Source of the DNA: an uncultured Pseudomonadota bacterium
GTDB lineage: Bacteria; Myxococcota_A; UBA796; CAJQPC01
Reading direction: 5' to 3'
Length of the DNA stretch: 64,000 bases
Assembly (NCBI GenBank): GCA_913060515.1
Contig: CAJXRZ010000019.1
Location: 19,857-83,856 of the forward strand
The notes below the pieces were generated by a model. The model saw only the letters and a list, made by a program, of their open reading frames with translations. It had not been told where the DNA came from and made no database searches. The translations under genes were made by a program, and so were the position numbers. Shown here one piece after another: positions 1-64,000 of this stretch (position 1 is the first letter of the stretch; every line of letters begins with the position of its first letter).

Positions 1-938
1 GGTGGAATGCGCACTTGCACCTGCACTCGGCCGTCATCCAGGTCGCTCTCGCTCAGGGCTGCGCCGGTCTTGGCGTTGACCGCTCGGCCCCCATGGCGCT
101 CGGCCAGGGCGGCGATTTGTCGCAGGCTGGTGCTGTCCTTGACCACCAAGCTGTAGGCCACCGCTGCGTTGAGCTGGGCTTCCAAGTCGATGGCTTGAGC
201 TTCGCCCGCATCGGGCTTCTCGGCGCCCGAGGTGCTGCCAACGGGTTCCTGGCTGCCCAAGTCCATCACGTCTGCGGTGCCCTTGGGGTCGACGCTCTTG
301 GAGTCGCTGCCCTTGAGGGCGCCGTCTTTGGCGTTGCCTCCAGTTGAGCTCTCCAAGCCGACGACGCCGTCGATGGCTTGGGTCTTGGAAACCGTGCCGC
401 TCCCCTCGCCCTCGTCGATCGGCCCCGTGATCAGGGTGTCGGCGACCTCCCGGAAGGGATCGAGCTCCTTCTCGGGACCCGGTGCGGCCTCTTTGGACTT
501 GACGGTGTCCTTCTTGTCTTGGGCGCCAGCTGCGGTGCTCAGTTCAGTCTCGGCGGGCTCCATGGTGGCCGGCTCGGTCTCGGGCTCATCGGAGTCCGGG
601 AGCAGACCGCCTACGAGAACCAGGACGATCGTCGCGGCCACGGCCATGGCCAAGGTCTCCATGGGCAGCTCACGGAAGAAGCTGCGCAGGCGATCCATCC
701 ACCCCACCTGGGGCATGGGCTCGACCGCTGCTTGGGCCATCACGCGCTCGTGAAAGCCAGTAGGAGCTTGAAGAGGACCCTCGGTGCGCAGGAGCTCCAG
801 CGCCGACTGTACGGTCTCCATCTCAGCCCGCAGGGCTGGATCCTTGGAGAGTTCAGCCTCGAACGAGGCCACCTGTGCAGGGCTTAGTTCCCCGTCCAGG
901 TAGTCGTTCAAGCGGGTTGTGGTCTCTTGCTCAGTCAT
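1..938 (-). CDS. Anti-sigma factor (runs off window start, 3' truncated)
   Basis: Not in ORF track (no stop in window). My translation from ATG 938: MTEQETTTRLNDYLDGELSPAQVASFEAELSKDPALRAEM (anti-sigma domain pattern without Zn ligands), then TM segment TLAMAVAATIVLVLVGGLL and an acidic linker; lies 9 bp downstream of the ECF sigma. Confidence 0.85.
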   Translation of the reverse strand, partial: MTEQETTTRLNDYLDGELSPAQVASFEAELSKDPALRAEMETVQSALELLRTEGPLQAPTGFHERVMAQAAVEPMPQVGWMDRLRSFFRELPMETLAMAVAATIVLVLVGGLLPDSDEPETEPATMEPAETELSTAAGAQDKKDTVKSKEAAPGPEKELDPFREVADTLITGPIDEGEGSGTVSKTQAIDGVVGLESSTGGNAKDGALKGSDSKSVDPKGTADVMDLGSQEPVGSTSGAEKPDAGEAQAIDLEAQLNAAVAYSLVVKDSTSLRQIAALAERHGGRAVNAKTGAALSESDLDDGRVQVQVRIP

Positions 939-947
939 GGCTCTCTC

Positions 948-1574
948 TCACACCACATCGGCTAGGTTTAGGCGTCGACCGAGCTTTCTTGCCAGCTCAT
1001 GTCGGGCCCGGTGCAGCCGGGACTTTACTGTTCCGCGGGGAAGGTCCAGCAGCTCGCTGATCTCCTCGTAGGACAAATCCTCGATGTCCCGCAGCACGAT
1101 GATCTGACGCTGTTCATCATCCAGCTGATCCAGGGCTTCCTGGAGCAAGGTCCGTGCCTCGCGCTGGTGCACCGAGGCGTCGGTGCCAGGTCCTCTCTCG
1201 TCTGCGAGCTGTCGTTTGGGTGCGTCGTCCTCCTGTTGAATGCCGTCGATTGACTCGTGGCGGCCGTGGGCGCGTCGGTGTCTGTAGGTCTGGCGGTTCT
1301 TGCAGTGGTTGATCGCAACCCGGTAGATCCAGGTGCTCAGCTGCGCGTCTCCGCGGAACCCGGGCAGCGCTCGGAACAGAGCCAGGAACACGTCCTGGGC
1401 CACCTCTTCTGCGATCTCGCGGTCGCCCTTGAGCCACCGCATGCACACGCTGAAGACGCGGTTCTGATAGCGCCGCACCAACTCCGAATATGCTTTCCGG
1501 TCACCTTCCTTGAAGCGCTGCACCAACTCCTCATCCGTCGGTCGATGGACCATGGCAAAGAGAAGGGCAATCAT
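948..1574 (-). CDS. ECF RNA polymerase sigma-70 factor (RpoE-like)
   Basis: Region 2 (AYSELVRRYQNRVF, EEVAQDVFL, FRGDAQLSTWIYRVAINHC) and region 4 (LSYEEISELLDLPRGTVKSRLHRAR). Confidence 0.95.
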   Translation of the reverse strand: MIALLFAMVHRPTDEELVQRFKEGDRKAYSELVRRYQNRVFSVCMRWLKGDREIAEEVAQDVFLALFRALPGFRGDAQLSTWIYRVAINHCKNRQTYRHRRAHGRHESIDGIQQEDDAPKRQLADERGPGTDASVHQREARTLLQEALDQLDDEQRQIIVLRDIEDLSYEEISELLDLPRGTVKSRLHRARHELARKLGRRLNLADVV

Positions 1575-1601
1575 GGGTGGGCGCGAGGCCTCCGATCAAG
1601 A

Positions 1602-1629
1602 CAGACCACAAGGCGGGTCTGGGGGTTCC
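1602..1629 (-). promoter_or_regulatory. Putative ECF (sigmaE-type) autoregulatory promoter GGAACCC-N16-GTCTG
   Basis: Minus strand reads GGAACCC, 16 nt, GTCTG, ending 28 bp upstream of the sigma ATG; matches sigmaE-type -35/-10 spacing. Confidence 0.6.
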
Positions 1630-1661
1630 GAGAAAGTGGAGCTTAACACCCCCCACAACGC

Positions 1662-1689
1662 AAAAGGGCCTGCCCGCAGGCAGACCCTT
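1662..1689 (-). terminator. Intrinsic terminator-like hairpin after pentapeptide gene
   Basis: Minus strand AAGGGTCTGCC-TGCG-GGCAGGCCCTT-TT, 11-bp stem with a short U tract. Confidence 0.55.
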
Positions 1690-1709
1690 CCGATCATCAC
1701 ACGGTGGGA

Positions 1710-2156
1710 CTACTCGAAGTCGAGCTCGTCCTGGGGCAGGCGGATGGCCTCGCCGGTGCGGATGCTGGACTCAATCTGGTCCAGAGACTCCCGTGGGTTC
1801 GGGAAGATGGTCTTCTTGATGCGGGCACCGCGGAAGCGGCAGCCGTCGATGTTGGCGCAGTCCAAGTCGGCGAAGTCCAAGACGGCCTCGTCCAGGACGG
1901 CGCCCTGAAGGTTGGCGTGCCACATGGAGGCACCCTCGAGACGGGCACCCTTGAAGGTGCAGCCGCTCAGGTCCGCGTCGGCGAGCTTGGTGAAGCTCAG
2001 GTCGCGGCCGTCGAAGTTCAGGCCAGTCAGGTCCGCACCACGGAGGTCTGCCTCTACCAGAGAGCGGCCCTTGCGGAGGGCGTCCATGACCTGCTTACGG
2101 GTCATACTGGTAGGCGCGAGATCGTCTTCGCGGCGTCTTGCTCGGGCGCTTCTCAT
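1710..2156 (-). CDS. Pentapeptide repeat protein
   Basis: Tandem A(D/N)LxxA-type repeats (ADLRGADLTG, ADADLSGC, ANLQGAVLDEA); start set to ATG 2156 because the longer ORF overlaps the upstream gene. Confidence 0.9.
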   Translation of the reverse strand: MRSARARRREDDLAPTSMTRKQVMDALRKGRSLVEADLRGADLTGLNFDGRDLSFTKLADADLSGCTFKGARLEGASMWHANLQGAVLDEAVLDFADLDCANIDGCRFRGARIKKTIFPNPRESLDQIESSIRTGEAIRLPQDELDFE

Positions 2157-2230
2157 TGTCGGCTCCGTGGATTCAGCGTTCAGCGTGCTGCAGCTCAGCT
2201 CAAACAAAACCAAGGGTGCGGCTGACGATT

Positions 2231-3211
2231 TCAGACATCGGCCGCGCTTGGACCGATCCGGCGTAACAGGGATTGCACAACGGGTGCCACAAGGTCTCTG
2301 TCTGGAGTGAAGCTCTGAGCCAAGTGCAAGCCCCCAGGATTCAGGGTGTTGACCTCGACCACCTTGTCGCCGATCACGTCGATGCCGGCCAACCAAACCC
2401 CAGCCTTGAGCAGGTGGGGGTTCAGGGCCTTGCACAAGGCCTGATCCTCGTCGCTTAGTACGATAGGGTGCGGCTTTGCGCCTTGCTTGAGGTTGTGGCG
2501 AAACTCGCCAGGCGCCCGCTCGCGGAGGTAGCCGCCGAGCAATTCACCATCCAGCCAGACCAAGCGCTTCTCGCCGTGATCGGCCTCCGGAAGGTAGGCC
2601 TGAATCACCGCATATCGGTCGCCAACTTTTTGTACTTCGTCAAGAGCTCGGTCCAAGTCTTGGTGGCGCCGATGGGACACTCGGTGGATGTTTTTCCCTC
2701 CGCTGGCACGCGCAGGCTTGACGACGACCCCCTCTGGATACTCCATGGCGAAGGCATGCGCGGTGCCCCTTGCGCGGGTGACAAGGGTCGGCGGTTTTGG
2801 CACATCAGGGAGGCTGGCCAGCCAACCCTTGTGTGAGGTCATCAGCAGCGCTTCGGGGGGGTTGAGCACCGGCACCCCTGCAGACTGGGCCCGCAGGCAC
2901 CAGGTCAGCACGGCGTTGTCCATGGGGTTGATGCGAATCAGCATCAGGTCCAAGGAGGAGAGGGCCACAAAGCAACGGCGTGCGCGACGGGTCTGCAGCA
3001 GCGTGCAGACCTCGGCTCGGGACCAGCCCCTGTTGCGGGGGTCGAGGGCGTAGGCGCGTGCGACCAGCGCTCCCTTGGCATCGACCTCGAAGTCCCAGGG
3101 CTCGATCAGACGAACCCCCACACCCGAGGCCAGCAAGCCCACGATGATGTGGGCCGTGGTCCAGGTGACCTCGATGTTCGAGGCGCGGGTGATGGCGATG
3201 CCGATTCGCAA
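2231..3211 (-). CDS. gshB: Glutathione synthetase-like ATP-grasp ligase
   Basis: VVKP..ASGG, IQAYLPEADHGEKRL, EFRHNLKQG, GIDVIG..VVEVNTLNPGG match GshB ATP-grasp motifs. Confidence 0.75.
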   Translation of the reverse strand: MRIGIAITRASNIEVTWTTAHIIVGLLASGVGVRLIEPWDFEVDAKGALVARAYALDPRNRGWSRAEVCTLLQTRRARRCFVALSSLDLMLIRINPMDNAVLTWCLRAQSAGVPVLNPPEALLMTSHKGWLASLPDVPKPPTLVTRARGTAHAFAMEYPEGVVVKPARASGGKNIHRVSHRRHQDLDRALDEVQKVGDRYAVIQAYLPEADHGEKRLVWLDGELLGGYLRERAPGEFRHNLKQGAKPHPIVLSDEDQALCKALNPHLLKAGVWLAGIDVIGDKVVEVNTLNPGGLHLAQSFTPDRDLVAPVVQSLLRRIGPSAADV

Positions 3212-3294
3212 GGCTTTGCGCCTAACCCAAATACGGGACGACCGAATCCGGGGCGACCCGAATCTGCGGCGACCCGGTGCTACCCTTGGAGTCT

Positions 3295-4779
3295 ATGAAG
3301 TCACTCCTTGGCCGCATTCGCCTGCTCGTCCGCTCACGCAGCCCACTGATCGCCTTGATCACCTGGGAGGAGGAGCGCTTGGAGCGTCACGTCGGCCGAA
3401 TGGCACGGGACGAGGAGCTGGCCGTCTATTGCTGGCGGCAGACCACAGGTCTCACGGTGAGCGGGACCCCAATTCCCGAGACGCAGGGTCTCTATGAGGC
3501 GCTACAGCACATCGCTGTGAGTCTCCCAGAGTCCGCCGTCTTCCTGCTCTTCGACGCTCAGGAGGAGCTAAAGAAGTCCAAGGTGGTTCGCGCCTTGCGT
3601 GACGTGGAACCTGTGTTGGGCGCGCGGACCCAAGCCTTGGTCTTTGTCTGCCCCACCCTGAGCGTGCCCCGGGAGTTGGAGAAGGACCTGATGGTCATGG
3701 ACGTGCCCCTGCCCGATCGCGGCGAGGTTTCACGTCTGCTGCGGGTCATGCTGCGTCAACAGACGCTGGAGCTGGACCCTGTGCGTTTCGAGCGCTTCGT
3801 GCAGTCCAGCCTGGGCCTGACCGAGAAGGAGATCAAGCGCAGCTATGCCCGCATCCTCCTGGCGGGCCAGGGCTTCGACGACACTGCGCTCTTGGAGATG
3901 GGCCGTGCCAAGCGCCAGGCGATCCGGCGCTCCCGCCACCTGGAGTTCTTTGAACAGGTCGAGGACATGAGCGGGGTGGGCGGCCTCTCCCAGCTCAAAG
4001 AGTGGCTCGATCGGCGGGGCAAGGCCTTTGGGCAGGACGCTCGGGACTTTGGGCTGCCGGAGCCCAAGGGGGTCTTTCTCCTGGGGGTCCAAGGTTGTGG
4101 CAAGTCCCTGACGGCCAAGGCCGTGGCCGGCAGCTTCCAGATCCCGCTGCTTCGGCTGGACGTGAGCGCGCTCTTTCAAGGAGGCGGGCCCGTCGAAGAG
4201 TCGCTTCGGGACACCATCCGAATTGCAGAGTCCATCGCGCCAGCGGTGCTCTGGATCGACGAGCTGGAGAAGGGATTCTCAGGAGGGACCGGTGGCGCTG
4301 CCTTTGGTGCTTTCCTGACCTGGCTGCAGGAGAAGACGGCCCCCGTCTTTGTGGTGGCGACCGCCAACGAGGTCAGAGGACTGCCTCCGGAGCTCCTGCG
4401 AAAGGGACGGTTTGACGAGATCTTTTTCGTAGATTTGCCGAGCGTGCACGAGCGCCTGAGCATCTTGGAGATTCACCTGCGCCGCCGGCAGCGCAACCCC
4501 GAGGACTTTGACCTGTACCAAGCCGCTGAGGAGACGGAGAAGTACTCCGGCGCTGAGCTGGAGCAGGTCATCATCGAGGCGATGTTCAACGCGTTCGCCG
4601 AAGGGCGCGAGCTGAGCAACCGCGACTTGACCCGGGTGATCCGGGACACGGTGCCCCTTGCGGTCACCATGGATGACCGACTCAAGGAGCTGCGGGAGTG
4701 GGCGGGACCCCGCACACGACCCGCCTCTCAGGATCGTCGCCGCATCGACTACTTCGCAGACTTTCGGGAGGTTGAGTGA
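3295..4779 (+). CDS. AAA+ ATPase, Ycf46-like
   Basis: Walker A GVQGCGKS, Walker [36 protein letters not shown]; N-terminal [16 protein letters not shown]; ATG 3295 with GGAG RBS. Confidence 0.88.
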
Positions 4780-5771
4780 ACACAGCAGTCTTGGGCGCAG
4801 GCTCTTTTGGTACCGCGCTGGCCATGCAGCTCGCCCGTTGTGGGCACCGCGTGCGTCTCTGGGAGCGCAGCCCCGCGCGTGCTCAGGTCATCGAGGAGTC
4901 CCGCGTCAATGAGCGCTACCTGCCCGGTCACCGCTTGGACCCTGCCGTCACGGTAGGCAGCGATGTGGACTGGGTGCTGGAAGGGGCGGAGCTGGCGGTG
5001 TTGGCGATTCCCAGCCAAGCTTTGCGCGCTGCGCTCACGAATCTCCGGCCGCACCTGCCCAATGACACCATCCTCTGCTGTGCTGCCAAGGGCGTGGAGG
5101 AAGGAAGTCTGCTCACCATGGACGAGGTGATGTCGCAGGTGATGGAGAGCCATCGGCGCCAGTGCGTGATCAGTGGCCCCAGCTTCGCCGCCGAGGTCGC
5201 CCGCGGTGAGCCCACCGCTGTGGTGGTCGCAGGCCAGGACCCCCAAGCCACCAAGCGCGTGGCCGAGGCGTTCCATGGCAGCTCCTTTCGGGTCTACCAC
5301 TCTGACGATGTAGTCGGCGTGGAGATCGGCGGCGCGATCAAGAACGTCATGGCCATCGCCTGCGGCATGGCCGACGGCATGGGCTTGGGCCTGAACGCCC
5401 GAGCGGCCATCATCACCCGTGGCCTGGCCGAGATCACCCGATTGGGCGTCGCCAAGGGCGCCAACCCTCTGACCTTCTCCGGCCTGGCCGGAATGGGGGA
5501 CTTGGTGTTGACCTGCACCGGCAACCTCTCGCGAAACAGGCGCGTGGGCTTGGCCTTGGGGAAGGGCAAGACCTTGGACGAGATCTTGGAGGAGCTGGGT
5601 CAAGTAGCGGAGGGTGTGGTCACCACGCGCTCTGCGCGCGACTTGGGCCACAAGCTGGGGGTCGAGCTGCCCATCACCGAGCAGGTCTACGGCATCCTCT
5701 ACGAGAACAAGGACCCCAAGCAGGCGATGGCCGCGCTCATGGGCCGCGCGCAGAAGCATGAACGGGCTTAG
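4776..5771 (+). CDS. gpsA: NAD(P)H-dependent glycerol-3-phosphate dehydrogenase
   Basis: GAGSFGTALA Rossmann motif, ISGPSFAAEV, GVEIGGAIKNV, GLAGMGDLVLTC..SRN; GTGA overlap with upstream gene. Confidence 0.97.
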   Translation: MNTAVLGAGSFGTALAMQLARCGHRVRLWERSPARAQVIEESRVNERYLPGHRLDPAVTVGSDVDWVLEGAELAVLAIPSQALRAALTNLRPHLPNDTILCCAAKGVEEGSLLTMDEVMSQVMESHRRQCVISGPSFAAEVARGEPTAVVVAGQDPQATKRVAEAFHGSSFRVYHSDDVVGVEIGGAIKNVMAIACGMADGMGLGLNARAAIITRGLAEITRLGVAKGANPLTFSGLAGMGDLVLTCTGNLSRNRRVGLALGKGKTLDEILEELGQVAEGVVTTRSARDLGHKLGVELPITEQVYGILYENKDPKQAMAALMGRAQKHERA

Positions 5772-5798
5772 GGGCAGAGTGAGCCAAAGGAAGACCCT

Positions 5799-6647
5799 GT
5801 GAAGAGCGAGCGCACCCTGCGTGAGGAGATGATTCGCTTCTCCCACCTCTGCTATGAGCGGCACCTGTTGGTGGCGATGGACGGCAACCTGTCCTGCGTG
5901 CTGCCCAACGGTGACATCCTCTGCACCCAGGCCGGTTGCCACAAGGGGCTGCTCACCGACGAGCACCTGGTGGTCATCGATCGGCAGGGCAAGAAGCTGC
6001 GCGGCCGCGGCAACCCGACCTCTGAGATGGCCATGCACTTGGCCTGCTACCAGGAGCGCCCGGACTGCAAGGCCATCGTGCATGCCCATCCACCGCTGGC
6101 CATCGCCTTCACCATCGCGGACCAGTCCCTGGCCCAGTGTGTGCTCCCCGAAGTGGTCCTGACTCTGGGGACGGTGCCCACGGTGGCCTACGAGACCACC
6201 GGCACCAAGGGCTTGGCAGATGCCTTGCGGCCCTATGTACGCAACCACGACGCGGTGTTGATGGACCGACACGGCGCGGTGACCTTGGGGACCTCGCTCT
6301 TGGACGCCTTCTGCAAGCTGGAGACCCTAGAGCACACGGCCAAGATCACGGCCACAGCGCGCTCTCTGGGGGGGATCAAGACCCTCCCCCCCGACGAGGC
6401 CGTCGCCCTTCGCTCCATGGGCCTGAAGCGCTATGGCGGCCCACCCAGCGCCGTGGCCAAGGCGGACTCGCCCGGCGCGGATCTGCCCCAGGCGTGTTTG
6501 ATCTGTGATGGCTGCAGTGACCCGAGTCACATGGGCCTGGCCGCCCCAACGGGGGTCAGCGCCGTCCGCGTGAAGGGCCCTGGCTTGGACCAAGTGCGCA
6601 AGGTCGTGATGGAAGAGGTGCTCGCGGCCTTGAAGGGGGAGGCATGA
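5799..6647 (+). CDS. Class II aldolase/adducin family protein with C-terminal extension
   Basis: DGNLS, PTSEMAMHLACY, AIVHAHPP, LMDRHGAVTLG metal-binding motifs. Confidence 0.9.
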   Translation: MKSERTLREEMIRFSHLCYERHLLVAMDGNLSCVLPNGDILCTQAGCHKGLLTDEHLVVIDRQGKKLRGRGNPTSEMAMHLACYQERPDCKAIVHAHPPLAIAFTIADQSLAQCVLPEVVLTLGTVPTVAYETTGTKGLADALRPYVRNHDAVLMDRHGAVTLGTSLLDAFCKLETLEHTAKITATARSLGGIKTLPPDEAVALRSMGLKRYGGPPSAVAKADSPGADLPQACLICDGCSDPSHMGLAAPTGVSAVRVKGPGLDQVRKVVMEEVLAALKGEA

Positions 6648-7060
6648 TTCTAGCTCTGCTGACCGCATGCGCGGGCCTGACGGTCAATGACGTGACCACC
6701 GGGGAGTCCGAGGCCTACCCCGAGCTCAAGTCCATGTACTTCCACGAGGCGCCCCAAGCGGTGTTCTCCAGGGCCGAGACGGTGGCCTTGACCATGCCGG
6801 GCTGGCAGAACTGCAGCACCCCGGAGCCCTTTGTGCTGGCCTGCGAGGCGGTCACACCCAAGATGGGCTTTGTGGATGACGTCACCATCTGGGCTGTTCC
6901 TGCCGGCCCGGGCATGACGCAGCTCAAGATGCGAAGTGCTAGCCGCAAGGGCAAAGGCGACTTGGGAGCCAACGCCAAGCGCATTCGCGCCTACCAGGAG
7001 GCCCTGATCGCCTACAAGCCCGCGGCCCCCGCGGACGTGATTCCAGAGCAAGCCCAGTAG
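6644..7060 (+). CDS. Lipoprotein, DUF1499-like
   Basis: MILALLTAC lipobox; TPKMGFVDDVTI, MRSASRKGKGDLGANAKRIRAY. Confidence 0.8.
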   Translation: MILALLTACAGLTVNDVTTGESEAYPELKSMYFHEAPQAVFSRAETVALTMPGWQNCSTPEPFVLACEAVTPKMGFVDDVTIWAVPAGPGMTQLKMRSASRKGKGDLGANAKRIRAYQEALIAYKPAAPADVIPEQAQ

Positions 7061-7110
7061 GCAAGCTCAGTAGCCAAGCCCAGTAGGCGAGCCCAATAAG
7101 CAAGCTCAGA
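7048..7110. repeat. 13-bp tandem repeat, about 4.8 copies (GCAAGCYCAGTAG)
   Basis: gcaagcccagtag/gcaagctcagtag/ccaagcccagtag/gcgagcccaataa/gcaagctcaga between convergent genes. Confidence 0.85.
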
Positions 7111-7115
7111 GGGTG

Positions 7116-7859
7116 CTACTGCGGCAGGTCGCGGCTGATACGCGTCATCACAAGCTCGCCTTCGACCGCAGCAAATCCGGCCAGGTCGCCGTCAAAGCTA
7201 GCGCTCAGCTCGCCGTCTTCGGAGACTTGCCCGTCCAAGGCCAGTGGCACCTCAAAGCCAAAGAGGTCCAGGGCGATGTCGCCTTCGAGGTCTCCGGCGT
7301 CGTTCTCAGCACCGATGAGGTACTCCCCGTCGATGTCGATGCCTTGGATACTCAGGAAGCAGTTTGCGGAGCCATCAACCACCTCGCCTGTGGCGTCGAT
7401 GGTCAGGGTCGCGGCGCCCGAGCAGGCCGTGGAGAGTTGATCCGTGATCAGGTCCACCACCACGTTCCCGGTGTAGATGCCGGCATAGGCGCTCTGCACG
7501 AGCACGCCGCCGACAGTGTAGGAGACGCGGTCTCCGTTGGGCAGCAGGGCCTTGGCCTTCAGATCGTGAACGCCGATGGGGAGGGTGTCCTCGAACTCTG
7601 AACCGGTGGGGTTCCAGTCGCTGGCCACGCTGCTCTTCCAGGTGATCTCGTCGAAGTCGAGGACCTCTCCTTCGGCGTTCTCGAGGTGGGCCTTGAAGGT
7701 GGTCCCATCTTCGAGGGACACAAAGCTGGCGGACACCGGTGAGGTGATGACGAGCTCGGCTTGGCTCCAGTCAACCTCGACCTCTTCGATCTCTTCCGCT
7801 GTCTCGCTCTCGAGCACAAGGTAGTCGTTGCCACAAGCGAGTAGGGCGAGGATGAGCAT
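7116..7859 (-). CDS. Acidic lipoprotein of unknown function
   Basis: MLILALLAC lipobox, GGAGA RBS, beta-rich mature part, coding-like codon usage. Confidence 0.8.
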   Translation of the reverse strand: MLILALLACGNDYLVLESETAEEIEEVEVDWSQAELVITSPVSASFVSLEDGTTFKAHLENAEGEVLDFDEITWKSSVASDWNPTGSEFEDTLPIGVHDLKAKALLPNGDRVSYTVGGVLVQSAYAGIYTGNVVVDLITDQLSTACSGAATLTIDATGEVVDGSANCFLSIQGIDIDGEYLIGAENDAGDLEGDIALDLFGFEVPLALDGQVSEDGELSASFDGDLAGFAAVEGELVMTRISRDLPQ

Positions 7860-7899
7860 AGGGTCTCCGTGGCGCGTAGAAGGGCCGGGGCCATTGTAG

Positions 7900-9324
7900 T
7901 CAGTCTAGTGGGGCCTTGGCGAGCACTCGGGCCATCTCTTGAAGCGGCAGCGGACCTTGGGCCAGGGCGAGTGATGGCACCGGGCCGCTGGACTCCCGGT
8001 TGCTCTGAACCAGTGCCAAGTCCGCGGGGGCCCAGAGGGGCGGCGGCCATTGCTCCAGGACATGCAGGGTCTTGCAGCGAAGTGTGTCCGCGACCTCTGC
8101 GCTGCGATGAGGACCGCAGTGCTGCACGGCGATTCGGGCCGCGTGGAGCAGCTCGCCGGAGTGCATGCGCGGAGCCGGCAGCTCGGCGGGCAGACGCAGG
8201 CGCACCTGTACGCCTTGTGGGCCGGCCTCTGCTTGCAGCTCACCCCGCAGTCGGGTCACCAGCTCCCGCCCGAAGGCCAAGCCGAGCTGGGTGCGGGCCA
8301 ACTCCACGCTGTCCTCGTCTGGACCAACAGGGGCGGAGTCGTGCAGGTGGAGCTCCACCCAGGGCTCCTGCAGAGCGCATCGAATGGTCAGTTTGCGTTC
8401 CAGAGACCGGACCGGGCGCTTGAGGAAGCCGGCCAGGAGACTGGAGAGCAGGCTGGCCAGCCGGGCGGGGCTGGCGTGAACCGGAGGGGCGCGCTCGATC
8501 TCCACCTCTACATGAAGGATCTCCAGGTCCTTTCGGGCCAAGCCCAGTACCCGTTGCAGGAGGCGGCGGAGGTCCAAATCCCGCTCGGCCTGGTCGGTTG
8601 GGCCGAAGGACTTCAGATCGTTGACCAGGTTGTTGATCCGGGCCATGCCCTCTTGGCATTCGTTGATCAGCTCGTTGAGCTCGTCCAGTCCCTGGGGCCA
8701 GTTGGCCTGGCGCTTGTATGCCTGGAGTTGAGCCGGGTTGCCGTGCAGCAGGGCCAGATCGACGCCGTAGGTCAGCAGAGGCTGCAGGTCCTGGATGCAG
8801 GCGCGGGTCTCCTCCAGGTTGGCCATCACGAAGGTCGCGGGGTTGAGGATCTCGTGGGCCAGGCCCCAGGACAAGCGACCGATCAGCTCAAGCCTCTCCT
8901 GCTCCAAGGCTTGGGCGTGACTGAGCGCCAACAGGCCAGGGGCGATGCGGTTCTCATTGGGATTCGTTTGCGTTGGATGCGAATCCGCGGACGGTGACGC
9001 CTCAGATTTGGCCTCTGCAAACTGAGCCTGAGCCGCCAGACAGGCAGGCCAAGCCAACGCCGTTGGCACCACGTCCACGGCGCCTGCGCGCATGCAGGAG
9101 ACCGCTTGGGCCACGGTGAGGCGCTCTCCGCAGACGACAACGGGCAGGGTACTGGCGGCCAAGAGCTGGGGGAGCTCGGGTGCGCTGTGGTGAACCAAGA
9201 CACAGTCTGCGTGGGGCAGAGCGGCCAGCAACTCACCCAGGGAGTCGCTGCGACTGAGTGAACCCTGGCCCGACCATCTCGCTGGGGCCACGCGCGGTGC
9301 ACAGAGCTCAATCAGGTGCATCAC
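7900..9324 (-). CDS. Degenerate hybrid kinase (pseudo-receiver + HisKA + degenerate ATPase domain)
   Basis: H-box GLAHEILNP intact; N-terminal receiver-like AVSCMRAGAVDVV; N/G boxes degenerate. Confidence 0.7.
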   Translation of the reverse strand: MMHLIELCAPRVAPARWSGQGSLSRSDSLGELLAALPHADCVLVHHSAPELPQLLAASTLPVVVCGERLTVAQAVSCMRAGAVDVVPTALAWPACLAAQAQFAEAKSEASPSADSHPTQTNPNENRIAPGLLALSHAQALEQERLELIGRLSWGLAHEILNPATFVMANLEETRACIQDLQPLLTYGVDLALLHGNPAQLQAYKRQANWPQGLDELNELINECQEGMARINNLVNDLKSFGPTDQAERDLDLRRLLQRVLGLARKDLEILHVEVEIERAPPVHASPARLASLLSSLLAGFLKRPVRSLERKLTIRCALQEPWVELHLHDSAPVGPDEDSVELARTQLGLAFGRELVTRLRGELQAEAGPQGVQVRLRLPAELPAPRMHSGELLHAARIAVQHCGPHRSAEVADTLRCKTLHVLEQWPPPLWAPADLALVQSNRESSGPVPSLALAQGPLPLQEMARVLAKAPLD

Positions 9325-9376
9325 CGCCTCCGTCGGCAGCGATGTTATCAGCCAGGGGCAGCATTCGGAGCGTGAG

Positions 9377-10327
9377 ATGGCGGTCGTAGAGGTAAAGGGC
9401 CTGGAGAAGCGCTACGGCGACCACGCCGCTCTGGGTGGGGTCAACTTTGAGATCCACGCGGGCGAGGTCGTCGGATTCCTGGGGCCCAACGGCGCCGGCA
9501 AGTCCACGACGATGAAGATTCTCACGGGCTTCATCACGGCCACCGCTGGCTCGGCCGTGGTCGCTGGAGTGGACGTGCTGGAGGATCCGGTGCGCGCCCG
9601 AGGCCATTTGGGCTACTTGCCCGAGGCCAGTCCGGTCTACCCCGACATGCGCGTGATGGAGTACCTGGAGTTCGTCTCCAACGTGCGCGGCTTGGCGGCC
9701 GCCGAGGGCGCAGCTGCCGTGGAGCGGGCCATTGGGCGCTGCGGTCTGAACGAGCGCCGTCAGCAGGTCATCGGCACCCTCTCCAAGGGCTACAAGCAGC
9801 GCGTCGGGATCGCCCAAGCCATCCTTCACGATCCGGACATCTTGATTCTGGACGAGCCCACCTCGGGCTTGGACCCCAACCAGATCATGGACATTCGGGC
9901 CTTGATCCGTGAGATCGGGGCCAAGAAGACCGTCATCCTGAGCACCCACATTCTGGGTGAGGTTCAGGCCACCTGTGACCGGGTGCTGATCATCAACGAG
10001 GGCCTGATCGTGGCCGACGGTCCCACCGAAGAGGTGACGCGGGCGAGCTCGGGCGACCTGGTGCACTTGAGCTTGGCGCCCGGAAAGGTGGTTCAGGAGA
10101 CGGCGCGCATCATCGAGGAGATCTCCCAGATCGCCGGCGTGGAGAGCGTTCGCCACGTGACGGGCCATGCGGAGGTCGAAGGTCAGCTCGATCTTCAGAT
10201 CCACGGACAAGGCGAGCTTCGTCCGGAGCTTTTCCACACGGCGGTTCGCTTGGGCTGCGTGATCCTGGAGTTGCGCCAAGAGCGCCGCAACCTGGAAGAG
10301 GTCTTTCGGCAGCTCACTCGGGCTTGA
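9377..10327 (+). CDS. ABC transporter ATP-binding protein (GldA-like)
   Basis: GPNGAGKST, LSKGYKQRVGIAQA, ILDEPTSGLDP, ILSTH. Confidence 0.93.
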   Translation: MAVVEVKGLEKRYGDHAALGGVNFEIHAGEVVGFLGPNGAGKSTTMKILTGFITATAGSAVVAGVDVLEDPVRARGHLGYLPEASPVYPDMRVMEYLEFVSNVRGLAAAEGAAAVERAIGRCGLNERRQQVIGTLSKGYKQRVGIAQAILHDPDILILDEPTSGLDPNQIMDIRALIREIGAKKTVILSTHILGEVQATCDRVLIINEGLIVADGPTEEVTRASSGDLVHLSLAPGKVVQETARIIEEISQIAGVESVRHVTGHAEVEGQLDLQIHGQGELRPELFHTAVRLGCVILELRQERRNLEEVFRQLTRA

Positions 10328-10328
10328 T

Positions 10329-11219
10329 TCAGACGATGCAGTCCAGCTCCATCGCGCGGGCTTGGGAGACGATGCGCTTCATCTTGTCGGTGTTGAGTCC
10401 GAGCAGCCGTCTGGCGCCGTTGACCTGAGTTCTGTCCTCGCAGAACTGCGCTCCCTGGGGTCCGCGCAGGCCCAAGTTCAGGTGCTCGGCCACCACGCCT
10501 GCGACCAAGAGGGTGGCGATGGTCGGGTTTGGGACCTTGGCGACGCTGACCTGGTGGTGATGCCGAATCACGGAGACGATCTCTCCCGGCAAGTCCCAGG
10601 TCTGGCCAACCCGGGCGCCCAGGGTTTCGTGTGATTCCAGCGCCGCTGCCCAAGCCGTATTCAGGGGTGGTGGGGACTCGCCGCGGGGGACCTGTGCCAG
10701 CACCATCAGCGCAGTCGCCATGCCCAAGTCGGCCAACAGGGCGCACATGCTGGCCTGAGGCTGCGAGAAGCGGCTCTGGCGATTGACCGCATGGCAGAGG
10801 TTGGAGCGCACCTGGGCAAAGCGCATGATCTCGGTGACCTGAGGCTCAAAGCCGGGGGCACGGAAGACCTTCATGCGCAGGCTGATCTGCAAGACCAAGT
10901 CTCGCAGTCCGTTGATCCCCATGCGGACGGCGGCCTCTCTCAAGCTCTGGACAGGTCGTGTGCCGTAGATCGGGCTGCGGGCGCGGGCCAGTAGCTGTGC
11001 GGCGAGGGTCGCGTCGGTCTCGACGACGGCGAGGATCTCTGCGGCCTCTACCCGGGGGTTGTTGGTCAGCCGCAGAACTTCAAGGGCGGCTTTGGGGAGG
11101 GTTGGTGCCTTAAAGTTTGGCTTGGCCAACTCGGACTCCAGGCGCTCTACACAGCGGCCAACGGGGTCGTCGATCTCAACGAATCCCAGGCCGTAGTTGG
11201 CGTCCATATTGGTGCTCAT
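10329..11219 (-). CDS. Stand-alone HDOD domain protein
   Basis: PTLPKAALEVL, ETDATLAAQLL..ARSPIYG, SLREAAVRMG, LLADLG, W.LP.EIV.VIRHHH. Confidence 0.88.
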   Translation of the reverse strand: MSTNMDANYGLGFVEIDDPVGRCVERLESELAKPNFKAPTLPKAALEVLRLTNNPRVEAAEILAVVETDATLAAQLLARARSPIYGTRPVQSLREAAVRMGINGLRDLVLQISLRMKVFRAPGFEPQVTEIMRFAQVRSNLCHAVNRQSRFSQPQASMCALLADLGMATALMVLAQVPRGESPPPLNTAWAAALESHETLGARVGQTWDLPGEIVSVIRHHHQVSVAKVPNPTIATLLVAGVVAEHLNLGLRGPQGAQFCEDRTQVNGARRLLGLNTDKMKRIVSQARAMELDCIV

Positions 11220-11244
11220 GTCGCCTCCGTTTAAGTAGATCGGC

Positions 11245-11958
11245 TCAGATGGGACTCCTCATGAGGCTGATGAGGCCCGGAATGCTGGCCAAGATCAGGG
11301 GTAGGACGACTCCTGTGATTTGCAGGGCAAGGTGGCGCTGCGGAAGCACACCAACGGCCAGAAGGCTGCAGCCGATGAGTGGCAGGAAGGGCAGCGCCTC
11401 GGAATAAGCGCACGCGGCAGCAAGGATGCCCGTGAGCGCCAAGAGTGCGCCTCGGTTCAGGGCAGCATGGCCTCGCAGGCAGAGGGTGACCCCTCCGATG
11501 ACCAGAGCCTCTATGCCCAGGCGCATGGAGCAGTTCAGGGCCAACACGATCCCTACACCAATCCCCAAGAGCGGGACCACCCAAGGCCGATGTGGGCGCT
11601 GGACCAAGACATCGCTCCCGAGCAGTGCGATGCCGGCGAGGGTGCCGATCGCCAGGCTCTCCAACAGGGTGGAGCGACCCCAGAGGCTCTGGAGTCCGAA
11701 GCCCAAGGTCAAGGCCGCGCTCAGAGCCAAGGTGGCCACAGCCCAGCGCTTTGGCGCCAGCATGGGGAGCAAGAGCACGGGGGTGAGCACCATTCGGTAG
11801 TCGAAGGCGCTGTGGGGAGGAACGCTTGGAAGTCCCAAGAGAATGCTTCCAGCAACGACCCAACCCAGCCAGCCGCTCATTGCGATGGCCCGATTGCCCA
11901 AACGAGGCCCGGCCACCACCAATGCGATGGCCAAGGGCAGCAGCAGGGCCAAGCGCAT
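11245..11958 (-). CDS. Multi-pass membrane protein, unknown function
   Basis: Almost entirely hydrophobic helices; TGATG overlap with YceI gene. Confidence 0.7.
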   Translation of the reverse strand: MRLALLLPLAIALVVAGPRLGNRAIAMSGWLGWVVAGSILLGLPSVPPHSAFDYRMVLTPVLLLPMLAPKRWAVATLALSAALTLGFGLQSLWGRSTLLESLAIGTLAGIALLGSDVLVQRPHRPWVVPLLGIGVGIVLALNCSMRLGIEALVIGGVTLCLRGHAALNRGALLALTGILAAACAYSEALPFLPLIGCSLLAVGVLPQRHLALQITGVVLPLILASIPGLISLMRSPI

Positions 11959-12527
11959 CAGAGCTTCTTCTTGGTTCCCTCAATGGCGATGGTCATCGCG
12001 ATCTCGTCGCCGATTCCGTCTTCGTTGTAGAAGCCGAAGTCGGAGCGCTTGACCTGGAACTCTGTCTCAAAGCCGTAGCGGTAGCCGCCCCAGGGGTCCT
12101 TGCCCTCGCCGGCCTTGGTGATGTCCACGGTGATTGGCTTGGTCACGCCGTGGAGGGTCAACTCCCCGGTCGCGGTCCAGACGCCCTCGCCCTTGGCTTC
12201 GATCTGCGTGGCCTTGAAGCTGACCGTCTGGAACTCGCCTGCGTTCAGGAAGTCCGGGCTACGCAGGTGCTTGTCGCGCTTCTCGTTGTTGGTGTCGACG
12301 GACTCCGCCTTGACGGTGATGTCGATGGCGGTGGGGTTGCCCTGCTCGTCCACCTCGAAGGTTCCTTCAAAGTCGTTGAAGCGGCCCCAGGTGTAGCCAG
12401 CGCCGAAGTGAAGGGCCTTGAAGAGCACGGCGGAGTGAGAGGTGTCTACTTTGTAGTCGTCGGCGGCAAATGCCACGGCCGGCAGGAGAAGAGCAGTGAG
12501 AGCTGAAGCGGCAATGAGACGGCGCAT
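11958..12527 (-). CDS. YceI family lipid/polyisoprenoid-binding protein
   Basis: YKVDTSHSAVLF, GRFNDFEG, SVDTNNEKRDKHLRSPDF, GELTLHGVTKPI, RSDFG; signal peptide from ATG 12527. Confidence 0.93.
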   Translation of the reverse strand: MRRLIAASALTALLLPAVAFAADDYKVDTSHSAVLFKALHFGAGYTWGRFNDFEGTFEVDEQGNPTAIDITVKAESVDTNNEKRDKHLRSPDFLNAGEFQTVSFKATQIEAKGEGVWTATGELTLHGVTKPITVDITKAGEGKDPWGGYRYGFETEFQVKRSDFGFYNEDGIGDEIAMTIAIEGTKKKL

Positions 12528-12637
12528 GTGGCCTCCTGTTTGTTTCGAAGATGATGGTAATGCCCCCGGGCTGGTCTGTATTCCCTGTTTATTGGAACAA
12601 TGCATTCCGAGGCCGCGCGTCAGTTATGCTGTGCGGC

Positions 12638-12931
12638 ATGGAACAACTCGCTGAGGCCTTCATTGGCATGGCCGCTGTGCTTGGGGTCTTTGGGTCCCCG
12701 ACCGTGATGGTCGCCTTTTTTCTGAGCCACCGCCGCCAGATGAAGGAGCTGGACATCCGCCAGATCGAGGCGCAGACCAAGCTGGCCAAGGCACAGGGCA
12801 TGGTGGACCTGCCCGAATACATCGATAGCGACGATCCGCTGGCGGTGTCTGCTTACCGGCGCGCCAAGGAAGAGACGCTGCGCTCTTCGGCCAAGCACGC
12901 CGCAGCGAGCAGGCAGGGCAAGCAGGTCTAG
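12638..12931 (+). CDS. Small membrane-anchored hypothetical protein
   Basis: One N-terminal TM helix then charged helix; start at 12626 or 12638. Confidence 0.6.
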   Translation: MEQLAEAFIGMAAVLGVFGSPTVMVAFFLSHRRQMKELDIRQIEAQTKLAKAQGMVDLPEYIDSDDPLAVSAYRRAKEETLRSSAKHAAASRQGKQV

Positions 12932-12938
12932 CTGTTCG

Positions 12939-13463
12939 CTATTCCGCTGAGTCGATGCTCAGCAGGGCATCCTTGAGGGCGTTGAACTGGTTGTTCTGCC
13001 CCAGATCTTGGTTCGTCAGGTTGAAGACCCCGACGATGCTTCCCTCTGGATCAACGAGCACCACGTCTCTGTATTCCACGCCCCACTGAGACCAGACGGC
13101 GTCCTCCTCGGTGTCCTGTAGCCAAGGCAGATCGCGGCCGTCGGTGAAGACGTCATTGCTTCCCGCCTTGCCCAGCTCGTTCACGCCGATGATGGCGATG
13201 GAGTCGGGCAGCTCAGCTTGCATCTGGTCCAGGTAGCCAAACTGGCTACTGCAGTAGGGTCACGTTGCGTGACCGAAGTACCAGGCCGAGACCCGGTCCA
13301 GATACTGAGAGGGCGCCACCAAGCTCTCAAAGCTCGCGCTGGTGCTGTTGACGTCCTCCAACTCAAAGCCGGGCGCAAGGGCACCCTCTCCCAGTGGGGA
13401 GGGGCTCAGAACTGCGAGGGGATCAGCGTCGGGGGTGGCGCAGGCCAAGGCGAGTAGGAGCAT
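12939..13463 (-). CDS. Selenocysteine-containing thioredoxin-fold (AhpC/TSA, TlpA-like) lipoprotein, UPYC motif
   Basis: Track ORFs 13260..13463 and 12939..13223 are in one frame separated by a single TGA; read-through gives WYFGHAT-U-PYCSSQF (UxxC), APGFELEDVN upstream and RDVVLVDPEG downstream; 174 aa. Confidence 0.85.
13230..13251 (-). promoter_or_regulatory. Putative bacterial SECIS element
   Basis: mRNA CA-GUAGCC-AGUUU-GGCUAC-C-UG: 6-bp stem starting 11 nt after the UGA, GU-containing loop, lower stem with a bulged base. Confidence 0.65.
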
Positions 13464-13472
13464 GGGGCTCTC

Positions 13473-14237
13473 TTAATCCAGAGTATCGAAGAAGTCTTTG
13501 AGCAGGGAGCCGTCCCAGCTCTCGTTTGGACCGTGACCCATGCCCTCTACGACATGGAGGGTGCTCTGCAGGCCCAGCCCTTCCATGCGTGTCTGGGCAT
13601 CGCGGGCAGCGTCCACCCAGCCGCTGTCCTCGGAGCCGGCGATGTGGTGTACCGGAACGCACGCCAAGGATGCGACCAGCTCCTCGTCTGTCTCTGATTC
13701 GAAGGTGCCGGGCAGGCCGGTCAAGCTTCGGAAGGGCGCCGGGGTGTCCACGGCCAAGGGGTAGGCCACGCGGCCTCCCGAGGAGTGACCGATCAGGTGG
13801 ACTTGGCTGGAGTCGTGGTCAAAGCAACCCTGGAAGGCCGCCAGACTGTCCAAGGCCACTTGGCCGCGATCGCTTCCTGCGCCGCTGGTGTGGGGCACGA
13901 TGACCCAGTAGTCCTGCAACCCGGGCATCATGGCGATCCACGAGAAGTAGTTGTTCGTGGCGCTGCCAATGTCCGCTGGGCCGCCGGGAAGGAAGACCAA
14001 GACGGGCAGGATCTGATCGGGATCCTCGGGCACGCTGAGAATGTAGCTGCCCTTCTCGCCGTCTACCTCGACGAGCCCTTCCTTGAGCTCGGGACACGTC
14101 TCCACGGGCTCCGTGGCTAAGGGAACAGGAGCGGGACAACCCTCTTCGGTCTCGCCGGTCTCAGCGAGGCTGTCTTGGGTGTCGATGGGGTCGGCGTCGC
14201 CGCCGGAACAGGCCAGTAGTAGAAGCAGCATGTCCAA
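13473..14237 (-). CDS. Alpha/beta hydrolase (esterase-like) lipoprotein
   Basis: LLLLLAC lipobox; nucleophile elbow GHSSGG; GSED acid and GMGH His. Confidence 0.85.
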   Translation of the reverse strand: MDMLLLLLACSGGDADPIDTQDSLAETGETEEGCPAPVPLATEPVETCPELKEGLVEVDGEKGSYILSVPEDPDQILPVLVFLPGGPADIGSATNNYFSWIAMMPGLQDYWVIVPHTSGAGSDRGQVALDSLAAFQGCFDHDSSQVHLIGHSSGGRVAYPLAVDTPAPFRSLTGLPGTFESETDEELVASLACVPVHHIAGSEDSGWVDAARDAQTRMEGLGLQSTLHVVEGMGHGPNESWDGSLLKDFFDTLD

Positions 14238-14266
14238 GGATTAGCACCGGGGGTTAGCCTTCGCAG

Positions 14267-15910
14267 GTGAAACGCCTGCTTCCCATGCTGCCGTGGCTCT
14301 TTGCCCCCTTGGTGCAGCTGCCTTTCGCCTACGCCGCGGTGGTGCAGCCCGAGCTCTGGCGTGTGGTCGTGGAGTTCGCTGCGTTTTGGGTGCTGGGCGC
14401 CTTGCAGCTGCGCTTTGCGCCAGAGGGATTCGCCCGCTCTCCTCTGGCCCCGGCTGCCCTGTTGCTCTTGGGAGCAGCCTGGCTGCATGTGCCTGCGGGC
14501 CTGGTCATGGGCTTTGCCGCAGTGCTGGGTCTGCTGCTCTTGGGCGTGGTGGCGCTGCGGGTTCTTGAGCCGGTCTCCCGGTGGTGGGTGGGTTTGCTGG
14601 TGCTGCCCTTCGGGGCCATGGGCCAGCGCTTGGTGGTGCTCTCCGCCAGCTACGTCGGAAATCCCGTCGCGGAGATCAGCAAAGAGCTGCGCGGCTTTGT
14701 GACCCCCCGAACCCAGGCCACCAGTCAGGGCCCGCTGATCCTGTTGGTCACGGTGGACACTCTGCGCTGGGACAAGGCCCAGGACATGGAGAGTGTGCAG
14801 CGAATCGCAGCGGGCGGGGGCTATTGGCCGCGGGCGATGGCGACCTCGAGCTGGACCTTGCCGAGCTTGGCCTCGTTGATGACGGGGTTGCCACCAAGCG
14901 AGCACGGGGCTGGTGCCTCAGGCCTGGGGTATCAATCGGTCAACGCCGAGGTTCCTCTCCTGGCCGAAGAGCTGCGTGAGCAGGGCTACGCGACGGCGGC
15001 CTTTGGAGCGAACCCCTTTGCCTCCAGCTCAACGGGGCTGGAGCGCGGCTTTGACGACTTCTTCCACGTCAACGAGCGCGCGGCCCATCGCCTGACTTTT
15101 GGCGGCCGGCCGGTGCATGCCAACAACTACTGGGCTGGGGAGGGCCTGGTGGACCGGGCCGTGCAGACCCTCCAAGACGCGCCGGAGCGGGGCACCTTTG
15201 TGTGGGTTCACCTGCTCGATGTGCACTTGCCTCACCGTCACGCGCCGGCCCAGAGCTCCGTCTCGGGTTGGCGACGCTCGGACTACATGAACGCGGGCAT
15301 CGTCAGCCCGCAGCATCGTGCCGACACCATCGAGGGCTACCAAGCTGAGGTGGACTACGTCGATCAGCAAGTCTTGCGATTGCTCGATGCTCTGGCCGAG
15401 CGGGGATTGGAGCAGGAGGCGGTGATCCTCTTCACCGCGGACCATGGCGAGGAGCTCTGGGATCACGGCGACTTTGAACATGGCCACGCCCACGCCGGCG
15501 AGGTCATCGATGTGCCTCTGGCGCTTCGCCATCCCAACTTTGTGGGCACCGGTCCAGGGGTGGCCAGCTTGGTGGATGTGGCCCCGACGCTGCGCGCGGC
15601 CGCCGGGCTCGCCCCAAAGGGCCTGGACTTGGCCCAAGGGATCCCCGCCGAACGCATCGCGGTGGCAGTGGGCAACAAATACGTGGCCCACGCTGCCAGC
15701 GCCCGTCAGGGCAGCCGTCGGGTGGTCCAGCCCAGTGAGGGGGCCGCTTGGTGGGTGGACTTGGCTGTTGATCCACAGGGCTTGGAGCGCATGGTGCCTT
15801 CCGCGTCCGATCCCCTCCTTGAGGTCCTCGGTCAGGTCGACCTAAAGCAGGGCGGGTCCGCGGCCGAGGTTGACTTGGAGGCTTTGCGTGCCCTTGGCTA
15901 TGTAGAGTAG
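14267..15910 (+). CDS. Membrane-anchored sulfatase-like (alkaline phosphatase superfamily) enzyme
   Basis: N-terminal TM helices; VTVDTLRWD, SSWTLPSLASLMTG, HLLDVHLP, FTADHGEE, C-terminal LRALGY. Confidence 0.85.
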   Translation: MKRLLPMLPWLFAPLVQLPFAYAAVVQPELWRVVVEFAAFWVLGALQLRFAPEGFARSPLAPAALLLLGAAWLHVPAGLVMGFAAVLGLLLLGVVALRVLEPVSRWWVGLLVLPFGAMGQRLVVLSASYVGNPVAEISKELRGFVTPRTQATSQGPLILLVTVDTLRWDKAQDMESVQRIAAGGGYWPRAMATSSWTLPSLASLMTGLPPSEHGAGASGLGYQSVNAEVPLLAEELREQGYATAAFGANPFASSSTGLERGFDDFFHVNERAAHRLTFGGRPVHANNYWAGEGLVDRAVQTLQDAPERGTFVWVHLLDVHLPHRHAPAQSSVSGWRRSDYMNAGIVSPQHRADTIEGYQAEVDYVDQQVLRLLDALAERGLEQEAVILFTADHGEELWDHGDFEHGHAHAGEVIDVPLALRHPNFVGTGPGVASLVDVAPTLRAAAGLAPKGLDLAQGIPAERIAVAVGNKYVAHAASARQGSRRVVQPSEGAAWWVDLAVDPQGLERMVPSASDPLLEVLGQVDLKQGGSAAEVDLEALRALGYVE

Positions 15911-15949
15911 CGGTTCGTAGATCTCCTGATTCCACAGAACCAAGCTAGG

Positions 15950-17098
15950 CTGGAGCCGCCCATCGACGATCTGGTCAAAGACGAAGGTTTTCGTTTCGCG
16001 CTCGAGGCCAGCCCGGTGGCGATGGTGGTGGTGGACTCGGAGGGGCTGCTGCTCTTTGCGACCCGCAAGGCGCGCCTGCTCTTTCGAGACGAGGCCTTGG
16101 TGGGCAAGTGCGTGGAGGACTTGATCGTGCCGGAGCTCCGGCAGAAGCATCACGAGCATCGAGAGGGCTTCGCGACCCGGCCAAGGTACCGAGAGATGGG
16201 CAGGGGTCGGGAGATGGAGGCCCAGAGAGCCGACGGCAGTCGCTTTCCGGTGGAGATCGGACTGAACCCTGTGGAGCGGAACGGAACGGCGGTTGTGCTC
16301 TGTTCTATTGCCGACATCACAGAGCGTCTGGCGGTCGTCGAGGAGCGAGAGGCGATGCTCAAGCAAGGGCTCCAGCAGGAGCGGCTGCACAGCCTGGGAT
16401 TGCTCGCTGGCGGGATCGCCCACGACTTCAACAACCTGCTGCTCGGCATCATGGGGAATGTACAGATCGCCCTCGAGATGGCGGAGGCCGAATCTCTGGC
16501 TGCCGAGTGTTTGCAGGATGCCAAGGATGCGAGCCAGCAGGCGGCTGACCTGGCCTCCCAGTTGACCGAATTTGCCGGTCGGGGCGATCTGCGGCTTCGG
16601 GAGATGGACCTGAGCACGGCCACCAATCAGATGGCTGGGATGCTTCGAGAGCTCGTGCCGGAGCACGTGACGGTTCACTTGGATCTCGCTGCAGGACTGC
16701 CGCCTGTACACGCCGACCAGATCAAGGTTCGTCAGGTCGTGATGAACCTGATCTCCAATGCCGTGCAGGCGGTCGGTGAGCAGCCAGGCCATGTCTGGAT
16801 CAGCTGCGGTCAGCGCGATGTCGTCCCCAGAGAGCCGGCGGTGCAGGGCACGGAGTTGGAACCCGGTCGCTATGCCTTCGTGGAGGTCCGAGATTCGGGT
16901 TGCGGCATGCCCGCGGAGACCATTGAGCGCATGTTTGAGCCCTTCTTCACCACCAAGAGCAACGGCCACGGCTTGGGACTCGCAGCCACGATGGGAATCG
17001 TGCGAAGTCACGGGGGTGGGCTGAGGGTCAAGAGCACGGAGGGGCTGGGAACCACCATCACCTTGCTCCTGCCCTTTGCAGATCAGCCTCTGGGGTGA
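15950..17098 (+). CDS. PAS-domain sensor histidine kinase
   Basis: PAS (FRFALEASPVAMVVVD, RADGSRFPVEIGLNP), H-box GIAHDFNNLL, NLISNAVQA, DSGCG, FFTTK..GHGLGL; PAS helix lies upstream of track start 16016, so start extended to CTG 15950 (start uncertain). Confidence 0.88.
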   Translation: MEPPIDDLVKDEGFRFALEASPVAMVVVDSEGLLLFATRKARLLFRDEALVGKCVEDLIVPELRQKHHEHREGFATRPRYREMGRGREMEAQRADGSRFPVEIGLNPVERNGTAVVLCSIADITERLAVVEEREAMLKQGLQQERLHSLGLLAGGIAHDFNNLLLGIMGNVQIALEMAEAESLAAECLQDAKDASQQAADLASQLTEFAGRGDLRLREMDLSTATNQMAGMLRELVPEHVTVHLDLAAGLPPVHADQIKVRQVVMNLISNAVQAVGEQPGHVWISCGQRDVVPREPAVQGTELEPGRYAFVEVRDSGCGMPAETIERMFEPFFTTKSNGHGLGLAATMGIVRSHGGGLRVKSTEGLGTTITLLLPFADQPLG

Positions 17099-18093
17099 AC
17101 CGGGCGCTGGTGCCCACGGTCAACGACCTCAACGTCTTCCTCACGCCGTGGCATGTAGGCGGTCTGCAGGCAGCGGATCACATCCAGCTCACCGTAGTAG
17201 GCGGCATCGCAGGACTGGACCATCGGGCCAGCGTTCCACACGCCGACGGCCTGCTCGATGCAGCTGAGCTGGTGGGTGGTGCTGTACAGGGCGTCATCGC
17301 AGGCTTCAATGGTGGCCTGCATCTGTTGGATGGGGGGCGCCGCGTGACGCGCGCTGGCCTGTGATGCGGCTTGGATGCAGCGTTGGGTGTTGGTGTCATC
17401 GTAGAAGGCATCGTCGCAGGCTTGGATCAGCAGTGAGATGTCCCGACCCTCTGGCGCGCTCTCTACACAGGCCAACAACTGGGATTCGCCGTAGAAGGCG
17501 TCGTCACAGGCATCGATGACGGGTGCAGGGTCGACGCGGAAGTCCCGGGCTGCCGCGACACACTCCAGCTCGAAGTTGGCGCTGTAAAAGGCGTCGTCGC
17601 AGGCGGAGATAGCGCTCGATAGGAAGGCGCTCTGGCCCTGCCCGCCGTGTCCTTGGCCGTGGCTGCCATGACCGCTGTGTCCGCCGTGGCTGCCATGACC
17701 GCTGTGTCCGCCGTGGCCCTGACCGTGGCCAGCGTGTCCGCCGTGGCCCTGGGTGGCCGCTGCTCGAATGACCATGCGCTCCTTTCCGTTGGTGGAGCGA
17801 ACCATCCATGCGCCGCGTAGGGCGAAGAGCTGCACGGAGATGGCTTTGTTGCCCCTGGGCTGTTGGGGCAGCTGAATGGTGCCGCTGGCGTTGTTCAAGG
17901 GCGCGCTCCAGAGCAGCTCTTGTCCCTGGAAGACGGCGAGGGTGGCCGGAGCATCACGTACCACCAGACCCTGCCAGCTGGCGCTGTCCAGGGTGTAGCG
18001 CAGGTTGGTGCCCTCGAGTTGGGCACGGGTCAGGACCAGGTCTCCCTCGGGAACGCCTGCCAGGGATGCTGCGGTGAGTGCTGCGATGAACAT
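17083..18093 (-). CDS. Secreted protein with His/Gly-rich linker and five Cys-paired repeats
   Basis: Start ATG 18093 (MFIAALTAASLAG); GHGGH-rich linker; five ACDDAFY-type repeats. Confidence 0.8.
   Translation of the reverse strand: MFIAALTAASLAGVPEGDLVLTRAQLEGTNLRYTLDSASWQGLVVRDAPATLAVFQGQELLWSAPLNNASGTIQLPQQPRGNKAISVQLFALRGAWMVRSTNGKERMVIRAAATQGHGGHAGHGQGHGGHSGHGSHGGHSGHGSHGQGHGGQGQSAFLSSAISACDDAFYSANFELECVAAARDFRVDPAPVIDACDDAFYGESQLLACVESAPEGRDISLLIQACDDAFYDDTNTQRCIQAASQASARHAAPPIQQMQATIEACDDALYSTTHQLSCIEQAVGVWNAGPMVQSCDAAYYGELDVIRCLQTAYMPRREEDVEVVDRGHQRPVHPRG
17636..17756 (-). repeat. Low-complexity His/Gly coding repeat including a 27-bp exact tandem duplication
   Basis: ccgtggctgccatgaccgctgtgtccg occurs twice in tandem; encodes GHGGHSGHGSHGGHSGHGSH. 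Confidence 0.8.
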
Positions 18094-18504
18094 CTTTTCT
18101 TTCCTCCGTCTGACACCGTTGACGGGCCGGATTCGCGGCTCTTCGCTTGCATGACAAGTGGCGACGAAAGACGACAGGCGATCGGATTCCGTGGTCGCAG
18201 AGGCTTTGACGCGACGGGAAGCGCCCACTCGGGCGCGCTGTAAGTGTTTCTGTTTCGGGTCAGGGCGGTGCACGAATCCCTCGCCAACCCGCCTGAGGAA
18301 CAGTTCTGCGCTGCACTGCGGCGAGGCCTCGGCCCTCACCTGTTGAAACCAGGTGAAATGCAGCTTTCTCCCTGTAGTGTGTACCTTCATCCTGTGACGG
18401 GAATGAACGATGAACACGTGGACCATCAGCCGGGCAATGCGGTGCGGGTGAGTAGCACCCAGGCTCCAGCCCTTCCCTCGCCTTCGCTTGGTCAGGCCCC
18501 GGTG

Positions 18505-19386
18505 ATGGTGCAGCACGTCTGCGCTGCTCTGCCCAAGCCGTTCGGGCTCCTTGCGCAGCTTCTTGGGGCTGCCGCTGAACTTCGACTTGGAGGCGGCCGA
18601 CGTTGCGGTCAAGCAGCGCGTGCTCTGGGCCCAAGCGCGGCTCCATCACCCCAAGTACAAGCTGCTCGCTCAGTCCATCCTGGTCCATCGTGAGGCGCTG
18701 CGCCACCGGGCGCTGCAGTGCGCAGGCCCAACCTTGGGTGAGTCTGTAGAGCGCACCCTTGCCAGCTTCTGGAAGGGCTTGTGCAACACCGCTGGCCTGA
18801 ACCCGCAGCAGCGCCAGAACCTGCTCCATCGCGAGGCGCGTCGCGTGGGTCTGGATCCCGACCGCATCCCCAGCCTGGTGCTGCGTGGCTCTCCCGAGCT
18901 GGGAAAGGCCGTTGGGGAGCGCTTGCCCTGGGCGGAGAGGCGAGCGCGGAGGTGGAGCGCTCCTTGGCATCCAACCGCAACGCGGGGGGCGCGCTCTTGG
19001 GGTTGACCGCTCTGCGCTTGGAGCCGGACACCCCCCACGCTCGCCGACGCGCTGAGGCTCTGGTGGATCTCGCCGAGGGGATTCGCGGGCTCTTGCTCCA
19101 GCGTGCTCTGAGCCCGGCCGGGCAGGAAGCCTTGGTCCGAGAGGCCTACCGCGGAGGGCTGGCGCCGCATCTGGCCCGCCAAGCCTGTCAGCTGGCCCTG
19201 CAAGAGTGGCTGGCCTTCCGCAAGGGAGACCGCGATGCATACGCGCTCCTGGGACGTGGAAGCGCCCACACCCAGCGTCTGCGCTACCTGAAGCGACGCC
19301 GTCTGTTGGTGGCTCGGGTCTTCCTGCCCAAGGACCTGCGCGACTTGGTTCGTCTGGACGCGGCTTGGACAAGTCTGGCGAGTTGA
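18505..19386 (+). pseudogene. Hypothetical gene split by apparent frameshift(s)
   Basis: GC3-rich coding frame switches from ORF 18551..19006 to ORF 18781..19386 at the GGGG run 18914-18917; possible second shift near 18550. Confidence 0.5.
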
Positions 19387-19429
19387 GGCCCTGACAGGTT
19401 CCTGCGCTCCGCTGCGTTACACGGTCCCC

Positions 19430-20266
19430 ATGACAGCACTGCCCACACTGCACCCGAACGCCCGGGTGGATCTGCACATGCACAGCGATCGCTCCGATGG
19501 CCGCTATGCCCCTGAGCACGTGCTCAAGCTGGCGGGTGAGTCGGGCTTGGATGTGATCGCATTGACGGATCATGACTTGCCAGCGCAGCTCCCGGTGGGC
19601 CCGCAAGTGGTCGAGGGGCACACGGTTCATGTGCTGCACGCGGTCGAGGTCAGCGGGTGGCACGGGGACCAAGAACTGCACCTCTTGGTGTACTTCCCTG
19701 CCGAGATGCCCGAAGACTTTCGCCTCTTCTGCACCGAGCTGGCCAAGCACAGAGCGGATCGCTACGAGCGCGCCCTGGAGAACCTGGCCCTGGAAGGTGT
19801 GACGCCGCCGGACCAAGCCAGCCGAGACGGCGAACGGGCCATCACTCGGCTGCATCTTGCCCAGGCGCTGGTGGACGCCGGTCACGCCGAGAACCTGCGC
19901 CAAGCCTTTGGCAAGTGGGTGGGCAACCACACCGCCAAGGTGCCGCACGTCACGCTCTCCATGGCCGACGCCATCGCGCGAGCGCGGGCTGCGGGCGGCC
20001 TGACCTCGTGGGCGCATCCGTCCCTTGATCAGGCGCGGGCCTATCTTCCTGAGCTTGTGGAGCTCGGGGTTCAGGGGGTCGAGGTCTTCCGCCCCCGTGT
20101 GGGCTCGAAGACCCGGCGAGAGCTGGGGCGCTTCTCGCGCAGGCACAAGATTGTGGCCACCGGTGGCTCAGACTGGCATGGCTGGTACCGCCACGAGCTC
20201 GGCGAGTTCAGCGTGCAAGCCCAGCAGTTGGGCGGCTTCTTCCAGGCCCTGCAAGCTCTGGCCTAG
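19430..20266 (+). CDS. PHP domain phosphoesterase (TrpH/YciV-like)
   Basis: DLHMHSDRSDG, ALTDHD, VEVS..ELHLLVY, WAHP, GVEVF, TGGSDWHG. Confidence 0.92.
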   Translation: MTALPTLHPNARVDLHMHSDRSDGRYAPEHVLKLAGESGLDVIALTDHDLPAQLPVGPQVVEGHTVHVLHAVEVSGWHGDQELHLLVYFPAEMPEDFRLFCTELAKHRADRYERALENLALEGVTPPDQASRDGERAITRLHLAQALVDAGHAENLRQAFGKWVGNHTAKVPHVTLSMADAIARARAAGGLTSWAHPSLDQARAYLPELVELGVQGVEVFRPRVGSKTRRELGRFSRRHKIVATGGSDWHGWYRHELGEFSVQAQQLGGFFQALQALA

Positions 20267-20284
20267 CGCAAGCGTTTCGTTGAT

Positions 20285-21097
20285 ATGAGCCTCCTACTCG
20301 TCAACTTGATTCTGGCCACAGGTCTGCCTCCCCAAACCGTGATGGTGGACGCGAACCTCGCCTGTCCAGGCCGCAGCGACAAGGTGCGCTTCACCTACCG
20401 GGTGGACTCCGGGGCCTGTGCGCCAGGGGGCCCCTGCTCCTACACCCACGAGAATCCAGATCCCAACAGCACCCTTGTGCTGCGTCAGAACGACTGTTTC
20501 TGGCCGCAGGCGGTGCACTTCGTTCGCGACGGCGTATGCGAGGGAGAGCCGGTCTGGGCGGTCAAGGGCATCGTTCCGCGGGCACCCTTCCGCATCGAGC
20601 CTTGGCCTGGCGGCCAAGGGCTGGCGCTTCAGCAGGACGCCAAGGCGCCTCAGAGCTGTCCTGGACCGCCCAAGTCACTGGACACAGTCGGGCCCCTCCA
20701 AATCGCAAAGGGCGTCGGCTCTTGGCAGATGCGAGCTCTGGAGGACATGACCCTGGAGGAGCAGCCCGATGGGCTGGTCATCATGACCACGCCAGTGGAG
20801 CAGGCCCTGGCCTTTGAGGGCGCCTACCGCTCCCAGCCCATGGACCGCGCGGTGGCTGAGGCGGCTCTGGCCAAGATGAGCGTGCAGTACCCACGCACGG
20901 AGAAGATGCAGGTGAACGTGCAGAGCGTCCTGCTGGGGGGACAAGAGGTGCTGCGCAAAGTGCAGGACGGGAACTACCCGCTGTGCATCGCCAGCCGCGA
21001 TCTGGACTTGGCCTTGATCCTCACCGAGGAGATCACGCTCACCGTGAGCGGCCACCAGGACATCTTCGTCGAGACCTCTCGCTGTGCGGGGCTCTAG
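20285..21097 (+). CDS. Secreted hypothetical protein
   Basis: Short hydrophobic N-terminus, several Cys, coding-like codon usage. Confidence 0.65.
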   Translation: MSLLLVNLILATGLPPQTVMVDANLACPGRSDKVRFTYRVDSGACAPGGPCSYTHENPDPNSTLVLRQNDCFWPQAVHFVRDGVCEGEPVWAVKGIVPRAPFRIEPWPGGQGLALQQDAKAPQSCPGPPKSLDTVGPLQIAKGVGSWQMRALEDMTLEEQPDGLVIMTTPVEQALAFEGAYRSQPMDRAVAEAALAKMSVQYPRTEKMQVNVQSVLLGGQEVLRKVQDGNYPLCIASRDLDLALILTEEITLTVSGHQDIFVETSRCAGL

Positions 21098-21133
21098 ACC
21101 GCGGCCGCAGCAGGCGCTTGTTGGAGTCGGCAC

Positions 21134-21166
21134 AAAAAAAGCGCCTGGAAGTTGCCCTCCAAGCGC
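21134..21166 (-). terminator. Rho-independent terminator
   Basis: Minus strand GCGCTTGGAGG-GCAA-CTTCCAGGCGC followed by T7; 11-bp stem, GNRA loop, downstream of SCP2 gene. Confidence 0.85.
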
Positions 21167-21207
21167 TCTCTTCAACGGCGAGATGCCCCGCCGCAGTGTC
21201 TCTTGAC

Positions 21208-21513
21208 TCAGCCCAAGAGGGTCTGGAGCTGGGTGGCGAGGCCCAGGTTGTCGGCGGTCAGCTTGCCGGTCATGAAGAGCTGCATGGCCATGGAAGGGTT
21301 GTCGAGCAGTGCCTCGAAGTCGTCCTTGCCCACGTTGATGGTGCAGTCTGCCTCGGATGCGCCCTCGGCCACGGAACCTTCCTTCAGATCGATGGTGTAG
21401 CTGGTGCCGCCATCGATGTTGAAGGCGAAGCTAGCGCCGATGTCCTTGACTGCTGGCTCGTTCTCGATCTTGGCAGGGATGGTCTTGGTGAAGAATTCGA
21501 CGTGGTCAGCCAT
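21208..21513 (-). CDS. SCP2 sterol-binding domain protein
   Basis: FNIDGGTSYTIDL, ADCTINV, MQLFMTGKL..NLGLA. Confidence 0.9.
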   Translation of the reverse strand: MADHVEFFTKTIPAKIENEPAVKDIGASFAFNIDGGTSYTIDLKEGSVAEGASEADCTINVGKDDFEALLDNPSMAMQLFMTGKLTADNLGLATQLQTLLG

Positions 21514-21598
21514 GGCAGCACTCCTGGACGGGACAAAGGGGTTTGACTGAATAGTGATTCAGTTGCCCCCAGGGCCTAACGCCCAGGGGGAGGGGCTG

Positions 21599-23221
21599 CT
21601 ACAGCTTGCGGCGCATCAGCCAAGTCGTGATCGCGCCTGCGACGGCCAAACCGGGGAAGAGCACCATGGCCAGGAGCACCGAGAGCACGAGCTGGGTGAC
21701 GCTGGCGTTGAGCTGACCGCCCTTGGCCTCGTTCGCCCGGATGGCGATTTGATCTTCCTCGCCCACCAACCAAGCGACCGCGTTCATGAACAGGTCCAGG
21801 TTCTGGCCGTTGATCAAGAGCTTGTTGCTGGCAAAGTCGGCGTCACCAAAGACGATGACCCGTCCACCGGCTGCCGGGGTGGGCTGGGTGCTCAGTCCCT
21901 CCCCGATGGCGATGGCGCTGGGGTCCGTGACCTCGGCCAGGGCGATGACGCCGATGTTGCCGATGCGGTCGGCCTCATCAGGTGCCAGCTCGCTGCTCAG
22001 GGCCAACATGGGGTCGCTCTCTGCCCAGGACTCCGGGGTGGTGCGTGCCAAGACCTGTGCGTTGATGCCCTGGGGGGCCTCCGGGGAGACCTCCACCGAG
22101 CGTGCCAGCTCCATCAGCACAAAGCCGTTGAGCTCGTTGACAACGGGGTGGTAGTCGAAGGAGTCCGGCAAGAGCATGACCATCGAGGCATCCAGGCCAG
22201 CCTGGAGGAACTGAGGGTCCGCCTCGATCACCAAGTCTTCACCCACGGAGATGCCGTAGCGGGACATGTCCTGTGCCAGGAGCGGAGTTGCAGCGCCCAC
22301 TGCACCATCGACCAAGCCAAAGGGCTCCAGCAGCACCATCAGCGCGCCGCCCTCGGCCACGTAGGCAGCCAGGACCTCGAGCTCGACGGGCAGAAAGTCT
22401 TGGGAGGGACCCGCCACAAAGACGACCTCGCAGTCGCTGGGGACGGAACGCTCCTGGAATGGGGAGAAGTTGCGGGCGGTGTAGTTTCCGCCTTCGGCCT
22501 TGATGATCACGCCGCCAAAGCCCAACTCGTCGATGTCGTTGTCCAACTCACGCTCGCCGTGGCCGTTCGTGAAGCAGAGGATGTGCTCCTGGCCGGCGGT
22601 GAGGTTGATGAGGGCGTTGGTGAAGGCCTCCTCGCTAAAGTCGGTCTCCAGGCGGCGGCTCTTGTCGCCCATCTGCAGGATCACGGTGCCGTAGCGGGAG
22701 GTGATGCCGTTGGATTGGGCGAGCATGGGCTCCGCATCGGGGTCGATCATCTGCAGCTCCAGCATCGTATTGTGCTGGGCATAGCTGTTGAATCGCTCCT
22801 CAAACGAGGCCCCTACGTCCTCGGCCTCCAAGGCGAAGAAGCCCATGACCTTGACCGGCTGGGTCAGGCCTTCGGCCACCTTGATGGACTGCTCGCTCAG
22901 GGTGAAGGTGCCCGATGAGGTGGCGTCCCAGCGCTTGTCGTAGCGCTTGGCCAGAACGTTGGCTGCGATGGCGATGCCCAGGGCGATGACCACCAAGAGC
23001 ACGGCGCCGCCGGCCAGGGAGGTGTTGCGCGCCTTGGCCACGTTGGCCACGTCGTCGCGGTCCAGCCAGAGGTAGGCGATGAGCATGGCGGCGCCGATGC
23101 CGCCCACCACGCCAAAGGCGGTGCGGATCTCTTGCAACGCTGCGTAGGAACCCAGGAAGGTGAGCACCAAGGCGCCACCCAAAAGACCCAGGATCCAAGC
23201 GAATTTTTGAAGCTTGTCCAT
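21599..23221 (-). CDS. GldG-like ABC transporter accessory protein
   Basis: Three N-terminal TMs; KRWDATSSGTFTLSEQS, CFTNGHGE, VFVAGP, VIVFGDADFASN, NLDLFMNAVAWL; C-terminal TM. Confidence 0.88.
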   Translation of the reverse strand: MDKLQKFAWILGLLGGALVLTFLGSYAALQEIRTAFGVVGGIGAAMLIAYLWLDRDDVANVAKARNTSLAGGAVLLVVIALGIAIAANVLAKRYDKRWDATSSGTFTLSEQSIKVAEGLTQPVKVMGFFALEAEDVGASFEERFNSYAQHNTMLELQMIDPDAEPMLAQSNGITSRYGTVILQMGDKSRRLETDFSEEAFTNALINLTAGQEHILCFTNGHGERELDNDIDELGFGGVIIKAEGGNYTARNFSPFQERSVPSDCEVVFVAGPSQDFLPVELEVLAAYVAEGGALMVLLEPFGLVDGAVGAATPLLAQDMSRYGISVGEDLVIEADPQFLQAGLDASMVMLLPDSFDYHPVVNELNGFVLMELARSVEVSPEAPQGINAQVLARTTPESWAESDPMLALSSELAPDEADRIGNIGVIALAEVTDPSAIAIGEGLSTQPTPAAGGRVIVFGDADFASNKLLINGQNLDLFMNAVAWLVGEEDQIAIRANEAKGGQLNASVTQLVLSVLLAMVLFPGLAVAGAITTWLMRRKL

Positions 23222-23227
23222 AGTGGT

Positions 23228-24013
23228 CTACCTCCACCGGTAGGCTTCGACACGCTGGTGCGTGACGAAGAGGAAGAAGGCGACGAAGCTGCCGAAGTAG
23301 ACGAGATCCTTGGTGTGGATCAGGCCCTTCTGCATGTCCTCGGTGCGGTTGACCAAGGAGGCGAAGGAGAGGACATCCTTGAGGTTGCCCTGAAAGCCAG
23401 TGGAGCCCAAGCTGCCCTCGGCCCAGCCCAAGAGCCAGAACATGAGCAGAATGCCAAAGGCCAGGATCATGGCCACCATTTGGTTCTCGGTGAAGCTGCT
23501 CGCCATCAGACCCACCGCCATGAAGCAGGCGGTCATCATGGTCCAGCTCAGGTAGCAGCTGGCCATGATTCCAGGGTCGGGGTCGCCCATCCAGAAGAGC
23601 AGCGCCGGGTAGTGCAGAGTGCCCAGGAAGAGCAAGAGCACAAAGCCGAGGGCGCCCAGGTACTTGCCCAGCACGATCTCCGTGGTGGAGATGGGGCTGG
23701 TCAGCAGCAGCTCCAGGGACTTGGCTTTGCGGTCCTCGGAGAAGAGACGCATGGTCAGGGCTGGGCACAAGAAGAGCAGGATGATGTTGGCGTTCCCGAA
23801 GAAGGGAGAGACCAAGTACTCATCGACGTTCATCTCTGCGGGGCCGTATGGGTCGTAGCCCATGGTTGCGGCCTGCTCAGAGTAAAAGCCCAGGAAGATC
23901 GAGAAGAAAAAGCCGGTGAGCAAGATGTAGCCGCACAGACTCAGCCAGCCCACAGGGGTGGCGAAGTAGTTGCGCAGCTCTCGCTTGGCGATGGCCAGAA
24001 TGTTGCCCATCAC
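23228..24013 (-). CDS. ABC-2 permease (GldF-like)
   Basis: IAKRELRNYFATP, PALTMRLFSEDRK..LELLLTSP, IVLGKYLG. Confidence 0.9.
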   Translation of the reverse strand: MMGNILAIAKRELRNYFATPVGWLSLCGYILLTGFFFSIFLGFYSEQAATMGYDPYGPAEMNVDEYLVSPFFGNANIILLFLCPALTMRLFSEDRKAKSLELLLTSPISTTEIVLGKYLGALGFVLLLFLGTLHYPALLFWMGDPDPGIMASCYLSWTMMTACFMAVGLMASSFTENQMVAMILAFGILLMFWLLGWAEGSLGSTGFQGNLKDVLSFASLVNRTEDMQKGLIHTKDLVYFGSFVAFFLFVTHQRVEAYRWR

Positions 24014-24915
24014 GCCTCCGCTTGTTGGGTCAGGTGGAGGAAGATGTCTTCCAAGCTCTGGCGGCCGGAGAACTCCAGCAGGCCATAGGGCACGGCGGCG
24101 GCTGCCACTTGCTCGCGGATGTCGCCCGGTTCGGTGAACAGGGAGATCGCGCCGGCATCGCCCGGGGTGACGCTGAGCACGCCTGGCATGACGCTAAGAA
24201 TGTCCAACAGGCCTTCGGGGCGGGCCACGCTCAGGGTGATGGTGCGACCCCCCAAGACTTTGGTGAGCTCGCTGATCGGGCCTTGGCCGACCATCTTGCC
24301 CTTGTTGATAATGACCACCCGCTCGCACATCGCTTCGATGTCGGCCAGAACGTGGGTGCTCAGGATCACGGTGCGGTCTTCCTGGGCCAGCTCCTTGAGC
24401 AGGTCCCGAATCTCCATGCGCTGGGCAGGATCCAAGCCCGAGTAGGGTTCGTCCAGAATGAGCACGTCGGGGTTGTGCACCAAAGCTTGGGCCACACCGC
24501 AGCGTTGGCGGAAACCCTTGGAGAGGTGGTCGATGATGCGGTGCGCGACCGGGGCAAGACCGACGCGATCAATGGTGGCCTCGGCTGCGCCCTTGATGTC
24601 GTCCACCCCCTTGAGACGTGCGGCGAAGCGCACGTAGTCCCGCACCTTCATGTCGGTGTAGAGGGGAGGAACTTCGGGGAGATAGCCGATCCGCTTCTTC
24701 ACCTGACGGGGGTTCTCGAAGACGTCCTGGCCGTCCAGGGTCACCCGGCCCTCGGTCGCTCCCAAGCTGCCCGTGATGATGCGCATGGTTGTGGTCTTCC
24801 CCGCGCCGTTTGGGCCCAAGAAGCCAACGACTTCTCCCTTTGGCACCTCGAAGCTGAGCTCCTGTACCGCTGTCGTGGCGCCGTAGCGCTTGCTCAGCTT
24901 CTCGACCTTGATCAT
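24010..24915 (-). CDS. ABC transporter ATP-binding protein (GldA-like)
   Basis: GPNGAGKTT, LSKGFRQR, ILDEP, ILSTH; start ATG 24915 (MIKVEKLSKRYG). Confidence 0.93.
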   Translation of the reverse strand: MIKVEKLSKRYGATTAVQELSFEVPKGEVVGFLGPNGAGKTTTMRIITGSLGATEGRVTLDGQDVFENPRQVKKRIGYLPEVPPLYTDMKVRDYVRFAARLKGVDDIKGAAEATIDRVGLAPVAHRIIDHLSKGFRQRCGVAQALVHNPDVLILDEPYSGLDPAQRMEIRDLLKELAQEDRTVILSTHVLADIEAMCERVVIINKGKMVGQGPISELTKVLGGRTITLSVARPEGLLDILSVMPGVLSVTPGDAGAISLFTEPGDIREQVAAAAVPYGLLEFSGRQSLEDIFLHLTQQAEA

Positions 24916-25082
24916 CGATTCACCCTGGTGTCGCCGCATCTTCGGCAGCCGAGGCCCAGGTATTGCCCGAGGGATGCACGTCAAGTGTAAGAATGGCGAG
25001 ACGGGGTGGAAGCGCGGGGGCTGGCTTGTGCCTGCGAGGTGTGCAGCGCTATCCTGTGGCCCTTGTAACTCCGGGACCTCCC

Positions 25083-28000
25083 ATGCTGAATCGTCTTGCT
25101 TTGCCCCTTCTCTTGGGTCTACTGACAGCCTGCAACGCTGAGTGGTCTGCCGTGGACGCGGATGGGGACGGCGTGCCCTTTGGCCAAGACTGCGATGACT
25201 TGAACGGGGACGTGGGAGACAAGGTCGAGATCTGGTACGACGGCATTGACCAGGACTGCGATGGCAACGACGCGGACATGGACGGCGATGGCTTTGTTCC
25301 CAGCTGGTATGTCGCGGATTTCCCGGACACTTGGCAGGACTTTCCGGCGCACATCGCCTCAGGGGACTGCTGGGACAGCACTCTGGAGATTCCGGAGGAC
25401 CAGGTGGCCGTGGGCGGGGCCGCTCAGCCCAGCGCCGAGCTGGTGTACCCAGGCGCCGGTGACGCTTGGTACGACGGCGTTGATCAGGACTGCGAGGAGA
25501 ACTCTGACTTTGACCAGGACGGGGACGGTCAGGACAGTCAGTGGCATGAGAACGTGGCGGGAGAGGTGGGCACCGACTGCGCCGATGCTGTGGAGGACTT
25601 GGAAGACGTCCAGGACGACGACTGCGGAGTGCCCAGTGGCATTCAGCCCGAGGACATCTTCCTAGGCGCCCCGGACGCCCCTTATGACGGGGTCAACCAG
25701 GACTGCGGTGTCGACGATTTCGGTGCCTTTGAGAACGACTTCGATGCGGACGGCGACGGCTTTGTGGTCTGCGAAGAGTGCGATGATTCCGATGCCAACA
25801 TCTTCCCGAACGAAGGCATTGAGGAGCTCTGGTACAACGGCATTGACGAGAACTGCGACGGAAACGACGGGGACCGGGACGGCGATGGCTACGTCGATGC
25901 CGCCTACATCGCGGCCTTCCCGAGCACGTGGGATGCGCCGGAGTTCACGGCCCACAGAACGGTGGTCTACGACAGCCTGGGCGTAGAGGTCGAAGGCTTG
26001 CCCGCAGTGGACTGTTGGGACGATCCCACCGTCACGCCCGCTGAGTTTCAGCCCCTGGGTGGCTTGCCCCCTCTGGATCCGGACGAGGTCTATCCGCGCG
26101 CCAAGGCAGACGAGCCAGCCGACGCGGTCTACGACGGGATTGACGCGGACTGCTGGCAAGACAGCGACTTTGACTTTGACCAGGACGGCCACGACGCCGG
26201 CGATGTCAGCCAGCGCGGAGGCGCCTTGGGCGATGACTGCGACGATGGCGACCCCTCGGTCTTCCCAGGCGTGGACCTGAGCGGCGTAGAGGCCGTCGAG
26301 AGCTGCGATGAGGTGGACTCCAACTGCGATGGCAGCATCAACGACGTCGAATCCCTGGGGTGCGAGGCCTACTACATCGACGCGGACGGAGACAGCTTCG
26401 GAGTCTCTGGCGGCTTTGTCTGTCAGTGCGAGGCCGAGGGCAGCTACACCTCGCTGTTGAACACCGACTGCAACGATGGGGACAAGCACGAGTACCCCGG
26501 CGCTCCTGACCTCTGCGATGGCCAGGACAACGACTGCGATGGCAGCTTGGAGAGCGACGAGCAGGACGACGACGGCGATGGCTACGTGCAGTGCACATGG
26601 CCAGCCTCTGGCTGGGACACGGACTCCGCGTCCATGTCTGGCGGCGAGGACTGCGATGACACCGACAACACCATCTACCCCAACGCCACGGAGCTCTGCG
26701 ACGGTCAGGACAATGACTGCGATGGCAGCTTGGCGAGCGTCGAGAGTGATCTGGACAGCGACGGCTACGTGGCTTGCTCCATCGACGGCGGCGGCTGGGA
26801 CGGAAGCTCCACGCCTACTGGCTACGATGACTGTGACGATGCAGAGTCGACCACCAATCCAGGCGCGGCCGAGCAGGTTGCAGATGGCGTAGACAACGAC
26901 TGTGACTCGGTGGAGACCTGCTACGCCGATGTCGACGGCGACGGCTTTGGGGACCCCAGCGCTACCGCTGAGACCGGCTCCTCCAACTTCAACTGCGACC
27001 GAGACTTTAAGGGTCTGGCCGATGACTCGGACGACTGCGACGATACGGACGAGACCGTCTACCTTGGCGCGGACGAGCTCTGCGATGGTCAGGACAACGC
27101 CTGCGCAGGCAGCATTGACACCGACGAGATCGACAACGACTCCGACGGCTACGTGGAATGCTCCGACGACGGCAGCACCTGGGCAGCCAGCAGCATCACT
27201 GGCTACGACGACTGCGACGATTCGGCCAGCACGGTCTACCCAACGGCCGCTGAGACGGTGGCCGACGGCGTGGACCAGGACTGCGATGACGTAGACACCT
27301 GCTACCGCGATGCAGACGAGGACGGCTACGGCTCGACCACGGAAGTGGACGGCATCGACCTGGACTGCGACCAGGCCAGCTCCAAGTTGGCCGACGACGC
27401 CACCGACTGCGATGACACCGACGACGTGGTCTACCCCACGGCCACTGAGCTCTGCGATGGCCAAGACAACGCTTGTTTGGGTTCAACACCCACCAACGAG
27501 ACCGATGACGACTCCGACGACTACGTGGAGTGCTCCGACGATGGCAGCGACTGGGCTGGGCCATCCGGCCTGGGCTACGACGACTGTGACGACACCGACC
27601 CGGACATCAACCCCGGTGAGCGTGAGATCTGCGATAGCGCCAACACCGACGAGGACTGCAACGGCAGCGCCGATGATCTGGACTCTGGGACCAAGTCTTC
27701 CTCCAAGACCACTTGGTACGTGGACGCCGACTCCGACACCTATGGAGATGACCAAGACAGCGGCACCGCTCTCTGTGAGCAGCCCAGTGGCTACGTCAGC
27801 GACAACACCGACTGCGACGACTCCAACAGCGGCGTGAGCCCTGGTGAGAGCAGCGATGCAGTGGGGGATGAAGTGGACCAGGACTGTGATGGCACCGAGC
27901 TCTGCTACGTGGACAGCGACGAGGATGGCTTTGGCAGCACCAGCACAGTGGCCTCGACGGCGGACGCGCTCTGCTCTACCGCCGACAACGAGTCCACGTT

Positions 28001-29204
28001 GAACACCGACTGCGATGACGGCGACATCCTGATCAACCCCGATGGGACCGAGGTCTGCGACGCCGATGACGATGACGAGGACTGCAACGGCAGCGCGGAC
28101 GACTCGGACGCCGGCGTGGATGTGAGCACCATGACCACCTTCTACGTGGACGCGGACACCGACACCTTCGGCGATGAAAACGACGCGGGCACCGACTACT
28201 GCGATGCGCCTTCTGGCTACGTGACGGACAACACCGACTGTCTGGATTCAGACGCCGACGTGAACACCGATGCGACCGAGGTTCGTGGCGACGCGGTGGA
28301 CGATGACTGTGACGGCACGGCCGACCCCTACCTGCTCTCGGATCTGAGCGCCGGCGACCTGATCATCACCGAGATCATGATCAACCCAGCGGCCGTGCTC
28401 GACAGCTTGGGCGAGTACATCGAGGTCTTCAACAACTCCGGCGGCGAGGTCGATGTCGAGGGCTTGTACTTCACCAACGACAGCAGCCGGGCGGCTGAGG
28501 TGACCTCGGGCGTGGTGGTGACCAGCAGCGTGGTGGCCGATGGCGACTACTTCCTCATCGGTGCGAGCAGTGACTCCGTTACCAACGGCGGCTACTCCCC
28601 CGACGCGACCTACACCTGGGGTGCAGGAGCGTCCTCCTTCTCCGTGGGCAACTCCGGCGAGATCATCGGCATGTACTCCGATTCCGGCGAGACCCTGTTG
28701 CTGGACGAGGTGGACTTCACCGACTCCACCTACTTTGGAACGCCGGTTGCCACGTCCATGAGCTTGGATGACATCTACCTGGACGCCGACGCCAACGACC
28801 ACGGCGGTCACTGGTGCGAGTCCACAACCGCCCTCTCCGGCGGAGATGATGGGACCCCGGGTGCAGCCAACGATGCCTGCGGCTTTGCGTACAGCTTTGC
28901 CATCGACATTGAGCCTGTCCTGACCACGACCTGTGGCGGTTGCCATGGTGGCGCGGGTGGCTCGGGCAACTTGAGCTACATCGAGGAGTGGGACTCCCTG
29001 GTCTACGTGGCCTCGGATGACCTTCCCAGCATGTACTTGATCGACCCCTTCGACTCGACCACCAGCTACCTTCAGCACAAGATCGATGGAACCCAGCTCT
29101 CCGTATCGGGGGCCGGCGACCAGATGCCAAAGGGCGGTGGCAGCTTGACCGCCGGTGAGATCACCATGATCGAAGACTGGATCAACGAGGGAGCACCTCA
29201 ATAG
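25083..29204 (+). CDS. Large acidic lipoprotein: 16 putative metal-binding (MopE-like) repeats + lamin-tail-like domain + C-terminal c-type cytochrome domain
   Basis: LLTAC lipobox from ATG 25083; DCDD...P.A.E.CDG.DN.C repeats; LIITEIMINP..GEYIEVFN; CGGCH with distal GDQMP. Confidence 0.85.
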   Translation: MLNRLALPLLLGLLTACNAEWSAVDADGDGVPFGQDCDDLNGDVGDKVEIWYDGIDQDCDGNDADMDGDGFVPSWYVADFPDTWQDFPAHIASGDCWDSTLEIPEDQVAVGGAAQPSAELVYPGAGDAWYDGVDQDCEENSDFDQDGDGQDSQWHENVAGEVGTDCADAVEDLEDVQDDDCGVPSGIQPEDIFLGAPDAPYDGVNQDCGVDDFGAFENDFDADGDGFVVCEECDDSDANIFPNEGIEELWYNGIDENCDGNDGDRDGDGYVDAAYIAAFPSTWDAPEFTAHRTVVYDSLGVEVEGLPAVDCWDDPTVTPAEFQPLGGLPPLDPDEVYPRAKADEPADAVYDGIDADCWQDSDFDFDQDGHDAGDVSQRGGALGDDCDDGDPSVFPGVDLSGVEAVESCDEVDSNCDGSINDVESLGCEAYYIDADGDSFGVSGGFVCQCEAEGSYTSLLNTDCNDGDKHEYPGAPDLCDGQDNDCDGSLESDEQDDDGDGYVQCTWPASGWDTDSASMSGGEDCDDTDNTIYPNATELCDGQDNDCDGSLASVESDLDSDGYVACSIDGGGWDGSSTPTGYDDCDDAESTTNPGAAEQVADGVDNDCDSVETCYADVDGDGFGDPSATAETGSSNFNCDRDFKGLADDSDDCDDTDETVYLGADELCDGQDNACAGSIDTDEIDNDSDGYVECSDDGSTWAASSITGYDDCDDSASTVYPTAAETVADGVDQDCDDVDTCYRDADEDGYGSTTEVDGIDLDCDQASSKLADDATDCDDTDDVVYPTATELCDGQDNACLGSTPTNETDDDSDDYVECSDDGSDWAGPSGLGYDDCDDTDPDINPGEREICDSANTDEDCNGSADDLDSGTKSSSKTTWYVDADSDTYGDDQDSGTALCEQPSGYVSDNTDCDDSNSGVSPGESSDAVGDEVDQDCDGTELCYVDSDEDGFGSTSTVASTADALCSTADNESTLNTDCDDGDILINPDGTEVCDADDDDEDCNGSADDSDAGVDVSTMTTFYVDADTDTFGDENDAGTDYCDAPSGYVTDNTDCLDSDADVNTDATEVRGDAVDDDCDGTADPYLLSDLSAGDLIITEIMINPAAVLDSLGEYIEVFNNSGGEVDVEGLYFTNDSSRAAEVTSGVVVTSSVVADGDYFLIGASSDSVTNGGYSPDATYTWGAGASSFSVGNSGEIIGMYSDSGETLLLDEVDFTDSTYFGTPVATSMSLDDIYLDADANDHGGHWCESTTALSGGDDGTPGAANDACGFAYSFAIDIEPVLTTTCGGCHGGAGGSGNLSYIEEWDSLVYVASDDLPSMYLIDPFDSTTSYLQHKIDGTQLSVSGAGDQMPKGGGSLTAGEITMIEDWINEGAPQ

Positions 29205-30391
29205 TGGGTGCCTTGATCGCACTGTTGGGTTCCGGGGTAGCCCTGGCCCAGGAGTGTGCTGTGCCCCTGGAGCCTGAGGCCATGGCCTTGCGCTTGGAGG
29301 CGGTCAAAGACGGCGTGCTCTTTGGTGAGCCGGCGGCCGCTGCAGAGCTCTCCGCCATCGAGGCCAGCCTGCCTTGCCTGAGCGGTCCTGTGGACCAAGC
29401 GGAGCTCGGCAAGTTGATGCTGGGTCAGGCTGCCTACGGCACCTTTATGGGGACGGACAGCGCGGTTTACTACCAGCGGGCTGCAGCCTTGGGGGCTGGG
29501 GATTCAGACTACGGCCCCGAGGTACAGGCCAAGCTGGATGCGATTGCGGCCCCGCCGCCGGCCCTGCTCATCTTGGACTTCGATCCCATTCCACCGGTGA
29601 TCTTGGTGGATGGGGTGATCACGTACTCCACTGGCCCGCGTGAGATGGCCAGCGGCTGGCACATCGTCCAGTGGCTCGGGGATGAGGGCTGGCAGGTGCG
29701 GGTGATGGAGCTGGGCCCCAGCCAGGAGGCCACGATCTCGGTGCGCACGGCCGAGGTGCCTGGCGTGCCCGAGGATCCGGCGGATGTGGCTCAGGAGAAG
29801 CCGCCCAGAGAAGCGCGCTCCAAGGAGCGGGGCGCCGTGGCCAGCGTTGCGCTCGGCTACCAGTTGGCGCTGAGCAAGCTCACGGAGCAGGGACAGCTCT
29901 ACGAGGGACTGCAGGGCGGGCCGGCCTTGGTCTTGAGGGCACGGACAACAGGCAGCCTGCACCTGCGCTTGGGGGCTGAGTTGGTGCCGGGAGCGAGCGG
30001 GGCGAGGACCGGATCGCCAGCCCGCGCGCACCTGGCAGTCGGTTGGCAGCAGGACCAAGGTCCCAGACTGGGGCTGGCCCTTGGGCCGGTGCTCGGTGGG
30101 GCCTCGAGCTTGGTTCCCAGCGTGAGTGGGCTTGCTCCATCCTTTGAGCCTGGTCGGGCTTGGGGCCTTGGCCTGGTTACTCAGGTGCAGCCCTTGGACG
30201 CGCTGTACCTCGAGGTGCAGGGAGAGTGGATCGACGCTGGTTTTGGTGCCTCGGTCCTGGCCCAGATGCAGCTCGTCGAGCTTGGCTCGATACCACTGCT
30301 GATCAGCGTTGGAGGCCACCACTGGCAGAGCGCCCAGGCGGGGCGGTCTTCGTGGGTTCAGGTGGGCTTGGGCAGCGCCTTCACTTTCTAA
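29204..30391 (+). CDS. Secreted hypothetical protein (helical N-terminus, PEGA-like middle, beta-rich C-terminus)
   Basis: Signal-like MGALIALLGSGVALAQ; 1-bp overlap with upstream gene; ends in aromatic residue. Confidence 0.65.
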   Translation: MGALIALLGSGVALAQECAVPLEPEAMALRLEAVKDGVLFGEPAAAAELSAIEASLPCLSGPVDQAELGKLMLGQAAYGTFMGTDSAVYYQRAAALGAGDSDYGPEVQAKLDAIAAPPPALLILDFDPIPPVILVDGVITYSTGPREMASGWHIVQWLGDEGWQVRVMELGPSQEATISVRTAEVPGVPEDPADVAQEKPPREARSKERGAVASVALGYQLALSKLTEQGQLYEGLQGGPALVLRARTTGSLHLRLGAELVPGASGARTGSPARAHLAVGWQQDQGPRLGLALGPVLGGASSLVPSVSGLAPSFEPGRAWGLGLVTQVQPLDALYLEVQGEWIDAGFGASVLAQMQLVELGSIPLLISVGGHHWQSAQAGRSSWVQVGLGSAFTF

Positions 30392-30424
30392 AGCCTTATC
30401 CTAGGCCCACCGGGGCAGGGATGC

Positions 30425-32158
30425 GTGCTACGGTGGTCGACGCTGACAGGTGGAACGGTGGCCCTCCCACTGAACACAGAAATCCTTGAGACCTTGGGTG
30501 AGGGCAGCTTCGGCGCGGTCTACGTCGCCTTGTTGAATGAGGGTGCGATCCGTCGAACGGTCGTTCTCAAGGTTCTAAAATCGGAATGGGCGGACCATCC
30601 CGAGATCTTGGTGCGTTCTCGTGACGAGGCCACCTTGCTGGCGTTGCTGAATCACGACAACATCGTTCGCGTCGAGCAGCTCATTGAGCTCGAAGGCCGC
30701 CCTGCCGTGGTCATGGAGCACGTTCAGGGCCTGACTCTGGAGCGCCTCCTCAAGGGAAACGGGCCCCTCCCAGTCAGCATCGCGGTGGGGATCGCCGCCA
30801 AGGTTGCATCCGCCTTGGACGCCGCCTTCAACCAGCGTCCTCCAGGAGCCAAAGAGCCTCTGCGGGTGGTCCATCGGGACATCAAGCCCTCCAACATCAT
30901 CGTGTCGGTGGCCGGCTCGGTGAAGGTTCTGGACTTTGGAACGGCGCGCGCGGAGTTCGGCGAGCGGGGGGCACACACCTCCGCTTTGACCTTGGGCTCT
31001 CCGCTCTACATGGCACCCGAGTGCTTCGATGGTGCCGAGGCCGATCCCACGGTCGACATCTACGCCTTGGGTGCGACCCTCTTCGAGCTGCTCGCTGGCG
31101 TACCGATGGGACGCTTGTCGGTGCACCCCCAGAAGCACGGCGTCAAGCTGCAGGAGCGCCTGGCACAGCTCAGCTCTCCGGAGCTGGTCGAGGGCGGCCC
31201 CGTTCTCAAGGCCGTGCGAAACCTCATCGGGCGTTGCATGCGCTACGAGGCACAGCGCCGGCCAACGGCGGCCGACATGCGGCGGCTGTGCAATGAGTTC
31301 CTCAAGCGCCTGCCTCGGGGCACCCTGAGCATGGACCAGTTCGCTCAGGTCACCGTAGAGCCGCTCTACAACGCCCGAGAGACACACGCGCCCATTCCGC
31401 TAGAGGCCACCTTGGGCCGAAGCGGTCTGCGGGAGTTGGACAAAGAGGAGCCGGAGGCCTGGGGAAGCAACAAGCCCGAGCTGCCCAGCCCTACTCCGGC
31501 CCCCGCGCCCGTTGCGCCGCCAGCGCAGACCCCCGCGCCGCCGCCGGTCGCGAAGGCCAAGCCCGTGGTGTTGCCGCCTCCCCCTCAGGAGGAGCAGGAC
31601 GACCAAGCGGGCATGGGGCGGCTGATGCTCTTTGGGGCGCTGGGTATTCTTCTGGGTCTTGCGGTCGTGGGCGGCATCCTGGCGTTGGTGCTCCAGCAGG
31701 AGGCCGCTGACGAGCCTTCCGGCGAGCCGCCAATCCCAGCTTTGGAGATCCCTGCCGAAGTGGAGCCAGTCCCAGAGGGAGAGACGCCCGAGCCTGAGGC
31801 AGCTCCGGAGCCAGCCGCGGAGCCCGAGCCGGTCGCCGTGTTGTCTGCGGAAGCGCCCTCGCAGCGCGTGGAGCCCATTGCTGCGGTGTCCGAGCCTGCG
31901 CCCAGCGTCACGGACGCGGACCCCGAAGATGCAGCGCTTGCTCCCGTCGAGGTGCGCATCGCCTCCGTCCCTGCCGGCGCCCGTGTTCGGGTGGGTGGAG
32001 AGAGCGTGCAAGCACCCGGTGTGCTGACTCTTCCAGCGGGCACTGTGACCGCCAGGATCAGCTTTCCGGACAGCAGCGGCGGGAGCTGTGTTCTGACCGC
32101 AGCCGAGGGCGCCAAGTGGAAGTTCCGGGCCGACGCCGGCTCGGTGGTCTGCCCCTGA
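30425..32158 (+). CDS. Membrane Hanks-type Ser/Thr protein kinase
   Basis: LGEGSFGAVY, VVLKVL, HRDIKPSN, DFG, GSPLYMAPE, DIYALG; Pro-rich linker, TM, PEGA-like C-terminus. Confidence 0.95.
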   Translation: MLRWSTLTGGTVALPLNTEILETLGEGSFGAVYVALLNEGAIRRTVVLKVLKSEWADHPEILVRSRDEATLLALLNHDNIVRVEQLIELEGRPAVVMEHVQGLTLERLLKGNGPLPVSIAVGIAAKVASALDAAFNQRPPGAKEPLRVVHRDIKPSNIIVSVAGSVKVLDFGTARAEFGERGAHTSALTLGSPLYMAPECFDGAEADPTVDIYALGATLFELLAGVPMGRLSVHPQKHGVKLQERLAQLSSPELVEGGPVLKAVRNLIGRCMRYEAQRRPTAADMRRLCNEFLKRLPRGTLSMDQFAQVTVEPLYNARETHAPIPLEATLGRSGLRELDKEEPEAWGSNKPELPSPTPAPAPVAPPAQTPAPPPVAKAKPVVLPPPPQEEQDDQAGMGRLMLFGALGILLGLAVVGGILALVLQQEAADEPSGEPPIPALEIPAEVEPVPEGETPEPEAAPEPAAEPEPVAVLSAEAPSQRVEPIAAVSEPAPSVTDADPEDAALAPVEVRIASVPAGARVRVGGESVQAPGVLTLPAGTVTARISFPDSSGGSCVLTAAEGAKWKFRADAGSVVCP

Positions 32159-32176
32159 GGCGCTGCGCTCGTCCGC

Positions 32177-32617
32177 TCAGCTTGTACGACGGCGGCGAGA
32201 GAGAACCAGACCCAGGGCCAATGCCCCCAAGCCCCAGAGGGGTGTGGTGCCGGTGCTGGAGCAGCTTCCCTCCATCTCTGGCGTGTCGACGGCCACCACG
32301 ATGACGGTCACGGTGTCGGGCAAGCTGGCCTCGGCGCCGGAAGAGACGCTGAGATCCCAGCGATAGGAGCCAGGCAGTTCGGGCGTGAAGCGCGGCGTGG
32401 CCGAGGAAGGATCGCTCAACTCCGCTGGAGGCCCTCCGCTGCGAACCCAGCTGTAGCTGAGCTCTTCAGCGCCGCTGCCGCCACCGGCGAGCTCGACGGT
32501 CTGGCCGACGTAGGCCATGAAGTCCACGCCAGCCTGGGCCTCCAAGAGGGGCAGGGGGGGCGGGGTATTGGCCTTGGCCTGGGGCCCGGACAGCAAGGGG
32601 AGTAGGATGCTCAGCAT
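32177..32617 (-). CDS. Small PKD/Ig-like protein with MYXO-CTERM-like tail
   Basis: AQAG.D...VGQTVEL, YSWVRSGG, PRFTP..PGSY, PDTVTV; tail GSCSSTG...LALGLVLSRRRR. Confidence 0.75.
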   Translation of the reverse strand: MLSILLPLLSGPQAKANTPPPLPLLEAQAGVDFMAYVGQTVELAGGGSGAEELSYSWVRSGGPPAELSDPSSATPRFTPELPGSYRWDLSVSSGAEASLPDTVTVIVVAVDTPEMEGSCSSTGTTPLWGLGALALGLVLSRRRRTS

Positions 32618-32661
32618 TCACGCAGGCTAACCCCTGCTCTTGTCCCTTGCTCGGGAGTGGT

Positions 32662-33003
32662 GTGCAGAACCTGGTCTTGGTCTTTGTGGGCGGTGGTTTG
32701 GGAGCCAGCCTGCGCTATGGCGTGAGCTTGGCGGTGCCGGGGCATTGGGGGACCTGGGTGGTCAACGTGCTGGGCAGCTTTGCTCTGGGGTTGATCCTTG
32801 CTCATCCGGCCTTTGGCGATCCGCGTCTGCGCCTGATTTTGGGCACGGGTGTGATGGGCGGCTTCACCACCTACTCCACCTTCAACACGGACACGCTGCG
32901 TCTGGTTCAGGAGGGGCAGATGGGCCTTGCAGCCCTCAATGTGGTGGGCACGCTGGCGCTCTGCTTGGGTGCTGGAGCGCTGGGGCTGTGGCTGGGGCGC
33001 TGA
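32662..33003 (+). CDS. crcB: Fluoride channel Fluc/CrcB
   Basis: VFVGGGLGASLRY, GTWVVNVLGSF, GVMGGFTTYSTF; GTG 32662 with GGGAG RBS. Confidence 0.93.
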   Translation: MQNLVLVFVGGGLGASLRYGVSLAVPGHWGTWVVNVLGSFALGLILAHPAFGDPRLRLILGTGVMGGFTTYSTFNTDTLRLVQEGQMGLAALNVVGTLALCLGAGALGLWLGR

Positions 33004-33141
33004 GCTGCAATAGCCAAGGTGCCAAGCTCGTAGACCTGGTGCCTTGCGGCACCCGCTCAAACCCAGTAATCTCCGAGCAATAGAAAGCGCTGAATCGACC
33101 GGGCACACGGTCGCGGGCGCACAACCCAGAAAAGGGATCCC

Positions 33142-33861
33142 ATGGGCCTGTTTGATCGCATCGCCAACGTCTGGAAGGGATTTATCTCCCTCTGGGTCTC
33201 CGAAGTTGAGCAGAAGAACCCCGAGGCTGTGTACGAGGCTGCCATCGAGGAGCGGGTCAAGAAGCACCGCGACTTGAAGAAGGCTGTCTCCGGCATCGTG
33301 TATCTGCGCAACAAGCTGACTTCGGAGCTGGAGCAGGCGGAGAAGGAGCTGGGCGAGGTTCAGATCCAGATTCCCGTCGCTGTTCAGGAAGGGGAAGACG
33401 ACGTCGCCCTGGTCCTGATCCAGAAAAAGGACCAGCTCACTGGCAAGATCGTTCAGGTCTCCGCCGAGCTGGAGAAGATCAAGGTCCAGGCTGAAGAAGC
33501 CAAGAGCGGCCTGATCGCCTTCCAAGGCGAGATCGAGAAGCTCAAGCGCGAGAAGAACGAGGTTCTGGCCAAGAAGGCCAACGCCGAGGCACGCATCTCT
33601 ATCCAGGAGACCCTGGACGGACTGAGCACCGACGCGGACATCAAGGCGCTGGAGAACGTTCGCGAGCACGTGGACAAGCTTCAGGCTCAGGCCGACGTGG
33701 GCGCGGAGATCAAGGGCGAGTCCCTGGACGACAAGCTCTCGAAGATCAAGGCCAAGACCGCCAGCGCTGCTGCGCAGTCTCAGCTGGCCGAGCTCAAGAA
33801 GCAGATGGCCGCCCGCAAGAGCGCTCAAGGCCAGGCCGCCGGCGTCAAGAAGACCATGTAG
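33142..33861 (+). CDS. PspA/IM30 family protein
   Basis: MGLFDRIANV, NPEAVYE, AVQEGEDDVAL, long coiled coil, LAELKKQM. Confidence 0.9.
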   Translation: MGLFDRIANVWKGFISLWVSEVEQKNPEAVYEAAIEERVKKHRDLKKAVSGIVYLRNKLTSELEQAEKELGEVQIQIPVAVQEGEDDVALVLIQKKDQLTGKIVQVSAELEKIKVQAEEAKSGLIAFQGEIEKLKREKNEVLAKKANAEARISIQETLDGLSTDADIKALENVREHVDKLQAQADVGAEIKGESLDDKLSKIKAKTASAAAQSQLAELKKQMAARKSAQGQAAGVKKTM

Positions 33862-36800
33862 GTGAGCGGGCTCCCCGCCCCAACACCCCAGGCCGAAGAC
33901 GAATACGTCTCCTCCTTCGCAAACGAGAGCGAGGAGACGCTCGTCCAAGCCATCCAGGCCAGCATGCGTGCTGGCCGTCCTGCTCTGGCAGGGCGCCTTG
34001 TGGGGATGCTCGCCAGCGAGAGCGAGGACCCTGACGTGCTCAAGGCGCGTCGGGCTGCGCGCATGCTCTGCCTGAGTGCGCCGACCCACTGGGAGGAGGA
34101 ACTCCAGGAGCTGCTTGAGCAGGTGCGCAAGCGCCACATCGAGCGTGCGACCAGCCGTTCTCGCAGGCGCCTGAAGCACCCAGGTCGGGTGGGCATGTCT
34201 CCCAAGGACCGCACGCGTTCTCGTATACGGGGTGCTGAAGCGGGCTCAGCCCCACCAGACAAGTCCTCCCCGGATTATGCTGCGCAGCCAATGCCCAGTC
34301 CTCGTGAGCGCCTGCATGCCCTTGGGCGTGCTCTGATTCTTCCCTTCGCACGTCGTTGGTCCGCAATGGACGAGCGCCAGCGCCGCCACGCCTACGCGAT
34401 GGGCCTGATGATGGTGATGGCCTTGGCCAACTTCCTGGTCTACACGACCTGGTATGTCGAGGATGCGGGCATCTCGATGGCCTACGCCCGGAACGCGGCG
34501 GCCGGAGAAGGCTGGGTGACCTATGCCGGCGGTGAGCCGGTCGAAGGCTTCTCCAACCCCCTCTGGACCTTCCTGATGGGCCTGGGCTACCTGGTCGGCA
34601 TCAACGGCTTTGTCAGCTCCAAGCTGATGGGTGCGGTCTTTGGCCTGGCCTGTTTGCCCCTCTCTTATGCCTTGGCCCAAGAGGCGCGCTTCGACGAGCA
34701 GAGGGGCCCTGTCCGGGACAATTTCCCGCTGCTCGCCCCCCTGCTGGTCGCGCTGTCCACCACCGTGGCCATCTGGCACGGCTCCGGTCTGGAGAACAGC
34801 CTCTTCAACGTGCTGCTGCTCACCGGCATGTGGCGCACCCTGGTCGAAGGCCGTGACGGAGAGCACCGCTTCCCCCTGAGCGCCTTGGCCTTCCTGGGCT
34901 TGGCCGCAACCCGTCCCGAAGGCATCGCTTATGGCGCCGTGGGTGGCTTCTTTGCCTTGGCGCTGGCCCTGCGCAACGGCAAGGGCTGGATCAAGAAGGT
35001 CGCCCTCTGGCTGGGCGTCTTCTTCGTGCCCTACGGGCTCTTCCAAGCTTGGCGCGTCTCCTACTTTGCCTGGCCCTTTCCCAACACCTACTACGCCAAG
35101 GTGGACGGCGAGAACCGCTTCCAGCCCTGGCGCTGGACCTCTCGGGGTTGGGACTATCTGCGGAACTACCTGCGGGCCTACCACGTGGCCATGTTCGCGC
35201 CGCTCATCGGCTTGGGTCTGGTCACCCTCAAGGACTGGCGCAAGTGGGTGTTCACCTTTGGCGCCGTTCTGGTCGGCATCATGGTGCTCTGGGATGGCCG
35301 CTCGGGGCTGCCGGATGGCTTTGACCCGGATTGGCTGAACTGGCTGCAGCGCCACTGGGACCGCAGCCGCATCACCACCTTGCTTGCGGTGGCTGGCACT
35401 ACACTGCTGCTCTCGTCCAAGGAAGCCTTCCAGACCCGTCTGGGCGTGGCGCTGATGGGCCTGGGTTCTCTGCTGCTGGGCGTCTATGGGCTGCCTGAGA
35501 CTGCGCCGGTCAGCTTGGCCAAGGGCCTGACCTACGGCGGCGCGGCCGTGATGGTGCTCAGCATGTTGGTTCACCTGGACCGCGGTGGAGCGGCGCGAGG
35601 CCTGATGGGCAGCATCTGCGCCGTGGGCGGCTTCTTTGTGCTCTACAGCGGCGGCGACTGGATGGCCCAGTGGCGCTTCGTCTCCTACATCATCATCCCC
35701 TTGCTGACCTTGGTCGCGGTGGGGCTCGCTGAGCTCTTGGAGTCGCTGCCCTTTGGTCATACGAAGGCCGTCCGCTGGGCCATGGGCGTCCCCCTCGTCC
35801 TCATCTTCGCTGCGCCCAACCTCTGGCAAGCCCTCCACGCCGGAGGCCAGCCGGTCACCAGCGTGAACGATGTGCACCAACGGGTTCGGTACATGCAGAG
35901 GGTGCAAGACCGCATGCACATCGATCGGGTGACGCTCTTCGACGTGGACATGGGCGCCCACATGTACTTCTCAGACTGGCGCATTGTGGATGTAGCGGGC
36001 CTGGTGGACGTGTCCATGGGGCACCACATCTACCAGAAGCCCTTCATCACCGAGTACGTCTTCGAGGAGCGCAAGCCTACCTTCGCGCACCAGCACGCCA
36101 ACTGGGCCCGCAAGACCAAGGTGGGCAGCCTGCCCATCTGGGACCAGGACTACATCGAGGTCCCCGGCTACCCAACGGGCCGGGTCGCCCTGCACATCGG
36201 CAACCACGTACGCCGCGAAGAGATCATGCGTCCGGAGTACATGGGGCCGCCCGGTCGCTGGGTGACCATGGAAGGGGATCTGGAGTTCGAGGGCTGGCAT
36301 GTGCCCTCGCCAGAGGTGCCCCAGGGCGGCAAGCTCTTCATCGAGTACTGGCTCAAGGCGGAGCTGCGTGAGAAGGACGTCCAGGTCTTCGCGGTGTTGG
36401 AGAGCCCCGAGGGACAGCGGCACATCGCCTCGGTCCCAGCGGCCTACGGCTACTTGCCCATCGATCAGTGGCGTCAAGATGAGCACGCCCGCACCCGCAT
36501 CGACTTTGACTTGCCGGATGACTTGCCGCCCGGCAACTACGCCCTAGGGTTCTGGATGCTGGACGCGGAGACCGGGGCTGTGCTCATGCCCACCGGCAAG
36601 CTGCCGCGCAACGCCTACGCCGGCGAGCTCGAGGGCAGCTTTGTCTGGCCCAACTCGGTACGCATCGTCAGCGAGGAGGAGGCGGAGGGCCAAGCCCTCA
36701 ACGACTTCGGCTCCGCTCTGGAGTGGGCCCAGGCCGGCGACTGTGAGGCCGCTTGGCGTTCTTGGCGTCAGGCCCGCTACCATGTGTGGCACGACGAGGA

Positions 36801-37332
36801 CTGGCGTTCCGAGCATCGTGAAGAGGTGGACTACGCTCTGGCCGGATGCTGGGTGCAGCTCGCCCAAGAGGCCCCCACCCGGCACGAAGCTGTGGCGGCC
36901 ATCGACGAGGCCCGCTGGTTCGACCACCAGCACCCCGATGTTCTGCACTTTGCCGAGCCCTACGCCGAGAACCTGGTGGCCCATGGCGATGCGGCCTTGA
37001 ATGCCGGCGATCTGGACGGAGCCTACGAGGCCTACCGCGATGCGCTCATCATGGATCCCACCCTGAGCTGGACCCGCAAGAAGGCGGAAGAGGTGCGCGA
37101 TGCGCGCCTGAAGATCTCGGCCAAGGACAAGAGCTACCGGGCGCCCAAGGAGCCCAAGGTGGTCAAGCCGGAGCAGACCCCGAGCACCCTAAAGCTCAAC
37201 CCGACGGTGCCCATGGAGCTGCCCAAGGGCGAGCCCAAGCGCGTGACCCCTGAAGATGAGCTCCCGGCTCCCGAAGCCTTGCTGCGTAAGCCAGGACCGG
37301 TGGTGGATGAGAAGGTAGAGCTGCCGGACTGA
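33862..37332 (+). CDS. Large GT-C-type membrane glycosyltransferase-like protein with extracytoplasmic and TPR-like C-terminal domains
   Basis: EDAGISMAYARN...EPVEGFSNPLW, GLENSLF, TRPEG, PNTYYAK, GGDWM..RF; many TMs; an internal start at 34291 is plausible. Confidence 0.75.
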   Translation: MSGLPAPTPQAEDEYVSSFANESEETLVQAIQASMRAGRPALAGRLVGMLASESEDPDVLKARRAARMLCLSAPTHWEEELQELLEQVRKRHIERATSRSRRRLKHPGRVGMSPKDRTRSRIRGAEAGSAPPDKSSPDYAAQPMPSPRERLHALGRALILPFARRWSAMDERQRRHAYAMGLMMVMALANFLVYTTWYVEDAGISMAYARNAAAGEGWVTYAGGEPVEGFSNPLWTFLMGLGYLVGINGFVSSKLMGAVFGLACLPLSYALAQEARFDEQRGPVRDNFPLLAPLLVALSTTVAIWHGSGLENSLFNVLLLTGMWRTLVEGRDGEHRFPLSALAFLGLAATRPEGIAYGAVGGFFALALALRNGKGWIKKVALWLGVFFVPYGLFQAWRVSYFAWPFPNTYYAKVDGENRFQPWRWTSRGWDYLRNYLRAYHVAMFAPLIGLGLVTLKDWRKWVFTFGAVLVGIMVLWDGRSGLPDGFDPDWLNWLQRHWDRSRITTLLAVAGTTLLLSSKEAFQTRLGVALMGLGSLLLGVYGLPETAPVSLAKGLTYGGAAVMVLSMLVHLDRGGAARGLMGSICAVGGFFVLYSGGDWMAQWRFVSYIIIPLLTLVAVGLAELLESLPFGHTKAVRWAMGVPLVLIFAAPNLWQALHAGGQPVTSVNDVHQRVRYMQRVQDRMHIDRVTLFDVDMGAHMYFSDWRIVDVAGLVDVSMGHHIYQKPFITEYVFEERKPTFAHQHANWARKTKVGSLPIWDQDYIEVPGYPTGRVALHIGNHVRREEIMRPEYMGPPGRWVTMEGDLEFEGWHVPSPEVPQGGKLFIEYWLKAELREKDVQVFAVLESPEGQRHIASVPAAYGYLPIDQWRQDEHARTRIDFDLPDDLPPGNYALGFWMLDAETGAVLMPTGKLPRNAYAGELEGSFVWPNSVRIVSEEEAEGQALNDFGSALEWAQAGDCEAAWRSWRQARYHVWHDEDWRSEHREEVDYALAGCWVQLAQEAPTRHEAVAAIDEARWFDHQHPDVLHFAEPYAENLVAHGDAALNAGDLDGAYEAYRDALIMDPTLSWTRKKAEEVRDARLKISAKDKSYRAPKEPKVVKPEQTPSTLKLNPTVPMELPKGEPKRVTPEDELPAPEALLRKPGPVVDEKVELPD

Positions 37333-37360
37333 GGCGTCGCCCTGGCCACGCTCGGGGCGC

Positions 37361-38203
37361 TCAGCGCCGCATGTCTTTGGGCCGGTCTCCGACGATGCGG
37401 TAGTCCTGGCCTCGAACGGGGAGGGGTTCGCTCATCTCCAGCAGGCGGGAGTGGATTCGGAGCCCAACGCGATCGACCAAGCGGGCCCGGTGCTCCTCTG
37501 GCAGAGCCAGGTTGTCCGTGTGTACACCTGTGGGCCCCCCGTGAGGGGTGTAGTTGGTGCTGCCGAGCAGGGTGCGCATGCCGTTGTAGGCCCTGGAGAT
37601 CAAGTCATCCAGGATGCTCAGCTCCCACTCGGTGCAGCGGCCTTTGCCCAGCTCGTCGATGGCCAGCACGTCCACGTCTTGCAGGCTGGTGAGCAGCTTG
37701 GCGTTCCCCCGTCGGCGCTGCTCGATGCCTGCGCGAAGCTCAGCCAGCAGGTGGGTGAACTCCACAAAGCGCACGCGGGCGCCATGGTGTACTGCGATGT
37801 GCTTGAGGGTGGCGATGACCAAGTGGGTCTTGCCGCGTCCCACCTCACCCCAGAGCAGCAGACCCTTGCGATCTTGTCCCACAGCAAAGCTGCCGGCCCA
37901 GCCTTGGCACTGCATCAGGGCTGCGCGTCCACCCATGCTGGGGTCGAAGTTGCGGAAGCTGCTCTTGTGGTGGCGGCTGGGCAGGTTGGCGCGGTTGAGG
38001 ATGGCCACCCGGTCGGGCAGGCGCTGACATCCGCAGCGGGCCATGCGTCGCCCGTCCTTCTCCACCAAGACACGGCCAATGCCCTTGCAGGCTGGGCAAG
38101 TCTTGCGGCACGCGCAGACCTTGGCGCGGGCGCCTTGGTCGGTGGGGAAGAATTCGATGCCTTCGCCGCTGCAGCGGGGGCAGTTGGAGTCAGCGAGCTT
38201 CAC
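37361..38203 (-). CDS. DnaC/DnaI/IstB-like AAA+ ATPase with N-terminal Cys-rich Zn motifs
   Basis: CPRCSGEG, CPACKGIG..RCGC; ANLPSRHH..SFRNF; Walker A GEVGRGKTHL; Walker B LAIDELGK; STNY; RIHSRLLEM; GTG 38203 overlaps upstream TGA. Confidence 0.85.
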   Translation of the reverse strand: MKLADSNCPRCSGEGIEFFPTDQGARAKVCACRKTCPACKGIGRVLVEKDGRRMARCGCQRLPDRVAILNRANLPSRHHKSSFRNFDPSMGGRAALMQCQGWAGSFAVGQDRKGLLLWGEVGRGKTHLVIATLKHIAVHHGARVRFVEFTHLLAELRAGIEQRRRGNAKLLTSLQDVDVLAIDELGKGRCTEWELSILDDLISRAYNGMRTLLGSTNYTPHGGPTGVHTDNLALPEEHRARLVDRVGLRIHSRLLEMSEPLPVRGQDYRIVGDRPKDMRR

Positions 38204-38799
38204 GCACCCACCGTATCCCAGATGCGGGTCGCCGACAGCAGGGGGTGTTCTTGGCGCAGTAAGTCGCGGGCGACTTCTTCGACCAGTTGGGCGAATCGGG
38301 GAGCAGCCACCTGACTCTCCAGCGAGGCCAGCTCGGTGCGGGCTTGCGCCATCCACATCTGACGCTCTCCATGCTCCCAGGCCCTCTCAAAGAAGTCCCG
38401 GCTCACTTCCAGGGCCTGGCCGACAAGGGCCTCGCCTTCGCCATCCAGTGACTCAAAGCTCACGATGACGGCGCTGTACTCTCGCCGGCCGCTCTCTCGC
38501 AGCGCCTTGATCAGTGGCCCCAAGGCCCCCCGAATAGGCTGAAGCTTGGGCTTCTCGCCGCCCTTCCACTTCACCACCGCCTTCTTGGCGGAGCGCAGGG
38601 ACAGGGGCGTGCGCAGGTGCTTCTTGCGGCGGGACTCTGCGGCCTCTTCTAAGGCGTGCAGCAGCAAGGGTACGGGGACGCCCTGGTTCAACCACCCCAT
38701 CAGGAGGCGGGCGTCGCTGGAGCTGAGGAAGGGGGCTCCGCCGCGCAGGGAGACCAGGTGGGCCACGATTTGGGCGGCGGCGTCTTGCTGGGTGGACAT
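38200..38799 (-). CDS. Helical hypothetical protein coupled to the DnaC-like ATPase
   Basis: FLSSSDARLLMGWLNQGVP resembles a DnaD-like helical motif; 4-bp overlap. Confidence 0.7.
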   Translation of the reverse strand: MSTQQDAAAQIVAHLVSLRGGAPFLSSSDARLLMGWLNQGVPVPLLLHALEEAAESRRKKHLRTPLSLRSAKKAVVKWKGGEKPKLQPIRGALGPLIKALRESGRREYSAVIVSFESLDGEGEALVGQALEVSRDFFERAWEHGERQMWMAQARTELASLESQVAAPRFAQLVEEVARDLLRQEHPLLSATRIWDTVGA

Positions 38800-38835
38800 G
38801 GCCCCGTCTCTATCCCGGGGCCTGTGGCGCCGAAG

Positions 38836-39912
38836 CTACTTCTTCTTCTCGATGGGGAAGTAGCAGCGGATGCTCTCGGTGTAGCCGTTGTCGCTGGAGT
38901 TGCCCCAGCTCTCGCCGTAGAGCGTGACCCGGTCCTGGCTGGTGTCGCAGGCGTAATAGACCTCGAACTGGGTGCTCCCGGTGATCTGCAGGCAGAAGGA
39001 CTCGTGGTCGGTGTAGCTGGAGTTCCGGGTGCTCCAGAGAGGGCCGCACTCGATTCCGTTGGGGAAGTACAGGCCGTCCACCTGGGTGTTGGTGCATTCG
39101 GAGTAGGTGCTCGTGTTGGTCACCGAGTCGCAGGTCACGGTCTTGCCCAGAACGGTCTGACTCTCGCTGAAGACCGGCTGCTCAGGGTCTACTGCATCGC
39201 ATTGGCCATCGCTGTTCCAGTCGGGCCCGTCGTTGCTGGGGTCGTAGATGCCCGAGCTGCAGTCCTCGCAGGTGTCTGCGTCGGTGTCGCTGCAGACGTA
39301 GGGGTCCTCGGGCGCGGAGTCGTCCACGTCCAGGGAGCCGTCGTTGTCGTCGTCCTCGTCTCCGGGGTCGCACAGGCCGTCGGCGTCAAAGTCCGGTCCG
39401 TCGTTCTCGGTGTCCGGCAAGCCCTTGCTGCAGTCATCGCAGGTGTCGCCGTCCAGGTCCTCGCAGAGGCTGGGGTCCAGGGGCGCGATGTCTTCTGCGT
39501 CAGGCACCGTGTCGTTGTCATCGTCGGGGTCACCGGCGTCGCAGAGGCCATCGCTGTCCGTGTCCGTGCCGTCGTTGGCCGCATCCAGGCTGCCGCTGCT
39601 GCAGTCATCGCAGGTGTCTGAGTCGCTGTCTCCGCAGATCCCTGCGTTTGTGGGCTCGGGGTCCTCGGCGTCGCTTACGCCGTCGTTGTCATCGTCCTCG
39701 TCCACATCGTCGCAGTCGCCGTCCGCGTCTGCGTCGCCGCTGGCATCGTCTCCATCGCAGAGGTCCATCGAATCGCACACGCCGTCCTCGTCCAGGTCAG
39801 CGGAGTCGTCCCCTTCACAGATGTCGACGTCGTCGCAGGCGCCGTCCAGGTCGGCATCCTCGCAGGCGCAGCCGGTGGTGAAGAGAAGGGACAGGGAAAG
39901 CAGAAGGGACAT
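38836..39912 (-). CDS. Secreted/lipoprotein with thrombospondin type-3-like Ca-binding repeats
   Basis: Repeated DxDxDGxCD.xD.DDDND motifs; start ATG 39912 (MSLLLSLSLLFTTGCAC); Cys-containing C-terminal domain. Confidence 0.8.
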   Translation of the reverse strand: MSLLLSLSLLFTTGCACEDADLDGACDDVDICEGDDSADLDEDGVCDSMDLCDGDDASGDADADGDCDDVDEDDDNDGVSDAEDPEPTNAGICGDSDSDTCDDCSSGSLDAANDGTDTDSDGLCDAGDPDDDNDTVPDAEDIAPLDPSLCEDLDGDTCDDCSKGLPDTENDGPDFDADGLCDPGDEDDDNDGSLDVDDSAPEDPYVCSDTDADTCEDCSSGIYDPSNDGPDWNSDGQCDAVDPEQPVFSESQTVLGKTVTCDSVTNTSTYSECTNTQVDGLYFPNGIECGPLWSTRNSSYTDHESFCLQITGSTQFEVYYACDTSQDRVTLYGESWGNSSDNGYTESIRCYFPIEKKK

Positions 39913-39989
39913 GTGGGGACTCCGTTTCGAGTCTCCAACATAGCATTCCTCGCTCCGAGTGTGACCCTTCACGTTTCCCACACAGACGG

Positions 39990-40403
39990 TCAGTCTGCGT
40001 ACTCCATCAGGGGGCCACGCAGCTCTCCAAGCAGCTCCTCGGCCTGGGCCTGTGCCTCCTCCCACGATGGGTAGAGCGCCTCCATCTTGCGCTTCCCGTT
40101 GGCGGTGAGGTGCAGCAGCTGCCCTCTGCCCTTGGTCTTGGTGCGCACCAGGCCGTCCTGCTGCAGTCGCCCTAGGTTTCTGGACAGAGTGCTCTTCTCA
40201 AGGCTCAGCGGCTCCACCAAATCCCGGGCTTGAATGCCAGGATTCGCGGCGATGGCCGCCAGCACATTGATGCGCGCAGCGGTCATGCCGTGTTGGCGTG
40301 CGTGGGTGTCGTAGAGCCGGGTGACCTCGCGGTTGAGGCGCTGGACACGTAGGCCCAAGCAGTCACGGAGGATGTGGCCGGAGATGGAGGGGATCGTGGT
40401 CAT
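39990..40403 (-). CDS. MarR family transcriptional regulator
   Basis: DCLGLRVQRLNREVTRLYD, LEKSTLSRNLGRL..DGLV, LTANGKR. Confidence 0.9.
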   Translation of the reverse strand: MTTIPSISGHILRDCLGLRVQRLNREVTRLYDTHARQHGMTAARINVLAAIAANPGIQARDLVEPLSLEKSTLSRNLGRLQQDGLVRTKTKGRGQLLHLTANGKRKMEALYPSWEEAQAQAEELLGELRGPLMEYAD

Positions 40404-40459
40404 GGGTTGTTCATACAACACCACGGATCCCCGAGCAAGTCAGGCGGCTTCTTGGCCCC

Positions 40460-41632
40460 TCAGGGCTTGTACTCGCTGCTCCCGCTCGCCTCCTGGAGCG
40501 TGGAGCCGTAGACCGTGGCGTAGTCCCCGCTGGCGGTGTTGTCGTAGCCCCCCAGGATGGCCGCGTAGTTCCCGCTGGTCTCGTTGGAGTGGCCCCCCAG
40601 AATCGCCGTGTAGGACCCGGTGGCTTGGTTGTAGATGCCGCCGCTGACGCTGCTGTAGGTGCCCCGGGCGGTGTTGGTGAGGCCGCCGACCACGCTGGTG
40701 TAGAGCCCGCGGGCCTCGTTGTCGTAGCCACCGCTGACCACGCTCTTCTCGCCGCTGGCCACGTTGTTGCTCCCCATGGCTACGGCGTAGTCGCCGCTCA
40801 CCTCGTTGGTGTAGCCTGCGAGTAGACCGCCAAAGCCCGAGTAGCTGTGGAAGGGCCCGATGATGAGGTTGTGGGCGCCGGTCTTGTCCGTGGCGGTGTC
40901 GGCCTCGTCGTAGCCGATGACGAAGTTGCCCAGCCCAGTACTGCTGTCTGCGGTGGCCCCAAATCCAGACTGAACGAAGACGTTGGCGCCGCTGAAGATG
41001 ACTTGGTGGGTGCTGGTGTCCGCGCTCAGGTAGGTCAACACATCCTCGGCCTGGGCCGAGACCAGCTCCAGTGCGTCTGCCCGAGTGTCCAAATCCGAGA
41101 GCGCGCTCTGGGCTGCGGAGAGTTGGGTGTTCAGGCTCACCAGGTCGCTCTCCGTGGTGGCCAACAGGCTGCTGTTCGCGGAGATGGAGTCGGCCTGCTC
41201 GGCGATGGTCAGGTCCAGCTCCCCTTGGCGGGTGCTGAGGGCGATGAGGCCCTCGGCCTGCTCCAGCGCCCAAGTGTCCAAGGTGTTTAGGGTCTGGGTG
41301 TTCGAGGCCAGTGTGGTCTCCGCGCTCACCACGCGGCTCTCCACCGCAAGCAGTCGCTCTGCTTGGCTCTCCAGGAGCGCTTGCTGTTCCAGGAGCTGGG
41401 CTTCCACGTTCTCAGCTTCGGTGGTGCGGAGGGTGTCGACTTCCGCCTGCAGGGAGCCCACCTGGGCCAGGAGCGCTTGGTGCTCGCTGCCCAGGATCTG
41501 CAAGGCTTTGTCTTGCGAGGCCAGTGTGTCCTCCAGGGCAGCCAGCCGGACATCGGTCTCGCTCTGGACCTCGCTCTGGGCGCCGCAGGCCGTCAAGAAG
41601 GACAAGGAAATCAAGAGGTACTGAAAACGCAT
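40460..41632 (-). CDS. Lipoprotein with long coiled coil and beta-helix (YadA-head-like) repeats
   Basis: FLTAC lipobox from ATG 41632; heptad-rich stalk; repeats GGxxNxAxGxYSxVxGG. Confidence 0.75.
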   Translation of the reverse strand: MRFQYLLISLSFLTACGAQSEVQSETDVRLAALEDTLASQDKALQILGSEHQALLAQVGSLQAEVDTLRTTEAENVEAQLLEQQALLESQAERLLAVESRVVSAETTLASNTQTLNTLDTWALEQAEGLIALSTRQGELDLTIAEQADSISANSSLLATTESDLVSLNTQLSAAQSALSDLDTRADALELVSAQAEDVLTYLSADTSTHQVIFSGANVFVQSGFGATADSSTGLGNFVIGYDEADTATDKTGAHNLIIGPFHSYSGFGGLLAGYTNEVSGDYAVAMGSNNVASGEKSVVSGGYDNEARGLYTSVVGGLTNTARGTYSSVSGGIYNQATGSYTAILGGHSNETSGNYAAILGGYDNTASGDYATVYGSTLQEASGSSEYKP

Positions 41633-41691
41633 GAACAAACTCCGGAGTCGCTTGATCAGGAGAACGTCCCTTGCCGCCACTTAGGGCAAAA

Positions 41692-42699
41692 TCATTCCTC
41701 GCCGCGCTCCTGGGGCTCGCCGGACTGCTCCTCCAGCCACTGCCACACCTCGTCCACGCCCACGGGCGCTGGGGCCAAGTAGGGGTCGAAGCTGGCCGGA
41801 ATCACCGGCAAGCCAGGTGCCCGCTCACGGACGTGCGCCAGCATGCGCGGCAGCTCGCCTTCGCGCAGCAGGTCCACCTTGTTCAGGGCCACCAACGTAG
41901 GCCGCTTTCGCGCTTGCACCGTGTCCAGCAGCGCGCGGTCTGGGGCTTGCAAGCCACCCTCGGCGTTGAGCACCACCAGGTAGAGGTCCGCGTGGTCCAG
42001 GTACATCTGGGTCTCTTCGCTCAGGCCTTCGTCCACGTCGCCGTGTCCGGGGGTGTTGAGCACAAAGAGGCGCTCGGAGAGCTTGTGTACGCCCGCTTCC
42101 CGGGTGGCGCCGGCCACCGGATCGATGTTTCCGGTCTCGATGCCAAACAGGGCCCGAAGCGCGCTGTCCTTGCCTGAGGAGGGCGGGCCGACGATGGCCA
42201 CGGTCTTGCGCCCTCTGAGGGCCTCGCGCAGCTTGGCCAGGGCCATCAGCACGGCCGGCAGCACCTTCTCTTGCTCCCGCTCGTCCCGATTGCGCAGCCA
42301 AATCAGGGGCATCAGGAAGAAGAAGATGCGCAGCAGGTAGTTGCGCTTGAACTCGTAGCGCCACTCGGGCGGAATCAGCCCCTTGGAGGGGCCATAAGGC
42401 GCCATCAGAGCGTAGTCGCCGGCGGCCTCTGGGCTCAAGGCTTTCTGGTCGACCAGAGCGCCGATCAGCCTGGCCTCGAGCACGTCGAGCTCTCCAACGG
42501 CTCCGTAGCCCTTTTTCTCCAAGAGCCGGCGCAGAGTGGTCGGCCAGGCAGGGCAGTGAACCCCTCCAATGCGCCGTATCGCAGACTCCAAGGTGGCCGC
42601 GCGCTCCCCTCGGCGTCCCTCTGCGGGCAGGCCGAACACCGCTTCGAGGGGCTCCAGCTCTTCGGGACGGGCCCGATCCAGCAGGCGTCGCAGGCTCAC
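41692..42699 (-). CDS. TRAFAC-type GTPase, C-terminal G domain, atypical motifs
   Basis: G1 GPPSSGKD, G2 PVAGAT, G3 NTPG, G4 NKVD; N-terminal helical domain with a hydrophobic segment. Confidence 0.85.
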   Translation of the reverse strand: MSLRRLLDRARPEELEPLEAVFGLPAEGRRGERAATLESAIRRIGGVHCPAWPTTLRRLLEKKGYGAVGELDVLEARLIGALVDQKALSPEAAGDYALMAPYGPSKGLIPPEWRYEFKRNYLLRIFFFLMPLIWLRNRDEREQEKVLPAVLMALAKLREALRGRKTVAIVGPPSSGKDSALRALFGIETGNIDPVAGATREAGVHKLSERLFVLNTPGHGDVDEGLSEETQMYLDHADLYLVVLNAEGGLQAPDRALLDTVQARKRPTLVALNKVDLLREGELPRMLAHVRERAPGLPVIPASFDPYLAPAPVGVDEVWQWLEEQSGEPQERGEE

Positions 42700-43754
42700 T
42701 CAGAGGACCCGCTGCTCGAAGAGTCGGTGATCAAGGGCGCCTTGGCCGAGGCCACCGTGTCGAAGATCTGCTTGAGATCGCCGATGTCCAGCTTCTGGTC
42801 CGACTGGATGTAGCGGATTGCCGCCTCTCCGATGCCGTAGGTTGCACCCGCTGCGACGGCGCCGGCCAATGCGGCGGTGGCCACCTGTGCGACTTGAGCG
42901 CCTGGGATCCAACCCGCGGTCTTGAGCACGGCCACGCCCTTCTTGATGAAGCCCTTGGAGGAGCCGGCGAGCAGCTCGCCGACCATCCAGAGGATGACGT
43001 CCTTGTCCAGCTTCTTGCTGTGCACCTTGGAGATGGCCTCGACCAGTTGGACCTGGATGAAGGTCACCGCGGTGATGTCAGCGCCAGGGATGGGCACCGC
43101 GCCTGCCAGGGCGGCCTTGCGCGCGGCCTTCTTGATCAGCGGCTGACAGGCCAGACGCTTGTTCTGCAGGTGCCGGGCAAAGAGCAGGGCGTTGCCCTTC
43201 TCAGCGAGCACGCCATCGATCCAGGAGACCACCTCTTCCAGGCCAATGGGGTCGATGCCCAGGGCTGGATGGGGGTCAAAGCTTGTGGCGACCACCTGAT
43301 CGGAGGAGAGTCCGAGCTGCTCGATGGTGCGGCGTACAAAGTCGTCGCGCTGAAGGGGGCGAATCAGGTCGATCTTGTTCAGGCAGACCAGAGTGGGCAG
43401 GCCACCGGCGTTGCGCTCTTGCACCGACTTGAGGTCGTCCAGGATGGCCTTGGTCGCGCCACCTTCGGCGTTGACGATGAACAGGGCCAGGTCCAGGCGG
43501 TCCAGGACCTTGCGGGCCACGGAGTCCACCTCGGCGCGCACGTCCTGGAAGCCCGGGGTGTTGACCACAACGAAGCGGCCCTCGCCATCGAGCTGGGCCA
43601 GGCGCAGGGTCTCTGTAGACCCTGGCACCGGGTCGATCTCACCAAAGTCCACGCCAAAGAGGGCGCGAATGGCGGCGTCTTTGCCAGCCGAGGCTGGGCC
43701 CACAACCGCGAGGGCGAGGCGGGAGTCGAGGGCTTCGTTGAGATCGCTGGACAT
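42696..43754 (-). CDS. TRAFAC-type GTPase with DUF697/YcjF-like C-terminal domain, atypical motifs
   Basis: G1 GPASAGKD, G2 PVPGST, G3 NTPG, G4 NKID; C-terminal AALAGAVPIPGADITAV..IQVQLV. Confidence 0.85.
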   Translation of the reverse strand: MSSDLNEALDSRLALAVVGPASAGKDAAIRALFGVDFGEIDPVPGSTETLRLAQLDGEGRFVVVNTPGFQDVRAEVDSVARKVLDRLDLALFIVNAEGGATKAILDDLKSVQERNAGGLPTLVCLNKIDLIRPLQRDDFVRRTIEQLGLSSDQVVATSFDPHPALGIDPIGLEEVVSWIDGVLAEKGNALLFARHLQNKRLACQPLIKKAARKAALAGAVPIPGADITAVTFIQVQLVEAISKVHSKKLDKDVILWMVGELLAGSSKGFIKKGVAVLKTAGWIPGAQVAQVATAALAGAVAAGATYGIGEAAIRYIQSDQKLDIGDLKQIFDTVASAKAPLITDSSSSGSSE

Positions 43755-43763
43755 GGTCTACCT

Positions 43764-44597
43764 TTACTTGAGCTGCAGCATCTTGGACTTGTCGAGGTCC
43801 AGAGGCAGAACTCCAAAGGGAGTATCCACGTTCAGGTCGGCGTCCAAACGCACCTTGATTTCGTCCCGGTCCTTGATGGCGCCCACGATTGCGGTGCCAG
43901 CCTCGAGCAGGTTCAGGTCGATGGGGATGGTCACTACGCCGGTCTCGTTGGGCTCGATGGTGGCGAACTGGGCGATGGTGCCGCCGCCAACCTTCGTGCC
44001 CTTCAGGTACATGTCGTACTTGAAGTCTTGAAAGTTCAGGATCGAGGCCTGCTTGTGGGTCACGTTCAGGTCCAAGCCCAGGCTGGCCTTGTTCTGAAGC
44101 ACGGCCAAGTCGGTCACGCGCAGTCCCTGGAAGCTGATGTCGGGCTTTTGCAGCATGGGGAACTCGCCCGACTCATCGTAGGGCAGCTCAATGACGCCGA
44201 TGGGGGTGTTGAAGCCGATGTTGCCTTTCAGGCCAAAGGGCACGTTGTCGGCGCCCTTGATGTCGCCGGCCAGCTTGATCAGGTTGGCGAACTGCACGTT
44301 GACAGGGATGCGCAGCTCGGTGTCAGCCGCAGCGTCCAGGGACATGCCGTCTGGCTTTTGGCCGGTGAAGAAGTTCACGCCCGCCAGGTCCAGATCGTAG
44401 GTCAGGTTGGCCAGCGTCACTGCGATGGGGTTGGGGTTGCGCACGTTGAATACGAACTCGGTGTCGGCACCTTGGAAGTTCACATCCTGTACGTCCAAGT
44501 TCTTGAACCGCACGGTGGGCTTGTACTGATCCAGGTCCAAGTCTTGGAGGACCTTCGGGCAGCCGGTGAACATCAGGATGGGCATCAAAGAGAACAT
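43764..44597 (-). CDS. Tandem LEA_2/WHy domain lipoprotein
   Basis: MFTGC lipobox from ATG 44597 (GGAG RBS); NVRNPNPIAVTLANLTYDLDL; second similar domain. Confidence 0.85.
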   Translation of the reverse strand: MFSLMPILMFTGCPKVLQDLDLDQYKPTVRFKNLDVQDVNFQGADTEFVFNVRNPNPIAVTLANLTYDLDLAGVNFFTGQKPDGMSLDAAADTELRIPVNVQFANLIKLAGDIKGADNVPFGLKGNIGFNTPIGVIELPYDESGEFPMLQKPDISFQGLRVTDLAVLQNKASLGLDLNVTHKQASILNFQDFKYDMYLKGTKVGGGTIAQFATIEPNETGVVTIPIDLNLLEAGTAIVGAIKDRDEIKVRLDADLNVDTPFGVLPLDLDKSKMLQLK

Positions 44598-44666
44598 CGG
44601 GACTCCAGTTTGCGGCAGTGTATTGCCTTGCGCGGGAGTTGGACGGCGGCAAAGGGCCAAACTCAC

Positions 44667-45629
44667 TTACTCGGCTGTGGCAGTGCCCCCCATTGCCCGC
44701 ACGATGTACCGGGCCCGGTTCAGGCCCTCCTCCAGCTCTCCGGGCGCCAGCCAAACACGCAAGTGGCGCTGATTTAGGGTGCCAGGGTGGCCGTGCAGCA
44801 GCCAGAGCAGGTCCTCGGCCAGGGCCGGATCCTTGAGGACTTGGGGTGGAGCACCCTGTGTGCTGAGCAGCATGTCGACCACGCTCAGGCCCAGCCCTCC
44901 TCCGGGACCCACCGAGATCTCAAAGTCGCCCGAGGCCACCACGGCCAGCTCTAGGATCCAGCCTCGGCTGCTCAGGGCCAGCGCGTCCGCGCCGCTGGTC
45001 CACGAGTTGAGGATCTTGCCGGGGTTGGGCGGGGGCTCCCTGCCGGTGGGGCTCCAGACCAGCAGCGCCTGTGCCCGTGCCTTGGGCCCTGGCTTGGCTT
45101 GCAGGCTGTAGTGCTCTGCGGCCAGCGCTCGCCGGTCCTGGTCCAAGCTGGCTTGCAGCTGGCCCAGGCCCTTGCAGATCTGCTCCACCTCGGCCATCAG
45201 AGCGTCCACCCGCATGTGGAGCTGCACCCGGCAGGCGTGGTCCCAGCTGACCGGTGCGCGTTGCTGTCCGAGCTGCAGCCAAGTCGGGCCGAGGGTGATG
45301 CGCTCGCTGATCGCACCCTCTACCCACGTCGGTGCAGGGTCCAGACTGAGCTGGGCGCGCACGCGGCCGCCGCCGTCGGGCAACTCCAGCTCGAAGTGTT
45401 GGCCGTGCAGAGTGCAGCGCAAGGTCAGGCGACCGCTCCGCCGCTCGACATAGCCCTTGTGGAGCTGGGCCCAGTGCTCCCAGTCCGGGGGGACGGCGAA
45501 GAAGCCAGAGGTGGCGTGGCCGAGGCGCTGCAGCACCTTGAATGTGCCAAAGATCAGGGCCAAGAGGGCCAGAGATGGGCAGAGCAGCCAAGGCGCCAAG
45601 GCCAGGATGTCTACGAACTCGTTGTTCAT
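44667..45629 (-). CDS. Membrane-anchored hypothetical protein
   Basis: N-terminal TM; 4-bp overlap with lipase gene. Confidence 0.6.
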   Translation of the reverse strand: MNNEFVDILALAPWLLCPSLALLALIFGTFKVLQRLGHATSGFFAVPPDWEHWAQLHKGYVERRSGRLTLRCTLHGQHFELELPDGGGRVRAQLSLDPAPTWVEGAISERITLGPTWLQLGQQRAPVSWDHACRVQLHMRVDALMAEVEQICKGLGQLQASLDQDRRALAAEHYSLQAKPGPKARAQALLVWSPTGREPPPNPGKILNSWTSGADALALSSRGWILELAVVASGDFEISVGPGGGLGLSVVDMLLSTQGAPPQVLKDPALAEDLLWLLHGHPGTLNQRHLRVWLAPGELEEGLNRARYIVRAMGGTATAE

Positions 45630-46747
45630 GGGGCCTGAAGCTGGGGCCGCAGGAAGCTCATGGCGTCGGCCCAGAGGGCCTGGAAGCGGTCTTGGTCAAA
45701 GTCGCTTCCGGAGATCAGCCAGTCGTGGTGGGGGGGCTCCGCTTTGGGCTGGGAGAAGTGTCCCAATACGTCCAGGTGGTCGGCGTGTACTGCGCGCACG
45801 GTCTGTCCCCAGAGTTGGGACTGGGTGGGCACTATTCCGTCGTTGTCCTTGGCGGTGGGCAGCTCTCCCCAGGCGTGGATGAGGTCCTTGGCCGCCTGTG
45901 GGCGAAGGTCCCGGGGGCCTCCTCTGCTTGCGAGGGTGTAGACGCTGCGGAAGACCGCCTGGCTGGCGGCCCGGTAGGGTCGGGGGATGGACTTGGCCAG
46001 GTCCCGGAGCTTGGGCCGGCGGGCCCGGGCCACGATGGATCCGATGGCCACGCCCTCTGGCTCCGGGGTCGTGGCGTTGAAGAGCGCCATGGCATCTGGG
46101 GAGAGCTGGGTGAGCAGGGTCTGGTCCTGGCTGACCTCGATCAAGAAGGCCTCCAGGGAGGCGCGGCGCTCTGGATCCAGACGGCCCAGCAAGCTGGCGT
46201 AGAGCTCCTCGACCAGCTCCTTGCTCCCCGTTGTGCGCTCGCGCAGGCGGAACATGACCTCGCCCAGTCGGAGCACGACCTGGAGGGGAAGGCGGCCTTG
46301 GCGCAGGGTGAGCAGGGTGCTCAGGCTGAGCAGCTTGAGCAGAGGCTTGCCCTGCACACCGGTGAGGAAGGCCGCCGAGGGCGTGCCATGGTGCGGGGTG
46401 GTCAAGCAGAGGATGGAGCGCACCCGCTGGGCCATGGCCGAGGCATCGCTGCCGTCGGGCAGGGTCAGGGAGGGACTGACCAGCAAGCGAGCGTCCAAAC
46501 CACCGGTGCTGTGGCCGATCAGGTGTACGGCGTCGCCGGCGTCGCTGTGCTCGGCGATGCAGCGGTAGAGCGCGTGTGCCCGCTCGGGCAGGCCGGCTGT
46601 GGGCCGGGTGGGCACCACATGGATCCCAGCCTGTTGCCCTTGCTCCCGAAGCATGCGGGTCAGGACGCGCTCCACATGGCCGAAGTAGTGCAAGTCCCCC
46701 AGGTTGGTGAATCCAAAGAAGCCGGGGATGAGGAAAATTTGGTTCAC
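45626..46747 (-). CDS. Lipase-like alpha/beta hydrolase
   Basis: LIPGFFGF, GHSTGGLDAR, TTPHHGTP, NDGIVP, DHLDVLGH. Confidence 0.88.
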   Translation of the reverse strand: MNQIFLIPGFFGFTNLGDLHYFGHVERVLTRMLREQGQQAGIHVVPTRPTAGLPERAHALYRCIAEHSDAGDAVHLIGHSTGGLDARLLVSPSLTLPDGSDASAMAQRVRSILCLTTPHHGTPSAAFLTGVQGKPLLKLLSLSTLLTLRQGRLPLQVVLRLGEVMFRLRERTTGSKELVEELYASLLGRLDPERRASLEAFLIEVSQDQTLLTQLSPDAMALFNATTPEPEGVAIGSIVARARRPKLRDLAKSIPRPYRAASQAVFRSVYTLASRGGPRDLRPQAAKDLIHAWGELPTAKDNDGIVPTQSQLWGQTVRAVHADHLDVLGHFSQPKAEPPHHDWLISGSDFDQDRFQALWADAMSFLRPQLQAP

Positions 46748-46755
46748 ACGGGATG

Positions 46756-47784
46756 CTACTCCACCGCTGCGGCGGGGTCCGCGCCGCTCAACTCCACGTC
46801 TGCGCGGAAGCGCTCAGGGTCCACCGCTTTGCCGCCCACCCGCACCACGAAGTGCAAGTGGGGCCCGGTGCTGCGGCCGGTGTTCCCGCTCAACCCGATG
46901 GCTTGGCCGCGCTCCACCTGGGCCTTCTTCTCCACCTCCAGGCTGTCCAGGTGGCAGTAGCTGGTGCGCACGCCGTTGCCGTGGTCGATGACCACGTAGT
47001 TGCCGTTGATGGCGTCGTTGCCCGCCACCTTGACCTTGCCCTTTTGGGCCGCCCAGACCGGCGTTCCCACGGGCACGCTCAGGTCTACGCCGTTGTGGAA
47101 CTTGCGCTTGGAGAGCACCGGATGGTGTCGGTAGCCAAAGGGGCTGCTGATGCGTACATCCTCGAGCACCGGCCACTGCAAGGTCAGCATGGCGGCTGTG
47201 CCCAGAGTGGTGCTGACCAAGCGGTCGCCCAGCTGTTGCTCCTTGGAGCTCAGGTAGCGCCGCAGGGTGTCCCAGCGCTCCGGATTGGCCTCGCCGGCGG
47301 AGCGCGCTCTCTCGGTGGCCCGCGCGGTTCCTTCTGGACCCAGGGCATAGCGTTGCAGGGTGACTTGAGCGTCCTCTCCCTCCTCATAGAGGCTGTCCAG
47401 GGCGCTGAGGTGCTGCTCGGGCAGAGGCTGGGTGACGTCGACCAGGGGCAAGTACTGGGCCGGCACCGGGGTCTCGACCAGGGCTGCCTTGGCCGCGCTG
47501 CGGAAGGGCTCGGGAAAGCCGCCATCGGGGCTCTCCCACTGACTGGGCAAGGCGCCGTTCTCGGCGTTCAGGCTGTTGGCGTTCAGGCTGGTGTTGACCC
47601 GGGCGACGAGGGTGTCGATGTCGGCGCTGTGGGTGTTCAGGGTGCTGACAAGGGGTGCGGTGGGCACGTCCAGACCCGTGGCCCAGGCGAAACCCTGCGT
47701 GCCCAGGTTGCCCACGGGGGTGCGGCTCCAGACGGCGACCAGCACGCCGACCACCAGGACCAAGTCCATCAGGCTGCCGCGCAC
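46756..47784 (-). CDS. M23 family peptidase, membrane-anchored
   Basis: ISSPFGYRHHP, FHNGVD, TSYCHL, GNTGRSTGPHLHF; start uncertain (47784 or 47769). Confidence 0.9.
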   Translation of the reverse strand: MRGSLMDLVLVVGVLVAVWSRTPVGNLGTQGFAWATGLDVPTAPLVSTLNTHSADIDTLVARVNTSLNANSLNAENGALPSQWESPDGGFPEPFRSAAKAALVETPVPAQYLPLVDVTQPLPEQHLSALDSLYEEGEDAQVTLQRYALGPEGTARATERARSAGEANPERWDTLRRYLSSKEQQLGDRLVSTTLGTAAMLTLQWPVLEDVRISSPFGYRHHPVLSKRKFHNGVDLSVPVGTPVWAAQKGKVKVAGNDAINGNYVVIDHGNGVRTSYCHLDSLEVEKKAQVERGQAIGLSGNTGRSTGPHLHFVVRVGGKAVDPERFRADVELSGADPAAAVE

Positions 47785-47807
47785 CGGGCGCTTGGCGCGT
47801 GCGGCTC

Positions 47808-48446
47808 TCACAGCCACCCCCAGAGGGGCAGGCCGAAGCGAATGGCCAAGGCGGAGAGGGGCAAGACCAAGAAGGCCCATCCCCAGCCCTCGGAGCGCTT
47901 CTTGGGTGGCTCCAGGGCGCCGAGAACCCGGCGGAGGCCGGAGAAGCCCAAGCGCCAGGCCACGAGCAGAGCCAAGGCCACCCCCACGACCTGGGCACCC
48001 ATGGCATGCAGATCCACCAAGCTGTCCTCGATGGCCATTGCGACCACCCAAGAGCCAGCGAGGCTGACGGGGATCCAGAACAGGGGAACCAACACCGCGC
48101 GCGCCGAGATTGCTCTCTTGTAGGACCCCCAAGACAGCTCAGGCGCCTGCGAGGTCAAGGCCAGGCAGAGAAAGAGGTACAGGTCTGCGAGCAGCTCCAC
48201 CCCAATGGCAAACCAGGCCGCTGGGGCCTGCAGTTGGTCGGCCGCCAAGCCCTTCAGGGAGAGCGCTTGCACGGCGGGGGCCAGGGCATCGTTGCACCAG
48301 ACCAGAGCGGAGAAGAGTTGATCATCCAGGTGATCGGCCGCCAGGTGCACCCCCAAGGCGGCCAAGCCCAGCTGACCCAGGCCCATCCAGAGCACCCGAC
48401 TGCTGGAGGCCGCATTGTCGACGCGGATCAGGGATTTGAGCGGCAC
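47808..48446 (-). CDS. Multi-pass membrane protein, unknown function
   Basis: About five hydrophobic helices; first gene of the minus-strand run. Confidence 0.6.
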   Translation of the reverse strand: MPLKSLIRVDNAASSSRVLWMGLGQLGLAALGVHLAADHLDDQLFSALVWCNDALAPAVQALSLKGLAADQLQAPAAWFAIGVELLADLYLFLCLALTSQAPELSWGSYKRAISARAVLVPLFWIPVSLAGSWVVAMAIEDSLVDLHAMGAQVVGVALALLVAWRLGFSGLRRVLGALEPPKKRSEGWGWAFLVLPLSALAIRFGLPLWGWL

Positions 48447-48538
48447 GGAGCTCTCTTGTTGGGGGAGGACTGCGGAGGGAACGGGGCTGCTCCCAAAAGT
48501 CTTACAGCGTAGACTCCGTACTCCATTTCGAGTTCTGC

Positions 48539-49945
48539 ATGACTTTTTGGGAAAGTGGGGTCGTCCTCAACGGCCTCTTGTTGGCCATCCTGCTGCTCAT
48601 CGCCGGCCTTCTGCGTCGCGCACTGGGGCGAGCGGGGAAGCTGGGCATTCCTGATTCGATGGTCGCTGGAGGACTGGGTTTGCTCTTGGGGCCCTCGGCT
48701 CTGGGGTGGTTGCCCATCGATACGGACACCCTAGAGTCGCTCGTCTACCACGGGCTCGCCATCGTGTTCATCGCGGTCAGCCTGCAGCGTCCGGCCAAGG
48801 GCGCCAAGGGCGGTGGGGCCCGCAGCGTGGCCTTCATGATCCCGACCATCGCTGTGATCCAAGCCATCATCGGCGTGACGGTTGTGCTGGGTTTCATCCT
48901 GCTTCAAGGCGAGCAGCTGCATCCTGGACTGGGACTGCTGCTGCCTTTGGGATTCCAGCAGGGGCCCGGCCAAGCCCTCTCCATGGGCCAGTCCTGGGAG
49001 CCTGGATTGGTGGATGGCGCCGGCGTGGGCTTGATCGTCGCAGCGCTTGGCTTTGCCTGGGCGGTGTTCGTCGGCGTGCCTCTGGTGCTCGTCGGAAAGC
49101 GCTTGGGTTGGCTCAAGGTCGGGGACACGGCCTCTACGGTCTTGGAGGTAGCGGCTGACAAGGAGCTGGTTGCGCCTGCGGGCGCGATGGAACGACTGGG
49201 TGTGCAGGTGGCGGCCATCGCGGCGGTGTACCTGGCTACATTGGGCATTGTCAGCGGCATCTCCGAGCTGCTCGAGGGCAAGGCCCAGTTCCAGAACATG
49301 ATCTGGGGCTTTCACTTCATCATCGCCGGAGCCTTGGCGCTGGGCGTGCGCGCCTTGCTCACCAAGTTCCAAGTTGAGACCCCCCTCAACGACCGCATGC
49401 TGGGTCAGATTGGCGGCACCGCCGTGGACTTTGTGACCTGTGCGGCGCTGGCGGCCGTAAACCTGGTGGTCTTCCAGAACAACCTGGTGTTGATTCTGGT
49501 GTTGACCACCATTGGCGGCTTGGTCACCGTCTTTGCCAGCATCTGGCTGGCCCGCCGCGCCTTCCCCAAGGACACCTTCCACCACGCGGTGATGATGTTT
49601 GGCGCAGTGACCGGCACGCTGCCCACCGGGCTGGCCCTGCTGCGCATCCTGGATCCTGAGATGAAGAGCTCCGCACCCGGCAACGCGGTGCTCGGCTCGG
49701 CCGGCTCCCTGGTCCTCAGCGTTCCACTGCTGCTCATCGTTCTTCCCCTGGCGACCGCTGGGTGGCCCGACGATGTGGTCGGCGCCTTGCTCAAATCCTT
49801 GGGTGTCCTGGCGCTTTACTTGGTCGCTTTGCTGCTGGGGTGGCGCTTTTTGGGTCCTCTACGGCTCTTCTCTCCCTTGCGCATCTGGCCAGAAGAGACA
49901 GCGGGCGAGAAGAACTTGGAGTCGGCCACGCCGGACGATGCGTGA
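48539..49945 (+). CDS. gltS: Sodium/glutamate symporter (GltS/ESS family)
   Basis: IPDSMVAGGLGL, GFQQGPGQA, FGAVTGTLPTGLALLRILDP; about 12 TMs. Confidence 0.75.
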   Translation: MTFWESGVVLNGLLLAILLLIAGLLRRALGRAGKLGIPDSMVAGGLGLLLGPSALGWLPIDTDTLESLVYHGLAIVFIAVSLQRPAKGAKGGGARSVAFMIPTIAVIQAIIGVTVVLGFILLQGEQLHPGLGLLLPLGFQQGPGQALSMGQSWEPGLVDGAGVGLIVAALGFAWAVFVGVPLVLVGKRLGWLKVGDTASTVLEVAADKELVAPAGAMERLGVQVAAIAAVYLATLGIVSGISELLEGKAQFQNMIWGFHFIIAGALALGVRALLTKFQVETPLNDRMLGQIGGTAVDFVTCAALAAVNLVVFQNNLVLILVLTTIGGLVTVFASIWLARRAFPKDTFHHAVMMFGAVTGTLPTGLALLRILDPEMKSSAPGNAVLGSAGSLVLSVPLLLIVLPLATAGWPDDVVGALLKSLGVLALYLVALLLGWRFLGPLRLFSPLRIWPEETAGEKNLESATPDDA

Positions 49946-49983
49946 ATCGGCTAAGGATTCGACTCTGACTCTGAAGGATTGTC

Positions 49984-50691
49984 TTGATCAAAGCCCTGCA
50001 ACTGGAACAGGCCGCGGTGATTGGGGACATCCACGGGCGCCTGGATCTGCTTGAGCGGCTCTTGGACCGGGTACAGGGTCGCCCGCTGGTGAGCGTCGGA
50101 GACATCTGCGATCGCGGCGCCAACTCCTCCTCTTGCGTGGACCTGCTGGTGCGTGAGGAGGCCCACGGGGTGCGGGGAAACCACGAGCAGTGGCTCATCG
50201 AATGGTGTCAGGGTCGCGGGCTGGACAAGATGGCGCTGCATCACCGCATGGGGGGGCGCGCGACGCTGCTCAGCTACGGCGTAGACCCGGACAGTCCGGC
50301 GGTCGATCAGGCCCACACAGCCGTGCCCAGCTACCACAAGCGCTGGCTCGAAGCTCTGCCCTATGTGCTGGATTTACAGGTCGCCGGAGAGTCTTATTGG
50401 GTGATCCATGCGGGCATTCCAGGGGTGTTCTCCTTCAATGGTCTGCTGCCGGAAGAGGTGGTCCCGCACCTCATTGAGAAGCACCCAGAGTCCTTGCTCT
50501 GGACCAAGACCCAGCCGGACATGATGCCGTGGGTAGATCGTCCGGTGATCCTGGGTCACGTGCCCCAGCGCGAGCCCTTTGACGATGGACGCATCATCTG
50601 CGTGGACACGGGAGCGGGCCGCTGGTCCGATGGCGGGCTCACCGCGATTCTGCTGCCCGAGCGTCAGTTCGTCACGGTCTTCCCGGACTAG
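49984..50691 (+). CDS. PPP-family metallophosphoesterase
   Basis: IGDIHG, VGDICDRG, RGNHE, IHAG, GHVP, DTG. Confidence 0.92.
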   Translation: MIKALQLEQAAVIGDIHGRLDLLERLLDRVQGRPLVSVGDICDRGANSSSCVDLLVREEAHGVRGNHEQWLIEWCQGRGLDKMALHHRMGGRATLLSYGVDPDSPAVDQAHTAVPSYHKRWLEALPYVLDLQVAGESYWVIHAGIPGVFSFNGLLPEEVVPHLIEKHPESLLWTKTQPDMMPWVDRPVILGHVPQREPFDDGRIICVDTGAGRWSDGGLTAILLPERQFVTVFPD

Positions 50692-50771
50692 GCGGCTGCC
50701 TGATTTACCAAGTGGACTTGGTGTCTACTTCTAGGTCCTGACCCCAAGCATGGCGATTCGCTCGCCTCTGG

Positions 50772-51695
<924 letters not shown>

Positions 51696-51755
51696 ACCCC
51701 TTTTCTCTCTGCCAGCGGTGTGCAGTTTGACCGGCAGAACAACCTGGAGAGCCCC

Positions 51756-52133
51756 ATGGCCACCATCGAACTGACAGCAGAGAACTTTGAGCAGATCGTG
51801 ACAGAGAACGACATGGTCGTTGTGGACTTCTGGGCGAGCTGGTGCGGTCCCTGCAAGAACTTCGCGCCCGTCTTTGACGCCAGCTCCGAGCAGAACCCGA
51901 ACATCGTGCACGCCAAGGTGAACACCGAAGAGCAGCCTGCGCTGGCCGGCCACTTCAGCATCCGAAGCATCCCTACTCTGATGGTGTTTCGCGAGAAGAT
52001 CATGCTCTTCAACCAGCCGGGTGCCTTGCCAGCCTCGGGTTTTGCCGACCTGATCAAGCAAGTGCAGGATCTGGACATGGACGAGGTCCGGGCCAAGATC
52101 GCCGAGGGCCAAGCCGCACAGACCGAGAGCTGA
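51756..52133 (+). CDS. trxA: Thioredoxin
   Basis: VDFWASWCGPC, IRSIPTL; ATG 51756. Confidence 0.9.
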   Translation: MATIELTAENFEQIVTENDMVVVDFWASWCGPCKNFAPVFDASSEQNPNIVHAKVNTEEQPALAGHFSIRSIPTLMVFREKIMLFNQPGALPASGFADLIKQVQDLDMDEVRAKIAEGQAAQTES

Positions 52134-52137
52134 GCCT

Positions 52138-53995
52138 CTGCAGCCTCTGCTCTGGATCGGATCGCTCATTGGGCTCTGGTTGGTGCTCGGCGCTACGGCG
52201 CTGGTGCTGGCTTGGAACAGTGGCGCCGGCCTGCTCGGGGCCCTCTGGAAATCGGCTGCCTGGACGCTGATCTGGGGCATGCCTGTAGGCGTGCTCATCG
52301 CCGCAAGCCGGAGCATGGAGCTTGGCTTTGTGCCGGTTGTGCTGGTGGGCTTTGTCGCCTTGTACACCCTGCTCTTCTTCCGCACGCCTGCCACCTTTCA
52401 GCGAAAGGCGGTGGTGGATCTGGAGAGCGGGGAGCTGTCCGATGCCTTGCAGGTTCTTGCCCAGGCTCAGGGCTTGGAGCCGCTGAGCCTCAAGCGCATC
52501 CAGACTGGAGCGAGCTTGGGGGCGCACGCCTTCGCCGCCAACCTGGCCAGACCAGCTGTGGCGATCGCCCATGGTCTGACCCAGCGCTTGGCGCCTCCTC
52601 AGCAGCTCGCCATCGGCGCCCACGAGATCGCACACATCCGCAGCGGAAGCTTGTGGTGGTTGATGGGCGGCTTTCCCTTGGGTTTGGCCTTGGGCTTCGC
52701 CAGCCTCTTCTTCGTGCCCGAAGGCACAGCCGCCGGCTTGGCGCTCTGTTTGGGAGTGCTCGTGCCGCATGTGGCTCAGCCGCGCCACCGAGCTGCTCTG
52801 TGATCGCATGGCCGCTGAGTGGACCTCGCCGGAGGACCTGCGCGCAGGACTGAGTCGCCTACACGCCGTACACCCGGTGGATCTCTCCAGCTTCTGGGGA
52901 CTCGCGGCCTACTCCCTGGCCACCCACCCTCCGCTGCCGGTGCGCTTGGCGGCGCTCGGCGACACCCAGACCGATGCCCAGGCCCACCGTGTGGCCGCTG
53001 CGCTGGGGCAGGGCTTGCTGCTCACCCTGCTGGGCGCCGCGGTGTTCTTTCAGCTGGGGTTTTGGGCCTTTCTGCTCTTGACTCTGACCCCCACGCTGCT
53101 GCTGAGCCTGGGGGCCAAGGCGGCCATTCAGCGGCAGCGCAAGCGAATGCCAGGGCAACGCAACTGGTGGGTCTGGGGCATCGTCCCGCTGTTGGCGTCT
53201 CTGGTTTGGCTCTTGCGGGCCATTCAGGCCGGAGAGGGGATTCTCTGGCCCGTGCTGCTCATGCTGGTGCTCGAGATCATCATCTTGCCCATGGCCTGGC
53301 GACACCGGAAGCGAAGCAAGGTCCTCAAGTCACTGAGCGCTGCTCTGGCTGCCCGGGACTTTGAGAGCATCTGGGCGCTGCGCAGCACCCAGGCCAAGCA
53401 GCTCTTTAGAGACCTGGCCTTGAACCACGATGTCTTGGCGGTCGGGGTTGTGCTGGACAAGTTTGGGGCGGCCAAGGAGCTGCAGGAGCTCATTCCGCGC
53501 TTTCCCCAAGCTGGACTGACCTTGGCCGACATCCTGGTGTACCGGGCCCCCCAGGCCAGTCTGTTGGCTGGAGAGGCGCTCTCGGAGCGCTTGCCCCAGG
53601 ACGCAGGCGGTCCTGTGGCGATGGGTCGGGCGCTGATTGCGTTGGGGGAGCTGGATCTGGCCCAAGGGCAGCTGGTGCGCGCCCAGGAGCTCCAGGGGGG
53701 CGCCGCCGCGGTCCTTCTCGAGGCGGAGTTGGCGCTCGCTCAAGAGCGCTTCGCTCTCTGTCACACACAGCTGCAGCGCGCCGAAGAGCTCGCCCCGGGT
53801 GACCCCTGGCTTGTGCTGCTCCGTGCGGATCTGGCGCTGACCTTGGGTGAACTGGACCAAGCGCAGGCGGACTTGGACCACGTCGCCGAGACGCTGGTGG
53901 CCATGCCGGTTCAAGGCATGAGCGTGCGCCTGGAGCAGCTCAGGGCGCGCCTGTCGGCCAGCCAAGGGCCAGCGGATGCTGACGCAGAGGAGTGA
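52138..53995 (+). pseudogene. M48 (HtpX-like) zinc peptidase with TPR-like C-terminus, split by +1 frameshift near 52768
   Basis: HEIAH in ORF 52180..52803; third ligand motif SRATELLCD and THP in ORF 52769..53995. Confidence 0.7.
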
Positions 53996-54917
53996 GCACC
54001 CGGAAGATGTCTACCGGTAGGGGACCGTCGATCTGACCCGCGGCGTCTCTTGGCGGGTACTTGGGGAAGAGCAGCACACCTGGGCAGGGTGCCCGCAGCT
54101 CAGAGGTGCCCGGTGCGCTCAGGAGCTCTCCAGCCTGCACGGGTTCGAAGTTGCGAAGTCCTGCCCGCAGGCGAAGCTCTGCGCTGGCGTAGGGCTGCTT
54201 GTGACTCGTACGCCACAGGCGCATCTTCGTCGCACCCGAGGTCATGTTGCCCAGATCGGAGCCGGACAAGATGGCCTCGGCTGCGTCCAGAGCCCGATCC
54301 ATGACGGCCAGGGCAAGCGCGGTGGTCTGGGGCCGCATGCCTTTCTGGGAGAGCTCGATCGTCAACGCCGCCTTCCCTTGGTCCCGCACATACTCGTCCA
54401 GGCAGCAGGTGCCGGTGGCGAAGGACTCCCCCATGGGACGGGTGACCCAGTCCTGGGCGCCCTGAAGCACTTGGGCCCACTGCTCCAGTACCGGGGACCA
54501 GGGGTGGATGTGGAAGGGCTGGGCCGTCGCTTCGATGGTCTGGTGAAGATCCACGACCAGATCGGCTTGGTCCAGCAGGGGCATCAACTCCGCCGCTCGG
54601 CTGCGCTCCCAGCTCGGTGGGCCTGGAAGGAAGACGCGGTTCAGATCGGCCTGGCCGAAGCGTCGGCCCAGTCGGGCGGCGGGCGGGTTGCCAAGGACCA
54701 CGCTCAGGCGACCTGCGAAGCGTCGGGTGCCCTTCTGCAGGGACTCGAGCAGGGCGATGGCCGCCGGCAGACTCCCGGTCTCATCGCCATGGGTCATGCA
54801 GCAGAGCACCACATGGAAAGGCCCCCCCTCGCCGGCCTGGGCCACGAAGGGGGGGAGAGAGGCGCTGGGGGGGCAGAGGCCCTCGAAGCGCGCGAGCAAG
54901 GCCTGAAGCTCTGACAT
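53940..54917 (-). CDS. Succinylglutamate desuccinylase/aspartoacylase family (M14-like)
   Basis: THGDETG, GNP.A, DLNRVF, VDLHQT, TIEL. Confidence 0.88.
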   Translation of the reverse strand: MSELQALLARFEGLCPPSASLPPFVAQAGEGGPFHVVLCCMTHGDETGSLPAAIALLESLQKGTRRFAGRLSVVLGNPPAARLGRRFGQADLNRVFLPGPPSWERSRAAELMPLLDQADLVVDLHQTIEATAQPFHIHPWSPVLEQWAQVLQGAQDWVTRPMGESFATGTCCLDEYVRDQGKAALTIELSQKGMRPQTTALALAVMDRALDAAEAILSGSDLGNMTSGATKMRLWRTSHKQPYASAELRLRAGLRNFEPVQAGELLSAPGTSELRAPCPGVLLFPKYPPRDAAGQIDGPLPVDIFRVLTPLRQHPLALGWPTGAP

Positions 54918-54934
54918 GGCCAGAGCCTACACCT

Positions 54935-56881
54935 TCAGGCCGCGGCTCGGTCAGCGCCTTGGCCGTGCATCGCGGTGTGGGGGAAGATGAAGCGCATCGT
55001 CGTGCCCTGCTGAGGGACCGATTCGATCTCGATTCGGCCACCCAGGGACACGGTGGCCTCCTTGAGGGAGGACATTCCGACGCCGCGTCCGCTGGTCTCG
55101 GTCGCGAACTCGCGGGTGCTCAGGCCGTCGGCGAACAGAGCCTCCTGGAGATCCGCTTGGGTCTCGCTGGGCAGTCCCATCTCCCTGGCCTTCTGGCGCA
55201 CCTGCTCCCAGTTCACGCCTGGTCCGTTGTCGCTGAGGCTGAGCACAAAGCTTGAGCCCTCGAGCGCAGTCACCAGTCGCAGCACGCCGCTCTGGTCGGT
55301 CCCGTGGTCGGCGGCGTTTCGCAAGGCGTGGACCATCGTATTCCAGAAGCTGCGCCAAGCGTGGGGTTCCAGGCGCAGGCCGTTGCCCTCGAAGTGCACC
55401 TCCAAATCCTTGCCCAGGCGTCCGCTGATGCGTTGGGCTTGTTGGGCCAGACGCTCCAGGCGGCGATCGGTGGGCTCGAGCAACCAGCTCTGCATGCGCT
55501 GCACCAGCTCTTGGTGAGGGGCGCCTTGCTCGGCGGCCTTGAGGGTGTCGCTGTATTCGCTCTGGCTGAGTTCTACGGCGCTGGTGTTGGACTGGGCCAT
55601 GAGCTGCTGTAGATCCTGCTGGAAGCTTGCCCAGCTCTCGACGATGCCCTTGCGAGCCGCTGGGCTCAGGGTGCCGTCATCGATCATCTGGGTCTCGGCT
55701 TCGTGGCACCGGGCGGTGAGCTTGCTCAGGCCAAAGAGGGAGCCGGAGCCCTTGAGGGTGTGAAGCTGACGTAGGAGCTCGACCCGGTTGCAGTTGGGGT
55801 CCTCGATACGGCCCATGATGAGGTCCGCCTCTTCCACGAAGGAGAGGAAGCCGCTGCGGTCGTTGACCAAGTGGCCGAACACCGCCATCAGCTCCAGCTG
55901 GCTCTCTTCAGCGGCGGCCTGGGCCATCGCTGCCGTCACATCGGTGAGCACCACCAACATGCCCGTGAGCTGCTCCTTGTCGTCCAGCAGGGGGGTGTAG
56001 GTGATCTGCACGGCACGCTCGCCGAGCTGCACCTTGGATGGCAGCTGCGAGATGCAGAGCTCCAGGAGCATGAAGCCGTCCATGATGGACTCCCAGGCCA
56101 GCTCGAACCAAGCGCCGGCGTCCGGGTTGTGCTCAGCGAGCAGCGCGCTGAAGGGAGTGCCTGCCGGAGCGTGTCCCATCCAAGCGTCTACGGCCGGGCT
56201 GCGCTCTGCGGACATGTTGCCTTGAGCGTCCAGGGTCACGAAGCCTTGACCGCAGTTGTCGAGGATCAAGCGCATGTCTTCGTTGCGTTGGTCTAAGGCC
56301 TGGGTTCGGGCCTGCACGATGAGCTCCAGCCCGATGACGTTGTCAAAGAAGCTGCGAGCGATCCATGCCGCGGCGGGGCTCTGAAGGACCACGAAGAGGG
56401 CGTGGACCAAGACCACCCAGATGGAGGCCTCGTAGTTGAAGACGCTGCTGGGAAGCAGGAAGTAGATCAACAGGTGATGGGTGGCCACGGTCACTGCCGC
56501 GACGACGATGACCATCGGGTTGCCGTAGACGGCGAGCAGACCCAAGAGCACGAAGAAGTAGAAGTGCATCTCGATCTGCATCGGCCCCTGGCCGAAGTGC
56601 ACGAGAAGACCACCGAAGCACATGGCGGCAAAGCCGTTGACCAGCGCTGCCTTTCGAGAAGGCAGCCCCTTCCACGCAAGGACGGGACCGACCAGGCAGG
56701 CGCTCGTCAGCAGGAAGGCCTTGAGAACGCCGGTCCCACAGAGTGCAGCGACACCCATGAAGACCGGAACGTGGAGGGCGAAGAAGATGACGACGATCTT
56801 GTTGATCCGGTCGACGTACTTCTGCTCCACCTCACTGACCGTCGGCGGCAGAACCACAAAGGATTTGATCTTCTCAAGCAT
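54935..56881 (-). CDS. Membrane-bound CheA-like kinase (TM sensor + PAS-like + Hpt + HATPase, no CheW domain)
   Basis: Hpt RQLHTLKG; HALRNAADHG, DNGPG, LFADGLST, SGRGVGM; protein ends right after the ATPase domain. Confidence 0.85.
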   Translation of the reverse strand: MLEKIKSFVVLPPTVSEVEQKYVDRINKIVVIFFALHVPVFMGVAALCGTGVLKAFLLTSACLVGPVLAWKGLPSRKAALVNGFAAMCFGGLLVHFGQGPMQIEMHFYFFVLLGLLAVYGNPMVIVVAAVTVATHHLLIYFLLPSSVFNYEASIWVVLVHALFVVLQSPAAAWIARSFFDNVIGLELIVQARTQALDQRNEDMRLILDNCGQGFVTLDAQGNMSAERSPAVDAWMGHAPAGTPFSALLAEHNPDAGAWFELAWESIMDGFMLLELCISQLPSKVQLGERAVQITYTPLLDDKEQLTGMLVVLTDVTAAMAQAAAEESQLELMAVFGHLVNDRSGFLSFVEEADLIMGRIEDPNCNRVELLRQLHTLKGSGSLFGLSKLTARCHEAETQMIDDGTLSPAARKGIVESWASFQQDLQQLMAQSNTSAVELSQSEYSDTLKAAEQGAPHQELVQRMQSWLLEPTDRRLERLAQQAQRISGRLGKDLEVHFEGNGLRLEPHAWRSFWNTMVHALRNAADHGTDQSGVLRLVTALEGSSFVLSLSDNGPGVNWEQVRQKAREMGLPSETQADLQEALFADGLSTREFATETSGRGVGMSSLKEATVSLGGRIEIESVPQQGTTMRFIFPHTAMHGQGADRAAA

Positions 56882-56897
56882 GAGGTTGGCTCTCGTT

Positions 56898-57500
56898 TTA
56901 GCGAAGACCGAAGGGGTCTACGGCGCGTTGAAGGCTTTGGCTCACTGCGCACCCGAACAGGGGTAGGGCGGGCACGGACTTGGTCTGCTGGAGACTGGAG
57001 AGGATCGCGACATCTCGGATGTCCGCGGCCTGCTTCCTGTCGGTGTACCCCCCCAGGTACTGGAGCTGATTGGCTGGGTCGACGAGCACGAGCAGGGGCG
57101 CTGCTTGCATGTGCCAGTCTTCGCTCAGGCCCTCAGGTGTGGTCTGGATGACCTCGAAACCCATGGCGGCGGCTTGCTCTGCCATGGCCGCGTCTTCACC
57201 GACCAAGATCAGCTTCTCTGCCACGCCCTCTGGGCGTTCGCTGGAGACCAGGTACTTGGCGACTCCTTGAGAGCACTTGCAGTCGGCGTAGAGGACATGG
57301 ATCGCCATCCATTTGCCGGTGTCCTCTTGTTTGCGCACCGTCACTACGGCAGCCTGCAGTGCGGGATCTTCCACCTCGGGCGAGGGCAGCGTGAGCAGGT
57401 GACTGCTCAGCAGGAAGGCGCAGACGACCAGGAGCATCGGTGCCCAGATTCCCAGGCTGATGCGAACCCACGCTGGGCTCTTGGAGAAGGGCGCGTCCAT
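56898..57500 (-). CDS. Membrane-anchored thioredoxin-like protein with CxC motif
   Basis: Single TM; HVLYADCKCS; AAPLLVLVDP..LQYLGGY; LFGCAV. Confidence 0.7.
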   Translation of the reverse strand: MDAPFSKSPAWVRISLGIWAPMLLVVCAFLLSSHLLTLPSPEVEDPALQAAVVTVRKQEDTGKWMAIHVLYADCKCSQGVAKYLVSSERPEGVAEKLILVGEDAAMAEQAAAMGFEVIQTTPEGLSEDWHMQAAPLLVLVDPANQLQYLGGYTDRKQAADIRDVAILSSLQQTKSVPALPLFGCAVSQSLQRAVDPFGLR

Positions 57501-57503
57501 GGA

Positions 57504-57872
57504 CTAGGCCGCCAGCTTCTTCACGGCTGCGACGAGCATCTCCGCCTTGAAGGGCTTGACGATCCAGCCCTTGGCGCCGTTGGCCTTGGCCTGGCGAATC
57601 AGGGCCGGCTGGGCCTCTGAGGTCAGCATCACGATGGGTACGCCGGCTGCGCTGCCGCTCTTGTGCACCGCCTCCAGCATCTGCAAGCCGTTCATGCGGG
57701 GCATGTTCACGTCGCAGATGACCATGGCCAGGTCGCTGTTGGCCTGAATTTTGGACTGACCGTCCATGCCGTCGACGGCTTCGACGACGGTGTAGCCCGC
57801 TTGGCTCAGCGCGATTCGCACCTGCTGGCGCACGGTGGAGGAGTCATCGACCACCAAGATCTTCTTTCCCAT
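57504..57872 (-). CDS. CheY-like single-domain response regulator
   Basis: ILVVDDS, ICDVNMPRMNG, MLTSE, WIVKPF. Confidence 0.95.
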   Translation of the reverse strand: MGKKILVVDDSSTVRQQVRIALSQAGYTVVEAVDGMDGQSKIQANSDLAMVICDVNMPRMNGLQMLEAVHKSGSAAGVPIVMLTSEAQPALIRQAKANGAKGWIVKPFKAEMLVAAVKKLAA

Positions 57873-57956
57873 TGCTTCAGCCTCCGGTCACTCGCGCTTG
57901 GAGCGACACAAGAAGACCCAACGGACCTGAAGACCCACACTTGAGACTTTCGCCGT

Positions 57957-58517
57957 TCAGCGGCTGGGCGCGATCCTCCGGCGGCGGGCGAAGAGTAGGC
58001 TGCCAAGCAGCAGAAACACGGAGACACCCGCCAACTTTGGGGTGGGTGAGGCGCTGCAGCCGCAGCCGCCGAGCTCACCGGCCAGGGTGGCGGCTCCCGA
58101 TCCGCTTGCCTCCTCGCACTCCACATCCTCGCTGCCTGAGCAATCGGAATCATCGCAGTCGACATCGCCATCGCCGTCGTTGTCGAATTCGTCCTCGCAG
58201 GAGGTCTCCGTCTCCTCACAGCTCTCTTCAGCCGAGCAGTCGTCGTCGGCGCAGTCCACGTCGTCGTCGCCGTCGTCGTCCTCGCCGTTGGTGCAGTCCT
58301 CTGTTCCGCTTCCAGCACAGGCTTCGTCTTCTGAGCAGTCGGAATCGTCGCAGTCCACGTCGTCGTCGCCGTCGTCGTCCTCCCCGTTGGTGCAGTCTTC
58401 GACGTCCACAACAACCCCGGAGTCAGAGTCGGTGGGGTCGTCGCCGGTCTCGGCGAAGGCGGGAGTTCCGAGCATCAAAGCAAAGGCGATCAGCGTCATT
58501 TGAGTCCTCTTGTCCAC
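57957..58517 (-). CDS. Small secreted Asp/Cys-repeat protein with MYXO-CTERM-like tail
   Basis: Signal peptide; three C.(NG/DE).D(D/N)DGD.DVDC.D.DC repeats; GGCGCS...FLLLGSLLFARRRR. Confidence 0.82.
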   Translation of the reverse strand: MDKRTQMTLIAFALMLGTPAFAETGDDPTDSDSGVVVDVEDCTNGEDDDGDDDVDCDDSDCSEDEACAGSGTEDCTNGEDDDGDDDVDCADDDCSAEESCEETETSCEDEFDNDGDGDVDCDDSDCSGSEDVECEEASGSGAATLAGELGGCGCSASPTPKLAGVSVFLLLGSLLFARRRRIAPSR

Positions 58518-58634
58518 GCCGGGGTGGCCCCCAGGGGTGTTCTCTCAGTGTACCCAGCCTGTAGCACAGCCGGGTCTTCCTTGGCAGTCCTTGGCTCAGC
58601 GCGATAAGAGCCGCCGGATCACGGAGTACTCTAC

Positions 58635-59408
58635 ATGGCCAAGCCGCCTACCATCGCCAGCCTCGTTCGCACGGCGACCACCTCGCAAGAGCAGTACATC
58701 ATCAACACCACTGAGATGTTCGCGGAGCATGATTCCGAGCGGATCATCGAGTACTTCGGTCGTTTGAGCCTGCCCCGGACCTGGGCCGAGGAGAAAGCTG
58801 GAGAGTTCGGCGAAGAGGCCATCCTCTCCGCTCGCTCCGTTCACATCGAGCTGGCCGAGATGGCTGGCGTGACCAAGTATCTTGAGCGCAACCAGCGCAA
58901 GATCAAGTGGCACGTCACGCACCCTGGCATCGACGGTGCCTCTTCTGTGGCGCTGATTTTCGCGGCGCAGGCAGACTTCGCCATGCTGCGCATCCGCCGG
59001 GTCCTGCACCTCATCTCGAACATCGATGTGCTGACTCCAGAGGACTGGGGTGTTGCCCGTGAGCTCCTCAACCGTGCCTTCCGCGACTACCGTCAGACCT
59101 TGGGTCTGGTGACCGGCCGCTGGATGGAGGCTCTGATGGAGACCGCAGAGAGCCACGAGGCTTTCGTCGAAGCCATGGCGCCCTTCCCGTCTTTGATTCG
59201 TGAGAAGACCGCTGCGCTGGAAGCACACCGCGACGACATTGAGAAGGTTCGCGTGAGCCTCTCGGTTCAACCTCCCGGCTACCCGATGGTCAAGCCTCCC
59301 CGCTACTTCGGCGGCGACTTGCTCGACAACAGCTCCTGGGGACACTTCTGGGGCGAGGTCGGCAAGATGGGTGACGGTCTGCGTCAGCAGGTCGGCCTGG
59401 GAATCTGA
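58635..59408 (+). CDS. Soluble hypothetical protein
   Basis: GGAG RBS, strong GC3 bias, followed by terminator; no recognisable motif. Confidence 0.75.
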   Translation: MAKPPTIASLVRTATTSQEQYIINTTEMFAEHDSERIIEYFGRLSLPRTWAEEKAGEFGEEAILSARSVHIELAEMAGVTKYLERNQRKIKWHVTHPGIDGASSVALIFAAQADFAMLRIRRVLHLISNIDVLTPEDWGVARELLNRAFRDYRQTLGLVTGRWMEALMETAESHEAFVEAMAPFPSLIREKTAALEAHRDDIEKVRVSLSVQPPGYPMVKPPRYFGGDLLDNSSWGHFWGEVGKMGDGLRQQVGLGI

Positions 59409-59466
59409 TCTCTGAGGGGGACCTCAGGTTCCCCACTCGCCGCTCTTAGCGGCGCCTCAGTCGAAG

Positions 59467-59496
59467 AAAGCTCGCCCCTTGGGGCGGGCTTTTTTT
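59467..59496. terminator. Bidirectional-type intrinsic terminator
   Basis: AAAGCTCGCCC-CTTG-GGGCGGGCTTTTTTT between convergent genes. Confidence 0.88.
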
Positions 59497-59514
59497 GTGC
59501 CCGCTGCCGCTCTC

Positions 59515-60180
59515 TTAGACGCCGCGTTCGGCCGCCGGCCAGATCAGCTTGTGTTGCTGCAGGTTCAGGCGCGCCTGGAGGCGGTCCTCCAGCATCCACT
59601 CCACCAAGGTCTTGGGCTCCAGTTGGCCCCAGACGGGGCTGAGCAGCACGTGGGCCACCCGCTCGTGCAGCTTCTCCCGCAGCAGGATCTCCCGGGTCCA
59701 CTCGTAGTCGGCGCGGTCGGCGATCACCGACTTGACCTCGTGGTGGGGACGAAGCTTCTCGAGATTGGACCAGAGGTTCTTGTCTTCCTCGCCGGAGCCA
59801 GGGGGCTTCAAATCCAAGATCACCCCCACCTCCGCCGGAACCGGGCCAATGTCGATGGATCCGCTGGTCTCCAGCAAGACATGAGCGCCGGCATCTACCA
59901 GGCGCTGAAGCAGAGGGATGCACTGGCGCTGGGCCAAGGGCTCCCCGCCAGTGACCTCGATCAAGGGCACCCCAAAGGACAGAGCTTGTGCCACGACATC
60001 GTCGATGCTGCGGTGCTCTCCGCCGGTGAAGGTGTACTCCGAATCACACCAGGTGCAGCGCAGGTTGCAGCCTGTCAGGCGTACGAACACACAGGGCACG
60101 CCGGCATAGGAACTCTCGCCCTGAACGGAGAGGTAGACCTCGCTCAGGCGAAGGCGCTCATCTGCGGGGATTTCACTCAT
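59515..60180 (-). CDS. queE: 7-carboxy-7-deazaguanine synthase (radical SAM)
   Basis: SVQGE, FVRLTGCNLRCTWCD, VTGGEP, LETSG, LQQHKLIW. Confidence 0.93.
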   Translation of the reverse strand: MSEIPADERLRLSEVYLSVQGESSYAGVPCVFVRLTGCNLRCTWCDSEYTFTGGEHRSIDDVVAQALSFGVPLIEVTGGEPLAQRQCIPLLQRLVDAGAHVLLETSGSIDIGPVPAEVGVILDLKPPGSGEEDKNLWSNLEKLRPHHEVKSVIADRADYEWTREILLREKLHERVAHVLLSPVWGQLEPKTLVEWMLEDRLQARLNLQQHKLIWPAAERGV

Positions 60181-60238
60181 GCACGATTCCTGGCTGAGGG
60201 GCCGTTATTAATGCGCGCCCGCCAAATGGCGAGAAGGA

Positions 60239-61633
60239 GTGCCAGTGCCCAAGTACCGCAATGAAGTCGACTCCCTGGGGACCGTCCGTGTGCCCAACAA
60301 GGCCTACTACGGGGCGCAGACCAAGCGCGCGATCGACAACTTCCCGGTCAGCGGGCAGCCCATGCCCTTGCGCTTCATCCACGCATTGGCCCTGGTCAAG
60401 AAGTCGGCCTGCCACGCCAACGAGGATCTGGGGCTGATCGAGACCGAGATGGCCGAGTGGATGCAGCAGGCGGCTCAAGAGGTGATCGATGGCGACTGGG
60501 ACGAGCACTTCCCAATCGATGTCTTCCAGACTGGCTCGGGCACCTCGACGAACATGAACGCGAACGAGGTCATCGGGAACCGCGCCAGCGAGCTGATGGG
60601 CGGAGAGCTGGGCGCACGTCACCCCGTGCACCCCAACGACCACGTCAACATGAGTCAGTCTTCCAATGACGTGATCCCCACCGCGCTGCATCTGGCGGGG
60701 GCCATGGCCTTGCACCAGGACCTGCTGCCCGCACTAAAGTCCCTCCACAAGGAGCTGGCTGCCAAGGCGGAGGAGTGGGACCGCATCGTGCTCTCGGGCC
60801 GCACCCACCTGATGGACGCCACGCCCATCCGCTTGGGTCAGGTCTTCTCTGGCTACGCGGCCCAGATTGATAAGGGCATCCAACGCGCAGAGGCCGCCAT
60901 GCAGCCGCTCCTGGAGCTGGCGCTCGGTGGCACGGCCGTTGGCACCGGCCTGAACTGCCCCGAGGGCTTCGCCGAGCTGGCCATCCGCCGCATCGTCGAG
61001 GAGACCCTCTTGGACTTCCACCGCGCAGAGAACCCTTTCGAGGCGCAATCTGCCCGTGATGCGGTGGTCGAGGTCAGCGGACAACTCAAGGTGATCGCGG
61101 TCTCCCTGAGCAAGATCGCCAACGACATTCGCATGATGGCCAGCGGCCCGCGGGCTGGACTTGGGGAGCTGATCCTCCCCGCAGTGCAACCCGGCAGCTC
61201 GATCATGCCGGGCAAGGTCAACCCGGTGCACTGCGAGATGGTCGTGATGGTCGCCGCCCAGGTCATGGGCAACGACGTCGCCATCACCCACGGCGGGGCA
61301 GGCGGGCAGCTTCAACTCAACGCCATGCTGCCCCTGTTGGCCCACAATCTGCTCAACAGCGTGGAGCTGCTCTCCGGGGCGGCCCGTACCTTCGGAGTGC
61401 GCTGTGTGCGCGCCCTGAAGGCCAATGAGGCCCAGTGCCAGGCCACCTTGGAGCGCAACCTGTCTATGGGCACGGCCTTGGCGCCGGCGCTCGGCTACGA
61501 TGCGGCCGCCGAGCTGGCCAAGAAGGCCTATGCCCAGGGAACGAGCGTGCGGGAGCAGGCATTGGCGGACGGCGTGCTGCCTGCCGATGAGCTGGACCGG
61601 CTCTTGGATCCCATCTCTCTGACAGGAGCCTAA
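60239..61633 (+). CDS. fumC: Class II fumarate hydratase
   Basis: QTGSGTSTNMNANEV, HPNDHVNMSQSSND, GRTHLMDATP, GSSIMPGKVNP. Confidence 0.93.
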   Translation: MPVPKYRNEVDSLGTVRVPNKAYYGAQTKRAIDNFPVSGQPMPLRFIHALALVKKSACHANEDLGLIETEMAEWMQQAAQEVIDGDWDEHFPIDVFQTGSGTSTNMNANEVIGNRASELMGGELGARHPVHPNDHVNMSQSSNDVIPTALHLAGAMALHQDLLPALKSLHKELAAKAEEWDRIVLSGRTHLMDATPIRLGQVFSGYAAQIDKGIQRAEAAMQPLLELALGGTAVGTGLNCPEGFAELAIRRIVEETLLDFHRAENPFEAQSARDAVVEVSGQLKVIAVSLSKIANDIRMMASGPRAGLGELILPAVQPGSSIMPGKVNPVHCEMVVMVAAQVMGNDVAITHGGAGGQLQLNAMLPLLAHNLLNSVELLSGAARTFGVRCVRALKANEAQCQATLERNLSMGTALAPALGYDAAAELAKKAYAQGTSVREQALADGVLPADELDRLLDPISLTGA

Positions 61634-61660
61634 AGGAGAGCGGGATCGGGGCCGAGGGGC

Positions 61661-62593
61661 ATGGGTAGGAGACTTTCAATGCCTGCATCTTCGGTCAATG
61701 GACACGCCTTTGTCGTGCTTGCTGGGGGCCTTGCGCCTGCCAAGATGGGCACAGAAAAGGTCGTGGAGGCCCTTCAAGGCACCTTCAGACGCGACAGCTA
61801 CGCGCCCCCGATGCTGCCACGCGTCGCCATGGAGATCCTGCGCTTCTCACAGGCCCCGGTGACCATTGAGCTGTCCCGCGACGTGGAGCCTCTTCTTGCC
61901 GAGGATCCACTGCTGACCGCTCAGATTCTCCGTGCGGCCAACGCCCCTGCAATGGGCGCAAAGAAGCCGATTCGCTCAATCCGTCAGGCCGTCACCCGCT
62001 TGGGACTGCGCGGTCTGCGCGACGTCGTGATCACCGTGAGTCTGCGCAGTCGGGTGTTTCGTACGCCGAGCTACCAGGCCGAGCTGGACGCGCTCTTCAG
62101 CCACTCCATGGCCATGGGCACCATCTCGCAGCAGGTCGCCGCAGCCACAGGAGGAGATGCCCGCTTCGCCTACCTCTGTGGGCTGCTCTCGGATCTTGGG
62201 ATCGCTGCGTCCCTGTTGGTCTTTGGAGAGCTCACCGAAGGACCGCCGCCACTCTTCACCCTCTGGCCCGCGATGCTCGAAGTCCACGAGGAGGCCGCCG
62301 CCGCGGTAGGACAGGCGTGGTCCCTTCCGGAGGAAGTTGTCGCCGTGATCGGCGCGCACCATCGGAGCCCCAGTGGCCCTCACGCCAAGCTGCAATCCAC
62401 TCTGGCTGTGGCCGAGGAGATCGCGGTGCTCTTGGGGCAGCACTTGGGGTGTCAGGATCCAAGCTGGGCCGCCTTCTTGAGCGAAGAGCGCTTCACTTCT
62501 GCGCGCGAGGCACTAAAATTGAGCGACGCTCAGTTCGAGGCCATTTTGGATAGCTCAGCACGCCAACTTTCCCCACCGAAGCGGGTTGCCTGA
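61661..62593 (+). CDS. Stand-alone HDOD domain protein
   Basis: PPMLPRVAMEIL, EDPLLTAQILRAAN, SIRQAVTRLG, GLLSDLG, WSLPEEV..VIGAHH. Confidence 0.88.
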   Translation: MGRRLSMPASSVNGHAFVVLAGGLAPAKMGTEKVVEALQGTFRRDSYAPPMLPRVAMEILRFSQAPVTIELSRDVEPLLAEDPLLTAQILRAANAPAMGAKKPIRSIRQAVTRLGLRGLRDVVITVSLRSRVFRTPSYQAELDALFSHSMAMGTISQQVAAATGGDARFAYLCGLLSDLGIAASLLVFGELTEGPPPLFTLWPAMLEVHEEAAAAVGQAWSLPEEVVAVIGAHHRSPSGPHAKLQSTLAVAEEIAVLLGQHLGCQDPSWAAFLSEERFTSAREALKLSDAQFEAILDSSARQLSPPKRVA

Positions 62594-62662
62594 GGGAGCG
62601 AAAGGTCGCTGAAATGTTCTGTAGTCGAGATCTTCGACGGTCTTGTGTACCACTGAGGGGAG

Positions 62663-64000
62663 ATGAACAAAGCTGATGCCGTGCCGTTGAGAGAAGGGGG
62701 AGAACCGCAAGCCCCTTGGGGTGTGCGTTTCCCGGACGTTGTCTCGCAGCTCGATCCGGCGGACCACGAGCTCTTGCTTCGACGAAGCGTCTCCGACCTG
62801 GAACGGCGTGTTCCGGTGAGTTTGTTCACCTACGTCCTGCTCTTTGGGGTGTTGGTGCTTCACCCGTCGCTGCGGGAAATGAACGCCTTCTGGTTGGCCA
62901 TGGGCAGCACCATTGGGCTGACCGTGCTCCGCGCTTGGGTAGGGCGACACCTCGGAGACCAGAAGGTCGGCAGGGCCTTGGAGGCCCAGCGTGTCTTTGT
63001 GCTGCTCACCGTGCTCCAGGGGGTGGTCTGGGGAGCCGGCGTGGTGGCCGCTACGTGGTGGAACTACCCCGCAGAGATGGCCGGCATTCTGGTCTTGATC
63101 ACAACCACCGGCATCGCCGGTGGCTCTCTGGGAACCTTCACCTTCAGCATGCGCTGCAACGCGCTCTACCAGCTTCTGCTCTCCTTGCCGCTGCTGGTCG
63201 TCCTCTCGATTCAGACCATTCAGGGCGTGCCCGAGGTCTGGATGCTCGGGGTGTTGATCTTGGCCTTCATTGGCTTCCTGCTCTTCCAAGGCCGGCGCCT
63301 GGAGAAGGAGTACTGGCACTCGGAGATCAACCGGCTCATCGTCTCGCGCAAGCAGACCGAGCTCATCGCTGCGCGGGAGAAGGCGGAGCAGGCGGCCTTG
63401 GCCAAGGGGGTCTTTCTCTCGACCATGTCCCACGAGCTGCGCACCCCGCTCAACGGTGTGCTGGGCATGGTGGACTTGCTGCGTTCCAGTCCCATGACTC
63501 GGGAACAGGACACTTACCTGCGCACCATCAACTCGGCTGGCGATGCGCTGCTGGGCTTGATCGATGACATCCTGGACACTGTGCGCCTAGAGCGCGGGGT
63601 GCTCCCGCTCCACAACAAGGAGTTCGCGCCATCCGATGTGGTGGACGAGGTCCTGGCCTGCCTCTCTCCAGCCGCTTGGCAGAAGGGCATTCAACTCGCA
63701 GGAGTGGTCGAGGCCACCTTGCCCTCGCGCCTGTTCGGCGATCCCACCCGCTTGCGCCAGGTCCTGATCAACTTGGTCGGCAACGCCATCAAGTTCACCG
63801 AGCAGGGACAGGTGACCTTGCGCTTGGGCAGCGCAGGCCGCTTGGAAGACGGCGTGCTCCTTCGCTTCGAGGTGGAAGACACGGGCATCGGCCTGGCAGG
63901 AATGGACTTGGAACGTCTCTTTCGCGCGTTTGAGCAGGGAGACCAAGGAGCGGCACGGGAGCACGGGGGCAGCGGCCTGGGGCTGCGCATCTGCCGTGGT
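62663..64000 (+). CDS. Membrane sensor histidine kinase (runs off window end, 3' truncated)
   Basis: Not the track ORF 62716..63567; my reading from ATG 62663 (GAGGGG RBS) gives about five TMs, TMSHELRTPLNGVLG, QVLINLVGNAIKFT, EDTGIG, HGGSGLGL. Confidence 0.92.
   Translation, partial: MNKADAVPLREGGEPQAPWGVRFPDVVSQLDPADHELLLRRSVSDLERRVPVSLFTYVLLFGVLVLHPSLREMNAFWLAMGSTIGLTVLRAWVGRHLGDQKVGRALEAQRVFVLLTVLQGVVWGAGVVAATWWNYPAEMAGILVLITTTGIAGGSLGTFTFSMRCNALYQLLLSLPLLVVLSIQTIQGVPEVWMLGVLILAFIGFLLFQGRRLEKEYWHSEINRLIVSRKQTELIAAREKAEQAALAKGVFLSTMSHELRTPLNGVLGMVDLLRSSPMTREQDTYLRTINSAGDALLGLIDDILDTVRLERGVLPLHNKEFAPSDVVDEVLACLSPAAWQKGIQLAGVVEATLPSRLFGDPTRLRQVLINLVGNAIKFTEQGQVTLRLGSAGRLEDGVLLRFEVEDTGIGLAGMDLERLFRAFEQGDQGAAREHGGSGLGLRICRG

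Follow-up and report, generated by a model that had tools for sequence, protein, structure and literature searches.

A split reading frame in marine bacterial DNA very probably encodes one thioredoxin-fold selenoprotein of the TUGYCR family

Two short open reading frames (ORFs) on the minus strand of the window, the 64,000-nt stretch of DNA analysed here, very probably constitute one genuine SECIS-dependent selenoprotein gene, a conclusion drawn from sequence comparison in which we have high confidence. The first ORF (13463-13260, 67 aa) terminates at a TGA (13262-13260), and together with the second (13223-12939) it forms a single frame of 174 aa when this TGA is decoded as selenocysteine (Sec, U), giving the product MLLLALAC...WYFGHAT-U-PYC-SSQFGYLD...SIDSAE (Table 1). 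A preliminary description had joined the two ORFs across the TGA at the motif HAT-U-PY-C and had placed a hairpin 11 nt after the UGA; its coordinates, motif and spacing all proved right when the sequence was read again. Its assignment of Sec to the codon is upheld by the Sec machinery of the genome, the corresponding column in homologues, independent assemblies and covariation of the hairpin. The encoded protein is probably a selenol/thiol redox enzyme of the cell envelope.

Table 1. Positions of the selenoprotein gene, its elements and the upstream gene within the window
Feature	Coordinates	Strand	Basis
Selenoprotein CDS, complete, 174 aa	12939..13463	-	ATG 13463-13461; stop TAG 12941-12939; NF053656 188 bits; AlphaFold2 model
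In-frame UGA, codon 68, first position of U-P-Y-C, proposed reading Sec	13260..13262	-	Homologue column; assemblies
SECIS hairpin	13233..13249	-	Energy, covariation, fit to bacterial SECIS model
Codon UGC of Cys71, predicted resolving Cys of UxxC	13251..13253	-	Invariant in family alignment; aligns with ResA and peroxiredoxin Cys
Codon of Arg132, invariant Arg at the thioredoxin-fold cis-Pro position	13068..13070	-	Alignment with ResA, BCP and AhpC
Ultra-short lipoprotein-type signal MLLLALAC, Cys8 the putative lipidated residue	13440..13463	-	Upstream in-frame TAA; homologues
Alpha/beta-hydrolase lipoprotein gene, upstream	13473..14237	-	Pfam Abhydrolase_1, 32 bits

The gene is an added member of a family that NCBI has already curated as a (seleno)protein, and the reading is therefore a correct call rather than a new kind of protein. 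The NCBIfam profile NF053656.1 (redoxin_TUGYCR) matches with 188.1 bits against a cut-off of 100, residues 31-169 aligning to positions 2-145 of the 146 in the profile. Members of this family, entered as 'TUGYCR motif thioredoxin fold (seleno)protein', likewise have Sec in T-U-x-Y-C, with TGA in most of them and Cys in a few. The window protein differs in its unusually short signal and in its motif, which is T-U-P-Y-C-S instead of T-U-G-Y-C-R. Four residues of the signature (T, U, Y and C) are preserved, P stands for G and S for R, and the same two positions vary in other members. A full-text literature search for 'TUGYCR' returned no paper using the name, and Pfam gave sub-threshold matches only, the best being AhpC-TSA (PF00578; 21.4 bits against a gathering score of 26), with Redoxin at 18.7 bits.

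This family may also have been recorded under other names. The GOS selenoproteome study described a marine UxxC group, 'Prx-like 3' (pfam08534), with a weak Redoxin match and fusions to unknown domains (PMC2398784), and a 2026 review lists a 'Redoxin family protein, PF08534, UxxC' (PMC13188914). Marine origin, the UxxC motif, a weak PF08534 hit and the presence of fused members (here L030, L033 and L051) are common to 'Prx-like 3' and to the present family; by comparison of these descriptions, NF053656 may be the same family as 'Prx-like 3' and the 'Redoxin family protein'. The expectation that standard annotation would break the gene in two holds for most of the family's public protein entries, which remain C-terminal fragments of ~98 aa labelled 'hypothetical protein'. 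As this case shows, reading from sequence alone can spot a recoded UGA correctly.

The genome from which the window derives (6.87 Mb in 190 contigs, 95% complete) encodes selA, selB, selC and selD. The matches to selA (475 bits), selB (314 bits) and selD (268 bits) all exceed their cut-offs, and the tRNA-Sec (61.6 bits) lies above the Rfam cut-off and is called SeC, anticodon tca, by ARAGORN. The SelD match is located inside a 739-aa open frame (G000 C90:13959-14858, L018), where SelD appears to be fused to a further domain; Ndh-SelD fusions are reported in the GOS selenoproteome paper (PMC2398784).

Homologues were found by six-frame search in 46 of 61 related genomes, nearly all of them with exactly one in-frame TGA. 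When 30 order-level homologue loci were oriented and translated for column comparison, the Sec column contained only TGA (27/30) or the Cys codon TGC (3/30; L039, L046 and L050), within the context W[YF]F-x-H-x-T-U-x-x-C. A phylum-wide sample of 301 genomes yielded 51 matches above the NF053656 cut-off, 47 with one TGA and four with none. A contig search with the family alignment, in which Cys codons were used at the Sec column, recovered two Cys-form genes only, both in Pirellulaceae MAGs, because Cys codons stood for the Sec column in the query. One genome of the same class carries two tandem copies of the family ~400 nt apart, each with its own TGA (G101:C106:1159-2432).

Some bacteria decode UGA as Trp or Gly, and the Sec machinery is able to insert Cys when selenium is scarce, which makes general read-through, reassignment to Trp and Cys insertion by the Sec machinery conceivable fates of UGA68. 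We regard these as very improbable, since TGA is the commonest ordinary stop in the window, ending 22 of its 38 long ORFs (including most of those with high GC3), and a same-genus orthologue (L023) ends on a TGA exactly where the window gene has TAG; the codon is not reassigned, as had been claimed from the stops of other genes. TGA-free homologues, moreover, have Cys at the column and never Trp or Gly, and the genome provides a full selABCD set together with a SECIS.

The UGA is followed by 10 nt (CCCUACUGCA) and then by a hairpin, which accordingly begins 11 nt after the UGA and lies within the CDS. Its 17 nt comprise the stem strands GUAGCC (13249-13244) and GGCUAC (13238-13233), which form 6 bp, and the loop AGUUU (13243-13239), 16 nt from the UGA. 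The hairpin has an energy of -9.1 kcal/mol, and the same pairing in three Cys forms gives -6.7, -6.0 and +1.8 kcal/mol. For the 61 nt around the hairpin the generic MFE z-score is -0.4, which is unremarkable, and for that reason the hairpin in a lone sequence is weak evidence. As the z-score was uninformative, comparative pair counts were used, and the weight rests on the relatives. A scan of the locus against Rfam at E <= 10 returned noise only, with no curated SECIS family matched; bacterial SECIS elements usually have no match to an Rfam family.

Covariation among the relatives was assessed in an alignment (A2) of 42 nt from the UGA onward in 27 Sec forms. In this alignment 94.2% of the cells of the 6-bp helix are paired, with compensatory two-sided changes at five of the six pairs. 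None of 500 shuffles matched the observed values, and slid controls were paired at 20-53%. Compensatory stem variants include GUGGCC/GGCCAC, GUGACC/GGUCAC, CUGGUC/GGCCAG and CCC/GGG variants, and the loop is AGUUY in every Sec form. The stem changes shift the encoded residues in concert, from Ser-Ser...Tyr to Arg-Gly...His, as selection on the RNA structure would predict. The published model of bacterial SECIS elements specifies a stem of 4-16 bp, a loop of 3-9 nt with G among its first two positions, a UGA-loop distance of 16-37 nt and an energy of <= -7.5 kcal/mol; the window hairpin agrees with all four constraints (PMC13188914) and covaries. SelB carrying Sec-tRNA(Sec) would bind this hairpin, which is made of codons for S-S-Q-F-G-Y, and insert Sec at UGA68 in place of termination.

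The gene recurs, at 99-100% identity, in contigs assembled from one metatranscriptomic run and from three runs of marine DNA, and in all four of these independent assemblies the codon reads TGA, rather than TGC or TGT, and the hairpin is unchanged. The gene contains five strain-level SNPs, three of them ahead of the UGA and two beyond it, and all five are synonymous third-position changes. Substitutions between species show a third-codon-position bias on both sides of the UGA as well, and both halves are therefore translated in one frame. A pseudogene or assembly error, with a Cys codon (TGC/TGT) mutated or mis-called as TGA in what would be a broken gene or a Cys redoxin, would give just such a lone in-frame stop at the Cys column of a family in which Cys forms exist, but is effectively refuted, and left with a negligible probability, by conservation of the TGA across the order and phylum-wide, concordance of the assemblies, purifying selection on both sides and the covarying hairpin. 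Several seawater and marine metagenomes contain detectable sequence of the source organism.

AlphaFold2, supplied with the 30-sequence alignment, predicts a single compact domain that spans the UGA (pLDDT 95, pTM 0.89). In the Foldseek ranking of its neighbours, ResA, DsbE, TlpA-like proteins and the lipoprotein Etrx2 of pneumococcus come first, and the peroxiredoxins AhpE and BCP come next. By sequence, too, the best match is ResA; for the ResA/TlpA type, E = 1e-5 and the structural TM is about 0.8 on the target. Residues L35, D37, S42, W61, F63, U68, C71, Q74, F75, Q116, D117, W124, R132, D133 and L154 are invariant in the family alignment (A1).

The active site combines features of two groups. 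Aligned with ResA, Sec68 occupies the position of the attacking Cys of CxxC, Cys71 that of the second Cys and Arg132 that of the cis-Pro; aligned with the genome's own peroxiredoxins (hhalign probability 80-90%), Sec68 falls on the Thr of TxxC, Cys71 on the peroxidatic Cys, Arg132 on the catalytic Arg of BCP and AhpC, and Gly64 on the Pro of PxxxTxxC. The cis-Pro that precedes strand beta-3 is absent from the window protein, its position being taken by the invariant Arg132. In thioredoxin-like proteins this cis-Pro is conserved more strongly than CxxC, and in peroxiredoxins an Arg stands at its position (PMC2757866).

The window protein resembles ResA, TlpA, CcmG (DsbE) and Etrx2 in several respects: its thioredoxin fold has a central insertion, helix 1 carries a CxxC-type motif at its N-terminal end, and a putative lipid anchor would hold it outside the cytoplasm, where those proteins are likewise tethered by membrane or lipid anchors. 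It differs from them in having Sec for the first Cys, Thr for the Trp before the motif and Arg for the cis-Pro, and no cytochrome-maturation gene was found in its gene context. Shared with peroxiredoxins (BCP/PrxQ, AhpE and AhpC) are the Arg at the cis-Pro position, set in an R-x-x-hydrophobic-x-x-D-x-x-G strand, and a [LF]P-x-L-x-D motif; unlike them, the window protein lacks PxxxTxxC, carries its Sec three residues ahead of the peroxidatic position and scores below the Pfam gathering threshold. With a redox pair and Sec placement of reductase type, an Arg of peroxiredoxin type and neither the cis-Pro nor PxxxT, the family is therefore a hybrid, and its UxxC-plus-Arg site represents an uncharacterised combination of reductase and peroxiredoxin. 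Since cis-Pro and PxxxT are both absent, full membership of a family supports neither the reductase nor the peroxidase mechanism.

The same selenoprotein gene could encode a disulfide or sulfenate reductase, that is, a classical protein-disulfide reductase of the TlpA/ResA/Etrx type or one that recycles methionine sulfoxide reductase, acting without any peroxidase chemistry. We give this reading not far short of an even chance. It would agree with the nearest sequence and structure matches (ResA, DsbE, TlpA-like proteins and Etrx2), with a Sec at the attacking-Cys position of CxxC rather than at the peroxidatic position of peroxiredoxins, and with a DsbD_TM-family protein encoded elsewhere in the genome. 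The invariant Arg-Asp in place of the cis-Pro argues against it, as do the neighbouring genes, among which no cytochrome-maturation, Sco, Msr or CcdA gene was found at the loci searched.

An envelope seleno-peroxidase, in which peroxide would oxidise Sec68 to a selenenic acid, Cys71 would resolve the intermediate and Arg132 would provide activation as in peroxiredoxins, is a serious candidate that we nevertheless hold at less than an even chance. Alignment of R132 with the catalytic Arg of the genome's own BCP and AhpC points towards such an activity, as do the best Pfam match, AhpC-TSA, and the structural closeness of AhpE and BCP. Reductive removal of peroxide in the envelope is known from Caulobacter, and envelope peroxiredoxins exist, PprX being an example (PMC3322552). 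Against a peroxidase stand the missing Pro and Thr of PxxxTxxC, with Sec at the Thr position and Cys71 at that of the peroxidatic Cys, and an AhpC-TSA score below the gathering score. Because Arg132 replaces the cis-Pro at which proteins dock, as in peroxiredoxins, the substrate may be a small oxidant such as peroxide and not a protein disulfide. Other chemistries are improbable but retain a small share of our expectation.

A broader proposal places the TUGYCR family, as a living intermediate, between the thioredoxin-like reductases and the peroxiredoxins; it would act in marine bacteria as a lipid-anchored, extracytoplasmic seleno-peroxidase or other small-molecule redox enzyme. Such an intermediate would have retained the redox pair spaced by two residues (UxxC) while already having exchanged the cis-Pro for the Arg of peroxiredoxins. 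We offer this proposal tentatively and consider it rather unlikely as a whole; if true, an intermediate-type seleno-peroxidase would be an enzyme type without an earlier experimental description.

For the envelope selenoenzyme favoured here, a probable working cycle can be outlined. The mature protein would be tethered through Cys8 and a linker of ~25 residues and would act outside the cytoplasm. Sec68, which lies at the N-terminus of helix 1 where ResA and TlpA have their attacking Cys, would serve as the nucleophile, and Cys71 would resolve the intermediate through a selenenylsulfide. The enzyme would then be re-reduced by an envelope reductant pathway, for which the DsbD_TM protein could be the source of electrons.

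An in-frame TAA 12 nt upstream of the ATG shows that there is no longer N-terminus and that the protein starts with MLLLALAC. The residues of its lipobox are acceptable, but only seven residues precede the Cys and there is no basic n-region. The preliminary claim that the product is an exported lipoprotein draws its support from the homologues: a Cys-terminated hydrophobic stretch lies just before the domain in 27 of the 30 homologues, many with a canonical basic n-region, and the remaining three carry extra N-terminal domains. The leader of the window protein itself counts against the claim, being abnormally short and uncharged. The N-terminus is best read as directing export and lipidation at Cys8, as judged from its residues and those of its relatives.

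Ultra-short, uncharged leaders recur in the genus and its close relatives (MLLLALAC, MDMLLLLLAC, MLLFALAC, MFLFVMAC and MLLLLAC); they occur in the window at 13440-13463 (-) and 14208-14237 (-), as well as in L023-L029 and L060. Canonical signals with a basic n-region are found in more distant homologues. L030, L033 and L051 carry a further domain of ~200-250 aa at the N-terminus, and in L042, L043, L047, L049 and L051 the lipobox Cys is separated from the redoxin domain by acidic linkers of 40-80 residues built of D-A or D-T repeats.

The upstream alpha/beta-hydrolase gene (14237..13473), for which an exact look-up gave no record, is separated from the selenoprotein start by 9 nt, the gap given in the preliminary description. 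It is a probable operon partner in the genus only, as the pair is kept within the genus (L022, L023, L024 and L026), and no conserved neighbour was found outside it at 30 loci (+-1.5 kb). With no neighbour recurring outside the genus, the context therefore gives no clue to the substrate. A promoter and terminator scan detected nothing between the two genes and no promoter-like site in the region. A metatranscriptome contig (run X3, 2583 nt, ~99% identical) spans both genes unbroken; it is assembled and may contain DNA. The suggested co-transcription with the hydrolase is thus plausible, favoured by the short gap, the lack of a terminator-like site and the spanning contig, and tempered by the possible DNA content of that contig.

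The run X3 contig covers positions 12800-14207 of the window and reaches ~1.1 kb past 12800. Downstream, a convergent ORF of 126 aa (12551-12931, +), which includes a hydrophobic segment, stops 7 nt short of the selenoprotein's own stop codon. This ORF also overlaps the YceI gene (11958-12605, -) at the start of the latter. Its status as a real gene is uncertain, because its conservation does not extend beyond the nearest species (58% identity in L023).

The genome contains 31 matches of AhpC-TSA type, of which six besides the window gene carry one in-frame TGA. These AhpC-TSA/TlpA-like ORFs lie on contigs C28, C21, C43, C1, C132 and C119 of the same genome (G000). The sequences point to a rich exported thioredoxin-fold selenoproteome, and the at least six further candidates suggest that redox chemistry based on selenium, carried out in the cell envelope, is important to this lineage. 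Two of the six (L060, C28:12050-12415; L061, C21:6428-6799) belong to proteins of ~640 aa whose N-terminal part is a large repeat domain. Their C-terminal domain is TlpA-like, reads YFATW-U-PVC at the Sec motif and keeps the cis-Pro-type motif.

Follow-up and report, generated by a model that had tools for sequence, protein, structure and literature searches.

A conserved pair of predicted GTPases with a coupled Asp/Asn change at two Mg2+-site positions

Two adjacent GTPase genes with altered G1 and G3 motifs

The window, a stretch of 64,000 nucleotides from contig CAJXRZ010000019.1 of an uncultured bacterium assigned to the Myxococcota_A, contains two adjacent genes on the minus strand, here designated A and B. 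The genes and their features are located as follows:

42696..43754, minus strand: gene A, 352 aa, G domain followed by a C-terminal DUF697 helical bundle
43197..43727, minus strand: G domain of A, residues about 10-186 (Pfam MMR_HSR1 at residues 15-127; strands and helices of the AF2 model)
43677..43700, minus strand: G1/P-loop of A, GPASAGKD, with Asp26 (GAC, 43677-43679) replacing Ser/Thr (codons from the DNA)
43551..43562, minus strand: G3/Walker B of A, N65-T66-P67-G68, with Asn (AAC, 43560-43562) replacing Asp (codons from the DNA)
42762..43172, minus strand: DUF697 domain of A, residues 195-331 (Pfam PF05128, E 4.1e-11; AF2 helices 199-338)
42696..42699, minus strand: GTGA overlap of 4 bp, TGA stop of A and GTG start of B (sequence reading)
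41692..42699, minus strand: gene B, 335 aa, probable shortened JukA/YaaW-like N-domain followed by a GTPase
42220..42699, minus strand: helical N-domain of B, residues 1-160, including the hydrophobic stretch LLRIFFFLMPLIWL (independent family HMM)
41722..42210, minus strand: G domain of B, residues 164-326 (Pfam; Foldseek to Era/EngB)
42166..42189, minus strand: G1/P-loop of B, GPPSSGKD, with Asp178 (GAC, 42166-42168; codons from the DNA)
42046..42057, minus strand: G3 of B, N215-T216-P217-G218, with Asn (AAC, 42055-42057; codons from the DNA)

The GTGA overlap suggests translational coupling, and we refer to A and B as a putatively co-translated pair. MMR_HSR1 (PF01926) matched A with 34.6 bits and B with 43.1 bits (Pfam cut-off 21.9), and DUF697 (PF05128) matched A with 43.3 bits (cut-off 27.7). 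More than 240 homologues were found for A. The ligand-free AF2 model of A (pLDDT 87.6, pTM 0.86) has a G domain followed by a compact five-helix bundle; the model of B, also ligand-free, reached a pLDDT of 76.4, and a Ras-like alpha/beta G-domain fold is predicted for both proteins. An earlier note on this DNA had described the two architectures as mirror images, and this arrangement, with the DUF697 tail on A and the YaaW-like N-domain on B, was recovered by Pfam, the PADLOC JukA profile and a family HMM. A relation by circular permutation, in which the DUF697 tail would correspond to the JukA-like N-domain, was rejected (hhalign probability 0.25%).

The Ser/Thr that follows the P-loop Lys (K+1) ligates Mg, and the Walker B/G3 Asp forms hydrogen bonds to this Ser/Thr and to a Mg-bound water. 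The earlier note had reported GK-D in G1 and NTPG in G3 for both genes, together with the 4-bp overlap, and codons and open reading frames bear this out. The G1 consensus GxxxxGK[S/T] is broken in A and B at its last position alone, where Asp is found, and the remainder is intact. The G3/Walker B consensus hhhhDxxG is replaced by VVVNTPG and FVLNTPG, in which the strand and the Gly are retained and Asn stands for Asp. The G2 Thr, the G3 Gly and the G4 NKxD are unaltered in both proteins (A: K25 AAA, T47 ACA, NKID at N126-K127-x-D129; B: K177 AAG, T199 ACC, NKVD at N273-K274-x-D276).

The same pattern holds in the two families. Across 86 homologues of A there is no variation in G, S, G, K and D of G1 or in N65, P67 and G68, and G171, P173, S174, G176, K177, D178, N215, T216, P217 and G218 are invariant in the 19 members of the B family. 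No degeneration of the G1 Lys, G4 or G5 was found in either family; apart from the two swapped positions all motifs are invariant. Position K-3 is an invariant Ser (S22 in A, S174 in B) and not the Asn of K+-dependent GTPases (GxxNxGKS), a motif that is present in more distant canonical relatives. The residue following G3 is F, H, L or M, and neither Gln nor another residue with an evident catalytic function occurs at this place. A register shift that would make a Ser at K+2 the Mg ligand was also considered and rejected, since K+2 is Ala in A of the window and in most members of the B family.

Coupling, pairing and origin of the swap

Of the listed homologues, 126 could be aligned over both motifs, and GKD was accompanied by N-x-P-G in every one of them. 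A search of a 1.84-billion-protein library gave 870 matches, all cluster representatives; the best 150 of these were tabulated and comprised 76 sequences with S/T+D, 50 with D+N and 2 with D+T. Neither D+D nor S/T+N occurred among the best 150 of the 870 representatives or, overall, among about 130 diverse relatives, and the co-variation of the two positions asked about in the earlier note is therefore strict. An alignment of 128 rows contained 63 D+N, 4 D+T and 60 S/T+D sequences, with Asp at K+1 in all 67 swapped sequences and always N or T at the G3 position. The D+T sub-lineage (P0143, L094) carries T-A-P-G in G3. When 122 G domains were aligned, both swap columns reached 0.99 bit each (next-best column 0.70), and these two columns only separated swapped from canonical sequences perfectly. 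Judged from these alignments, the invariance of the same two residues across homologues is far beyond chance. With both positions coupled family-wide and discriminating perfectly against canonical relatives, the suggestion that the swap marks a subfamily is upheld. No description of a GTPase with a GKD P-loop was found in the literature, and DUF697 in combination with a GTPase has incidental mentions only; as far as sequence can tell, the coupled change of S/T to D and of D to N defines an undescribed subfamily.

In P0254, a relative with the architecture of B, G1 reads GKE and G3 is degenerate, which indicates that lineages of the family are able to decay towards pseudo-GTPases. That A and B are themselves of this kind, with an altered Mg site that abolishes nucleotide binding and G domains that serve as structural dimerisation modules, would agree with P0254 and with the absence of both canonical Mg-site residues. 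We nevertheless regard it as very improbable: the P-loop Gly and Lys, the G2 Thr, the P-G of G3, NKxD and FDP are invariant at only 35-50% identity, the 67 swapped sequences retain exactly D together with N or T, and known pseudo-GTPases have, as a rule, lost G4 and G1.

The question whether the pair forms a conserved neighbourhood, which the earlier note had raised, can be answered positively. In one Myxococcota order, 21 of 24 genomes have B immediately downstream of A, and the two are neighbours at about 44 of 51 species-representative loci; A and B are an evolutionarily fixed pair. All of the A-B loci recovered come from metagenome-assembled genomes. The partners also match in state (44 pairs DN/DN, 2 pairs DN/DT), and no pair of a swapped and a canonical protein was present among those tabulated. 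Clustering of the flanking open reading frames over 52 loci revealed no further conserved neighbours: only A and B were universal, and the next real flanking family was present in at most 11 of the 52 loci. This clustering speaks against the operon of the window (a/b-hydrolase, unknown gene, LEA_2, A, B, coiled-coil/beta-roll protein) as a conserved unit, and the LEA_2 neighbour is retained only in a genome of the same genus. The same two architectures are also found in canonical pairs (GKS/DxPG; L039, and P0140 with its downstream GTPase), so that the pairing predates the swap.

The occurrence of the same two changes in two divergent paralogues had been read as a sign of compensation. The parallel in two paralogues does not count as independent evidence for this, because a single origin is not rejected (AU p = 0.31 for monophyly of the 67 swapped G domains). 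In a carefully built tree the changes at G1 and at G3 fall on 4 shared branches; the best tree has 4 changes, well-supported branches force only 1-2 of them, and they provide only one independent contrast. In a Spirochaetales-type lineage the G domain of A is sister to that of its own B partner. The swap in A and B may be shared through descent or domain exchange, and the matched states could also come from domain exchange between the partners.

These trees would also suit an explanation by which the match of A and B comes from shared ancestry of one odd G domain and carries no functional meaning, a neutral or near-neutral double change having been fixed once and then inherited. We consider this quite improbable, as neither position has drifted back or to other residues at a divergence down to about 30% identity, and the sole G3 alternative seen is Thr, another neutral hydrogen-bonding residue. 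In addition, both architectures are also known with the canonical residues, and no intermediate was seen. In comparison with a relative from the same genus, dN/dS was 0.26 for A and 0.30 for B; both genes are under purifying selection.

Relatives of A and B and the JukA/YaaW-like domain

The best sequence and fold relatives of A and B are Era, EngA (Der), EngB and MnmE (MMR_HSR1), which have the order of G1-G5 in common with them. EngA/Der, Era and MnmE are the best PDB sequence relatives of A (profile matches to EngA 1mky, E 1e-11, and Era 3iev), and Foldseek aligned B with Era 3iev, 7c1o and EngB (rmsd 3.2-4.8 A over about 180 columns). The hydrophobic residue after G3 and NKxD are shared with the Era group. 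A and B differ from it by a G1 that ends with Asp, a G3 that starts with Asn and Ser at K-3 in place of the Asn of the K+-dependent members; they also have no KH or other RNA-binding domain, and their G domains carry DUF697 or a JukA-like domain as fusion partner.

Canonical GTPases fused to DUF697 and their tandem partners (P0140, L030/L037, L039, L099-L102) have the same architecture and two-gene arrangement as A and B, but carry GK[ST] and DxPG. P0140 shares 38% identity with A from end to end (E 9e-61), and its G3 lies in a context, DAPGFGD, that differs hardly at all from NAPGFGD of the A family. The cyanobacterial slr1306-type proteins are a further canonical kind, and E. coli YcjF consists of DUF697 only.

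The earlier note had compared the pair with paired bacterial dynamin-like proteins, of which BDLP, DynA, LeoA/LeoBC, C. jejuni DLP1/2 and IniA are examples. The tandem arrangement of GTPase genes and the order of G domain and helical bundle are indeed alike, and we take the SxGK P-loop of A and B to resemble GQSAGKS of dynamin. Against a closer relation, A and B have 335-352 aa versus more than 550 aa, no stalk or paddle was identified in them, and matches are weak (LeoA, E 7e-5; Dynamin_N, 23.8 and 20.9 bits, below the Pfam cut-off of 27). The Foldseek listing includes EHD2, Irga6, mitofusin, BDLP and IniA with TM-scores of 0.3-0.43, and the comparison stands as an analogy only. MglA-type GTPases, which are bacterial and Ras-like, have TxxG instead of DxxG in G3 and thus a neutral hydroxyl at the Walker B Asp position, as does T-A-P-G of the D+T sub-lineage. 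MglA is not known to depart from GK[ST] in its P-loop, and hence not known for a reciprocal change.

PADLOC JukA was matched by 13 of 19 members of the B family (best E 2.5e-17). B of the window did not match it at E<=0.1; an HMM from the other B N-domains matched this protein with E 1.2e-7, colinear in two segments, and its N-domain is probably a diverged, shortened JukA/YaaW-like domain. The N-domain of a related C-type protein matched JukA with E 5e-43 (PADLOC), and plasmid proteins with a DUF3944 annotation were 37-44% identical to N-domains of B and C type. The C-type gene has a cultured carrier, Paraburkholderia sediminicola LMG 24238. As far as the main text of Li et al. (2022, bioRxiv 10.1101/2022.09.17.508391) was searched, it presents JukA as renamed YaaW, composed of DUF3944 and a Cbp3-like domain, relates the JukA family to the Cbp3 assembly chaperone, lists fusions of JukA to a Ras-like GTPase, and does not mention the G1/G3 change.

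In the Juk system, which acts against jumbo phages, JukA is the sensor. Homology of the B and C-type N-domains to JukA brings up a function of A and B as a Juk-type anti-phage module, in which B would detect phages entering at the membrane and the GTPases of the pair would act as effector or amplifier. The GTPase fusions listed by Li et al. would fit such a module, as would the position of a C-type gene beside DISARM drmA/drmB in one genome. The surroundings of the Myxococcota pairs point in another direction. JukB was not found beside the JukA homologue (A was searched by PADLOC, the other window neighbours by Pfam only), and A itself gave only LeoA (6.6e-5, weak) and PDC-S29 with PADLOC. Only a handful of the 88 immediate neighbours at 51 loci match PADLOC families, each family once, and according to Pfam these neighbours are a mixture of housekeeping and regulatory genes, so that a defence-island context is not supported. 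Moreover, A and B are spread across one order and not scattered over the phylum, and the kinship of JukA with Cbp3 means that the domain need not signify defence. The locus differs from Juk by a shortened and diverged JukA-like copy, a DUF697 GTPase as partner, and the lack of JukB and of a defence island. Taken together, we regard an anti-phage role as unlikely.

Possible activity of the swapped site

In canonical enzymes either of the two changes on its own abolishes activity or weakens Mg binding, and A and B could therefore be hydrolysis-dead. The hydrogen bond between [S/T]K+1 and AspWB is reported to be universal, with strict conservation of both residues (Kozlova et al. 2022, PMC9599734). 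From a survey of 3136 catalytic sites, these authors built a general catalytic mechanism on both residues and proposed the dyad as the universal catalytic module of P-loop NTPases (PMC9599734); the exceptions that they list are only Gly (in NMP kinases) and Glu. The two positions are in contact in all P-loop NTPases, and the swap therefore leaves a single carboxylate beside the metal.

In many P-loop NTPases, Asp-to-Asn mutants keep nucleotide binding and lose stimulated hydrolysis (PMC9599734). By analogy A and B, in which the Walker B Asp is Asn, may be GTP-locked switches that bind GTP-Mg, have essentially lost stimulated hydrolysis, are reset by exchange or turnover, and act as long-lived nucleotide-dependent scaffolds or sensors. 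The retention of all nucleotide-binding motifs in both families and the lack of Gln or another obvious catalytic residue after G3 are in agreement with this. A hydrophobic residue after G3 is, however, normal in active Era/EngA/dynamin-type GTPases, and the G2 Thr and G3 Gly that sense the gamma-phosphate are conserved as in a cycling switch. Furthermore, Asp at K+1 in 67 of 67 sequences suggests a positive role and not a simple loss, since Ala or Gly would suffice to kill catalysis. We think that locked switches are a rather unlikely outcome, though one to be taken seriously.

The reading that we prefer, and to which we give an even chance, is that A and B are a co-translated pair of Era/EngA-like GTPases with a Mg-site swap that still work as nucleotide- and Mg2+-binding switches, likely as a heterodimer. 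They would belong to the GTPase type in which the residue equivalent to Ras Gln61 is hydrophobic, with the Mg-ligating Ser/Thr changed to Asp and the G3 Asp to Asn (Thr in one sub-lineage). Retained binding of guanine nucleotide and Mg2+ and retained conformational switching are suggested by the invariant Lys, G2 Thr, G3 Gly, NKxD and G5-like FDP. The swapped Asp may be a direct metal ligand or may have assumed the role of second-shell residue and proton acceptor, and metal affinity and hydrolysis kinetics are therefore expected to be unlike those of canonical relatives. B would contribute a JukA/YaaW-like targeting or sensing domain. The DUF697 bundle of A, with Ala/Gly-rich and weakly hydrophobic helices (Kyte-Doolittle peak of 1.41 as a 19-residue mean), is probably membrane-associated. 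Adjacency and matched states of the partners suggest that the two G domains most likely form a nucleotide-dependent heterodimer.

A more specific proposal is that A and B are catalytically active GTPases in which the dyad is inverted to Asp(K+1)-Asn(WB), which would bring the carboxylate that binds Mg, or lies near it, to the Walker A side; we hold this tentatively, at somewhat below an even chance. If it is true, the family would be the first natural exception of its kind to the proposed universal module of P-loop NTPases and would allow a direct test of the proton-relay role proposed for the dyad, possibly with a different metal preference. The state always shared by the partners would then be in keeping with active sites that are each completed by the partner across the heterodimer interface.

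A large and old clade under purifying selection that carries a reciprocal Asp/Asn change, next to canonical sisters of the same architecture, is a natural experiment. With this family it can be tested whether one carboxylate near Mg2+ is sufficient wherever it is placed, whether a hydroxyl is needed as proton relay, and how metal affinity and hydrolysis rate shift between the swapped and the canonical state. The family also ties two uncharacterised, widespread modules, DUF697/YcjF and the JukA/YaaW domain of a phage-entry sensor, to GTPase switching.

Two coupled GTPase genes and their surroundings

Two minus-strand genes, A (Era-like G domain followed by a DUF697 tail) and B (JukA/YaaW-like N-domain followed by a G domain), overlap in the tetranucleotide GTGA, which joins the stop codon of A to the GTG start of B. 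The genes (from a six-frame ORF list), their motifs (codons read from the DNA) and the flanking genes are:

42696..43754, minus: gene A, 352 aa
43677-43679, minus: GAC codon of D26, in G1 of A (G19-PASA-G24-K25-D26)
43560-43562, minus: AAC codon of N65, in G3 of A (N65-T-P-G68); A also has T47 and N126-K-I-D129
41692..42699, minus: gene B, 335 aa
42166-42168, minus: GAC codon of D178, in G1 of B (G171-PPSS-G176-K177-D178)
42055-42057, minus: AAC codon of N215, in G3 of B (N215-T-P-G218); B also has T199 and N273-K-V-D276
43764-44666, minus: flanking lipoprotein with two LEA_2 domains
40460-41680, minus: flanking lipoprotein-like protein; long coiled coil, C-terminal repeats of beta-roll/YadA-head-like type
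38836-40065, minus: flanking Asp-rich protein with many D-x-D-x-D-G-x-C-D repeats, thrombospondin type 3-like by eye

Both proteins exceed the Pfam threshold for MMR_HSR1, and DUF697 lies in the C-terminal half of A; ORFs, codons and Pfam matches agree in every detail with the description in the earlier note. NCBIfam assigned no specific family, the likeness to HydF, Era, Der and MnmE staying below threshold. The AF2 model of A (pLDDT 87.6, pTM 0.86) shows a G domain up to about residue 186 and then a five-helix bundle corresponding to DUF697, whose modest hydrophobicity makes membrane insertion uncertain. In the model of B (pLDDT 76) a helical N-domain is followed by a disordered stretch and a long helix before the G domain. 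The P-loops read S-x-G-K, without the Asn of K+-dependent Era-like GTPases, which is present in more distant canonical relatives. The window's genome has one more DUF697-only ORF (G000:C43:13117-13476, locus L006; 212 aa, no G domain), 28% identical to the tail of A.

A is directly followed by a GTPase with GKD and NTPG in a 9.4-Mb genome and two other MAGs, in which all remaining neighbours differ. Strong matches to A (E < 1e-97) were found in 24 of 301 sampled genomes of the window's phylum, all from the window's order, and B lies immediately downstream in 21 of these 24. The remainder are accounted for by a contig end and by one genus with B elsewhere, the only unlinked case seen; there B is on another contig, away from contig ends (contigs C19 and C85 of genome G212, C6 and C4 of G237; loci L019, L023, L038). 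A scan of one genome per species added 51 loci of the A-B type, labelled mostly as Myxococcota or "Deltaproteobacteria" MAGs; the pair is a conserved neighbourhood. Several such pairs (L051, L063, L066, L067, L080, L089 and others) lie on contigs of MAG records labelled Klebsiella pneumoniae, Bifidobacterium breve, Enterobacterales or Alphaproteobacteria; the taxonomy of these public records looks mislabelled. In one of two near-identical MAGs, B is frameshifted past the G3 motif (L002:7070-8281), probably an assembly error; it is intact in the sister MAG (L003).

Clustering of all flank ORFs revealed no further conserved neighbour besides A and B. The tightly spaced string in the window (hydrolase, unknown gene, LEA_2, A, B, coiled-coil protein) is thus a local feature of this genus; of the three flanking genes listed, only the LEA_2 gene also adjoins the pair in the same-genus genome.

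Coupling of the two metal-site positions

We call a protein swapped if Asp follows the P-loop Lys (K+1) and Asn or Thr takes the first G3 position, and canonical if these are Ser/Thr and Asp. More than 240 relatives of A, and fewer of B, came from a word-indexed search across 5.8 billion proteins, and GKD occurred with N-[AT]-P-G in all 126 A/B relatives that align across both motifs. Of 870 hits from an exhaustive phmmer search against 1.84 billion cluster representatives, the best 150 were aligned to the G domain of A.

States of K+1 and G3 among the best 150 of 870 phmmer hits (the remainder are fragments, two degenerate sequences and P0147, an apparently frameshifted representative scored D + R)
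S/T + D: 76
D + N: 50
D + T: 2
D + D: 0
S/T + N: 0

These two columns alone, in an alignment of 122 G-domain sequences, split swapped from canonical sequences perfectly (0.99 bit each; next-best column 0.70 bit). In the species scan, 44 pairs were D+N/D+N and two D+N/D+T, with one probable indel; no pair combined a swapped with a canonical partner.

According to a survey of 3136 Mg-NTP sites (PMC9599734), Mg2+ is bound in all classes by the Ser/Thr that follows the P-loop Lys, and this residue forms a hydrogen bond with the Walker B Asp; this makes the two swapped positions direct contact partners. Its text calls both residues "strictly conserved", replacement of either abolishing activity; Gly at K+1 in NMP kinases and Glu at Walker B are the only exceptions named there. 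A D/N or D/T pair would keep one carboxylate beside the metal, while D/D would place two there and S/N would leave none, a scheme that matches the observed states. That A and B are functional nucleotide-dependent switches with a rewired metal site seems to us, from sequence, an evenly balanced proposition. Walker B Asp-to-Asn mutants are reported to retain nucleotide binding and lose stimulated hydrolysis (PMC9599734). The main rival, a switch that binds GTP but hydrolyses it poorly, appears rather unlikely. A pure pseudo-GTPase is very improbable, since the G1 Lys, G2, G4 and G5 are intact. Both families keep the G1 Gly/Lys, G2 Thr, G3 Pro-Gly, NKxD and an FDP motif without variation, and a comparison with the same-genus relative gives dN/dS values of 0.26 (A) and 0.30 (B), so that these are maintained genes rather than decaying copies.

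Origin of the swap

Canonical forms of both architectures exist and are also paired, so the pairing is older than the swap. At locus L039 a JukA-like+G protein (GKS/DTPG) overlaps a downstream A-like GTPase (GKS/DLPG); the gene of P0140, the closest canonical relative of A among the best 150 of 870 hits (GKT, DAPGFGD, 38% identity), is followed by a GTPase gene; and canonical pairs occur in Woeseiaceae and other Gammaproteobacteria.

On a G-domain tree built with both trait columns removed, swapped sequences split into several groups: Myxococcota A joined with a Spirochaetales-type lineage, the C-type (a third swapped group, JukA-like N-domain plus G domain) together with Myxococcota B, and two single sequences. 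All lie within one weakly supported group that also contains canonical lineages. The two traits switch together, on four branches, and well-supported branches provide one independent contrast only. A single clade for all 67 swapped rows was not rejected (AU p = 0.31). Given these two results, the swap may go back to a single event, after which duplication or domain exchange carried it into both architectures. The change shared by A and B had been read as compensatory: the coupling of the positions is supported by the lack of intermediates over deep divergence and by the sole G3 alternative being Thr, neutral and hydrogen-bonding, while the agreement of A with B does not count as independent evidence.

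In the Spirochaetales-type lineage the G domain of A (D+T) is sister to that of its own B partner (D+N). At L040:901-3465 and L094:3737-6272 (Spirochaetales MAG), A has GKD and T-A-P-G and the partner GSMSAGKD and N-A-P-G, with HKVD replacing NKxD as G4 in the L040 partner. That these partners' G domains are mutually closest on the tree suggests duplication or gene conversion between them.

JukA-like domains and cellular role

JukA matches occur in 13 of 19 B-family members (best 2.5e-17). The shortened N-domain of the window's B has no direct match to JukA in PADLOC and aligns colinearly with an independent HMM of other B N-domains (E 1.2e-7); "loosely YaaW-like" was thus an apt description. 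An HMM of the B N-domain also recovers canonical GKS/DTPG proteins (e.g., P0276) and the C-type (about 420 aa, GDGSxGKD and N[YF]PGFND), whose N-domain matches PADLOC JukA with E 5e-43 and is 37-44% identical to plasmid proteins annotated DUF3944. P0254, a relative with B architecture and a JukA-like N-domain (E 1e-33), has GKE in G1 and a degenerate G3 (TMVTADSPDA), and may be a decayed, pseudo-GTPase family member.

C-type loci
L041:70-3694
L036 (G125:C126), 5883-9339; adjoins DISARM drmA/drmB
L096 (Paraburkholderia sediminicola LMG 24238), 1066-4579; near a tyrosine-recombinase-like ORF

All three share a three-gene layout resembling the Psp system: a divergent sigma-54 activator, a 116-129 aa protein whose hydrophobic C-terminus resembles a Gly zipper (no Pfam or PADLOC match for the L041 copy, the one scanned) and the GTPase. 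This arrangement may serve in defence or stress, and it occurs in a cultured organism.

JukA, the renamed YaaW, serves the Juk anti-jumbo-phage system as its infection-site sensor, and the Juk authors mention fusions to a "Ras-like GTPase" but took them no further (bioRxiv 10.1101/2022.09.17.508391). The main text of that preprint does not mention the G1/G3 motifs, and full-text literature searches found no description of a GKD P-loop or a DUF697 GTPase. A Juk-type defence role for the Myxococcota pair is possible, but its genomic context gives no support: the 88 immediate neighbours are a mix of response regulators, GrpE, dehydrogenases and the like, with single, scattered defence-family matches.

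Era, EngA and EngB are nearest to the G domains by sequence and fold. EHD2, Irga6, mitofusin, BDLP and IniA are low-TM matches to the overall shape of A, and LeoA is weakly matched by both proteins; score and size place A and B formally outside the dynamin-like proteins. Judged by their sequences, A and B belong to an Era-like GTPase clade whose Walker A/Walker B dyad is apparently inverted and which is fixed as a two-gene module. In our working model they would form a heterodimerising pair, in which B would contribute targeting or sensing through its JukA-like domain and A a membrane-facing DUF697 bundle.

Follow-up and report, generated by a model that had tools for sequence, protein, structure and literature searches.

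A three-gene locus with a membrane-bound CheA-class kinase and a thioredoxin-fold partner: a probable, widespread and uncharacterised module for sensing redox state, gases or metals

The RegB/PrrB, SenC/PrrC and RegA/PrrA proteins of Rhodobacter combine a six-transmembrane (six-TM) sensor kinase, an anchored thioredoxin-fold protein and a response regulator in redox/oxygen signalling. RegB, a kinase of the HisKA type, carries a redox Cys together with a quinone site, and SenC is a Sco-type copper protein with a CxxxC...H motif. The MHYT domain also has six TM helices, carries Met-His-Tyr motifs near the outer face of the membrane and is a proposed sensor of O2, CO or NO. The haloarchaeal six-TM MCP HtrVIII (Htr8) serves as a transducer in aerotaxis, and heme binding (PMC13401364, PMC7289035) and O2 sensing (PMC13401364) have been proposed for it.

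The window analysed here, a stretch of DNA 64 kb (64,000 nt) long, contains three minus-strand ORFs, separated by 3 and 16 nt, that encode a CheY-like protein (122 aa), a middle protein (mid, 200 aa) and a kinase (648 aa). A sequence-only reading of the window had described them as a three-gene module, and its coordinates and gene gaps were reproduced exactly. The host is a marine myxobacterium. The features of the locus are:

57504..57872, minus strand: single-domain CheY-like response regulator, 122 aa (Pfam Response_reg, E 1e-24)
56898..57500, minus strand: mid, anchored by a single N-in TM helix, with its thioredoxin-fold domain in the periplasm (translation, AF2, Foldseek)
54935..56881, minus strand: kinase, 648 aa, with the four parts that follow
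56354..56881, minus strand: six-TM sensor domain, kinase residues 1-176, N-in/C-in (AF2, positive-inside counts)
55877..56353, minus strand: signalling helix and PAS-like domain, kinase residues 177-335 (AF2 helix 154-199, weak PAS_4)
55562..55876, minus strand: internal Hpt (P1-like), kinase residues 336-440 (Pfam Hpt, PF01627, E 1.4e-9, residues 363-428)
54935..55561, minus strand: CheA-type P3-end/P4 ATPase core, kinase residues 441-648 plus stop codon (NCBIfam CheA models, PDB CheA)
54871..54895, minus strand: apparent transcript 3' boundary (ends of RNA contigs, 40-64 nt past the kinase stop codon)

In two seawater metatranscriptomes all three genes lie on single contigs, of 2996 and 3385 nt, which carry no strand information and may include DNA; we take the genes to be genuine and transcribed. 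The contigs end at 54871 (run X2, adapter read-through) and 54895 (run X5), within the start of the next gene. RNA depth, at 37 and 75 before this boundary, falls sharply to 0 and 6.9 respectively, and DNA depth is flat at 20. The host genome has one copy each of mid and of the six-TM sensor kinase gene. As the sequence-only reading had stated for the surroundings of the module, no CheW, MCP, CheR or CheB was found within the 64-kb window; the only CheW domains of the host genome belong to a canonical che operon, which lies on a separate contig, C41.

The regulator gene has a GGAGG 8 nt upstream of its ATG, and its product contains DD9/10, D54, T84 and K106 and lacks a DNA-binding domain. Its NCBIfam CheY score is 87.5 bits, under the equivalog cut-off of 189. 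CheY-like orthologues (E<1e-25) are present in 51 of 80 related loci, in varying positions. In the AF2 model of the kinase, TM6 runs on unbroken into a long signalling helix (residues 154-199). The region that follows shows a weak PAS_4 match (residues 238-317, E 0.006), also seen in homologues, and the conserved blocks LDNxxQGFxT...VVxSDxT. The phospho-acceptor of the internal Hpt is H374 in HTLKG; H374, T375, K377, G378 and E396 are invariant in the homologue alignment, and H374, K377, H393 and E396 align with H48, K51, H67 and E70 in P1 of E. coli CheA. The ATPase has the N box HxxRNAxDHG, the G1 box DxGxG and the G2 box GRGVG; Pfam HATPase_c matches residues 518-635 and the NCBIfam CheA models residues 423-636. 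With a profile built from the kinase family, residues 289-508 of the 654 in E. coli CheA (P3 end and P4) are matched at E 7e-50, and P1 is matched too. PF02895 (H-kinase_dim) was reported for the canonical CheA of the genome and not for this kinase, whose alignment with CheA sets in at residue 289, inside P3 or past it. The kinase ends 12 residues past the HATPase match and shows no PF01584 match to a C-terminal P5/CheW-like domain, which is likewise missing from all listed kinase homologues. Pfam, NCBIfam and the CheA alignment thus agree with the order of parts recognised earlier from the letters of the DNA: a PAS-like segment, an internal Hpt and a CheA-type ATPase, not followed by any CheW-like domain.

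The AF2 model of the N-terminal domain of the kinase (mean pLDDT 91.6) has six helices. Together with positive-inside counts, it places in the periplasmic half of the membrane a cluster of invariant or nearly invariant residues, H37, H95, E104, H106, H135/H136 and H160. The four His motifs singled out in the sequence-only reading, LVHFG (H95), IEMHF (E104/M105/H106), THHL (H135/H136) and LVHAL (H160), are all conserved, and these residues are invariant in 28 full-length kinase homologues with ~45% identity. A periplasmic loop, LPxSVFNYxA, is also conserved. The candidate ligand set is uncertain, because MCP-type members have L or F in place of M105, and H135 gives way to Q or E in some members. 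No Pfam family matches kinase residues 1-200 at E<=1, a profile search of the PDB with the six-TM domain gave no sequence match at E<=10, and Foldseek against the PDB returned nothing better than E 0.68, with a top match that is not an oxidase. No heme or metal protein in the PDB is similar to the domain by sequence or fold. On these sequence and fold searches, homology with cytochrome oxidase subunit I or any solved membrane protein was rejected. Nor was the family found in the literature searched for DUF6436, membrane-bound or P5-less CheA proteins and MASE-type or His-rich six-TM sensors.

The six-TM domain is a portable input module. It is carried by 4269 representative proteins (clusters at 50% identity, E<=1e-3), and its outputs include CheA-like kinases, MCPs with or without HAMP/PAS, HisKA or HATPase kinases and, in one case, a kinase-CheX fusion. 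Relatives of the kinase family occur in at least 234 species of Myxococcota, Planctomycetota, Acidobacteriota, Nitrospirota, Burkholderiales and Bdellovibrionota-type lineages, and MCP-type carriers are also found in Verrucomicrobiota. Cultured carriers include Neorhodopirellula pilleata Pla100 (kinase type) and Bacteriovorax stolpii (MCP type, DOM21_03920). The His/Glu cluster is kept even in distant haloarchaeal and Alphaproteobacteria members. For example, an MCP of Halobaculum limi matches the domain profile with an hhalign probability of 97.7% (E 1.4e-12) and retains H37, H95, E104, H106, H136 and H160. One haloarchaeal MCP, whose version of the domain is distant, is flanked by respiratory genes, with a heme-copper oxidase subunit I-type gene on one side and nirK on the other.

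The sequence-only reading had also taken the middle protein for one with a single TM and a thioredoxin-like domain bearing a CxC and a C-terminal Cys, which AF2, Foldseek and an alignment of 50 homologues bear out. The AF2 model (mean pLDDT 92.7) shows one TM helix and a thioredoxin fold, and the best Foldseek matches are thioredoxin-like proteins, followed by ResA/CcmG/TlpA-type oxidoreductases (E 6e-8 to 1e-3; probability 1.00 to 3u5r, 2cvb, ResA and CcmG). A K+R count of 2.9 preceding the TM indicates an N-in orientation and hence a periplasmic domain. The anchor (TM ~14-36) ends on its periplasmic side with an invariant H34, at the same membrane depth as the His/Glu cluster of the sensor. 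Also invariant in the 50 sequences are C74-x-C76, H68, E95, P135 (probably the cis-Pro), Y148, G150, Y152 and P180-x-x-G183-C184, the third Cys (C184) lying in a C-terminal LPxFGC motif; the CxC, this third Cys and His68 are at the canonical thioredoxin active-site position. With Pfam DUF6436 (PF20029) mid scores 24.7 bits, below the gathering cut-off of 27.3, and 33 of the 50 relatives match this family weakly at E<=1e-3 (best 2.2e-7). By these scores mid is a distant relative of DUF6436, and we do not call it a member. It was rejected as a Sco1/SenC protein, with no SCO1-SenC Pfam match at E<=1 and no CxxxC...H motif.

The genes for mid and for the six-TM domain travel together. Of 80 kinase loci, 73 contain mid, which in most cases immediately precedes the kinase on the same strand; for five of the remaining seven, mid is encoded elsewhere in the genome or is cut off by a contig end. 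It also adjoins the MCP gene in all five distinct MCP-type loci examined, and among 151 Myxococcota genomes, the six that carry mid are the very six in which the six-TM domain is strongly matched. The co-occurrence anticipated across different outputs holds for kinases and MCPs. No GGDEF output was seen among 20 scanned proteins, though such outputs may exist. CheW and CheR are present in one of the 80 loci and absent from the other 79. Clustering of flanking ORFs across loci showed that only mid, CheY, CheX-like and short soluble MCP-like (sMCP) genes recur, with no neighbour that names a specific signal. A gene for mid is missing near the distant six-TM domain members, the Halobaculum limi MCP included, and near a HisKA-type member in Archangium; therefore, the domain can work without the partner. 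A 122-aa gene upstream of a Komagataeibacter MCP was considered as a possible mid relative and rejected on comparison. As for the points on which the sequence-only reading could have failed, the homologue and locus surveys found mid co-occurring with the membrane domain and the TM His conserved, and they revealed no need for a CheW or MCP encoded elsewhere.

We favour the reading that the three genes are expressed as a single operon encoding a self-contained sensory phosphorelay, which operates without CheW and receives a cofactor-based redox, gas or thiol signal through a two-protein membrane sensor; we give this reading as a whole a probability of roughly 0.55. The sensor would be a unit of the six-TM domain and the singly anchored mid in physical contact, in which the anchor of mid contributes its invariant His at the depth of the outer-leaflet His/Glu cluster and the periplasmic CxC...C site is placed above the short conserved loops of the sensor domain. 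Binding of a cofactor by the six-TM domain is suggested by the cluster, which most likely holds a metal or heme. Such a unit could report an oxidant, respiratory-gas or thiol-redox signal, with redox state, O2/NO or a metal as candidates, and mid may act either as a co-sensor (of thiol or metal state) or as a factor that loads or maintains the cofactor. A conformational change would then travel down TM6 and the continuous helix, through the PAS-like domain, and modulate the CheA-type P4 ATPase. The latter would phosphorylate His374 of the internal Hpt, and the phosphoryl group would probably be transferred to Asp54 of the CheY-like protein.

Other readings assign the parts differently. Mid might be a dedicated Sco/TlpA-like assembly factor that delivers or reduces a metal (e.g. 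Cu) for the cluster, leaving the membrane domain to sense alone. A thioredoxin fold on a membrane anchor, as in Sco1/SenC and TlpA, and the invariant Cys/His set of mid are in keeping with such a role, as is the cluster being more universal than mid and retained by distant members that have no mid nearby. However, mid lacks the Sco signature in both Pfam and motif, and its strict adjacency, 1:1 copy number and invariant anchor His fit a stable complex at least equally well; we consider this reading, in which mid does not itself carry the signal, unlikely. A thiophilic metal, metalloid or electrophile could instead bind the three-Cys(+His) site of mid, with the six-TM domain acting as a mere transducer. 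The clustering of CxC, third Cys and His68 in the active-site position of a periplasmic domain would suit this, but the invariant intramembrane His/Glu cluster, kept in members without mid, would stay unexplained, and metal-resistance genes do not recur in the clustered neighbourhoods; we regard this as distinctly improbable.

The autonomy of the kinase can also be questioned, since it may work in a Che-like complex with sMCP (and CheX in relatives) and use its membrane domain mainly for localisation. An sMCP gene, whose product bears an MCP signalling domain, is found in 31 of the 80 loci, a CheX-like phosphatase gene in 39 and all accessory genes together in 19. The sMCP and CheX-like proteins have in common a C-terminal peptide, (E/A)G(D/E/S)hxLF; two sMCP genes lie on another contig of the host genome, one of them ending ...EAGDILLF, and a kinase-CheX fusion is known among relatives. 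With sMCP in these loci and elsewhere in the host genome, input from a receptor-like partner is possible. The proposal of a receptor-independent CheA-class system fits the lack of linkage to CheW and CheR and has to be qualified in view of sMCP and CheX. Against a Che-like complex are the missing P5 of the kinase, the near-complete absence of CheW from the loci, the 26 of 80 loci that consist of mid and kinase only, and the sensor-like behaviour of the same membrane domain in driving ordinary MCPs. Taken together, we judge such a complex to be quite unlikely, and prefer the self-contained phosphorelay with its two-protein sensor.

A broader extension of this reading is offered tentatively and seems to us doubtful in its full form. 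The six-TM domain may represent an unnamed superfamily of cofactor-binding, membrane-embedded gas/redox sensors in bacteria and haloarchaea, HtrVIII included. In one large bacterial branch it would work in an obligate heterocomplex with mid, whose anchor His would complete the cofactor site, and the CheW-less, Che-like pathway founded by this branch would comprise kinase, CheY, CheX and sMCP and use a common C-terminal docking peptide. Most wholly intramembrane bacterial sensor domains have no known signal, and this one is abundant across many phyla and new to both Pfam and structures, with no model and no solved relative. Its near-invariant His/Glu cluster and dedicated partner provide a testable hypothesis for a new mechanism of oxygen, redox or metal sensing, and the locus shows that direct coupling of a CheA-class kinase to a sensor is possible with neither CheW nor a receptor array.

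In comparison with CheA (class II/HPK9), the kinase has an Hpt with the same H/K/H/E network, a CheA-type P4 ATPase and a CheY-like partner. It differs in that the Hpt is internal, following the six-TM sensor and the PAS-like domain, that P2 and the P5/CheW-like domain are missing, and that the sensor is fused straight onto the kinase, with CheW, CheR and CheB unlinked. Similarly, mid resembles TlpA/ResA/CcmG-type oxidoreductases in having a thioredoxin fold behind an N-terminal anchor, with a Cys at the start of helix alpha-1, but has CxC instead of CxxC, adds an invariant third Cys and an invariant anchor His, and has a sensor rather than a cytochrome-maturation system as its genomic partner. 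The three-gene logic of sensor kinase, thioredoxin-fold protein and regulator recalls RegB-SenC-RegA by description only, as this locus combines a CheA-type kinase with a CxC...C partner that gives no SCO1-SenC Pfam match, and its regulator lacks a DNA-binding domain. The MHYT domain is likewise a portable six-TM input with conserved His near the periplasmic face, and TM4 of our domain reads EMHF/Y; however, there is no Pfam MHYT match at E<=1, the three-fold MHYT repeat is absent and MCP-type members do not keep the Met. For HtrVIII of Halobacterium salinarum (OE3167F; HVO_1779 in H. volcanii), a likeness to cytochrome oxidase subunit I has been claimed, which the PDB search did not reproduce for the six-TM domain, and no mid partner lies near the haloarchaeal relative from Halobaculum limi. 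By description, HtrVIII nevertheless also begins with a six-TM domain that bears His and leads straight into a signalling output, and the family described here may offer a molecular handle on this long-unexplained aerotaxis receptor.

Three closely spaced minus-strand genes encode a CheY-like regulator, a thioredoxin-fold partner protein (hereafter mid) and a membrane-bound CheA-type kinase.

Genes of the signalling module
57504-57872, minus strand: gene 1, CheY-like regulator, 122 aa (Pfam Response_reg, E 1e-24)
56898-57500, minus strand: gene 2, mid, 200 aa (DUF6436 below threshold, 24.7 bits vs a cut-off of 27.3)
54935-56881, minus strand: gene 3, kinase, 648 aa (Pfam Hpt, residues 363-428; HATPase_c, 518-635; weak PAS_4)

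These are the ORFs of the sequence-only reading, recovered at the same coordinates with intergenic gaps of 3 and 16 nt; a GGAGG lies 8 nt ahead of the gene 1 ATG. NCBIfam CheA models cover kinase residues 423-636, and neither Pfam nor NCBIfam detects a CheW-like domain, in agreement with the earlier description of an internal Hpt and a CheA-type ATPase without CheW. The kinase-family profile aligned to residues 289-508 of the 654 in E. coli CheA (E 7e-50) and also matched CheA P1 domains, with kinase residues H374, K377, H393 and E396 aligned to CheA H48, K51, H67 and E70. Based on this alignment and the domain matches, we assign the kinase to the CheA class; its P1 is internal, and P2 and P5 are absent.

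For the input domain of the kinase (residues 1-176), Pfam yielded no match at E<=1, a PDB sequence search none at E<=10, and Foldseek matched no PDB structure at better than E 0.68. This domain is the part of the module without any family model; the rest is of known kinds, the kinase being CheA-class, mid having a thioredoxin fold and the regulator a REC domain. The AlphaFold2 model of the input domain (45 sequences, mean pLDDT 91.6) predicts six helices (15-48, 52-72, 75-96, 99-119, 122-142 and 154-199), the last of which extends into the cytoplasm, joining the sensor directly to a competent CheA-type kinase core. Mean K+R counts in 28 homologues (5.1 at the N-terminus, 1.6 in loop 72-78, 4.5 after TM6 and 0-0.2 in loops 49-51, 97-100 and 143-153) support an N-in/C-in topology. 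In this orientation H95 is at the periplasmic end of TM3, H37 in the middle of TM1, and E104/H106 (TM4), H135/H136 (TM5) and H160 (TM6) one to two turns beneath the periplasmic surface. The membrane histidines noted from the sequence are conserved: 28 full-length homologues (~45% identity) are invariant at H95, E104, M105, H106, H135, H136 and H160. Including proteins with MCP- and HisKA-type outputs leaves E104, H106, H136 and H160 invariant and H37, H95 and H135 at >=90% (some MCP-type proteins have L or F in place of M105, and one has Q in place of H135). The sensor has six TM helices, and its intramembrane His/Glu cluster is conserved.

Among 1.84 billion representative proteins, a profile search identified 4269 carriers of the domain at E<=1e-3, 998 of them at E<=1e-10. 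Scanned carriers are mostly CheA-like kinases, the others being MCPs (some with HAMP or PAS, some with neither), one HisKA-HATPase-REC hybrid, one kinase with HATPase_c alone detected, and a metagenomic kinase (P0206, 855 aa) with a C-terminal CheX domain. Relatives of the kinase type were found in the genomes of 234 species, including Planctomycetota (e.g. the cultured Neorhodopirellula pilleata), Nitrospirota, Burkholderiales, Usitatibacter, Gemmatimonadaceae, Bryobacterales and Pseudobacteriovorax, and MCP-type carriers are found in Bacteriovorax stolpii, Bdellovibrionia, Tepidisphaeraceae, Vicinamibacterales, Bryobacterales and Puniceicoccaceae, among others. The HisKA-HATPase-REC hybrid (L085, Archangium sp. 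MAG JAUXMT010000050.1) has a TetR regulator and a PP2C phosphatase as neighbours.

Genes flanking the module in the window
53940-54917, minus strand: AstE/AspA-family gene (succinylglutamate desuccinylase/aspartoacylase-like), ATG 17 nt past the kinase stop
57957-58517, minus strand: secreted protein with a signal peptide and acidic Cys-rich repeats (DCTNGEDDDGDDDVDC...), 84 nt upstream of the CheY gene
59515-60180, minus strand: QueE-like radical-SAM gene, recognized by eye from its CNLRCTWCDS motif
60239-61633, plus strand: class II fumarase gene
61661-62593, plus strand: HDOD-domain protein gene

The MYXO-CTERM-like tail (GCGCSASP...LLFARRRR) of the 57957-58517 product points to a Myxococcota origin, and the kinase has its closest homologues in Myxococcota and Polyangiaceae MAGs. 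None of the QueE-like, fumarase and HDOD neighbors recurs beside the module in other genomes. The 6.87 Mb assembly has the sensor domain and mid in single copy and, on another contig, one canonical che operon with CheA (P3 + P5), CheW, CheR and CheB. Module DNA is present in seawater and marine metagenomes, and two seawater metatranscriptome contigs (2996 nt covering 54871-57843 and 3385 nt covering 54895-58279) span all three genes, one of them continuing into the 57957-58517 gene. RNA depth drops at the 3' end (37 to 0 on the first contig, 75 to 6.9 on the second), whereas the matching metagenome DNA depth is flat at 20; the downstream AstE/AspA-like gene is therefore at least ten-fold less represented in RNA. 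The evidence for a tricistronic mRNA is good but falls short of perfect, since metatranscriptome contigs are strandless and can include DNA. The kinase is probably co-transcribed with a CheY-like protein that is its putative phosphoacceptor.

We searched 80 kinase-family loci with a mid HMM and found mid in 73, mostly on the same strand directly upstream; two of the seven remaining loci are cut by contig ends, and whole-genome searches located mid elsewhere in the genome or at a contig edge for five of the seven. It also adjoins all five distinct MCP-type loci with sufficient flank, so the co-occurrence across kinase and MCP outputs by which the sequence-only reading was to be checked is borne out. 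Among 151 sampled Myxococcota genomes, a strong domain match and mid were found in the same six, always on one contig and within ~4 kb, and none had mid without the domain; three with weak, partial domain matches had no mid. No mid was detected within 5 kb of the Archangium HisKA-type member or near distant alphaproteobacterial and haloarchaeal MCPs carrying the domain, and mid therefore marks a large subfamily rather than the entire domain superfamily. On one metagenomic scaffold (L171, scaffold_452_c1), mid lies immediately 5' of an MCP-type carrier at the head of a complete che operon with a second MCP, CheY, CheB, CheR and CheX, so a conventional pathway can also receive input from the sensor pair.

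In the AlphaFold2 model of mid (mean pLDDT 92.7), a TM helix at the N-terminus (residues 10-35) precedes a thioredoxin fold. Its best Foldseek matches are the uncharacterised thioredoxin-like structures 3u5r, 2cvb and 2ywi, followed by ResA, CcmG, StoA and related proteins. The residues preceding the anchor are basic (K+R 2.9, D+E 0.4), which predicts a periplasmic location for the fold. Invariant in 50 homologues are H34, H68, C74, C76, E95, P135, Y148, G150, Y152, P180, G183 and C184. C74 occupies the position of the first CxxC cysteine of thioredoxins, at the N-terminus of helix alpha-1; P135, which precedes strand 136-140, appears from its position to be the thioredoxin cis-Pro; C184 lies within a C-terminal LPxFGC motif; and H34 is at the periplasmic end of the anchor, at the same depth as the His/Glu cluster of the sensor, of which mid is an almost obligatory thioredoxin-like partner.

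Clustering of every flanking ORF at the 80 loci showed that only four neighbors recur, mid and the following three.

Recurrent neighbors other than mid
Orthologous CheY-like regulator: 51/80 loci
CheX-like phosphatase: 39/80 loci (e.g. L016:4406-4933 and L082:8175-8681, both from related loci)
Short soluble MCP-signalling-domain protein (sMCP): 31/80 loci (e.g. L016:3480-4397 and L082:9350-10258)

All four occur together at 19 of the 80 loci. CheW and CheR were found at just one, consistent with the original observation of neither near this kinase, which is not linked to CheW. The P0206 fusion supports a functional tie between the kinase and the CheX-like phosphatase. CheX-like and sMCP proteins (the four genes named plus ~60 more across L003-L082) have a C-terminal peptide in common, (E/A)-G-(D/E/S)-h-x-L-F, and this suggests that they share a site for docking, like the NWETF tether of MCPs. 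The source genome has no CheX-like match; it has two tandem sMCP genes at the start of another contig (C25:572-1477 and 1514-2389, L175), away from the operon, and the second, ending in ...EAGDILLF, is the sole genome ORF (>=60 aa) with that ending.

We propose that mid and the six-TM sensor would form a complex in which the His/Glu cluster would bind heme or metal, the signal would be O2/NO, an oxidant or thiol-redox state, and mid would act as co-sensor or cofactor-loading factor. Three other readings are not separable from this one by sequence. The unit may be a sensor of thiophilic metals, mid may be an assembly factor only, and the kinase may depend on sMCP, which recurs at kinase loci and is encoded apart from the operon here.

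We found no description in the searchable literature of a CxC thioredoxin-like protein paired with such a sensor. When plasmids were searched with the domain (tblastn), MCPs were identified in Paracoccus, Komagataeibacter, Rhizobium and the haloarchaeon Halobaculum limi. The Halobaculum limi protein (L184, plasmid NZ_CP120469.1, 387512-396036), whose domain is a distant version, matches the domain profile with an hhalign probability of 97.7% (E 1.4e-12) and retains H37, H95, E104, H106, H136 and H160. It is flanked by nirK and by a gene that carries the annotation cbb3-type oxidase subunit I, and genes for heme-copper oxidase subunit III and a CGCGG rSAM-RiPP are next to it. HtrVIII, a six-TM haloarchaeal MCP, is an aerophilic transducer and a proposed heme binder (PMC13401364, PMC7289035); judged from its published description, the Halobaculum MCP being the one aligned, it may be the nearest relative of the sensor domain. 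A CheA-class kinase without P5 that is driven directly by a fused membrane sensor is an unusual wiring, and, likened by description, the nearest functional analogue of the module is RegB/SenC/RegA.
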